Positions 1 through 64,000 of a stretch of 64,000 nt of DNA are shown here, piece by piece (position 1 is the first letter of the stretch; the number at the start of each line of letters is the position of its first letter). Where the stretch lies: positions 1-64,000 of the forward strand of contig JAVKOQ020000092.1 in assembly GCA_031835245.2 (NCBI GenBank). Reading direction: 5' to 3'. The DNA comes from Balamuthia mandrillaris (lineage: Eukaryota). Made by a program: the position numbers and the translations under genes. The notes beneath the pieces were generated by a model, which had not been told where the DNA came from, did not search any database, and was given only the letters and a program-made list of their open reading frames with translations.

Positions 1-1272
1 CTGGTGAAGAATGCAGCGCGTGCTGCTGGTTGCTACCAATTGGAGGAGCTGAAGAGCCTGCAGGATTTGGAGCAGCGAGCTGGCGCTAATGATCTCGCTT
101 ATCTGTATTATCTTGTGAAGGATACAATGGGATGGCCTCAGGCTGCTGTCCAGCTGGGTAGCGCCATTAGCTACTACGCCGCGAGGAGGAATCTTTCCGA
201 ATTTAAGCTCGCTGATTGGGCAGCTATTGAAGGAGTTTACCTGGAAATTTTGTCAAGGAAATATTCGAGGCAGGCATTTCTGGGCTTTTTTAACTCTCAT
301 CCCACCGGCCTCCGCAAATTGCTGCTTCTTTCCCTGTTTCCACATTCCGTGAGTTGACAGACCTCTTCCTTCTCCTTTTCGTCTTTCAATGCTGAACATT
401 CCCTTTCTCTTCCTCCTATCTCCTTGTAGGTTCATCAGGACGAACCCATCAATGGCGGCAATTTGACAACATTGCGAAAGTATGGGGTAGTGGACTTGGT
501 GCCTGATGAACGCTCTCACCAAACGAACCAGCGTTATTTTGTTCGCATGAGCCTGCCCCTCCTCAACATCATCAACGACGGAATAGTGCCCCGAGCTCTT
601 CTGTTCACATGTCGCGAGAGCTATGCCACCATCCAGGAGCAAGCCCAGCTTTACAGCCTGGCAATTTGCTTCAACGCCCTTTGCACGCTCAAACATGAGC
701 CACTGCCGATCACTCTGCGAAATCTTCGTCCTGGTGCAGATGTTTATGGCAACGACAAAGGTGTGCTGGACCGCCCTCTGGTCTCGCCTGAAGAAGTGGA
801 GCAAGCACTACAGCGAGAACAGCCTATAGAGATGCAAGTGGTGAAGCAGGGAATGAAATTGCCAGGGCCACCACTGGCGACATGCACCAAGACCCATGAA
901 GAGGCCATCGACTCTTATGCCATTTTTACGGAGGGAAAATATGTCATGCAGAGCAAGGGTAGCCAGTTGGGGCATGCTTTGCAACGCTCCATACCACCAT
1001 CTGATGTTGCAAAAGTGTTCAAGCAGCTTGCTCAAAAGGCGCCGGATGCACTTGCCTTGGAATTTCTGAGTTCAAGATCCGCACCGTCTCGCTACAGCAC
1101 CCTTCCTTCGTTGTTGAACCCTGAAAAGCATGCATTTGTGTTCATCAGCAGAGAGACTTTGCCGGAGGCTTTGCATCCCTGCTTTGCTAACATCGCGTCC
1201 CGAGCCTCCTCCATGGAGAGGCCACGCAGAGTGCAGCCGAGGAGAAGAGGCAGCAAAACGGACTTGGCTTAA
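1..1272 (+). CDS. 5'-truncated gene; possible Crinkler/CR-type effector (NTPase-associated helical region plus C-terminal PD-(D/E)xK-like nuclease domain)
   Basis: ORFs 4..357 and 463..1272 are joined by a GTGAGT...TTGTAG intron (~349-429). GxP-like motif 'KDTMGWP' and a D...QxK motif 'AIDSYAIFTEGKYVMQSK'. Family assignment is from motif resemblance only. Confidence 0.4.
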
Positions 1273-1937
1273 CTTCTAAAGGCCTCCTTCACCTTCTCTT
1301 TCTTCTTTCTTTGTTCATATGAAATGCCATGCCAGGTCAATAAAGGCGCAATTCCAAGAAAGAAGGTAAAGGGTAACCAAACACTTGCCTTCATAGCGCT
1401 GCTGCCATTGAGTGGAAGCCATGAATCGGCATACTGCAAGCTTCGAAGAATAATTATCGCTGGGAGAAAAGAGAAGATCGTTTCTTTCAGTAGATTCACC
1501 CAGAAGACTTTGAAGAGACACAGAAACAAGCCTTTCATTGTAGAAACAGACAAACTCTATGCTGGGGACTGCCACCTGACATGACATCTTGTATTGGCTC
1601 ATACGATTGGCTGGTGGGGCAAGGTCATCGTGTTTCGCGACTGGCGGTTATGTTGGGTGCTCTGCATTTGTGGGAATTGCTCGAGTAAAGCTTCCAGCAC
1701 ATACTTGCTAACTTTCATGGTAATGTTTCGAGGATATTTCTTTCTTTTGCCTCAATCCCTCCTTCGCTCCTTCTACAGGAGAGGGCTTATTTCTGGGATC
1801 GACATCAGGAGGGAGACAGTAGAACTTAGACGATATGCTCAATTGCTTGCCGTTGATCATAATTGTTGACTTGGTGGATTAGCTTGGGTGCAGGAGACTT
1901 GCTGTTGTGCTGATGGTTTGACATTCTTGCGTGTGCT

Positions 1938-2504
1938 TCACCGTATGACTCTTAGGGCAGGGGGCACGTTGTTGGGCGTCAGGTAGGTGTGCGTGGTTTG
2001 TGAGTTTTGCGGGGTTAGTGGTGGTGGCTTCGGGGCAGGGGACAGCAGGTGTGTTCGTAACTCACTGGTGGGGCTCGTTGCACTAGGTGAGGCGTAGCTG
2101 GTTTGAGGCGATTTGCGGGCTTCGCTTCTCTTGCAGCGTATCTCTATGATGTTGCCTACCCACCAGCGTGTGATGGGTGCGTCTGGGAACAGGATCTTGC
2201 TATGTGTCAGGACATGCTTAGCGACATGTTCATCGTTGAAGGCGAGGCCAACGAGCCACCAACCCGTTTTGCAGCAGGGGTGCTCGAAAGTATGGGTAAT
2301 ATTTTTGTAACTGCCATTGAGCTTGGTGATGACGGAGTGTGAGTAGCGGCTGGCGGGCGCGTCAGCACTAGGGCTTGGGAGGGGGTGAGTGGGCGAGTTG
2401 GCGCGATGTTTCATGGGGGTGACGCTGGGAGACGGGTCGGCATGGTGTTTACTTGGATGCGCGTTGGGGCTTGCTAGCTGGGTGTGACTTCGGGTGAGGG
2501 GCAC
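1938..2504 (-). other. GC-rich intronless Pro/Ser-rich ORF, possibly a degenerate mobile-element ORF
   Basis: Composition differs from flanking host genes. No recognisable domain. Lies about 330 nt from the 48-nt repeat at 2836-2883. Confidence 0.25.
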
Positions 2505-2835
2505 TGAGGTGGAGTGCTGTGGCTTTTCAGCCAGCGCAGGGGCTGGGGAGCGTCTAGAGTTACTGCTAGAGGCAACTCAGATGGTCTGACAGGGTTCGTG
2601 GGGGGCATGGTAGCGACATGGTGGGTGTCAAGGGCGAGCACTGTTGCACGAAGGATGTCTACCTCAGATCCAAGAGGTGGTGCGCTGCTCCGTCGTCTGG
2701 TTAATGGGTAAATGTTCTTCCTGCTTTGCTACTTAATAAAGCAAAGGTTGTGGTGTCTCTCTCCTCCACGCTCCACCGCCACCAGTCCTGTTATCTTAGT
2801 TTAGTCTACCTCCTTCTCTTCTGTGAGGGGGCGGT

Positions 2836-2883
2836 AAGTTTGCTTTGGTGCCGGCACCGTTGCTGAGAGCGAGTCGTCAGATG
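2836..2883. repeat. 48-nt dispersed repeat, copy A, containing palindrome GGTGCCGGCACC
   Basis: 43/48 identical, ungapped, to 56026-56073. Confidence 0.85.
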
Positions 2884-2957
2884 ATGTGATAGTCTTTCTC
2901 ACAAAACAAGAACCTCTTTTTATTTTGGTAGCTCATAAGAAAGCAAAATATCGCCTG

Positions 2958-5330
2958 TCATTTCACCAGCAAGGATGTGTGCCAAGTCAGCAACAATACT
3001 TTTGAATACTCTGTTTTCCCTATTTCTATTTGTGTTGTAACATTAATGCAAAAGAATACGAGAATGAGTTTATGAAAAACAACAAACCCAAACAAAAGGC
3101 GAACTGTTCTAACTTTTTCTTCAGAAGTCATAAAGGGACAATTTAAGTTCAGAATACAGCCACTTAGCCATTCCTTCATTGCTGCATTCTGAGCAAACAC
3201 GCTGTTGACTGCAGATAAATAGATAGATAAATAAGGAACAAAGAGTATGAAATGAGAATGGAAGAAGATACATACTTAGAATGAAGAGAAGATCAGCTTG
3301 GTAATGCACTAAATTGTTGTTCACAGTTTTGACCATTGCCTCAAATAAAGAAACGGTGATTTCGTTTCCATGGGCTAACAATAACTCTCTCACAATAGGA
3401 ACTTCTTGGTGTTTTGCTAACCGGCTTAAGAATCCCAAAACCGCCTTTGCTGTGTCACGTTCTAAGGAAAGATGGTTGAATTAGTTAAAGAAAAAACAAA
3501 TTATAGCGATACTACTCACCAGGAAGACATAGAGACGAAACTGCTAGTTTGAAAATGGCTTCTAAGAGCTGGTTACTTGGTGTTGATGAAGACGTAGAAG
3601 AGGGTAATAGGGTGCCTGGCACCATTTTAAGGGCTTGGTTTAAAAAATCAAAATACTTGCTAACTACTTCTGTGTGACCTTGTAAATCTGTAGCTAGTTA
3701 TGTTGTTAGCCGTAAAGCAAAAAAGAAAAAATAACCAAAGAAAAAAAGAAAAGGAGAAGAACGAGAAGAAGGAAGACGAAAAAGAACAACATAAAGAACA
3801 AGAAATGAATTTAAACAGTTGTAAAACGGCGGAATAACCTTGGTTTAAAAAGGAAAAGCTGATTTGAGAAACTGCTTGTAAAAGTTGAGCAAACATATCA
3901 TGGCATTCTCGAGTATTTCCAAATATTTCTGAAGAAAGAACGATAAGAAAAGACAACGAAGAGAAATAAAGAGCGAGCGAGAGAAAGAGAGAAATGTACG
4001 AAAGGTAGTGCTGAGAACTTCCAAACAGCAGCCAAAGTGCTGTTGAGAGTAAATCTTCATCACTGTGGCAACAAGCGGTGATAGTAGTTCTTCTAACCCA
4101 GTCAACTTTGCAGCCATCAAAGCTGCCACATATGTGCTACAAAGATGCTAAGTTCCATGTTAGATAGGAATTTTTTTTAGAAAAAAAAAAAAAAGAGACT
4201 ACAGACGAAACGAGGGACTAGAAAAGAGTTAGTTACCATCATTACCGTCTCGTCGCTCATGAAGGCTTCACAGAGATCTTGTAGTAACGGCCATGCCTCC
4301 CTTAGGACCGGCATTACCGGATTAGAAGACGCATCCGCGTAGTCATAAGGATGAAACGTTCTGTGTGGCTGGCAAATGAGACACAATTTATGTTTTTGGA
4401 TTAGGGCTGGGTTGGGGTACCTCATAGCACTCGAAAAAAGTTGTAGTTCCTCTGATAGAAGAGATAGTTCTGTGGTTCTTGTCGCTACCAACTGCTTTAA
4501 ACGCAATATCATCGGAGCACACAATGCAAACACCACCTCTCCCGTTTGTTCTTTGGGAACATGGAGGGCTAATGTTGTCATTCCTTCTATCAAATGAGTC
4601 CTTGCCGGTCCCTTTGTACATATGTGAAAAATATCAAAGTAAATAAAAGTTACTGCCAGAGTAAGAATAAAAAAACAAAGTGATACACGCCTTTAAGTGG
4701 GTCATTCCTTGTTGCGAAGTCCACAATTGGATAAGCTTGGGATATGCATCAAGCAATTGCTGCTTGCCCATTAGACAAAGTGCCTTCAATGCTCGGGCTT
4801 TGTGTTTGTGTGTAACATATGGGGTGATATAAAATAAGAAACTACAGAAAAGACAGAAGAACAACAGAAAGAGTGAGAGAGAGAACCAGCATAAGTATGT
4901 GACGGAAAGTCTTGAATAGAAAGGTGGTTGACAATGGAGCAAAATGCTGCCTCCATAAGCTCTGATTCATGTTGAAGCCACGGTGCATACTCTCCTTCAA
5001 GAACATTTTTTGAAAAAAAACACTAATTAGAACAACAAATATGAACAACAAAACGGGAATAGAGAAACCTAGCATCCGTAGTCCAGTTTGGACCAACAAC
5101 GGGTGAGCTGAAGTTTCACGAGATAACACCAGAAATCGTGCAATGATTCTCCGTAACCGTTGCAGCAACTCCAAATTGGAGTCTCGATTTTGGGGATTGG
5201 CGATGCTACTCCTGCCTCGTTGGGCGGCTCTACCAGCTATTTGTAATGCAAATAAACTCTGGTTCGGTAGTCAATTGTAAATGTAAGAGGAAAAAGAAAA
5301 TATAAGAGCAATGAAAGAAATAAGCAACAT

Positions 5331-5368
<38 letters not shown>

Positions 5369-7212
5369 GAAGGTACAGCTTCGATGAGTTGCCACCGCGC
5401 CTGATGAAAATGTACAAAAAGACTTAGCCATTCAAGAAAAACAAAAGCAAAAAAGTTGAGAAGAAAAGAAGACCAACTTCCGCATTAAAAACGTCTTCTA
5501 AAATTGCAAGGTAATGGTCTTTTAACAAATGAAACGATATACTGAGAGTGCTTTCCGACTTCTTCCGAAAGTACGAGATATCAGGATCCAACTGATCATG
5601 AGCAGTGGCATTGCACGGCTCGGGCAGACACAACTGTTGTCCGACTAGTATTTGTAATAATACGAATAAAGGCTGCATGCGTGCGTGCCGATCATGGTTG
5701 GAAATGCTAGGGTTTTGTTGCTGAGAGATGGCGAAACCAAATTCTTCCCAAAACTCAAACGTCTCTATTACCACGTTTACAATTTAAGTTAAAGAATAAC
5801 ATAATCAAAAGTAATAGAAGTCAACACTAGAAGAAGCGAACAACGGAGAAGAAAAGCACCAGAAAAAGAAAAGTCGAAAGGAAACAAACAACGCAATAAC
5901 GAAGAAAGAAAATAAGGATATAGCTTTTGAAGGATGGCGACTACATTTGAGGAGAAAGTCAATAAGCTGGGCGGCTTCAGTTTTAACCTCGTCCTCTTCA
6001 AGCAACACATCAACATTCTCCATGCCTAGGCCTGCAAAGAGCCTGCACACTCCCAGACACACCTCCTCATTCAATTCTGTAAACGAAAAAGAATTCAGTG
6101 AGAAGAAAGTTAGGAGGTAAACTTAAACAACCAGAAATTACAGAGAAAGGGATAGAGAACCGATGAGAGCGTTATCGTAAAATTGTTGCAGTGGTAACAG
6201 CTGGCGAAGGATGTCGCGAACTAAATTGGTGTCAAGCTGACCGACAAAATAAAAATGTCAATAAGCTGCTCTAATGGGCTGTGAAATCACAAGGATTCAA
6301 ACACGCACCGGTCGTGAAAAGAGTTCATATAAAACGTCAACAGCATTCAAAAACAAGTCCTCCGTGCCCATCAACCTAAATATGGTTTGGCATATCGGCT
6401 GCCCCAAGAACAGGCTGAAATAAGGGAATATCGTTACAGAAGAGCGAGAGTGCATAGATTTTCGAGCGAGAGTGCATAGATAATCTCGGAATGATAACTT
6501 ACTTGACAGAAAGTTTCATATTCTGTTTTAGCCAGCAATGGAGGCACTTGAGAGCCTTTTGTCTGGTGGAGGAAGGAGCGTCCGTTGCTTGTAGCAACGC
6601 TTGAACGTAAGCAACTACCGTTTTGCCTTCTTCTCCCAATTTGTGGTAAGTCTCCTCTCTTCGTGGTTCCGACATAACAGCTGAGCTTAGTTCCTCCGGT
6701 ATGTATTCTAATACCTCCAGTACTGCTATTCCCCTGCAGCAGCAGCAGCACAATAAAAATAAAATATTACTTACATGAAAAAAACAAATAATAACACGAC
6801 AATCGTTTGGTATAATCACAGTACAAAACAAGCAAAACAGAAGATACTCACGATGGGTCTATATTGATGATATCACGAATGGAGTCATGTTGTTGCTCTT
6901 GCTGGTCGCTGTTACTGATCGATCGCACCACTGAGAAACAAGAAGGCAATAAGTGAGAAGAAAACATAAGAATGAGTTAGACAGAAGGATACCAACCAAC
7001 AGCAGCCAACGCGAGGCACAATCGTGAAAGAACGAGCGGAATGCCACGGTGCAAGTTGCGACGAATGAGTTCACACAGCATTGAACGAACAGAAAGCTGC
7101 TGCTCGGCTGCCAGCAAGCTCCTGTTTATCCGCCAAAAGAATAGGCCGCAGAAGAGTTGACCAAGAGCACAGAAAAAACAAGGCAGGAATAAGAAGTGTG
7201 CAAAAGAGCAAA

Positions 7213-7254
<42 letters not shown>

Positions 7255-7639
7255 ATTCAAGGGTAATCTTGGTATAAAGGGTATGAGCCGCAAAGAACAG
7301 GACTTGCACAGACTGAAAAGAAAGAAATGAGAGAACGCACATCTGGTGAGAGCGAAAGAGACGACGGCAAAAACGAACCGTAGAGGAAGCCAATAACTCA
7401 GCTGCTACACTCCATGCCTCCTGTGTGCCTTGAAATTCGAGCAACGAGCGATTGAGTTCTACACGCTGTTCCGATGACTCGCCGCTTGAGTACAGCCGTT
7501 CTATGGCCTGGTTTGGGAGGAAGAGGAAGTTATGATTAACGCGGGAACAAGACAACCAAGGGGGAAATCCTCTTCGAGCTACCTGTTCCACCAAGCGCAC
7601 ACGAGACGACGAGCCACCACCAGCGCCGCCGCTTTCCAT
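2958..7639 (-). CDS. Importin-beta family HEAT-repeat karyopherin (importin-13 / transportin-3 / Mtr10 type), many introns
   Basis: Exon peptides 'LLEFQGTQEAWSVAAELL', 'FFAAHTLYTKI', 'LSRLCLALAA', 'LEVLEYIPEEL', 'IETFEFWEEF' match IBN_N/Xpo1 regions of IPO13/TNPO3. Confidence 0.8.
5775..5921 (-). other. U12-type AT-AC intron
   Basis: Donor ATATCCTTA, branch site TTCTTTAAC, terminal AC. Removal gives in-frame HPSKA|VVIETFEFW. Confidence 0.85.
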
Positions 7640-8207
7640 TTTGCTCCCCTACTACTCTTTTCTCTTTTTTTACTGTTTTGCTTGTCGTCGTCAGCGATGG
7701 CTTACCGAGCACAAAAGCTGCCCAAAACGAACAGCAAACGAGCTTGCAAGATAATTTCATCTCTATCACAAGGGTACACATTTTCTGAGGGTCCTTCCTT
7801 TTATAGCCAAACAAAAAAAAAAAAAATAGCCGAACCAACCCCCCACCTAACAACAACCTCAACCACTGGAAATAGTGTAGTAGTAGTTTTAGTTGGTTGG
7901 TGTCATTCATTACGCAGACGCCCTTGAGTGGTGAGTGTTTGCTGCTGTGCGGAGTTCCCTCTTCCTCCCCACCGATACACTCTTTGCGAGCTCCCTCACG
8001 CCAGTCATTGAAGCCGGCCTTCGCAGTAGATCCCTTCCTCACAACAACGCTGATCGTCTCCTTTCCATAGAAGACGACCCTCCACGCGTGCTAACTTCCT
8101 CTGCTGGCCCAGCAGCGGGTTCTTTTACTTCACTTGCATTGCAAAACAACAGCTTTGTTTCGGAACGATTCTGGCAACTGCGTAGCTGCCTCCTCCGCCC
8201 AAACGTC

Positions 8208-8381
8208 ATGCGCCTCTCTCTAGCTGCTCTTCTCTTGCTGGTGGTCCTCTCGTGCCTCAGCTTCTCTTTCTCGCTTTCTCCCCACAATGATCACCAGCAG
8301 CAACATCACGTTACTGGTCTACCTGCCCCCTCCTCACCAACAAATCACCAACAACCGCAGCAGCCTATGCTACACAACGTC

Positions 8382-8412
<31 letters not shown>

Positions 8413-9653
8413 GAGCTGCCAGAGCTGACAACTGCATCCAACAACCAACCCAACCCTCCTGCGCCAACTACACAATACCAGACAGCCAAGTGAACGAAGA
8501 CATAGGCACCCTCTGCGACCACCCCATGCACGGAGCCACCGTCATGCCCGGCTGCACCGTACGCCACCTCTGCCAACGCAGTGACAGGAGCTACCTTGCT
8601 GCTGAGTACTGCCAACCATTCAGCGTGCTTAAGGACCTCTGCACGGACATGCCTGGCATGAACGGCTGCCAGGACTATGTCAGCATGTGTCAGTCAGGCT
8701 CTGTCGTCAAGGAATGCCAGCAGGACATGCTGCCGGGCTTACCCCCTAGTCGTGCCTCCATGGTCCTCTCTGGTCTCATCTACGATATCTGCAATGACAT
8801 GCCTATGGAAGGCTGTGACAGGTGAGCAAACTTTGAAACTTTCATCTTTGCGTGTGATTTCTCACATTATGTGTTATGGTCTCCATCAGCTGTAAGAATA
8901 CCACCGGTTCATTGCTGCCCTGCGACCTCTTGACCTCCTACTCCAAGCTGTGTTTTGCTATGCCTGGCATGTCCCAATGTCAATCCTGGAAGCAGATGTG
9001 CGACGCTAATCCAGACTCGACTCTATGCAGCACTAAACATGGCGGTAGTGACTTGCCCCCTCAAATGAGAATGTATTTCCACACAGGTATTGTGGACTAT
9101 GTTCTTTTTGAAGATTGGGTTCCGAGGTTCGCTCGTTTATTTTTCTTCTCCCTCTCCCTCCCTTGCAATGTTTAGTTTAGCAACTTATACCTCTCTTATT
9201 AGAACAAACTGGCAATATGCGCTGACATGGTTAGCAGTTTTCGTATTTGCTTTGTTCTACGAGTTATTCAAAACAGTACGCATGTACCTTGACCGGGTGT
9301 GGGCTCGGCGACGTTATCAGGTGGATGCCTCCTCCAAAGTTACTCACCATCACCATCACAATGATGATGGCGAGAGCGCTCATCTCCAGTTGACGGAGCA
9401 GCCAGACGAACCTCAAACTTTCAAAGAGTGTCTGACCACCCCATTTCACTTTGCCTCCGACTTTGCCCGGGCTGGTTTACACTTTGTGGAGGTGGGTTGG
9501 GCCTTGCTTCTGATGTTGGTGGCCATGACCTTCAATGTTGGTCTGTTTATGGCGGTTTGTTGTGGTGCGTTTACTGGAATGCTTCTGTTTGGCCGTTACC
9601 TTTATGCCATCTCTGCCACAAACCAGACCTCGCAGATGGCTTACTGTCATTAG
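8208..9653 (+). CDS. CTR-family copper transporter with signal peptide and Cys/Met-rich extracellular repeats (Dictyostelium p80 / Chlamydomonas CTR-like)
   Basis: 'MRMYFHTG...VLFEDW', MxxxM motif 'MLVAM' in TM2, GxxxG 'GAFTG' in TM3, repeated 'LCxxMPGMxxC' units, 2 introns. Confidence 0.85.
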
Positions 9654-9739
9654 TTCTTTAAGAAAAAAACTGAAAACATGTTTATAAACAATTCCTCACA
9701 ACAACGTCTTATTTATACAGTACGCGCCATCTTTTCCTT

Positions 9740-10894
9740 TCATCCTACCCTTCGTGATGACGTTATTTTCGTTACGTCAGCTTGTACTTGCTGCTGCTGT
9801 TCTTGTTGCAACCATTCAATGACACCACGCAACTTGGACCGAGGGGGTAACTTTCTGGTAGGAGGTGGCGTTACCGGTCTTTTACGAGTGGTAGGAGCGA
9901 CTGTGGTGCCCTCGGCAGAGGCAATAGGTGCGCCAGATCGTCTTCCTACTCTTGACGTTGCTCCTGTTTTTCCTCCCGCCGCTGCTCTTTTTGCTGTGGA
10001 TGGAGTAGTTGGAGCTGACGAGCACGAGGAAGAAGCAGAGGATGTCGCGGAAGAAGATGGCATGACCTGGTCCATCTGTCCTTGAAGGTACCACCACCAT
10101 TTGGCGCCTCTAACTCCTCCTTCAGCCTTAGTTGCTTGTAACGTCATAACAGCGTCCCTCCAAGACAAAGATGCGTTGTCCATTGTCATACTGCCAGAAT
10201 TTGGTTTTCGGTTGTAAGGCTCCGTTTCCTCTGTTCTTGCGACCTCGTCTGACTTCTTCTTCTCCTCCTCTTCAATGCCATGTTTTCCTTTTTTCTCCGC
10301 AACTTCCTCTTCTTCTTCTTCTTCTTCTTCATCTTCCTCCTTTCCCTTTTCTTCCTCCTCCTTGCCTTCCACTCGATGTGTTGGTGTCATGACCACCTCA
10401 ATGTCTTGAAAACCGTTACAACGCTGAATGTGGAGCAGGGTTTCTTCGTTGTTGTTGCTGGGTGTTTGGTCCTGAGGTTGATAAGCAGAAATGGACTGAG
10501 GAGGTAGATTGGGAGGAGGTGGAGGAAGCAACAAGTCAGCCGCCATCGTCACCATCGGTGAAGGACAACTCGAAGAACCGAATGCATAATCCTCTTCTGG
10601 CAGTTGATTAGAAAGACGAAGCACCCAATCTGCATCACAGTCTTCATCGTCATTGTAGAATGCTGCTGAGAATGACGACGTACATGAAGAATATGGAGAA
10701 GAAGAGGCTCCTTCTTCTTCGTCCGAGAGAAGGAAATTATGCGGAGGAAACGAGCCTGCAACAGCCATCATGGAAGGACAAGAAGAAGTAGCATGCATTA
10801 TTTCTGATCGGCCGGTGGCTTCCTCCATGTCCTGCTTTGCCTTGAGCCACAGCTCTGTCATTTGTGCCCACTGCGCGACGCTAAAACTACTCAT
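9740..10894 (-). CDS. Hypothetical low-complexity protein (384 aa, intronless)
   Basis: Long ATG-initiated ORF with acidic and Ser-rich tracts; no domain recognised. Confidence 0.55.
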   Translation of the reverse strand: MSSFSVAQWAQMTELWLKAKQDMEEATGRSEIMHATSSCPSMMAVAGSFPPHNFLLSDEEEGASSSPYSSCTSSFSAAFYNDDEDCDADWVLRLSNQLPEEDYAFGSSSCPSPMVTMAADLLLPPPPPNLPPQSISAYQPQDQTPSNNNEETLLHIQRCNGFQDIEVVMTPTHRVEGKEEEEKGKEEDEEEEEEEEEVAEKKGKHGIEEEEKKKSDEVARTEETEPYNRKPNSGSMTMDNASLSWRDAVMTLQATKAEGGVRGAKWWWYLQGQMDQVMPSSSATSSASSSCSSAPTTPSTAKRAAAGGKTGATSRVGRRSGAPIASAEGTTVAPTTRKRPVTPPPTRKLPPRSKLRGVIEWLQQEQQQQVQADVTKITSSRRVG

Positions 10895-11248
10895 TCTCGT
10901 TGCGGTTGACTAGACCGTGACTGTTGGTGAAAGAGTGAGTATTAGACTGTATGTAATTCCAAAAAAAAAAAGCTATGAATGAACCAAAGCATTACTGGGA
11001 GTTTAAGGAATGAAGGACAAACATCAGCGAATGTCAATCTGCACGTTTTGTTTCGCCCCAATTATCTCGTCAATCAGAGATAGCAAGTGCCTCTGGTTTT
11101 GGGAAACTAAACACCTGCGCAGATCGTCTTTACCATATGTGCGTTTGGTGTAAGAAAGTCAACAAAGGAGGTGATTTCCTTTTTTTGTTTGTCTTTAACT
11201 TTGGTTGTTGAAGTAACTGAAGAAGAAACAAAAATGGGAAGGACCTCT

Positions 11249-13040
11249 TTAATGAAGCAGCGGAATAGTAACTGCTCCATGGGGTGCGTTTGTGGATGAA
11301 GCTGAGGGAGAAGAAGTAGAAGAGGTAGTGGTGGTATTAGATGAAGACGGGAGTGGTGAATGATTATTGGTGGAATGTAAGAGATGGGAAGAGAAGCGAG
11401 TAGACCGTGGTGGAGGTCTACGCTGCTTCGCGTTTTCGCCTTTACGTCTTCTTCGCATGAATTGCAATCCGCATGCATTACATAACCTAAAAAGTCAACA
11501 AAGTATGAAATAAATAAAGGTGAGAGCAAAAAGTTAAAGAAAGGAAAAAATGACAAGAAACAAGATGGAGAGAACGAGCGTACGTAGCACCGTCAGAGCG
11601 ATGCCTCCATTCGGGTGTTTTGGTTGTTTTGCAGTTGGCACAGACTCGTCCTTTGATGCCAATCCTGAACCGAGGCAACACTCCACTTCCATTCTTGTCG
11701 CTCCAAGATTGCTCCTCATTATCACCGTCATTTGTGAGGTCACTTTCCTGTTGGTTGTTATTAGTGCTTGTCGTATGCTGATCTATTCGCCTCCGTTTTT
11801 CTGAAAGAACGTCTTTCGAACAACAATCTTCTTTTCTTTGTTCTTCGTTTCGAGATAAAGATGATATTGTGGCAGATGATGATGTTGAACGAGAACGTGC
11901 ATTGCCTACCATCATCAAATCCAAGTTGTGGATATTCCATACGATTATTTTTGACTTTTTGTCTTCTTTCCGTTCGTCTTGTTTTACATCTCGTTCTTGC
12001 TGATATTGTTGTGATAGGAGCTTTGGTGGGAAAGAGGCACACGAAGATTTTTGTTGTTGCAATTGTCGTGAAGAGCGTTGCGAAAGCGGTGGACCATAAG
12101 CAGAAAAAGAAGGAGGAGGGCATGTTGCACATTGGCTTTGTACACAATCGTTCATGTTGTATAGTGGCCGCGAAGGCAGTGACGCATAATGATCAGAAGC
12201 GAAAGTAGTTGGCACAGTGGAGGAAGCAGCGGGCCGAAGGTCAGAGGAGGATAAACAAAAGGACGAGGAAGCAGAGGGAGAGAAAGAAGAAAAAGAAAAT
12301 GCTGAAGCAGAAAAAGAGGCTGGGGAAGTAAAAGGAGGTGATGAAGAAGATGGCGAAGGAGAAGAACCAGCAGCTAGCTGGTGGCTGTTGTAATGAGTAT
12401 ATTTGATTCGACGTCGAGGCGGTGATGAGGTAGTGAGCAAGGGTGTTGGTACTGACGACGGTGCCATTGAGGAAAGTTGTTGCTGTTGTGTTGCTGGGGC
12501 AGCTATGTAGTTGGCCGTAGTAGTACTGCTAGTGATATAGCCTCGGCAACAATTTGTAGCACAAATGGAAGAAGAGCAGGAGCTAGTGGCATTCCCCAAA
12601 GCAGCAGACGCTTGAGTAACAACAGCGGTAGGAGTGGTTGAAGGGCGAGAAGCAAAAGCAGCAGCAGTGGTGATGTGAACAGAAGCTGGCAGAAGCTTGT
12701 ACGGGTCGTCATAGAGAGGATAGGAAGCGGCTGTCTTTTCATGAGGAGGAGATGATCCAAGCTTTGCAGCCGCGGCAGTGGCAGTTCTGTCAGTTGCAAC
12801 AGATGAGCCAGTCGCAGCGGCAGCAGGGACGAAAGGAGGAGCAGTAGTAGAGTAGCAAGAGCCATGGCGATAAGTTGGTCGTGGTGCTACCTCCTCGGTA
12901 GCAGGTCTGTCGGCTGGGCGAGCAGAAGAAGAGGAAGAAGCCGTAACTGAAAATGGCCGCATAGAAGTGAAAGTAGCGGTTGAGAAGCCTCTCTCACTCG
13001 AAGAAGGAGAAGGAGAGGAGGACAACCTGCGGCCTCTCAT
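11249..13040 (-). CDS. GATA-type zinc-finger transcription factor
   Basis: 'CANCKTTKTPEWR...' spliced to 'LCNACGLQFMRRRRK'; long Ser/Thr-rich N-terminus. Confidence 0.9.
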
Positions 13041-13435
13041 CTCACCTTCAGCCTTTTTTTCCCTCTTCGTCAAAGCTGGCCCTTGCTTGCTTGCTTTTTC
13101 ACCAATTCAAAAAAACAAACCAGGCAACACCACGACGACACGATAATTTATGAAAAATGGAAGCCGATCATTTTGATCTGATCAGCCTACTAATTGGATA
13201 GATAAGAGATAGGACGTGAGAGAGCGCAATGGCCATGAGAGAGGGACGGGTTTCCCTCTCGGCAGCAACCCTCTCCTCTCTCTTTGCTCTTGGGCGTCCT
13301 CGTCCTCGTCGACTTCTTGTGTTCGCGCTTCACCGGGACAGCAGAGAAACCCAGAACGAAAACAAAAAGAGGAGGTAGTATGTACAACAGGCTCGGGGTT
13401 TCTTCTTGTTTCGTTTGTATAGCAACGAAAGCCAA

Positions 13436-15044
13436 TCAGGCGCGCAGGGTCCATACTTCAACACGTAGACACTTGAAGAACTCTTGGTGAGCGAGCATGT
13501 CATTCAAAAACGTTTCGCATGGGCTGCTGCTGCCTTGTTCCAAATCACCATCCAACCACAGGCCGTATCCTGTATCCCTTTATCAAACAGAGGGAGAAGA
13601 GCAAGAATCCAAAGGGGTGAACACCAAAGATATGAATGAAAGAAGGGTTAAACGAAGAAAGAGGAAGTACCCGCAGCCAAGAGCAAGCCCATCACTGGCC
13701 ATTAGCATGTAATAAGCGTTTTGTGTGCTCCACGAATAGCTACAGTAATCTGGTTGTAGCTTGAATAAAAAGCTCTGAAAGCAACAAGGCTTTATCAGAA
13801 AGAAAACTAGTAGAAGTAGAAGAAGTGAAGAGGAAGAAAGAAAGAAAGAAAGAAACGACAAGTAAGAATGGTAGAACAGGAACAAACCTCGCCAGTGCCA
13901 CAAAATGCTTTGTTGCTCTTTCGGCAGCGAAGGGGTTCATTTACAAATCCACCAAAGAGCTGTTTATGACGGTTTAAAAAAAGACCGAAAGATAACAGAA
14001 GAAAGAAGAAAGAGAACAGAAAGCAGACAAAGCAAGAAGGGAAACTAGAATAACATAGAGAGAAAGAGAAACGACGAAAGAGAAAGAGAAAGAGAAAGAG
14101 AAAGAGAAAGAGAAACGACGAAAGAGAAAGAGAAAGAGAAAGAGAAAGAGAAAGAGACAGAGACAGAGAAAGAGAAAGAGAAAGAGAAAGAGAAAGAGAC
14201 AGAGACAGAGACAGAGACAGAGACAGAGACAGAGACAGAGACAGAGACAGAGACAGAGACAGAGACAGACAGAGACAGAGACAGAGACAGAGACAGAGAC
14301 AGAGACAGAGACAGAGACAGAGACAGAGACAGAGACAGAGACAGAGACAGAGACAGAGACAGGGAGGAGAAAATGGTACAAAGTGAGCGTCGTCCTGAAC
14401 AAGGAGAATGAAAGGCGAATGACCTTCTGACCGAGAATATAGAGTGTTAAGGCTGAAACCTGGTTTTAGAGCATACCATCATCACATCCATCGTTGTAAG
14501 GCGCAGGTAGCAGCGCATAAGCGGACATGTTTGACAGTCGTGGATGAGTTGCTATGTGAGAAAAGGGATCAAGACAAACATACCATGCCGCATGCTGCTG
14601 TACAAAGGTTCAAAGTGGTACGTTTGGAATCGCGGTGGCAAAAGCTCTCTCAACTTACAACGGCAACAGAAACGTTAGGACACTGCTGGGAGAAAGGTCA
14701 TTACCAGGGGGTACCTTGAGCTGTTCACCGTCAGACAAAAGGAAGGAGGACGGGTCCAGTGGAGGAGAGCTGCTACTGCTGAGCTGCACCGACGATGGAA
14801 GAACGGGACGTCGTTGGGTGTTAAACCGAGGCAAAAGACTCAACCGGTCCTCTCTAGCCTTCTCTTCTTCTTTTGCGGCTTCTTCCTGAAGCTGGGCTGC
14901 CACAGCGGCGTCCTTCTCGATCTGTTCATCTCTCTCCGCTGCTTCCTGTTGCAAGAGGCAACTTTCGACGTGCTCTACGAAGTTGGCTTGGCTGAGTTCG
15001 TCCAGCCCCTGCCAACACACCGGACAGACCTGCTCCTCCGCCAT
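13436..15044 (-). CDS. TLDc-domain protein (OXR1-like) with N-terminal UBZ-like zinc finger
   Basis: Spliced peptides 'LPPRFQTYHFEPLYSSMRHGFSLNTLY', 'LFGGF', 'GTGESFLF', 'GLWLDGDLEQGSSSPCETF', 'VEVW'; N-terminal 'CPVC...HVESC'. Confidence 0.85.
14076..14362. repeat. Compound (GAGAAA)n/(GAGACA)n microsatellite in a TLDc gene intron
   Basis: Directly visible hexamer arrays. Confidence 0.95.
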
Positions 15045-15263
15045 TATTAAACTTTTCTTCTTCCAACAACAACAACAAGGAAGAGGAGTTTTCTTTTTTT
15101 TTCCTGAGTGCTCAAGCTGTGTTCCTTCTCTTCACTTGGGGTGCACACTTTCAACAAAAAAGCCAATAAGAACAACAAATGAAGCCAAAGGGAGGGCGTT
15201 GCTGCTTGCCTCTATCTCTTCTTTAATGAAAAGACACCTATGCAAACGAAGGAACAAACGGTT

Positions 15264-15415
15264 TGTGTTGTGTTGTGTTGTGTTGTGTTGTGTTGTGTTG
15301 TGTTGTGTTGTGTTGTGTTGTGTTGTGTTGTGTTGTGTTGTGTTGTGTTGTGTTGTGTTGTGTTGTGTTGTGTTGTGTTGTGTTGTGTTGTGTTGTGTTG
15401 TGTTGTGTTGTGTTG
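15264..15415. repeat. (TGTGT)n pentanucleotide microsatellite just 3' of PSF1
   Basis: About 30 perfect GTGTT units. Confidence 0.95.
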
Positions 15416-15434
15416 CTTTGCTTTGCTTGGGCGT

Positions 15435-16412
15435 TCACAAGATGTGCTCCAATTTGCCTTCTCGGATGTAATGCAGCACTTCTTCACGGGGCAAAAGGTG
15501 GACGGTGTCTTTGCGAAGAAAGATGGGTCCATTGGCTGTCATCACCTCTCCGATGTCCTCCTTCGCTCTAACTTCAATATACAGGTCTTTTGGTGGTGCT
15601 TCCATGTCCTGTTTTCAATAAGAGGACAGTGAAAGAGGCATTAGAGCAGAGCGTGGAGAGGGAGAAGAGAGAAGAGAGAAGCTAAGTCACAACTGAGTAG
15701 CTTGGCTTGTTGCCACAAAGTTCAAAAGAAGAAAGAGGAAAGACTGAGGACAAAAGTGGAATAATAACACCAGAAGGGCGGGTATGAAACAAACCGTTGT
15801 GACTAGCACGCCTTCTGCGTCCATGTACTCGGACAACAGATTTGAGAACTGGTTGAAATAGTCCAACTCATGAGAACTCATGTGCTCTTTCAACAAGTCA
15901 TTCAGCACTGCGCCTTGGCTCCACCGAACGTCCTCAAGCATGCGCACCCTTTGCATCCTTGTGGTTTGATCGCAAAGCGAAGTTGCCAATGAATAAACAA
16001 ACAGAACGAAAAAGCAAAGCGAGGGAAAGAAGAAGAAGAAGAAGAAGAAGAACAAGAAGAAGAAGAAGAAGAAGGAGACGCTGCGTACAGGTAAGCAAGA
16101 GCGCATCGCTTACTCCGTTGGATGGCCGTCATGTTCTTCAAGACTTGACACGCTACAGCAGGCTCGGGGATTCTTCCCTCCGCTGCGTACCGCGTCATAG
16201 TTTGGGCCGACTCGTCATACATCTTTGTTACATCTTCTATTACCTGGCGAAGCAGTTCTTCCTTGAGAGTGCATCAGCAAAAAAAAAAGATTATTATTGA
16301 AAAAAAGCAGATGGTGGGCCGTTACGTTGTACCGCGGCAAAGTTTTGTTGCGCTCTATCTCCTTGACGAGCTCCACAGCTCTTAGAGAACGGCTGCTAGC
16401 GCTTCCCTCCAT
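15435..16412 (-). CDS. PSF1: GINS complex subunit 1 (PSF1)
   Basis: 'AVELVKEI...LPRYN', 'RSKRCALAYL', 'MSSHELDYFNQFSNLLSEYM', 'PPKDLYIEVRAKEDIGEV', 'IREGKLEHI'; 3 introns. Confidence 0.9.
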
Positions 16413-16462
16413 CGCTGGGCTATCGATCGTTCCCTTTCTCCCTTTTCTTGCTTTGGCAAATT

Positions 16463-16518
16463 TTTGGCGGGAAATACCAAGTGCTGTTTTTCCAATGAAG
16501 CCACAGTTTCCCGCCAAA
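16463..16518. promoter_or_regulatory. Two inverted E2F/DP consensus sites (TTTCCCGCCAAA) in the PSF1-Borealin divergent promoter
   Basis: TTTGGCGGGAAA at 16463-16474 and TTTCCCGCCAAA at 16507-16518, 50-105 nt upstream of the PSF1 ATG. Confidence 0.7.
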
Positions 16519-16782
16519 ATCAAACTGCCAAGAATAACGATCAATTTGCTCACGCGCAACGGTTTGGTTTGGCCGTCGTCCTTGTCGACACTCATATTCC
16601 CCGCTAGAAGTAGCAGGGAAGCGCAGGGACCTTTTTTGCTGCCCTTTTTTCCCTTGCCATTTCTCTTCTGTCTAACGGAGGCACATGCTGAGCAAGCACA
16701 CCCAGAAAAGAGAGCAAAGAAAGAAAAATACAGAAAAGAAAAGAAGAAGGGGGGTAGTGGTATTCTTTTAAGAAAAAAAACT

Positions 16783-17602
16783 ATGGCAAGCGTTGGGGCG
16801 AAGAGAACCAGCGAGGTCGCGTTGGAGGAAAACACAAAGGAGAATGCGGCGCCGCAGTCTGCTCATGCAGCCCATTTGGAAGCCATACTGGACGAGTTTG
16901 ACTTGGAAGGTGAGTAGTCGCTACTGTTCTTCCCAATTGATTATTGTTAGTTTCTAAGAAACACAAACCTCACAATCATTCTCTGCACTCAACAAAGTGG
17001 AAACACGAAGCGCCGCTTTGATGAGCGAAGCAAGGGATCTTTGCTCCTCTCTGAAGAACCAGTTGCACGTGGAGCTCATGAAGCTGCCCAAGCGGATACG
17101 AGAAATGCCGATGAAAGAGTTCATCGACAAGCACGGCGGCGACATCAACGAGCTTCACAAGAACGAGACCATTCGCATCCAGAGCACCCCTTTGAGGGGT
17201 CTTTTGGCCTCCACTCACGACCTCCATTCCCTGTTTGCTGGCACAAAGGAAGACCTTGGTGACGCATTTGACAATGACGAAGATGAAGAGGGAGAAGAAG
17301 AAGATCACGAACAAAACGAAGATGAACTGCCACAAAGAAAAAAGAAAATACAAGGAGGAGCTAAGCGGCCGGCTCGCGGCGCCAAAGGCACAACAACACA
17401 AAAGAATAGAGACACTGCGAGAGCCACTATTGATGCTCGCGGAAGCAGCAAGATCAGAATACAGTTGGGAGAGCAGGAGGTGGACGTGGATGACCTCTCC
17501 AGCATGGACACCATGACCGCCAAAGAACGGAAAATGGCGATGGAGCAACTCAAACTGTTGCATCAGCACGTGGCTTCCCTCATCATGAGCGATGGCATCT
17601 GA
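16783..17602 (+). CDS. Borealin/Nbl1-like chromosomal passenger complex subunit
   Basis: 'LEAILDEFDLE|VETRSAAL...ELMKLPKRIREMPMKEF' resembles the Borealin N-terminal domain; one intron. Confidence 0.75.
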
Positions 17603-17742
17603 AACCGTTTTTTTTTCAAAGCATTGTTTCTTGTTTAAAGCCTCCTACTGTATGAAACCATTCCTCTTCCTGTTTACTGTTCTTGTTCGTTCCTCTTCTT
17701 GCTGCTCTCTCTTCGAACCATCAACTCAGACGTTTGGGATAG

Positions 17743-17956
17743 GTACGTGTAGGCGTGGACCCAGTGGCTCAGTGCTGGTTCTTCCAAGAAAGGAGTGATG
17801 ATGGGAGGAACGCTTCTTAGAAACATCCTAAACGTTTGGGGCAACGACTACAAGGCAACAGCTGCCAAACCCCCTGAAGGTCTCTCTGAATATTACAAGA
17901 AAAGCAACTTTCCGCCCTACTTTGACACGTGGCGGTTGAACGATAACTGTCCGTAA
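17743..17956 (+). mobile_element. Possible highly deleted Fanzor/TnpB relic
   Basis: 'VRVGVDP' (RuvC-I-like) followed after frameshifts by 'NAS-RNILNVW...PPYF' (RuvC-III/C-terminus-like). Confidence 0.3.
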
Positions 17957-18006
17957 GTTCCATACATATCTCAACTTATCCCTTTATCTCTCTGCATTGC
18001 AATGCA

Positions 18007-18560
18007 GGAAAAACCTTCACGGCGATCCATTTGATGTGGCTGTTGGTCCATTTGTGCAAGAGCAGAGTACCGGCACTCTGTACCGCTGATACCAATGTCG
18101 CAGTGGATAACCTTTTGCAAGGACTCTCTGATTTGGGCATACGTGCCCTTCGCGTTGGCAGACCTGTTAAAGTAAGAGAGGAGCTGCGTGGGCTGAGCTG
18201 GATGCTCCTTTCATAGCACATCCTCGTACTGACTTAAACTACGCGATCGCACCGTGGAACTTTCAACCCAAATCCCTGAGTTAAACGACAGCGCCAAGTG
18301 TGATGCTTTGGTCTCACAAATTGAAGAGTTAAGCCACCTTCAAGAGCTCTGAACCTTTTCACTTCAAAAAGGAACATTGCGCATATGGATCCACGGAGTG
18401 CTTGGGCCAAATTGGCGCTATTGGTGCAAACATGTTTCAAAGCACGTAGTCCTGATGGGTGACCACTGCCAACCGCCGCCAACCGTGGTATCACCAAGAT
18501 GTCAGGAAGGCGGCCTTGGAGAAAGTCTTTCTTCTCGCCTCATGCTAGTTGTCGACAGCA
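18007..18560 (+). pseudogene. Degenerate UPF1/DNA2-NAM7-like superfamily-1 helicase fragment
   Basis: 'GKTFTA', 'TNVAVDNL', 'LRVGRP', 'VLMGDHCQPPPTVVS...GLGESLSSRL', with stops, frameshifts and missing motifs. Confidence 0.8.
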
Positions 18561-18630
18561 GTAAGCCATGAGGGGGCATTTTCCGTTCTTCTTTTCCGAG
18601 AAGCGGCAGAACTTTCGCAGACAGAAGTGG

Positions 18631-20753
<2,123 letters not shown>

Positions 20754-20819
20754 GCTCTGCTTTGCTAGTTCACCTTTGCTTTTCATAAACTGAAATAAAT
20801 ACAGAAACGTTTATGTCTA

Positions 20820-22376
20820 TCAGAAACGCTGAAACACACCATTGTTTTTCTCGACCTTTGCCCACCACTCATTCAGTCCATGAACATCCAAAGCATCGTA
20901 AAACATGAACCACCAGACCGAGGCCGCGTCTTTCGGTATGTTCTCTATCGGTTTGTCCCTAGCCGTCTTCCTGTCCGCCTTATTGTGGCTCAACCATAGC
21001 TTTTCAAACTTTGTGGAGGAGGCCATGTGGAACAGGCGCATGGGGTGATAGGCATTCCGTCGCACGTTGTAGGCATACGGCAGGTACCGCAGCCCTCGTT
21101 CTGGTTGGTCGAAGAACTTGCGAAGGAAGGGCAGGTCCGCCACGCAACCCTTCGTGCGGAACATGGACCTCCAATCTGCCAAAAGCTCGCTCGTGATCTG
21201 GCTCGATGGACGCAGCACCAACAACCCTGAATTAACGAAGGTCTTCATCTCGGATCCTTTGTCCTCGTCGGTCGGAGGAGAAAAGCGAGCAGCGTATATC
21301 TGATGAGGCTGCAATGGAAGCCGGAAGAGTTCGTCCAGGTTGTCCAAGAGCATGATGTCGCAGTCGAGATAGACCAGCCGGTCATACTCTGTGAGGTTCC
21401 ACACGTGGAACCGCATGTGCTCTCCTGGGAACTGCGCTAAGAGGGAGTCAGGTTGAGCAGCTTCATGCTGGCAATCCAAGGGAGGCCGTTCCAGCAGCTT
21501 CCAACCAGACTTGGTGAGGACCTCTCTGGCCTCCTTGCTGACCTCGGAGCTGATGATGGCCAAGAGGTTGTCCGTCAAGCAGGAGAACTTGTGGATGGAG
21601 TGGGCCAGAGCTATGGCTGGGATGACGTAGGCATCATTGATGGTGGCTGTCACCCATCCCACTTTGCCTTCCACTTTCGCTAGCAGTTCAGTGTCATCAT
21701 AGTTGAGACGCTGTTGGCAGTAGAGCTGCGAGTTGTGCCAGAGAAAGCGTCGATGCTCGAACTCGGTGAAGGCCATCATTCTGTAGAGGTCGTTCCTTTC
21801 AGCGATGTGAAAGGCTGTGGGATCCTCCTCGAAGCCATCATTGTCTGCAGCGGACAAGACGCCCTGCCCTTTGGCCCCTTTGCTCTTGCTGGGGAGGTGA
21901 GCGTAATGAAAGGAGGGATCCTTCTTTGCATCAACATAGTAACATTTCATTGTTCTAGTGGAGACATCGTGGTAACAATGTTCAATCTTTCCTTGTGGCT
22001 TACTGCCAGCATCGCCGCCAGGCATGTTGGAGAGGCCAATAGAAGGAGACTGTTCTTCTTGGTTTTCAGCTTCTTCTCGTTTCATCTCGGTAGTGGAGCT
22101 GCGAGCTGGCTCAGGTTGGAGAGAAGAGTCCTGAGGCCCTCGTTGAAGAGGGATCCCGCTCTTTACGCTGCTGGTGAAGGTGGTAGAGGAAAGAAACGAA
22201 GGAGACGAAAGCTCAGAAGGGAGAGAGAACCCGAGTTGAGTCTGCTGAAGGGCGTTGTTCGACTGCCGGAAAGAAACGAAAAAATACCAATTGCAAACAA
22301 CGGAGAGGGCAAGAAGGAACAGCAGGACCAAGTGGCTTCGTTCCGTCCTCCGGTGAAGTGCTGCCAGGTGGAGCAT
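20820..22376 (-). CDS. GT8 (glycogenin-like) glycosyltransferase, type II membrane, paralogue 1
   Basis: N-terminal TM; 'NDAYVIPAIALAHSI', 'VWNLTEYDRLVYLDCD' (DxD), 'NSGLLVLRPS', 'LPYAYN'; intronless. Confidence 0.88.
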   Translation of the reverse strand: MLHLAALHRRTERSHLVLLFLLALSVVCNWYFFVSFRQSNNALQQTQLGFSLPSELSSPSFLSSTTFTSSVKSGIPLQRGPQDSSLQPEPARSSTTEMKREEAENQEEQSPSIGLSNMPGGDAGSKPQGKIEHCYHDVSTRTMKCYYVDAKKDPSFHYAHLPSKSKGAKGQGVLSAADNDGFEEDPTAFHIAERNDLYRMMAFTEFEHRRFLWHNSQLYCQQRLNYDDTELLAKVEGKVGWVTATINDAYVIPAIALAHSIHKFSCLTDNLLAIISSEVSKEAREVLTKSGWKLLERPPLDCQHEAAQPDSLLAQFPGEHMRFHVWNLTEYDRLVYLDCDIMLLDNLDELFRLPLQPHQIYAARFSPPTDEDKGSEMKTFVNSGLLVLRPSSQITSELLADWRSMFRTKGCVADLPFLRKFFDQPERGLRYLPYAYNVRRNAYHPMRLFHMASSTKFEKLWLSHNKADRKTARDKPIENIPKDAASVWWFMFYDALDVHGLNEWWAKVEKNNGVFQRF

Positions 22377-22713
22377 TATCTTGCTCGCTTAGCAAACGTT
22401 TGCTTCTCTGATATCAACCCTTTATACCTGCTTGCTGCTCTGAAAAACTGTAAAAAAGGTAATTATCTAGATTGTAAAACAGGAAGCAACAACAAGCACG
22501 TTATACAAGGCTTCCAAACAATAACAAAAGAAGGAGAGAACGTTGCCAGTCCCTTCCTTCCGCACGTCCGTCGGACTCGCGAAAGTCACCTCTTCAGCTC
22601 CAAGGTTACTCTGTTTATTTTTCCCTGCCAGAGTGATGATGTTTTGTCTGTTGAAGAAAAGTCAGCATTGGTTGGTCAAGAGAATAAGAAAACAGCCGCG
22701 ACGTACGTTGACA

Positions 22714-24084
22714 TCAGTTGCGCCCCCATTGGGAGGTGGCCTTTGATGCAACCTTTGCCCACCAGTCCTGCAGGCCATAGGCATCCAGAGCATCGTAAAA
22801 CATGAACCACCAGACGGAAGCCACGTCGGCTGGCACGTTCTGTATCGGCTTGTCTGCTGCGTTTTTCCTGCTCACCACGTTGCTGCCCAACCATAGCTTT
22901 TCATTCTTTGTGAAGCCAGCCATGTGGAACAGGCGCATGGGGTGATAGGCGTTCCGTCGCACGTTGTAGGCATACGGCAGGTACCGCAGACCTCGCCTAG
23001 GTTGGTCGAAGAACCTGCGTAGGAAGGGCTGGTCTGCCATGCAGCCCGTTGTTTTGAACAGAGACCGCCAGTCTTGCAGTAGCTCGCTCGTGATCTGGCT
23101 TGATGGGCGCAGCACCAACAGGCCCGAGTTGATGCCTGTCTTCAACTCGTGCTTGTCGTCGGGAGGTGCAAAGTGAGCGGCATATATTTGTCCAAGCTCC
23201 AAAGGCAGGCGGAAGATCTCGTCAATGTTGTCCAAGAGCATGATGTCGCAGTCGAGGTAGACCAGCCGGTCATACTCTGTGAGGTTCCACACGTGGAACC
23301 GCATGTGCTCTCCTGGGAACTTGGCTAAAGCGCCATCAGGCCGACCACCTTGATGCTGGCAATCCAAGGGAGGTCGTTCCAGCAGCTTCCAACCAGCCTT
23401 GGTGAGGACCTCTCTGGCCTCCTTGCTGACCTCGGAGCTGATGATGGCCAAGAGGTTGTCCGTCAAGCAGGAGAACTTGTGGATGGAGTGGGCCAGAGCT
23501 ATGGCTGGGATGACGTAGGCATCATTGATGGTGGCTGTCACCCATCCCACCTTGCCTTCATCATCAGTTGTGTCGCTGAACCGTTGCCGACAGAAACGCT
23601 CAGAGTTGTGCCAGAGGAAACGTCGGTGCTGAAAGTCGGTGAAGGCCATCATCGTTTGGAGGTCTTTGAGCTCGGCTTCGCGGAAGGCTTCAGGGTCCTC
23701 CGGAAATTTATTGTTGTTGGCCGTGGTCAAGACCTCTCCTTCTCCTTGCAAGGTTTTTGTTGCAATGTGGCCATACCGGAGGTCAAAACCGTCGTAAGAA
23801 ATGGTTTTCGTTTGAGCCTCGCAAGCTTGTTTGTCGTCTTGGATACATTTTTCGGCCCCAGCTGGTCGCTCTACTTGTTCGTTGGAGACAGCGACAGAAG
23901 GAGAAACCGAAGACTCCAGGGTTTCTCTGAGAGCGGTGCCTTGTAGTGGGAGGTAGGTTCCGCGGGGCGAGGGCTGCGGAGAAAGAAAGAAAAAATACAA
24001 ATTGAAAAAAAGGGAGAGGGAAAGAAGGAGCAGCAAGCCCTTGTGAGGCCGTCCTATCATCCTGTCCAGCGCGGTCAACGCCAT
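22714..24084 (-). CDS. GT8 glycosyltransferase, paralogue 2
   Basis: Same motifs plus 'ADQPFL'; tandem copy. Confidence 0.88.
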   Translation of the reverse strand: MALTALDRMIGRPHKGLLLLLSLSLFFNLYFFFLSPQPSPRGTYLPLQGTALRETLESSVSPSVAVSNEQVERPAGAEKCIQDDKQACEAQTKTISYDGFDLRYGHIATKTLQGEGEVLTTANNNKFPEDPEAFREAELKDLQTMMAFTDFQHRRFLWHNSERFCRQRFSDTTDDEGKVGWVTATINDAYVIPAIALAHSIHKFSCLTDNLLAIISSEVSKEAREVLTKAGWKLLERPPLDCQHQGGRPDGALAKFPGEHMRFHVWNLTEYDRLVYLDCDIMLLDNIDEIFRLPLELGQIYAAHFAPPDDKHELKTGINSGLLVLRPSSQITSELLQDWRSLFKTTGCMADQPFLRRFFDQPRRGLRYLPYAYNVRRNAYHPMRLFHMAGFTKNEKLWLGSNVVSRKNAADKPIQNVPADVASVWWFMFYDALDAYGLQDWWAKVASKATSQWGRN

Positions 24085-24282
24085 TGCTATGTTTATTGTG
24101 CTCCGCTTCTTCCTCGTCTTCCTTTCGTATTCGCCTCGGTCTCAGCAACAGCGGGTAATGTAGGATCGGAGAAATGCCTAAAAGGAAAGCGTAGATGAGA
24201 AGAGTTAATTTAATAATTAATCCCCAACCAATTATATAACAACTGCAATCATTCAAATAGCCGCTCATCAACTGTTGCTCTC

Positions 24283-25653
24283 TCATAGCTTGCGATGCCA
24301 ATTCTTGACGGTGTGTTGGGCGTTGAGCCACCAGGCATGCAAGTCGTAGGCATCCAACGCGTCGTAAAACATGAACCACCACACCGAGGCCGCATCCTTT
24401 GGCACCTCCAAGATAGGCACGTCTCTCGCTTCTTCCTTCCTCCGTACCACGTTCTCTCCCAACCACAACTTTGCCTCCTCGCCCCCGGCCATGTGGAAGA
24501 GACGCATGGGGTGATAGGCCTGCCGTCGCACGTTGTAGGCGTAGGGCAACCATCGCAGCCCTTGCGAGGGTCTGTCGAAGAAGCGATGGAGGTAGGGCTG
24601 ATCCGCAATGCATCCCTCCTTCTTGAACAATCCTTGCCAGTCTTTGATGAGGTCCTTTGCCGTCTTGCTGGAAGGACGCAGCACCAGCATGCCCGAGTTG
24701 ATGCTTCTCTTGTTGTGTCCGGGAGCTCCAAAGTGAGCGGCATAAACCTGACCGACGGATAATGGAAGGCGGAAGAGTTCGTCCAGGTTATCCAAGAGCA
24801 TGATGTCGCAGTCCACATAGATCAGCCGGTCATACTCGGTGAGGTTCCACACGTGGAACCGCATGTGCTCCCCTGGGAACCTCGCGTACTGGTTCTGCGC
24901 TCGCGCTCCCTCGTGCTTACAATCCAAGGGAGGCCGTTCCAGCACCTGCCAACCGGCCCGGGCGAGGGCTTCCCTGGACTCAGGCCCCACGTCATAGCTG
25001 ACGATGGCCAAGAGGTTGTCCGCGTGGCAGGAGAACTTGCGGATGGAGTGGGCCAAGGCCACGGCCGGGATGACGTAGGCATCGTTGATGGTGGCCGTCA
25101 CCCATCCCACCTTGCCGCCTTCTCCCGTGCTTGTGTAGGCCTGCTGACAGCAAAAGAGCTCCGAGTTGCTCCAGAGGAAGCGTCGGTGATTGTACTCGGT
25201 GAGGGCCATCATCATGTGAAGGTCCTCGAGCTCCACCTCACGGAAGGCTTCGGCGTCTTCCGGGGAGTTCAACCTGTTCTGTGCGACGGATATAAGGTCT
25301 GTGGGTGCTTCCTCTTCCGTCGTGTTGCTCTTGATGCTCCTTGTGGAGAGGTGGTATTGAATGCGTTGGGCGAGGTCCGCGTCGTCGATGTAGTTGAGCG
25401 TTTCACATGTTTTGGAGGAAGCAGAAGCAGGTCGAGGAGGAGAGGAAGGAGGAGAAGGAGAAAGAGGAAAAGAGGAGGTAAGCGGCGGTGGACGGGAGTA
25501 AGGAGCGCCGTCGCGAACGGGGCGGATTTGCTTCGTGGTGGTTTGGTAGGATGAGAAGAAAAAAACCCAGTTGGAGAAGAGAGAGACCACCAACAACAGG
25601 AGGAGCACCAGGTTCGGTCGTCCCACTCGCAAGCTGAGCCGCCGCACCGCCAT
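24283..25653 (-). CDS. GT8 glycosyltransferase, paralogue 3
   Basis: Same motifs; tandem copy. Confidence 0.88.
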   Translation of the reverse strand: MAVRRLSLRVGRPNLVLLLLLVVSLFSNWVFFFSSYQTTTKQIRPVRDGAPYSRPPPLTSSFPLSPSPPSSPPRPASASSKTCETLNYIDDADLAQRIQYHLSTRSIKSNTTEEEAPTDLISVAQNRLNSPEDAEAFREVELEDLHMMMALTEYNHRRFLWSNSELFCCQQAYTSTGEGGKVGWVTATINDAYVIPAVALAHSIRKFSCHADNLLAIVSYDVGPESREALARAGWQVLERPPLDCKHEGARAQNQYARFPGEHMRFHVWNLTEYDRLIYVDCDIMLLDNLDELFRLPLSVGQVYAAHFGAPGHNKRSINSGMLVLRPSSKTAKDLIKDWQGLFKKEGCIADQPYLHRFFDRPSQGLRWLPYAYNVRRQAYHPMRLFHMAGGEEAKLWLGENVVRRKEEARDVPILEVPKDAASVWWFMFYDALDAYDLHAWWLNAQHTVKNWHRKL

Positions 25654-25857
25654 TCCTCCGCCTATCTATCTTCTTTGTCTATTTTTTGGCGTTCGTTCAA
25701 TTAATTGAGACCCAGATCAGATGACGTCATGTGATCTCATGAATTCAAATCTTTAAAGCGATTGGCGGAAAATTCATACAAATTAATTAAAAATGACGTC
25801 ACGAAATCCAAAAAGGAAAAAGAGAGAAAAGAAAGAAGTGGCCACACCGCACGAATC

Positions 25858-28800
25858 ATGGTGGTGTTTGCTCTTGTCGAGGCTGTTGCTGTGCCTGCCC
25901 TCAACCACACCAAAATATATCGATGGCAGGTTTTGCTTTTTGCGGTGCTTGGCCTCTGGTTGTTGGCTGCCGGCAGCGCTGTAGCTGAAGAGCGAGCTCA
26001 GGAGGAGCCTCTCAGTGCCACAAGCCCTCTCGCCACGAACGAGGTTGGTGTCCACAGCAGCCACAACAACGCCACTTCGGTGCCCACGGCCTCCATCGCT
26101 GCTGCCACGTCTTCTCCTGTGCTTCAGTCTGACCTCATTCACGCTGGAGCATCCTCGCTTCACGAGGAAGGAGACGAAGGACAAGGGCCAACAAATGACC
26201 ACCACCAAGAACATGGAGAACACGCAGCTGCCACTCACCACAGTAAACCCTCTGTGCTTCTCCCAACGATGGTTTATCCTGTCAAGTACGAGCTGTCGTT
26301 GCAACCAAACCTGCAAAACTTCACTTTTTCTGGCACTGAAAAGATTTTGGTATTATTACTCTCCTTCACGTTTACGTCTCTTCCTCTCTCTCTCTCTCTC
26401 TTTCTCTGTCTTATTTCTTTCTTGTTCTTCCATTTGTTCTCCTTTTTCTCTTCTGTTTGCTTTTTTTAAAAACGTGTTATGCTTGTCTTTTTCTTCTGAT
26501 CAAACATCAAACAGCTTCACGTGAGACAAGCAACAAACACGATTGTCTTGCACGCCGCAGACTTGGAAGTGGTTGAAGCTCGTTTGGAAGTGCAAACTAC
26601 AGAACCGAGCGAGTCAGCACTAACAAAAACCGCAGCGGTATTAGAGCTTCCAGCAGAGGTGATCAATCTCAACTCCACTGAGCAAACGCTAACTCTTGTG
26701 TTTGGCCGAGCATTGGAGAGAGGAGCACACCCGGTGCTCTATATCTCGTTTCGTGGCGCTCTCAATGACCAAATGGCTGGTTTCTATCGTGCTCTCTATC
26801 AAGATGACAAGTTTGGTGTTCTTCCATTTTATTCGCCCCTCTGCTTCTTCTCTGCTTCTGCTTCTCTTCTTCTCTTCTTTTTATTTGTTTTGTTTTCCTC
26901 TCTTTCGTCCTTTCACGAGAAAGACTTATTTATTGGAGCATAGGTACATGGCGGTAACGCAGTTCGAACCAGTAGATGCAAGGAAAGCATTTCCATGTTG
27001 GGATGAACCAGCCATCAAAGCAACTTTTTCCATTGCTTTGACGATACCGAGCCACCTCGTCGCCATTTCTAACGGTCCGGTCATTCAAGAGCTTCCAGAT
27101 CCTATTGATCCTTCTCTTAAGGTCTTGTTCTTCTCCTTGTTCTTCTCATCCTCTTCTTCTTTTTCTTCCTCCTCCTCCTCTTCTCTTCGCCGTGTTATTA
27201 TTAGTTTCTTTTCGTAAAAGAGCAACGAGCTTATTGCTTTAAACAGACAGTGTATTTTGGAGAGACACCTAAAATGTCAACTTATTTGGTCGCGTTTGTT
27301 GTTGGCGAGTTCGACTTTGTGGAAGACGTTACAGCAGAGAATGTTTCCGTCCGAGTCTACACTCCTCCTGAAAAACAACACCTCGGACGTTTTGCGCTTG
27401 ATGTTGCAAGTCAGTCTCGTTTCTTCTCCTCTCTCACTCTCTACTTCTCTATTTTACTGACATCTTTGTTTTCAAAACCAACAGCACGAACATTGTCTTA
27501 TTTTACCGAGTATTTTGGCATTGCTTATCCGCTGCCGAAACTGGATCTTGTGGCTGTACCTGACTTCGCAGCTGGCGCCATGGAAAATTGGTTCTCTCTC
27601 TCTATCTCCCTCGTTTCAAGCTTTTACTAATAATGATGCACATTTAAGGGGTTGTGTAACGTTCAGAGAAGCTCTTCTGCTTATTGATCCGACGGCATCA
27701 TCGTTGCGTGCGAAGCAAATGGTAGCATATGTGGTGGCACACGAGTTGGCACATCAATGGTTTGGTAACCTCGTTACTATGCAATGGTGGACCCATTTGT
27801 GGCTCAACGAGGGCTTTGCCACCTGGGTTGGTAACTTGGCTGTTGATCATCTCTTTCCTGGTAACTTCTCAATCTCTCTTTTTAACCGAATAGGCAAACC
27901 ATCTAATATTTTTTCTTGCAATGTAACAGAATGGGACATTTGGACTCAGTTTTTGACGGATTACGTGTGCAGCGGGTTGCAGCTGGATTCACTGGAAAGT
28001 TCTCATGCTATCGAAGTGGATGTGGATCATCCTGCCGAGATTGGCGAAATCTTTGATGCTATATCGTACGATAAGGGTGCTTCTGTCATTCGCATGCTGG
28101 CAAACTACCTTAATGAAGACACCTTCAAATATGCTCTGCACCGCTATTTGTTGAAGCACACCTACAAAAACGCAGTCACATCTGTAACTTCTATCCTTAA
28201 CTTCTTTACTTCTTATTTTGCCTACTAACTCTCTTCCAAATTAATAGGATTTGTGGAAGTCACTTTCAAAAGCTTCTGGTAAAAAGGTGAATGTGTTAAT
28301 GAACAGATGGGTAAAGGACGTGGGTTATCCAGTTCTTGTTGCCGAAACTTTTGTCAACGAGACTAGCGGTGATCTCATATTACGCGTTTCTCAAGAAAGA
28401 TTTCTTCTCACAGCTGCAACAACCAACAAACCAAACGAAGAACAAACAGACAATGAAGAACAGAGTTGGTGGATACCACTTTCGGTTCTCACAAGCGAAA
28501 ACCAGGGACAGCCAATCGTGCTGAGCCTCTTTGAACCGAACGTGACAAAGGTAGAGAATGATGAAGAAAATCATGAGAAATGGACAGATGAGAATGATGA
28601 CGAGGACGAAGATGAGGAGAAGGAGAACGAGAAAGAGAACAAAGAAAAGGAAGATGAAGAAGACAAAGTGGCCAAAAAACAAAGAAAAAAGGAAGAGAAA
28701 GAATTGAAAAAGCAGAGAAAGAAAGAACGCAAACAACGCAAACGTTTGGAGAAAGACCAGCGCAAACTTATTCACGAAACAAGCCGCCGACAAGCTGAAA

Positions 28801-29845
28801 TCAATGTTTCTGCACTTCTCAAGCTACTTTCTGCAGATACCAATTCTTCTTCTGAAAGCAATCAAGAAAAGACGATGACGACATCATCAACTTTGGTGCC
28901 AACTTGGATAAAGCTTAATGCGTATCAGAGCGGCTTCTTCAGGGTGAAGTACAGTGCTGATATGTTGAAGAACATCGGCACTGCCATCGAACAAACTCTC
29001 CTGTCTTCATCTTCTTGCACTCCTATGTCTTCTTCCTCTCTCACGACGCCTGGACCGTGTTTATCTGCGTCAGATCGATTGGGAATTTTGGATGATGCTT
29101 TTGCGTTAGCAAAAGCTGGACGATTGCCCACCACCCAGGTTCTCGAGTTGCTTTTGGCATACCGTCATGAGACTAGTTATAACGTTTGGATGAGCATGGC
29201 GTTAAACTTGGAGGAGTTGGCTTCTCTCTGGTCCAATTATCAACCGCATGGTTTCTATCTATTCCTTTTGTTTCTTTTATCTTTTTCTACTTTTCTACAT
29301 TTCTTCGTTTGTTTCTTGAGATCTAACGTTGCCACTCAGAACCAGAAACGCAAGAACTGATGAAGGGATATTTACGTTCTGTTTACAATAACATCGGACA
29401 ACGGTTGGGATGGGAGGAATCTTCTCAACAAGAAACCGAGGGCAACACTGACAGTGCTCTCAACATGTTGCTTCGTGCCATTATTCTATCTCAACTTGGC
29501 AGACATGGAGATAAACCAACAATCGCTGAAGCCAAACGACGTTTTGCTGCTGCTGTTTCTCTGCCACAAAGCAACGAAGAAGCAGCAGAAGAGGAAACGA
29601 AAGAACCGATTCATCCTGATTTACATTCCACTGTATATAACACAGTCGTTAAGCATGGCGGAGAGAAAGAATGGGAAGCTGTTTTGAGGTTGTACAGAGA
29701 AGCTGATATGCATGAAGAACGGTTGAGATGCATGTCTGCACTCGGCAGTGCTCTTGATGAAAGTCTGTTGCGGCGCGCTCTCGAATTCTCTCTCTCCGAC
29801 GAAGTGCGTTCGCAAGACACGTTTAGGATGATAGCCTCAGGTATT

Positions 29846-29882
<37 letters not shown>

Positions 29883-30340
29883 TCTCCCTCTTCCGATTCC
29901 TCTCCCTCTTCCTTCTTCTCTGGATTAACAGTGGTTGACATGCACAACCCATAGTGGGAATGAATCCGAAAGGTTCGGAGCTGGCATGGCGCTTTGTGCA
30001 GGAACATTACGAGGAGTTGGAACAACGTTATCATGGACATTTCCTGTTGTTGGGTCGCATCATTTCTGGTGCAATTGCTAACTTTGCATCGGAGGAGAAA
30101 GCGCAGGAAGTGGAAGGTAAGGCCTCCACTTTATTTTTATTCTTATTGCTATCTGTTTTCACTCACTTAAAACTTAAACATAACACAGCTTTCTTTTCTG
30201 ATAAAAACTTGGAAGGCGTCGAACGTACGTTGCAACAAGCCGTAGAAAAAATCAGAGGGCGTGCTGCTTGGCTCAACCGTGATGCCTCTCAACTGCATCA
30301 ATGGCTGCAGCAAAACCGACCTTTCCTTCAATCTTCTTAA
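25858..30340 (+). CDS. M1-family zinc aminopeptidase (puromycin-sensitive aminopeptidase-like) with hydrophobic N-terminus
   Basis: 'TQFEPVDARKAFPCWDEP', 'GAMENW', 'HELAHQWFGNLVT...WLNEGFA', 'YDKGASV', ERAP1_C-like C-terminus. Confidence 0.95.
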
Positions 30341-30436
30341 CTTCCGTTTCTCTTTTTTTTTTCTTCCCTTTGTTCGCCCACTTTATTTTCTTGTTTGTTG
30401 GTTATTAGAAGTACATTCGGATTTGTTTTCCTCACA

Positions 30437-33400
30437 TTATCCATCAGTCGCACGTCGATTGTTATTGTTGCTTTTGTTCTCTTCTTCTCCTCTCAGCACG
30501 TCTCTCTGACTGTTCGCACGCTGCAACAGCGTCTCATGCTTGGCCAAAAAGGCCTTCACGTCCTCATCCACAGCCGCCACCAATGGCAAGAAGTGATAGA
30601 TCCAAGCGGTGAGCGCCGCCTCGTTCTTGGCTTCAAGGAAGTAGTCTCGCTGCCCTCTTCTCGTGTTGCGCAGCTCAAAGCAGAGATTGGAGCGAGCAAT
30701 GCTGACAGCATCGCAGAAGTGGAGGCTGAAACTGGGCAAGAAGATGGAGCCGAGGGGAGAGGTGGCCTTCTCGTCCGCGCTGTAGAAGAGGGAGTTGCCC
30801 TGCAGGCGGAAGAAGCGGTACTTCCAGGCTTTGTGCTTCTCGCCGCGTTTGTGAAGGAAGCCCATGTGAGTGCATTGCTTGAAAATGTCGTTCGTTTGGC
30901 GAGAAGGAAGCGCCGCTGATTGCAGGTTTAAACGACAATTCATTCGTAAGCTTCTCGCAACACAAATAAAAAAAAATGAAGTAACGATTGAGATAAATAC
31001 CTCCTTGAATCTTTTCAAGTTGTTCTTTGATGAGAGTAACCCACTTCTCTTTGGCTTCTGGCGTTTTAGCATCTAGCTTATAACGAGCTCTTCTGGCCAC
31101 CACTTCTCCACCTTCATCATCCACAATCGAACATGAAGAAGTAGAGGAAGACAAAAAGTTGCTACTGTTGTTTTCGTTTGACTTTTTTCTCGTTCTCTCG
31201 GCTCCGCCTTCTCGTTCTGCCCGAAGATTACTATCTTCATCCTCATCCTCATCATTCCCCATCGTAAAACTGGATGCATCACTCTCTCCTCCCGAAGAGA
31301 TAAGCTCAAACGTTGTATTCTCCCCAACGACGTTCGAGGTCTCCTTCAAACCGATATTTTGCAGCAAGAAGAATCCTTGATACTGATATTGGGTTCGGAA
31401 GAGAGCCGTGGTGCTGCGTTGAGAGCCCAATGCAGTGGGAAGTTTCTTGAGCTTGTCACCGATGCTGGTCTTAATGCGGGCGTAGAGCAGCAGGTCGTTG
31501 AAGAGGAAGAACTGGTATTCGGCTTTGTCCCACACTGCTGTAAGTGGGCCTTCGTGAATGAAAGAGCGATGCACCTCCACTAGGTTCTGTAGTTGGGTCA
31601 CAAAGGCAAGTGGCCAGAAGGTAGAATAAAAATAAGTGCTAAAGGAAAGAACGCAGCAAAAAGAGAAGAACATCAAAAAATCAAACCAAATAATTGCCAG
31701 CGATGCTTTCTTGTATTTCAAGCAGCTTCTTCGCTGTCTTGATGTCAGCGTTGGACGTGTTTAGTTGTTGCGCAACTTGTTTTATCTTATGTAATGCTTT
31801 CTCCAAATAATAATGATCTACATGTTCTCTAGGCGTATATTTTAATAGTTCCTATTTTAAATGCAACAGACGAGAAATGTTAAAAATAAGTCTACAAAAA
31901 CTAAGAAACAGAAGAAAGCGAACCTGAAGCAGCAAACGATAACGAGGAATGCGTTGAACGGGCAGGATCAACAAACTATGAATATCCATATCGGTCTGTT
32001 CCGTTCTCTCATCATTAAGTTTCTCTCTCACTTTCTGTTTGACAACAGCAATCATAAGAATGAACTTGGGGAACAAAAAACAAATGGCGAAGAAATAAAT
32101 ACTTCGAGGAACTCTTTTGCAGCGGCGTTGAGAAGCAGTCGTTGAACGCATTCTGAGGCTTCGTGATAGCCACGAATATACTCTCCATACACTTTTAGTG
32201 TTGGAGCCTATTTTTATGATACTAACGTTGAGACAAACCAAAAAGCACGTCAAAGAACAACACAAAAAGTGGAAACAAACCATTTCTACAAATATTTTAG
32301 GAATGCTAGTGAGCAAAGCACTCTCATCAGAGGAGCAAGATCCCACCAAATAGTCTTCCAGCTGTTGAAGAATGGAAGTGTTGTTGGCAATGACAGCGTT
32401 CAGATTGAGGAGAAGCTTTTTGAAAATGTCGCTGTCCTTTTTGTTGTCCAACACTCCAAACTTGGTCGCTTTTTTGCTCAGTGGCGTTAAATAATGCTGT
32501 TAAACCAAAAGAATAAAGAAGACGTTAACTTTGTTTTTCGCTGGTCAAACAGCACAGAGAAAGGAAACAGAAACCAACAACAAGAACCGAGATGTAAAGA
32601 AACAAAAGGATAAAAAAGAAAAAGAAAGAAAGCAAGACAGGTGTTATAAACCTTAAGTAATGCGTTGAGTTGGTAGAGGTAAGTTCGCTCCGTGTCGACA
32701 ATTTCGGCCTCGACTAACGTTCGTCGATTGATAACCATCGACTGCGTTGGTCGGCGGTTTCCTCTCGTTGGTGCTGTTGAATATTATTGTGGATGTTACC
32801 ATTGAGGCGTGCTGATAAAAGAGAACACGTAACAAAAAGAAACAACCAACAAAGAGAAAGAAGCAACGACGAACCAGAGAAACACTAAAAAAGAAAAGGA
32901 CAAGTAGAACAAGAGAGAGAGAGAGAGAGAGAGAGAAGAACCATGAGTTTTTCTTGGCCATTTGATGGACAATATTGAGCCCAGCGGCTGCCTGAAAAAC
33001 GACTCTCCAGCAGCACTTCTCCCTTCCGGCAAGCTCGAGGCCAGCTCCGCGCTGGTCACCGCGGTGGAGTAAATGGTTTGCGGTTTCGTCTTTACTGTCG
33101 TTGTCGTTGCTGCTGTCGAGGTGGTGCTGTTGCTTGCTCTTTCTTCTTGGGTAGCGGGCGTGGCTGCACCCAAGAATTCGCTTTGAAGGAATCGGATGGA
33201 GTCGTTCAACTTTCTTTGGGCGCGACCGATCGTTTTGGTGGAGATGTCCGCTTGCGCATGCTTCGCATCACAAAAGAACGAAGCAAAAGAAGGGGGAAAA
33301 AAATAGAATTAGATCGTTTAAAAGAAAATAGGCGGGCGGTTCTTGTATAATAATAATAAAAATGTATACCTCAGAGTGAACTTCTTCCAATAGGATCTGA

Positions 33401-33450
33401 AGTTGCTTCAAGTCCTCAAACAACACGTTCACAGCAGACCTCCCTTCCAT
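30437..33450 (-). CDS. RhoGEF (DH-PH) with a second PH domain
   Basis: 'EIVDTERTYLYQL', 'SLLILPVQRIPRYRLLL', 'FFLFNDLLLYA', and C-terminal PH 'GFLHKRGEKHKAWKYRFFRL'. Confidence 0.9.
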
Positions 33451-34409
33451 TCTTGTGAACAACAACAACCCAACCTAGGCCTTCTGCCTTCGAAGATCAG
33501 CTTCCCCCTTCTCCCTAGAGCGTTACCACCACTTTCTTCTTCTTGGCCGTTTGGAGAGGTGACGTGTTCAGTCGACAAAATATCCTAAAATGGAGAAGAT
33601 CTCAGTGATCGGACGTCCTTCCAGCAAGACCTCCGCGTCTGCTGGTGGCACCAAAGATGAACAACATTCCTTAGCAGCATTTCCTTCCCTCCGTGACATA
33701 CATGACGCCGCTGAAGAAGAACTCAAAAACTCCCTTTACCTTTGTGTTCGAAGTGGCTTTCCCCCAACAACGCAGACACGTGCCTCCGATTCGTTTCTCT
33801 CTCCCTCTCCTCACTCTTCACTCTCTCTCTCTCTCTACTCTCCAGTCAAAAAAAAAATCAAGCGCTAGCACGCCACGGGGCGGCTGAAAACTAACAAAGC
33901 GAACCGCACCAAAGGTGTCAAAGGTACCACCACTGTGCGGCAGGATTTTTCCCTTGCGTACGACCTACTCTACAAAGGTCGTTCTCGAAGTTCAACAAGC
34001 CCTCAGAGACAACGAACCAAGCGTGCCTCAGTCTTTTCATGCCCCAGTGGTTTAATGTTCTCAAGGAGTGCGGCCTCTTTGACTCCCCCGAGCCACCGCA
34101 ACATCCCTATCTCCACCCGTGCTAGCATCCTGGCACACCTTGGCGATGAATGCAATTGCCTCTCCCACTGCAATGAACCCAAGCGCCGAAAAGAAGGATG
34201 GGGCCTTTCCCAGCAGGACTTACCTTCCATACCGACACCGTGGCCACCAAGCAACTCTTTCGTGGTAACACATATCTCCGCCTCTCCTCCGGAGTGAGCA
34301 GAGCCGGTCAAAGCAGAGACCTCGGCATGACGACACGATCGAAGCCAAGGCCTTATTAATTAACGGGTGCCAAAGAGGAAACAACACGCGCCGCCGATAA
34401 CCCAAAGGA

Positions 34410-35696
34410 ATGGAACAGCTCCACCGAGCACTCGGCCGGCCGAACAGAGTGCTGCTGGTGCTTTTGGGGCTCTCTCTCGCAGCCAACTGGGTGTTTCTCT
34501 TTTCGGCCAGGTCCAGCCTGTCGTCCGGCGAGGCCAGAAACTGCGAGTTTCTGCAAAGACAAAAGCAGAGGGAGGCCCCGTTGACCGCGGAGAATCCGAC
34601 GACGGCGGGGGGCCTCCTCCTTCAAGGCTGTCCCTTCCCCGCTTTCAACTCCGGCGATGAGGACATGAAGCAAGCCTTTCGGTTCTCCCACGTTGCCAAC
34701 CGGACGCTCGACGTCAAGTCGTTTTCGACCGTCACGGTGGCACAAAACAAGGCCTTCAACGAAAACATGACCGCCTTCTACCAGGCCGAGCAGCAGGACC
34801 TCCAAACGGTGATGGCCCTGACGGAGTACAAGCACCGACGCTTTCTCTGGCACCACTCCCACCTCTTCTGCTGCTCCGAGGCATCAACGCTCTACGAGAA
34901 AGTGGGATGGGTGACGGCCACCATCAACGATGCCTACGTCATCCCGGCCGTGGCCTTGGCCCACTCCATCCGCAAGTTCTCCTGCCACGCGGACAACCTC
35001 TTGGCCATCGTTAGCGAGGAGGTCAGCGAGCAGTCCAGGGAAGCCCTCGCCCGGGCCGGTTGGCAGGTGCTGGAACGGCCTCCCTTGGATTGTCAGCACC
35101 AAGGCGGACGACCCACGGATCCAACGGCCAAGTTCCCAGGGGAGCACATGCGCTTCCACGTGTGGAACCTCATCGACTACGACCGGCTGATCTATGTGGA
35201 CTGCGACATCATGCTCCTGGACAACATCGATGAGCTCTTCCACCTGCCTTTGCCTCACGGTCAGATCTACGCCGCTCATTTCGATCCTCCTGGCAGTCGG
35301 CACAACAGCATCAACTCGGGCTTGTTGGTGCTGCGTCCTTCCAGCAAGACCTCCCAGGAGCTCATCCGGGAGTGGCAGGGCTTGTTCTCCACCGCTGGAT
35401 GCCTGCCGGACCAGCCGTACCTTCGTCGATTCTTTGACCGGCCCTCGCAAGGGCTGCGATGGTTGCCCTACGCCTACAACGTGCGGCGGCAGGCCTTCCA
35501 TCCCATGCGCCTCTTCCACATGGCCGGGGGCAAGGAGTACAAGCTGTGGTTGGGAGAGAACGCGGTGAGGAACAAGGGAGAGGCCAGGGATGTGCCTATC
35601 ATGCAGGTGCCCAAGGACGTGGCCTCCGTTTGGTGGTTCATCTTCTACGATGCGTTGGATGCTTACGGCTTGCACGACTGGTGGCAAAACCTCTGA
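34410..35696 (+). CDS. GT8 glycosyltransferase, paralogue 4 (inverted, dispersed copy)
   Basis: Same motifs; long near-identical tracts shared with paralogue 3. Confidence 0.88.
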   Translation: MEQLHRALGRPNRVLLVLLGLSLAANWVFLFSARSSLSSGEARNCEFLQRQKQREAPLTAENPTTAGGLLLQGCPFPAFNSGDEDMKQAFRFSHVANRTLDVKSFSTVTVAQNKAFNENMTAFYQAEQQDLQTVMALTEYKHRRFLWHHSHLFCCSEASTLYEKVGWVTATINDAYVIPAVALAHSIRKFSCHADNLLAIVSEEVSEQSREALARAGWQVLERPPLDCQHQGGRPTDPTAKFPGEHMRFHVWNLIDYDRLIYVDCDIMLLDNIDELFHLPLPHGQIYAAHFDPPGSRHNSINSGLLVLRPSSKTSQELIREWQGLFSTAGCLPDQPYLRRFFDRPSQGLRWLPYAYNVRRQAFHPMRLFHMAGGKEYKLWLGENAVRNKGEARDVPIMQVPKDVASVWWFIFYDALDAYGLHDWWQNL

Positions 35697-35759
35697 AGAA
35701 ACGGTATTTTTATTCTGTTGTTGTTGTTGTTGTTGTTGTTGTTTTGTACAGACTTTGGT

Positions 35760-36206
35760 TTAGAACGGGTGTCCACAGTTGGAACAGAAGCGAGCAGCCG
35801 CTAAGGTGGCCTTGGTCCCACATTCAGGACAAAAGTTGACGCGTGGGGAGGGGGTGGGTCCTTTGGCAGAGGCCGTCGCGTAGGAAGGAGGGTGCCATAC
35901 TTCTGGCGCAGCTGTTCGTGTGGCGGCAACGGGGGCGGTAGCAGCGGAAGACGAAGCGGTGGAGGAGGAGGCAGGAAGGTCTTTGTCGTTTGCAGAGACG
36001 CGAGAAGGGTCTACCGTGTCGTTCTGCTCAGCAGGAAAAAACAAAAGCAAAGGGTTACAGAGAGGCACAGGATCGATGCTAAGAGCAGGGAGAGAGAGAG
36101 AAAAACGAACAACGTAATCTGGATCGGTATCCCATGCATCAGGTTCTCCCTCGAGCGCAAAGTTCTCTGCGGCACCGTGCAACTGCGAGTAGTTATAAAC
36201 GGACAT
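35760..36206 (-). CDS. Small protein with HS1/cortactin-like acidic motif and C-terminal zinc ribbon
   Basis: 'DAWDTDPDYV|ND' and 'FCPECG...FCSNCG'; one intron. Confidence 0.65.
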   Translation of the reverse strand: MSVYNYSQLHGAAENFALEGEPDAWDTDPDYVVRFSLSLPALSIDPVPLCNPLLLFFPAEQNDTVDPSRVSANDKDLPASSSTASSSAATAPVAATRTAAPEVWHPPSYATASAKGPTPSPRVNFCPECGTKATLAAARFCSNCGHPF

Positions 36207-36275
36207 TCTTTCAACCTTCTCTTCTCTTCTTCTCTTTTTCTCTTCTCTTCTTTTTTCGCTTTATGAATTATCATA

Positions 36276-36426
36276 GATTTTCGATATTTTCGATAATTTT
36301 TCTAATTACTATGTAAAATGTTTACAACAGTCGATAAAAATCGTGATGTTGGATTTTCGATATTTTCGATAACTTTATAATTATTATGTAAAATGTTTAC
36401 AACAGTCGATAAAAATCGTGATGCTG
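36276..36426. repeat. Tandem duplication of a ~76-nt AT-rich, TCGA-containing unit
   Basis: Units 36276-36351 and 36352-36426 are nearly identical. Confidence 0.9.
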
Positions 36427-36439
36427 GATTGCCCAATCG

Positions 36440-49741: not shown

Positions 49742-50148
49742 CTCTCCCTTGTCTTGGCTTTTCCTTTTTTTTTTGTCTTCTGGGTTGTTTTTCGTGTCGT
49801 CGTGAAGAGAGGCAAGCTCTCTCACGTCCCTTCCCTTAGATTTTGCAGGTGAAAATAGTCCTCTCTTCTGTCCATATGGATTTAAATTTCCTGGAATATC
49901 GATTGATATGGAAAGGAGAAAGGACGTGAGATAGATGAGGAGAGCGGTCATGCCAGGCGTGCGCCAACATCATGAAGGCTTCGAGAGGGACAAGGGAACA
50001 TCTGCGACGATGTATTGCGTTTACTATTCTGCAAGCCTCTCCGATGCTTTATCTTGGATCGTGTTTTTTGATAGCTTCTCCCGTGTCCACTTATTTTTAT
50101 ATTAATTGAATAATTGCACAGCTGTAATGCAAATACAGAGAAGAAAGA

Positions 50149-51431
50149 ATGAGAACAGACAGGTGCTATGGTTTGTCAAAACTCTTCTCTGGAAGTACAC
50201 CGTGGTGTTGGGGCCGGTTTTCCGTTCTTGTGAAAGATGCTTTCCTGGCTGTCTCTTTATGTACTCTCTGTTGGGCGCTATTCTTTCTGCCTTCCGTTAC
50301 ATCTTATGGTTATCTCCTGCCTGCCGTTTGTTTCTTACCTGTGGTTTCTTTTTCTTCCCCTGAGTTGCTTCAAACTTACTCTCCTTCTTCTTTTCTATTC
50401 ATGCAAAGCCATTCTCGAAAATTCTCTCACCCGGCTGAACTTCACCGAAGACACCGCCAACTTCACTCTCTCCATGACGAGCACTTCCTCTTCTTCCATC
50501 CGTCTCTCCTTCTTCTCCCTCTCCGAGATCAACCCTACCTCCACCGACAACCAAATGGTCGTGCAGAAGGTCGCCTTTCCTGCAGACCCCTCGGCCTATC
50601 TCTTCACCAGCAGGACCCAACAGAAGGGCGACGTCACCGTGCAACTCCTCCAGCTGCAGTTCTCTCTCCCGGTGACCTCTACCACCACAAACGAGACCAC
50701 CTCGGCGGCGGTGGTGCTCTCCCACTGGTTGATGGGAGAAACCTCCGTTGGCTCTTCCTCCTCGTGGAGCACCGAATTTGGAAGGCGCTCCCTCCAAGTT
50801 GCTGCCCAGGAGGCCAAGTTTGAGGTGCAGCTCTCTGGATGGCCGTTCGAGTCCCAGACTAATATGCTGGCATTGGAGGTGGGGTTTGCCTCAGCTTTGG
50901 AAGAGCAGCCATTTACCTCTCGCTCGTTCGTCGCTAATGGTGAGTATTCTTTGTTTGACCTTGTTGTTGGAATAATTCTCTTCTTTAACAAACCGAAATA
51001 ATAAAGAAACAGCACAAGGCGAACAAATACTGACCCTGCAACGAGACGATGACATCCAATTCGTGGCTCGCCTATTGGACTTTGTGATGGTGGATGACAT
51101 TACTTCCAAATTCATCTCCACCAACTTCGAGGAGACCACCAACAGGCTGACCTTTTACTTTCCGTACTTCAGCGCTGATGATGGAGAAGTCCTGCTCTAC
51201 GACCCTACTTTCAAGGTAGCCTTTGCTGAGGATGATGAGGAAGAGGACAAGGAGATTGATTGGGAGAAAAACGTTTTGCCTGCCGTCTTGGTACCCATCG
51301 CCGTGGTACTCTTCCTGGCTGCTATAGGATGTATCTTCTGGGCTAAAAGATGGCACCGCCAGAGGCAGACAGAGAAACGACCCTACGATGTGGACTACAT
51401 TCGAAGTCTTCATGGAGACACCGAGGAATAA
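50149..51431 (+). CDS. Type I membrane/surface protein with beta-sandwich region (resembles amoebozoan ComC-type 'supersandwich')
   Basis: 'KFEVQLSGWPFESQTNMLAL', 'FPYF...LLYDPTF', C-terminal TM; 2 introns; start uncertain. Confidence 0.55.
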
Positions 51432-51437
51432 ATCAGA

Positions 51438-51488
51438 TTAGGTTAAGGTTAGGGTTTAAGGCTAGGTTAGGGTTTAGGGTTAGGGTTA
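51438..51488 (+). repeat. Degenerate interstitial telomere-like (TTAGGG) repeats
   Basis: ttaggttaaggttagggtttaaggctaggttagggtttagggttagggtta. Confidence 0.8.
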
Positions 51489-51605
51489 AAATTTGTCGAC
51501 ATTTGCATCATGTCGTCCCAGTAAAATGTATTGTCGATATTTAATTTATAAGGACGACATGAGTGTAGATGGTTGAGAGAAGAACGGAGAAAAGAGAAGA
51601 AGAGG

Positions 51606-54038
51606 ATGGGCGACAAACCGAGTCTTCACGGGATGGCTGAGGAAGAAGTGGCGGAAGAAGAAGAAGCAGAAGCGGATGAAGGAGAAGAAAGAGACAACTT
51701 GATGGGACTTGGAGGTCCAGGAACGGACGTGAGTGCCACAGCGACCGCTGCAAGTGGTGACGCTGCTCTCCGATCCCTAAGGCACATCGAAAAACCCGCA
51801 AAAGAAGGAGATCCGCAAGAGGAACTGCATGCAGCGCCAATAGAGCACGCTCTTTTATCTTCTCCCTCTCCTTCGTCCTCTGCTTCTTCCTCTGCTTCGC
51901 TTTTTGCTGCCAACAACAGCACTTTTACCACCCTCTCTCCCTCGTTCTCCCTTTCTCCAACGCTCTCCTCCACCGCTGCCTCTTTCTTGCCTCCTCCACA
52001 CTACCTTCCCCCGACCTCATCGTCCTCAGCGACAACAACAACAAACCACTCAATACGACTCTACTCGTCCTCTTCTTCCCCTGCTCTGACCTCAGTCTCA
52101 GCTTCTTCTGACTTATCACCCTCCATCCAGCCACAACAACCGCCACAACAGCTGCCACACTCTGCTCCTCCCCTTTCTCACTCAGCTGCTTCCGTGACGC
52201 CAGCGTTGGTGGCGGCTGACAAATATCCTACTACGGCCTCTAGAGCACACTCCACCACCACTGCACCAACGACGAGCTTCTATGCTTCTCCTTCTTTATC
52301 TTCTCAGGTAGAATTTTATGCTCTCTCTCTCTCTCTCTCTCTCACCCTCTCTCACTCTCACTCTCACTCTCACTCCTTTCTCTCTGTCTCTCTCTGTCTG
52401 TCTCTCTGGTGTTTATTTCTCTTCTCTTCTTCACCCATAACGCATTCTTTGAACAACAGCAAGCAATACCAAGCGTGCCGCTCTCTATGTTTCCTGTTCA
52501 CAAGGCAAACAACCACCTGACAACTAACTCCACTGGCACTAGAGCGTTCTCGCTTTCTCCTTCTTTAGCTCCTCATGCTCCATTTGTATATACTCACCCC
52601 TATCATCGCCATCAGCCCATTCATCCATATCCACCATCACCACTGCCACCTGCACCATCAACTTCAGCGACCATTATATCGCCACAACAACGTCTTCATT
52701 CTTCTGTTATTCACTCTTCTCCGTTGCCGTCATCATCTTTTTCTGCTTCTTCCTGTTCTTCTATCCCTTCTCCCTCTTCCTCTTCCTCTTCCTCCTCTTC
52801 CTCTACTTCCCTGTCTTCTTTCTTGTCTTCGTCATCATATGAAACACAGAAAATAGAAAACGAACAACCACTGGAAGCACAAAGAGAATCCGAGAACGTA
52901 AGTTTAAAACGGAGGGCCAGCGCAGAGAATGCAGCTGACGGTGATAGTGAACCCGAAGATGAAGAAGGAGAAGAAGATGGAAGAGAGGAAAGAGAAGGAA
53001 ACAGAGAAACTACTCGCGAATTTCTTTTTCGCATGGGTGAAAGAATAGGAAAGAACAAAGAGGAGGTGATGCCTTTCGTTCTGAAATTAGAAGCTGAGTG
53101 GCTGTTGTACAGTAGGCAGCTCAAATCGCTCAGCGAAGAGTCGCTGTTGCGGTTGGGTTTGCCTCTAGGACTCATTGCTGAAATGAAAAAGTGTCTTCAT
53201 CCTACGCCGGTGCCACCCAACTTTCTTAAGTTCAAGGTTAGTTTTGCGCTCTTTCTTATCGTTTCTTTCTTTTTTTTTCCACCGTTTGTTTTTAATATTT
53301 GTTTGCCTTTCTTTGATGTTTGGTTTAAACGTTCTTCACAGTGGGAATACAAAGATAAGAACAAAGGAGGAGGTGGACGGAAGCGAAAAACTCTTTCTCT
53401 CAATGAATGGGCAGCTAAAGTGGAACGTTTTGCCAAAGAGACTAATCACAGCGTAACTCCTTTTTATGTGCCGTCCGTCTATCAAGTAGAGTGCTTTTGC
53501 TGTGGCTCTGCTGTTAACATGAATAAGCCTGGTATGGTTATTATCCTTCTCCTTCTCGTCTTCTAGAAATTTGTTATAAACATGCCCGTGCAACCCATAA
53601 AAAGGACAACTATATTATTTGAAACGGCACGTACAAGGCGTGCAACCTGATAGGCCAAGCAATCATTCCAAAAACTATCAGCAGTGGCTGAAACAATATA
53701 GCCAACAAGGTTTCAGGCAAAGCAGAGTACGTTCCTACCAACTGACTGATTTTATCTTATACGCGCTGAACTTTCATTATCAGTTCAAAAAAAGGCGGAC
53801 AGACCAAAACCAAGTCCCTATGATATACCATATTTCTAATCCTTCTTATATATCTTATTCATCTTCTGCTTCATCTTCCTCAACTTGTCCTGTCTCCCAC
53901 GACGCAACTTCACTCACTCTTCCGCCATCAAGCGCTGACGATTTTGGTGAACAAGCCAACAAAACTTCAGAAAACGAACCATTGACAACTGCATCCACCC
54001 CTTTGCAACCAAACACAACCGAAGCTAATGCAAGCTGA
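51606..54038 (+). CDS. Ser/Pro-rich putative nuclear protein with SAM-like helical domain and Cys/His zinc-finger-like motif
   Basis: 'LKSLSEESLLRLGLPLGL'; basic 'GRKRK'; 'ECFCCG...KRHV...NHSK'; several introns. Confidence 0.55.
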
Positions 54039-54039
54039 A

Positions 54040-54351
54040 CCCGACGACGTGCGCGACGAAGCGGCCAAGGAGCTGATCATGGCCTTCGCCTCCAACGGGG
54101 CCAAGATGAAGAAGCAGGGCAAGAAGTACAGGTTCTTAGTGGAGGTCGCAAGATCTCCAAGTGTGGAAGCTGTGGCCTGACGGCAAACAGAGACGTCCAT
54201 GCGGCCAGGAACATCCTCCTAAGAGTCGTGGAGCCCTCAACAGGGGGCACAGAAGCGACATTGGGGCTTACCCCCTTTCACCACAACAACGTAGTGGATG
54301 CAAGACTTGTGCAAGTTTGGCCAGGGTTGTTAAGTTTTGTACAAGTTTAAT
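54040..54351 (+). mobile_element. Internally deleted Fanzor2/TnpB-like element remnant with putative omegaRNA / right end
   Basis: 'PDDVRDEAAKELIMAFASNGAKMKKQGKKYRF' (54040-54135) joined in another frame to 'GGRKISKCGSCGLTANRDVHAARNILLR' (to 54224), followed by a hairpin-rich tail. Confidence 0.8.
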
Positions 54352-54413
54352 AGTAGGAGAAGATAATGCAAGTTACCAGCTTCATGCGCTTTTATTTTCC
54401 TCCCTTCAGAAAC

Positions 54414-55733
54414 CTACTTATTTATTCTATATTTATCTAGAGCTTGATTCATTGCAGCCTCTTCTCTGGCGTTCTTCGCTTCCGCTTCCGTCGTGGCTGC
54501 TCCGCTAAACTTTCTGAAGAATGATCCTTCCGACCTGACCACAGGTTTTTCTTCTCTTCTCTCTGCTCCTTGTTCTGCTCCGTCTTTTTCATTTCCGCTG
54601 ATCTTATATTTGGCTAGCACATCTTCTTGCTTTCCCTTGTCATCCGCTATAACAGTCCCTTGAAACGCATCGTAGAATTGTTTCTCAAAATTGGTTCTTC
54701 TCGGGCTTACGAGTGCTTTAAACGCAGGAGCTGTTGATGAAGTTGAAGGAGATGAAGCAGGGTCCTTCCTTGGTGCTCCTGTCCAACCTTTTTCGAGGCT
54801 CGCTTTGCGTTGATGCTGCTTTAGCTGTTGTTGTTGCAGTTCTACTTCTTCCTTCTCTGTCTTCTGGTTTTTCTCTCCCGCTTTCTCCTTGTTGTTCTCG
54901 TCTGCTTTTGGAGTGGACCCACTCGCGCTTCGACTTTTGATTCCACTTCCACTATCCCAACTCTTTCTTCTTTCCTCCTTCTTATTGTTCTTTGCATCTT
55001 CATTGCCACCAGAGTCTCCTTCCTCTTCCACCGGTTCCACTCGCCCATATCTCGCGAACAACTCGAGCTCCTCTCCAGCGGAAGCTTCTTGCTCCTTCTT
55101 CATCGGTTGTGCCGAAGCGTAATGCCTGAACAAGACGGTGCCCGATATTTCCTTCTCAGCCGCCTCCTGGCGACGACACACCTCCTCCTGCTTCTTTTGC
55201 TCCTCTTCTCTTCTCATCTTTTGCTGCCAATGCTTTTGCTCTTCTTCGATAGAAGGAGCCACGTACTTGGCCAACATTTGCGTTTCATCGCCGCTGGCGT
55301 CCACCATGCGCATAGGCTGAGCGGAGGCGTAGTGCCTAAACGCAGCTGTACCAGCGGATACTTCCTTCTGCGCATCTTCTTTGGCACGCGGCGGGGCCGG
55401 TTTGTTATCTGTTCTTCTATCTTTTTGGTTGAGTTCTGAAGCAGTTTCATTCAGTTTGTACTTGGAGAAGATCTGCTTTTCTTTGCCGCCAGAGTCACTC
55501 TTTGAGGCCGGTTGGCCGGAGGCATACTTGCGAAACAGCTGAGTGCCTTCAAACCCGGAAGAGAGAGAGGCGTCCCCAACGGGCGTGGCTTTGTAGCGAG
55601 CGAGCGAAAACTCTTCCTCCTCCTGCTTCCTTCTGGCGGCAAGAAGCGATTGAACGTGCGCTTCGTTCTTGGTTTCTCCTTTGGCGGCAAGTATTCTTGC
55701 TAGACGCTCTTCTTCTTTCGATATCTGTGCCAT
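54414..55733 (-). CDS. Hypothetical charged protein with internal bipartite repeats (intronless)
   Basis: Long ORF with repeats 'LFR(K/H)YAS(G/A)QP' alternating with '(L/F)(A/S)(K/R)Y'. Confidence 0.7.
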   Translation of the reverse strand: MAQISKEEERLARILAAKGETKNEAHVQSLLAARRKQEEEEFSLARYKATPVGDASLSSGFEGTQLFRKYASGQPASKSDSGGKEKQIFSKYKLNETASELNQKDRRTDNKPAPPRAKEDAQKEVSAGTAAFRHYASAQPMRMVDASGDETQMLAKYVAPSIEEEQKHWQQKMRREEEQKKQEEVCRRQEAAEKEISGTVLFRHYASAQPMKKEQEASAGEELELFARYGRVEPVEEEGDSGGNEDAKNNKKEERRKSWDSGSGIKSRSASGSTPKADENNKEKAGEKNQKTEKEEVELQQQQLKQHQRKASLEKGWTGAPRKDPASSPSTSSTAPAFKALVSPRRTNFEKQFYDAFQGTVIADDKGKQEDVLAKYKISGNEKDGAEQGAERREEKPVVRSEGSFFRKFSGAATTEAEAKNAREEAAMNQALDKYRINK

Positions 55734-55882
55734 TTGTTTGCTGTTTGCCTTTGTTTCTTCCCTTTGCCTTTGTTTCGTTGTGAGGCAAAACTTCTTTGTC
55801 GTTGAAACGGCACTTTTTTTTCCTAATTGGTGCTGTGAGACAGGAATCAAAGCGGAGCAAAACAAGCAAGCAGCATCGCGGG

Positions 55883-56011
55883 CTGCTGACCACCGGAAAG
55901 GAAGAGCGGAAAACGCCCCGGCAGCACCTCAGTCAAGGGGCACAGGACCTACAACCAGGCCGTGGAGTTCCATCGTGAACATATAGGAATGGCTCTTAAG
56001 GAGACGAACCC
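55883..56011 (+). mobile_element. Probable degenerate N-terminal fragment of a Fanzor2/TnpB ORF
   Basis: 'LLTTGKEERKTPRQH' then, frameshifted, 'RTYNQAVEF...LKET', resembling the TnpB/OrfB N-terminal 'PTxEQ...R(W)TYN' region. Confidence 0.45.
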
Positions 56012-56025
56012 AAACAGCTGCGAAG

Positions 56026-56073
56026 AAGTTTGCTTTGGTGCCGGCACCCTTGCCTATAGCGAGTAGTCAGATG
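56026..56073. repeat. 48-nt dispersed repeat, copy B
   Basis: 43/48 identical to 2836-2883. Confidence 0.85.
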
Positions 56074-56141
56074 GAGCCGTTTTTAGGCCACGCCGGAGGT
56101 GGGTTATTTTTTTTTTGTGTTGTATGTTATTTTATTGTTTG

Positions 56142-58896
56142 TCATTCCGCCGCCTTAGTAAAGGCGCCGCCACACAGTAACAAGTTACGCCGTGTGAACT
56201 TGACGCAGTAGACGGGTGTCTTCTTCGTTGGGAATGTTTTAAGTAGTTCCGTGGTTGTCCCTCCACTGATCGCGATGATGGAGAGAGTGGGCATTAGTCG
56301 TCAACAAAAGGAGCAAAATAATGTAATGGGGTGAAGTTACCGTTCTTTCTTTTTTCTCTTTGTCTTTTTCTTGGCAGGCGTTTTGCTGCTGGTGGAGGCA
56401 CTGCCGCTAGTGCTAGCAGTGCTGCCGCTGTGCTTCTTTCCGCCGCTATCTGCGGAGACGCCTCTGGCCTTGTTGATGTCCCATAGCATTACCGTCTGGT
56501 CTGCGGAGCCGGAGGCCAGCAGGCTGCCCTCTGCGCTAAAGTCCAAAGACCATACGGTGCCTTCATGTTGAGAGCCCAATGTCTTTAGCTTCTTGCCCGA
56601 TGCCAAGTCCCACAGTATTATCGAGCGGTCTTCACCTTTTTTCTTTTGTGAGCAAAATGAAGATAGAATTACTGAAAAGAAAGGGAGGAGAGAACCCGCA
56701 GAAGCAAGGATTCTGCCATCAGGTGAGAAGGCAAGGGCGTAGATAGGACCGTAGTGGCCAGTAAAGATTCGCACGCAGGCGCCGCTGTTGACCTCCCAAA
56801 GCCTGATGGACTTATCGCTACTGCCCGTGGCAACATAATTACAATTTGGATGGAACTTCACGCACTATAGTTCATGATAAACAACGCTGTTTTAATAAAT
56901 AAATTGAGAGAGAGAGCGAGGAGAGAAGATACGTACATCAACATCGGACAAATGACCAGCAAAAATACGAAGAGGAAATATTTGATCAGTTGCCCAAAGC
57001 CGTGCAGTACGATCGTGGCTGGCTGTCGCAAAGTAATAGCCAAGCGGGCTGAATTGCACATCCCACACCGGATAGTTATGTCCTCTATAGTACACTACGT
57101 TTGTCCGTGTTTCCATGCTCCATAGACGTGCTAAGGAGGTGAATAGATAATTACAACGTCAGAAAATAAGAAAGCAAAAGTGGCGAGGAGACAATACCTG
57201 TGTTATCTTCGGAGGCAGATATCAAAAAGTTGTTGTCGGGGCTGAAAGAGCAAGCATAAACTGGACCTGAGTGGCCAAGCAAAGGAACGTAGTCCGTGGT
57301 TCGACCTCTGATCTTGCTACGTCCACCAGTGCTTGAGCTGCTGGATTCTCCGAATATGCGGGAATGATCTTTCTTCAAGTCCCACAGTTTTATGGACGAA
57401 TCCGCAAACCCTCCCGCTACCAGTGATCCTTCTTTATTTATTTCTATGCAATTTAGGCTGTATGTAGAATGGAAAGAGAAAACGAGAAGAATAACGGATT
57501 TGCATTAGCAAATGACGAAAGGAATGCAAGGAGGGGAACGTACCTCTGATGTGTGTTCAAGAAAGTGAAAAAACAGATAGAGGGAAGAGCTGTGCTAGTC
57601 AAGTTGACCCGCTTGCGAATGTCTTCCAGTATTTGAAGCTCCACGCTTTCGTTCCTGTTCACAAGATTTCAAGGCAACAACAGCGCATCAGTAGAAATGG
57701 AAGACATGAGATTGAAAAGGGTACATACAGAGTAGGCAAAGGTATTTGAGAAGTTATAGTTTTTACGGCTGGTTTCTGTTGTGGAGCAACCTCCACTTTA
57801 GCCTTTTTGGAAGCCTTCTCCTCCTCAGCTGCCTTGTCCTCTGGTGCGGCAGTGGGGGCGGGCGTGCCGTCCTTTGTGGAGGGCAAGTACTCGTGCACCC
57901 GGTCTTGCAAAAGCCCCCATTGCACCTTCTTTTTGTTCATATTTTTCAATTCCTCCTCCGTCGCGCCTGTTATTGCTATGTAGTCTTGCTCCGCATATTC
58001 ATCCGGCTCTCCACTAAATACTGGTAAGAAGAGATGATGTATAATGATGGGGCAAGAAAGGTTGCATCGTTCATGTCAGGAATAGAAAGCAGCAGCAGAA
58101 GAAGCAAAGCAACCACGAACCATTGACGTTAAGATATTGGTTGACGATGCCAAGAAGCAGCATGAAGCTGGCCTGTTGCAGGAACCCTATCAACAGCTCA
58201 TAGCTGTAATTACAGAGCTTCACGTTGTACTTGAACGTGCGAAACTTGCGAACGAGGTCGTTCTCTTCCAGCTGGCCTGGCGTGGTCACGCTCTGAAACC
58301 TTACCAGCTCATCGGCGTGTAACTCCATGTGTTCGTGTTGATGGTCTCGCATGAACTCTTTGGCTGCACAGGTTTGCCGTTTTATTTCATTGCAGAGCAA
58401 AGGCAGCATGAGCAAATGAAAGAAGCAAGAGGAGAGAAAGCAAGAAGCGGAGCCTTCCTCCTACCTTCATCTAGCATTCCTTTTTCAACCATGTTGAGAT
58501 AGCAGTGCACAAAGATAGGATAAAGAGTGGCCACCAGCTCGTTCTGACACGATCCAAAAGTGTTAATCAACCATAACAACAACCACAAAAGAACAAAGAG
58601 GCCAGCGTGAATGACACCTTGTAGCGGTCCAAGGAGGCATAAATCCACTCTCGCAAGTGAGTGTAGCTGTCCTCGTAACGAGAGAGCAACGACTCAAAGT
58701 GGTTGTAGGCTCTGATGTAGTTGCTGGCGCACACGTCCTTGTCCAACGTTCCCTCAAAGGCCATCTGCTCGCGCGACACCTCCGTCTCCATCTTGCTTTC
58801 CTGCTTGAATATGGCCTCCGCCTGCCTGTATCCTTTCAACTTGAGGTAGTTCAGCACTGCGGCGTCCATCTCCTTGGCTTTGCGAGCGTCCTCCAT
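56142..58896 (-). CDS. TAF5: TFIID subunit 5 (LisH, NTD2, WD40)
   Basis: '[11 protein letters not shown]', '[10 protein letters not shown]', '[11 protein letters not shown]', 'GHSGPVY', '[32 protein letters not shown]', '[14 protein letters not shown]'. Confidence 0.95.
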
Positions 58897-59217
58897 GATG
58901 GCCACACACACACGCACCGCACTGTGCCGCTTTTCTTCTTTCTTTCAATTTTGTTTGAGGAGTGATCATATTTCACCATGTCGTCCTGGTTTTCTCATTT
59001 TCTTTGCGTCGACACGGATCTCTAATGTCGTCCTGAAATCTCTCCGTCGACAGGAAAAGCCAGGTATCCATAGTAACTGTAGCAACAGTCCTACACCTGT
59101 TGTCATAACAACATTGATTAACTGTCGACAAGAATTAATGACGTCACGAAAGCATACCAAAAAAATAACACAAAGGGGGAGGCGAGAGATAGGGAGAAGA
59201 AAAAAGAGCCAAAAAAA

Positions 59218-59573
59218 ATGTCGTCTCAAAGCGGAGTGAAATGCATTGTGTGTGGGCGAGGCAGCAGCGCCGCGCAGGCCCTTCAACGGTGTGCTGGATG
59301 CAAGGCCGTCCACTACTGCAACAGGGAGGAGCAGAAGCAGCACTGGTCCGACCACAAGTCGCTCTGCAAGCTGTTGGCGGAGAGCAACGAGGCGGGCTTT
59401 GCCAAGCGCGTCCTGAAGGAAGGCGACGGCACCAGCTTCCCTAAGGAGGGCGCCAAGGTCACCGTCCACTACGTCGGCACGCTGCTGGACGGCACCGAGT
59501 TTGACTCGTCTCGCCGCAAGGAGCGTCCTTTCAAGTTTGACTTGGGACAAGGACAGGTCATTCGCGGTTTGTT

Positions 59574-59610
<37 letters not shown>

Positions 59611-59741
59611 CTCCATTTGACTCTGTTTTAAATACTTTGTGTCAGGCTGGGATGAGGGAGTGGCAACTATGAGTTTAGGAGAGCGCTCGCAGCTCGTTTT
59701 GCACCCTTCCTATGGCTATGGAAGCTCCGGTGTTTCCATGT

Positions 59742-59772
<31 letters not shown>

Positions 59773-59904
59773 GCTTCTTCTCTCTCCCTCTCGTTCTTCG
59801 CTAGCTAGCTAAGCCTAAACCAAACCGATTGTACTTAACACAACAGCATTCCACCAAACGCGTACCTTGTATTCGACGTGGAGCTGCTTGAGTTCAGCAA
59901 GTAA
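59218..59904 (+). CDS. MYND zinc finger fused to FKBP-type peptidyl-prolyl isomerase
   Basis: 'CIVC...RCAGCKAVHYCNREEQKQHWSDHKSLC' plus 'VTVHYVGTLLDGTEFDSSR', 'GWDEGV', 'IPPNAYLVFDVELL'. Confidence 0.92.
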
Positions 59905-60030
59905 CCTTTTTTTCTTTTTCAGTTGTTTTGTAACCTTTCGAAAGCAAAGACAACAACAAAAAAAGGTTATCCCATCTTTTTCGTTAAAAAAGAAACACGC
60001 CCTCGCGTGTTCCTCCAACTTTCTAGCGCA

Positions 60031-63000
60031 TCACTTGAAGTTGCCTCCAGCAAAGAGCTGATCCAACCAGTAAGCCTCAGAACTTCTGGGAGTATAGTAT
60101 ACATCATCTTCATCATCGTCGCTGGAGGTTGTGTTTGTATCGCCGGAGCCGCTATCTCTCAAAGCAGAAGGAGAAGAAGAGGCAGCCTTGCCGATGGTTG
60201 CTGTTGTTGCGGAAGGAGCAGAAGAGGTGCTGTTGCTGCGACGACAACGAGTGTGGAGAAGGTCCAACATGGCCAAGGACTCCCTGTTCAAAGAGGACGA
60301 TGCAGCTGAACGTTGTTGATGTTGATGGGGTGTTGTTGGTTGTTTGGTTGTGTTTCTAACGTACTCCTCCACGTGAGCGTCCAACTTGCTGTAGTTGAAA
60401 GAAGTCAACAGCAAAAAAGTTAGAATGAGCGATAAAAGAAAGACAGTAAGAAAGAGCGTACTCTTGTTCGACGACCATGAAGCTGCAGGTCTTGTGGCCC
60501 AATGCAACGCAGCTCATCTCCACTGCGCACAACGGGTTCCTTTTGGCCTCGCTCCTCGCCCTCTGCAACATTCTTCTCCTCTTCTTCGCTTCCTCCTCGT
60601 CTCGGCCCTCGTTCTCCACGTTTTTCTTTTGTTGTTTGAGATGCTTGACACGAAGTCCTTGAAGCCATCCACAAACGTAGCCGCTCGTCATGAAGCATTT
60701 GGTCTTACCAACGGGAGAAGAAGACGTTGAGGATTGTTGTTGTCGTTTGTTGTTGGTGGGAGATGAATGCTGCTTCGTGGCAGCGTTTCTTCCGGAGGTT
60801 GGAGTGGTCTGTTTCTTCCGATCCTCTTCTTCGTCTTGCCATTTAGCCTTCCACGAAGAGGCTTCGAAGCCATTGTCGACTTCAACCACAGCATAAAAGC
60901 TGCTGAGCTGTTCTACTTTGCTGTTGTTGGTGTTGGCAGAAGAACGAGAAGGAGAGGAGGACGAAGAGGAGGAAGAGAACGAAGGCAAGCTCAGAGCAGG
61001 CACAGTAAACTTGCCAAAGCCCATTTGAGCACAGTGCAACTTGAATGCTGAGACTTGAGCATCCGAACTTATTCGATGCTTCTTGAAGAATGGAGATAAC
61101 TCGTTCGCTAATCTGGCGTAGTCTTTGTTTGTGCAGAAGGTTATATAATGCTAAGAGAAAGAAGGAAGAAGGAAGATACCTACCAGAACGTCCGACAGAC
61201 TTGCCAAGGTCGAACAAAAAATTGGAGGCAAAGGCAGAAGCAACCTGCTCCTCCTCCAACAACTCCCGAATGAGGTCAAAGAACTGACAAGAAAGAGCCT
61301 GAGCACGAGTGAAGACGCATCGTTGATCCGTGTTGGCGATGGTCACCTGTCCGTATTGCGGTTGTCTCTTGAAGCTTCCGTTGAATCGTCCTTTCAAAAA
61401 GTCCTCCAAGTCTTTTTCGTTCTTTACAGAATCTTCTCTCGACTCCTCTCCGTTTTTGTGTTTAGAGGAAGCGTCTTTCTTATTCTTTGTCTTCTTGTTG
61501 TTAACGCTTTGAAGATCCTCTGAAGATCTGTTGGTGAGAATCTTCTTCATGCCTTTCATGAACCAGTTTCCTCCCTGCTTCTTCTTTCCATCCTCGTCTT
61601 TGTTCTTTGCATCCTCATCCGAAGTCTTCTCATCATTCGAACGATTGCTCTTGTTATTCTGAGATGTAGCTTCTTTCTTCTTATCATCTTTCTCTTTGCT
61701 GGTGTTGGCATCATTCTTTCCTCCGCTATCATTGAAGACTCCTCCTGCTTCCGCGATGGCCAAACGACTTTCCATGAAGCTTGGGACCTTAATGCTGCTG
61801 ATCTGCTTCTCGGACCATTGATAGCGCTGTCGTCCGTCGGAGATGAAGTCGTTGACCCTGCGCTGGATGGTACTGCTGTGGGCTAGAAGGAAGTGGCAAC
61901 GATCGTCCCCTCTCGCTTTGCACATCAATTCCACTGAGATGAGATCCACTCCCACCACTTCGGAACACCATCCACTAAAGATAGAAAGAATGAATGAAAA
62001 GAAGAAGAAGGAGAAGAATCACAAGAAGAAGAAGAAGCTACCTAGCATAGCCAGAGTTCATGATGCATCCAGGATTACGAGGGCCACATTTGCCAGCTCG
62101 CACCCAAACGTCAGCCTCGAAGGAGAAAGGATGAGTGAAAAAGTGGGCCATCTCCTCTTTTGTCTGAGCGGCATTAGGAGGCTCTGAGTCTCCCATATCC
62201 ACAAAGGCCCATCCACAATTCGAGAAGTGAATAGGACCAGCTAAATAATATTCTTGTGCATCGTATAATGACATCTTCCGGAAACGTCTCACATCTATGC
62301 ATTTTACAAAAGGATTAGTTATATAACAGCAAAAGGAAATGAAAGGGAAAAAGCAACACATACCAGCACGACCAAGAGCATGAGCCAGATCGTACAACAG
62401 GTTTCCAGCAAAGTTCATGGCTTCTTCCTGGTTGCGCTCGCCCAACGTTTGCAGTACTGTCTTGAAAAAGTCCACAGAGAGAGCTTCCGCCCTCAAGGCC
62501 AAGTAACGCTCTTTCTCTTCTCCAACACGAATCATTCCTTTGTTGTTTTTTGAGTTAAGTTTGAGGTCACTTCCAGGCGACAAACACAACAAAACGAAAG
62601 AAGGCATACCTGTATTAATATTACATGAGAGTTTAGAAAAGTAGGCTTCCACTTTCTGTTCCGTGCTTCGCACGAGCGGAGCCATCTTCTCTGGAGCGCT
62701 GATCATCCGACAGGTGTTGAGGTTGGCGCTGTCATCGCTTCCATTCAATGACTTGGTGATCTCCAAGACGGTCAGTTTCAGCCGCTCCAATGCTCCTCGT
62801 TGAGCGTCCATGTTGATGGATTGCTGTGAACAAGAGTTGGAAGACTCGGAGCCGTTTTTCTTCTGCTGCATCGTAGTTTTTTGGTGTGAGAAAAGAGATG
62901 AAAGAGAATGAAGGGAAAAACTATGAACCAGTCGTGAAATGAAGGCTGCTGTTCTTTCGACGGCAACCTTGAACCATTCCTCTTCGGGGTCGTCCTGCTC

Positions 63001-64000
63001 TTCGGCGACTTTGTTTGGTGCGTTGGCCACCTCGCTGGCCACGTTTTGCACAAGTTTGCTGGCTTGAAGCAAGATCTTGCTGTGTTGTTCAGAAACGGCT
63101 TGTTGTTTTTGGGAAATGAACGTTCATAACGAGCATTATGAAGAAATGGAATGGAGAGGACATGAGACATGAGCAAGCAGAAGAGAAGAGATAGGAAATG
63201 TACCTATTGAAGTACAAGAAGGTAGAGTACAAGGGTTGATGATGACCGGGAGAATGAAACGAAGGAAGAAGAGGTTGGAGATGACCCGCAAAAAATGTGT
63301 CTGAACGTCGCTCTTGAACAACGGCTTCACCTTTTCATAAACATAGGCAGTGGTAGTTCTTATTTCTCTGTTTATGTGTAACATAAGAGAATGTTTCAAC
63401 CACGAACTAGGGCCAGAGAAGCGAAGAGAAGAGAAGAAAGCAAAGAACGCAAAACATACGTCGGCCATTTATCAACCGAACCACACAACGCTTCCAACAA
63501 ACTGACAGTGAGTTTAACGACGTGTTTGTTGCCGGTGGAAGGCTTCCGCTGTTCCAAAAACGGTTTCAACACCGGTTGCAGCACTTGGTCCAGGTAGGCC
63601 ATGCCTTTGGACTGAAGGTAATGCGTTGTGATGCTCGTTGGCATGTTGTCTTCTCTAAAACACATCCTGTTATCTCTTCCTATAACGGTGAAAAGCGTGT
63701 TAGTCAAATAATAATAAGATTAAACGAAAAAGAAGAGACCTTTTGCTTCTGTTTCGATGGCCCACCGAAGCAGAACGGAGGCCCGGCCGCTTCCTTCGAA
63801 AAGGCTTACAATGTGGGGGGCCATCGCTCCGCTCCTTGCGCCTCTCAGCCTCTCCTCCAGCTCCTCCACCCATTCCGTCTTTGGCTCTTGTAACCACTTT
63901 TTTTTATAAAAAATTAAAAATTAAAACAGAGAAGAGAAAAAGCCAAGAGAGACACAGCGAGAGAGAAGAAGCTCGTACTTTGTCTTCATCTTTGAAGAGC
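60031..64000 (-). CDS. RasGAP-domain protein with two C-terminal XylR_N/V4R-like modules (5' end probably outside the window)
   Basis: RasGAP: 'FREDNMPT', 'YLDQVLQPVL', 'LFFLRFILPVIINP', 'SKLVQNVA'. V4R: 'CIMNSGYASGWCSEVVGVDLISVELMCKARGDDRCHF' and 'CFMTSGYVCGW...AVEMSCVALGHKTCSF'. Confidence 0.8.

Follow-up and report, generated by a model that had tools for sequence, protein, structure and literature searches.

Between two convergent genes of Balamuthia mandrillaris, whose GT-AG introns mark the host as eukaryotic, lies a short GC-rich insert with nearly the same 13 bases on either side, and the question that this locus raises is what the insert is and how it came to carry such a repeat. We examined it within a window of 64,000 nucleotides, this being the whole stretch of DNA analysed (contig JAVKOQ020000092.1, positions 1 to 64,000). 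An earlier note on this DNA, made from the letters alone, had read the insert as a TnpB/Fanzor2-type remnant overlapped by an omegaRNA-type scaffold, had taken it for a non-autonomous derivative able to supply a guide in trans against a neighbouring gene, and had proposed as checks a profile search with both peptides, a search for further copies and an analysis of covariation. The features of the locus are collected in Table 1.

Table 1 Features of the insert and its junctions (positions within the window)
Feature	Position	Strand	Basis
CCG, candidate TAM, directly 5′ of the left repeat copy	54019..54021	+	Sequence; CG is the family's commonest junction dinucleotide
Direct repeat, left copy, 13 nt (15 with junction dinucleotide)	54022..54034	+	12/13 match to 54360-54372; 13/14 with shared G
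Fanzor2 fragment 1, PxDVRDEA region, profile positions ~123-162; copy starts within ORF	54035..54135	+	E 2.4e-6, 1.1e-4; z 8.2
Internal deletion junction, frame change, ~243 codons gone	54135..54141	+	Motif spacing in relatives
Fanzor2 fragment 2, second CxxC and RuvC-III RD motif	54141..54224	+	PF07282, NF040570, 9b0l, profile
RD-motif Asp codon	54192-54194	+	Within fragment 2
TAA up to which the fragment 2 frame is open	54348-54350	+	Sequence
First stem of omegaRNA scaffold, predicted	54225..54259	+	Fold; 11 nt gone in three other runs
Conserved hairpin	54261..54274	+	Comparison with relatives
Predicted pseudoknot, 5′ strand	54267-54271	+	Hairpin loop bases
Predicted middle stem	54277-54298	+	Fold
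Conserved TGCA linker between middle and terminal stems	part of 54277..54348	+	Relatives
Predicted terminal stem	54303-54348	+	Fold
Predicted pseudoknot, 3′ strand, and last bases of the element	54353..54357	+	4 Watson-Crick pairs and 1 G.U with loop
Junction dinucleotide AG	54358-54359	+	Mapping from relatives
Direct repeat, right copy; predicted guide start	54360..54372	+	Repeat search
Predicted guide if transcribed; host flank	54360..54380	+	Position inferred from relatives

Identity of the insert and its protein remnants

The stretch from 54035 to 54357 is almost certainly a remnant of a Fanzor2 of the IS607 type. Two peptides lie on its + strand in different frames, where the earlier note had put them, namely PDDVRDEAA...KYRF (fragment 1, from 54040) and GGRKISKCGSCG...NILLR (fragment 2), and the insert is indeed GC-rich, with a GC fraction of 0.58 over 54035-54224, whereas the left and right flanks have 0.43 and 0.39, respectively. 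Fragment 2 matched the Pfam family PF07282 (E 1.5e-5, with a score of 25.5 slightly below the curated cut-off of 26.3) and the NCBIfam model NF040570 (guided_TnpB; E 1.4e-4), and its closest structure in the PDB was the mimivirus Fanzor2 ApmFz2 (9b0l; E 0.018). Fragment 1 alone had no family match in the profile libraries, no PDB match and nothing by database word search, and word-based protein searches with each peptide singly gave 0/18 and 0/2 candidates. A protein search with fragment 2 returned nine proteins, seven of which were TnpB-like; P0001 and P0002 from the same search proved to be unrelated repeat proteins and were dropped. One of the seven, the 485 aa protein P0006, chosen independently of fragment 1, aligned fragment 1 upstream and in the correct order, with a z value of 8.2 against 200 shuffles. 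In addition, a profile of 18 proteins, 16 of them found by a query that contained the window peptides, was searched against the window in 2217 six-frame pieces and hit nothing but the two fragments (E 2e-15 and 2.4e-6), and a second profile built from 59 metagenome loci matched them at E 1e-9 and 1.1e-4. Both by profile position and by alignment to P0006, the fragments are collinear with full-length relatives. The proposed profile search has thus matched both peptides, and the assignment to a TnpB/Fanzor2-type remnant holds by Pfam, NCBIfam, PDB and the two profiles.

The same comparisons indicate what the copy has lost. Its two motifs are 41 aa apart, compared with a median of 284 aa (263-314, n=46) in relatives; approximately 243 codons are missing between the fragments, and with them the RuvC-I Asp, the RuvC-II Glu (both losses already recognized in the earlier note) and the first CxxC, which is half of the zinc finger. 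Approximately 120 N-terminal residues are also gone, and of the zinc finger and RD region of a TnpB-type C-terminus only the second CxxC and the RD remain. A Glu stands 6-7 residues before the zinc finger in 94 of 94 non-redundant relatives, a placement described for Fanzors and pro-Fanzors (PMC11832414); this shifted RuvC-II Glu, and with it a complete catalytic triad, is absent here through the deletion. No left end was recognizable, and no serine-recombinase motif of the YARVSS type, as in the TnpA of IS607, was found in six frames of the window; this motif occurred in 38 of 80 metagenome loci. The copy is dead, truncated at its 5′ side and deleted internally, and is unable to cut or to move unaided. 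Because it has no left end and starts within the ORF, a mobile non-autonomous derivative finds no support.

We drew on 240 related loci (80 metagenome, 80 viral and 80 GTDB), and the family of the window copy already has many full-length members. Fragment 1 scored 14.4 bits with the metagenome profile, 9.0 with the viral and 2.5 with the GTDB profile, and a tree on 69 residues loosely grouped the window copy with P0011 among viral sequences (support 0.68-0.93, with a long-branch artefact possible), without separating a Fanzor2 from a prokaryotic pro-Fanzor position. Searches of viral contigs with fragment 2 or P0006 gave none that was confirmed. Among the relatives, P0020 comes from a transcriptome in EukProt under the label 'Mycagemm', an amoebozoan. 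Amoebal families of Fanzor2 are already known (PMC3627910). Among the related loci, L124-L204, L207 and L327 form one clade of IS607-type Fanzor2/pro-Fanzor elements. Their right-end RNA is compact, its pseudoknot covaries across nine or more loop/end pairs, and its hairpin is often translated as LGLTP or ALRPTS at the C-terminus of the protein. Elsewhere in the window, a frame at 55890-56063 (RTYNQAVE) that resembled a Fanzor N-terminus gave no score against the relatives or their profile and was rejected.

Right end and predicted omegaRNA scaffold

Judged against its relatives, the 3′ tail of the insert is an omegaRNA-type right end that overlaps the tail of the ORF, as had been proposed. 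Folding energy alone was weak, with z values of -1.44 for 54200-54351 (15/200 shuffles as good) and -1.96 for 54222-54357 (6/200). A sequence profile of 19 relatives, from which the window was excluded, matched 54261-54357 with an E value of 7.6e-10, the runner-up being at 0.03. The tails of relatives were located in 165 of the 240 loci; 44 of these 165 carry the small hairpin, and in 17 distinct cases the end could be placed independently of the loop. In 15 of the 17, all five loop bases are paired to the five final bases of the element, with nine different loop/end pairs represented, and the mean over all 17 was 4.65 of 5 compared with 2.76 when the ends were shuffled among loci (0/10,000 shuffles). 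In an alignment of 19 relatives (A4), four of the five pseudoknot pairs vary on both sides; its 99% pairing is inflated because the ends were partly picked by complementarity, and the count over 17 cases is less biased. The pseudoknot therefore covaries in relatives, and loop-to-end pseudoknots of this kind are known for IS607 TnpB and Fanzor2 (bioRxiv 2023.08.09.552727). The window copy has one G.U among its five pairs, compared with the 15 of 17 relatives that are perfect. From the profile of 19 relatives and the loop-to-end pairing, the right end is therefore placed at 54357, followed by a two-base junction, and not at 54351 as first described. The two bases after the pseudoknot strand are CG in 21 and NG in 29 of the 30 relatives with a mapped end, and AG here.

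The hairpin at 54263-54274, the middle stem and the terminal stem named in the earlier note are all present in the predicted fold, although the 3′ arm of the terminal stem, quoted as 54338-54347, is 54337-54346, and the stem is longer than had been drawn. From 54261 onward the core pairs throughout, with G.U instead of mismatches; at 54278 and 54320 the window has G.U and other copies have Watson-Crick pairs. The whole scaffold is approximately 135 nt. Rfam gave three matches at E 6-8, none over the element, and no family for the right-end copy of the window. The exact 21-base right-end pattern was found 0 times in metagenome contigs, and two further patterns 0 and 0 times in viral contigs; a degenerate pattern of 17 bases hit 120 loci in viral contigs, all of which were chance by blastn/tblastn and were discarded. 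A right-end model (R1) recovered 3 of 99 other loci, and it is therefore narrow and unsuitable as a family-wide detector.

The locus in four runs and its surroundings

We compared contigs of four runs (X1, X11, X13 and X14), and the figures given here are those among the matches listed. The same locus was present in one piece in X1, with both junctions bridged in X11, and partially in X13 and X14. Neither an element-free allele, or a joint skipping the whole insert, nor a full-length copy at the insertion site was found among the matches listed for the four runs. At least five other records in X1 match parts of 54221-54357, and two of them (records 7 and 8) end their match at 54357. The right end is therefore present in several copies and sharply bounded, and the copies sharing a 3′ end that the earlier note asked for exist. 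Fragment 1 was covered in X1, at 80% likeness and among the matches listed, only by the contig of the same locus; as contigs prove presence and not absence, an intact Fanzor2 is not shown to be missing from X1. In X11 the flanks differ by 3-4%, fragment 1 is shorter by 21 nt and the first stem by 11 nt; X13 and X14 share the second of these gaps. The same three runs carry 54190 G>A, which changes the Arg of the RD motif to Lys, and a second X11 contig skips 54073-54243. These differences between runs look like drift. Record 3 of X1, a 5.2-kb contig, matches only 54177-54218, continues NILLRFL and has an in-frame stop just upstream; it is probably what remains of another subfamily, one that is more distant.

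The putative left gene (52244-54038) matched no Pfam family convincingly, and its exon chain is tentative, X11 having 2 bases inserted at 53569. The left boundary had been set at 54040; the junction is at 54034/54035, and the insert therefore supplies the stop codon of the left open frame. If the insert were taken out, the last open frame of this gene would become approximately 46 codons longer and overlap the end of the convergent gene. The right-hand gene has an AATAAA on the - strand at 54391-54396, 18-23 bases beyond its stop codon, which, if used, would put the 3′ end of its mRNA inside the predicted guide region. Further observations concern the rest of the window. A 48-base motif with a 12-base palindrome within it occurs at 56026-56073 and 2836-2883 with 89.6% identity, the copy at 56026 having no match in Rfam, and could be a small repeat or a regulatory site. 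Four paralogous segments of ~0.9 kb at 20854-25263 and 34773-35688, three tandem and one inverted, share 71-82% identity and are probably a gene family, and a long AAG/AAC triplet-repeat tract occupies 48470-49290.

Direct repeat at both junctions

The 13 bases past the right junction recur upstream of the insert, where they stand directly before the first base of element debris, and if 15 bases are counted the two copies differ at two. The 14-mer has two matches in the window against 0.05 expected (0/100 shuffles had two), and a 13/14 match at the same spacing occurred at five other positions of 47,607 tested, i.e. about 1e-4. In addition, the register of the repeat fits both predicted boundaries, the right copy lying at the junction mapped from relatives and the left copy after CG/CCG. 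Exchange in IS607 is described as taking place over a dinucleotide without target duplication (PMC6188088), a trait of IS607EU from which this locus departs by its direct repeat of 13-15 bp, and the known duplications of Fanzor2 are given as 4-5 nt and accompanied by inverted repeats (bioRxiv 2023.08.09.552727). Such a repeat upstream was found in 0 of the 27 relatives with a mapped end, which is a soft control because the contigs of many relatives stop before the left end. Remnants and omegaRNA-only loci are already known; a duplication of TAM plus guide at an IS607-type Fanzor2 was not found in a literature search that covered titles and the openings of abstracts.

Origin of the repeat-flanked remnant

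We consider that the flanking repeat of this one locus is likely the scar of an aborted homing event driven by a Fanzor, and we give this reading a probability of roughly 0.6. From left to right, the locus consists of the putative TAM, 13 target bases, the truncated element, the junction, the 13 bases again and the remaining flank, and from this layout we infer a cut, a TAM and a repair path. A full element would once have sat after the ...CCG, its omegaRNA would have taken the right flank as guide, and the nuclease would then have cut an element-free sister or homologue approximately 13-20 bases past the TAM. Invasion of the element-bearing copy by the right broken end would have been followed by leftward copying, which took in the 13 flank bases, then the junction and the right end, and finally part of the ORF. 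The end would then have let go and been end-joined to the left broken end, still carrying the TAM and 13 target bases. The 243-codon deletion could be a template jump during the same repair or a separate event, and the copy would have drifted later. Such one-sided repair would spare the right end, omit the left end and duplicate the bases that start exactly at the right junction, placing them right after the CCG. Aborted gap repair can yield deleted transposons. The published cuts of Fanzor2 lie 9-21 bases from the TAM (PMC10432273; PMC10530073), and the TAM of NlovFz2 is 5′-CCG (PMC10432273), values with which the register and the length of the duplication would fit. The TAM is a candidate read from the sequence, and chance would put a CG at any one place roughly once in 20-30 cases, a weak coincidence that counts against the weight that homing can draw from it. 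Further points against homing are that a single locus is involved, that its two repeat copies differ at two of 15 bases, and that neither an element-free nor a full-length allele was found among the matches listed for the four runs. A role of Fanzors in duplications like those of the CRe elements has been floated before, as highly tentative (PMC10288648).

A rather unlikely origin is a faulty or one-ended insertion in which TnpA joined the right end only, or the capture of a loose fragment at a break, the duplication being made by host repair with no Fanzor cut. CRe-1/2/3 have been read as one-ended insertions with variable duplications (PMC3627910), and Replitrons make variable duplications too (PMC10288648); however, when a serine recombinase cuts at the dinucleotide, the left end should not receive the 13 bases that lie downstream, and their presence there would still call for another cut or another template, and a random fragment captured at a break need not end at the exact right junction. 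Distinctly unlikely in our view is that a staggered break received a copy of a Fanzor2 transcript made by machinery of the LINE type. Retrotransposition of this type also leaves 13-15-bp duplications with 5′ truncation, both being typical of target-primed reverse transcription, and the other copies in the same runs share their 3′ end and differ upstream. However, there is no poly(A), no donor-derived guide separates the right end from the repeat, which starts at the junction itself, and the family's junction dinucleotide opens the left copy; omegaRNA transcripts are reported to extend 14-21 nt past the end of the element (bioRxiv 2023.08.09.552727; PMC10432273). Although the locus is old enough for genotypes with flanks 3-4% apart and has suffered several independent deletions, we find it hard to believe that a full insertion simply eroded beside a repeat made by chance or by local templated duplication unrelated to the nuclease, as the match alone has a chance rate of about 1e-4 and is in register with both junctions.

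If aborted homing is the origin, the locus might further be a fossil trace of homing by a Fanzor2 endonuclease in the nucleus of a eukaryote, preserving both the enzyme's TAM (CCG) and a minimum cut distance of 13 bases; we put this forward tentatively, as a possibility that falls short of even odds. The truncated product keeps the TAM and 13 guide-matching bases on its left, and so, if this is true, would stay cleavable by its own guide. Repeated cutting with incomplete repair could then erode the ORF and favour seed mismatches such as the one at guide position 4, which would provide a built-in path from a full Fanzor2 to relics that carry the right end and an omegaRNA only, and TAMs might be read from genomes without experiments. 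A scar of this kind would be a countable genomic footprint by which the role of Fanzors in their own hosts becomes testable from assemblies alone, and would also tie the unexplained duplications of Chlamydomonas to the same mechanism. As an editing lead or a regulatory RNA the copy is of low value, because its nuclease is dead and full-length members of its family are already plentiful.

A guide acting in trans

Compatible with an origin by homing, the copy may have persisted as an omegaRNA-only locus whose RNA is loaded into a Fanzor2 encoded elsewhere and directs it in trans, which we hold to be very unlikely. Its hairpin-to-end core, as described above, pairs throughout in the predicted fold, transcription of the left gene could run through the copy, a cell assay showed ghost omegaRNAs of SpuFz1 to be functional (PMC10432273) and long stems can be dispensable (PMC11832414). 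Against this, three other runs have lost stem 1 and one contig has lost half of the copy, and G.U stands at 54278, at 54320 and in the pseudoknot where other copies or relatives pair Watson-Crick. The guide had been placed from ~54350; it would start at ~54360 and, as in every such element, consist of host flank. Within the window its seed matches just one other place, the left repeat copy, so that the copy would find no target there except its own left flank, and that target is mismatched at guide position 4. Fanzors cut double-stranded DNA and not RNA, as shown for SpuFz1 (PMC10432273), and the antisense relation to the 3′ region of the neighbouring gene has no evident consequence for a DNA-cutting enzyme. 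With a guide that matches its own insertion site, an enzyme that cuts double-stranded DNA and a first stem deleted in other genotypes, the idea of a trans guide against the neighbour is unsupported.

Comparison with known systems

The ghost loci of Spu-1 have kept an omegaRNA region and lost the nuclease ORF, as has the window copy (PMC10432273); in contrast, the ghosts retain both ends and are conserved across 134 loci, whereas the present copy has no left end, a junction within the ORF, ORF debris and signs of decay. CRe-1/2/3 of Chlamydomonas, Helitrons that bear Fanzor1, resemble it in their intact 3′ end, 5′ truncation, internal deletion and a 7-19-bp duplication after an insertion motif (PMC3627910). 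They differ in that Fanzor1 is carried in Helitrons at hundreds of loci, with a one-ended rolling-circle reading in the same source, whereas the window holds an IS607-type Fanzor2 at one locus, from a family in which no rolling-circle enzyme is known. The Fanzor2* of TIR transposons from Mya arenaria and from Chloropicon primus shares with it a Fanzor2 with a target duplication (bioRxiv 2023.08.09.552727), but these elements have inverted repeats, duplications of 4-5 nt and a cut-and-paste transposase, and the window copy has 13-15 nt and no left end to pair. Restorative homing by TnpB in bacterial IS605/IS607 is alike in its proposed mechanism, i.e. a cut at TAM plus guide and repair from the copy that bears the element; the available text lists homing as shown for TnpB and IscB only and not for Fanzors, and the window would represent an incomplete product only (PMC13565253). 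Finally, compared with the IS607-type Fanzor2 elements themselves (IS607EU; ApmFz2/L79, 9b0l; ACa-1/-2 of Acanthamoeba castellanii; NlovFz2), the copy is without a transposase, a left end and a catalytic core, has a duplication of 13-15 bp and carries a scaffold shorter than the 247 nt RNA of ApmFz2, but it shares with them the zinc-finger/RD C-terminus and a predicted right-end RNA that closes in a terminal pseudoknot.
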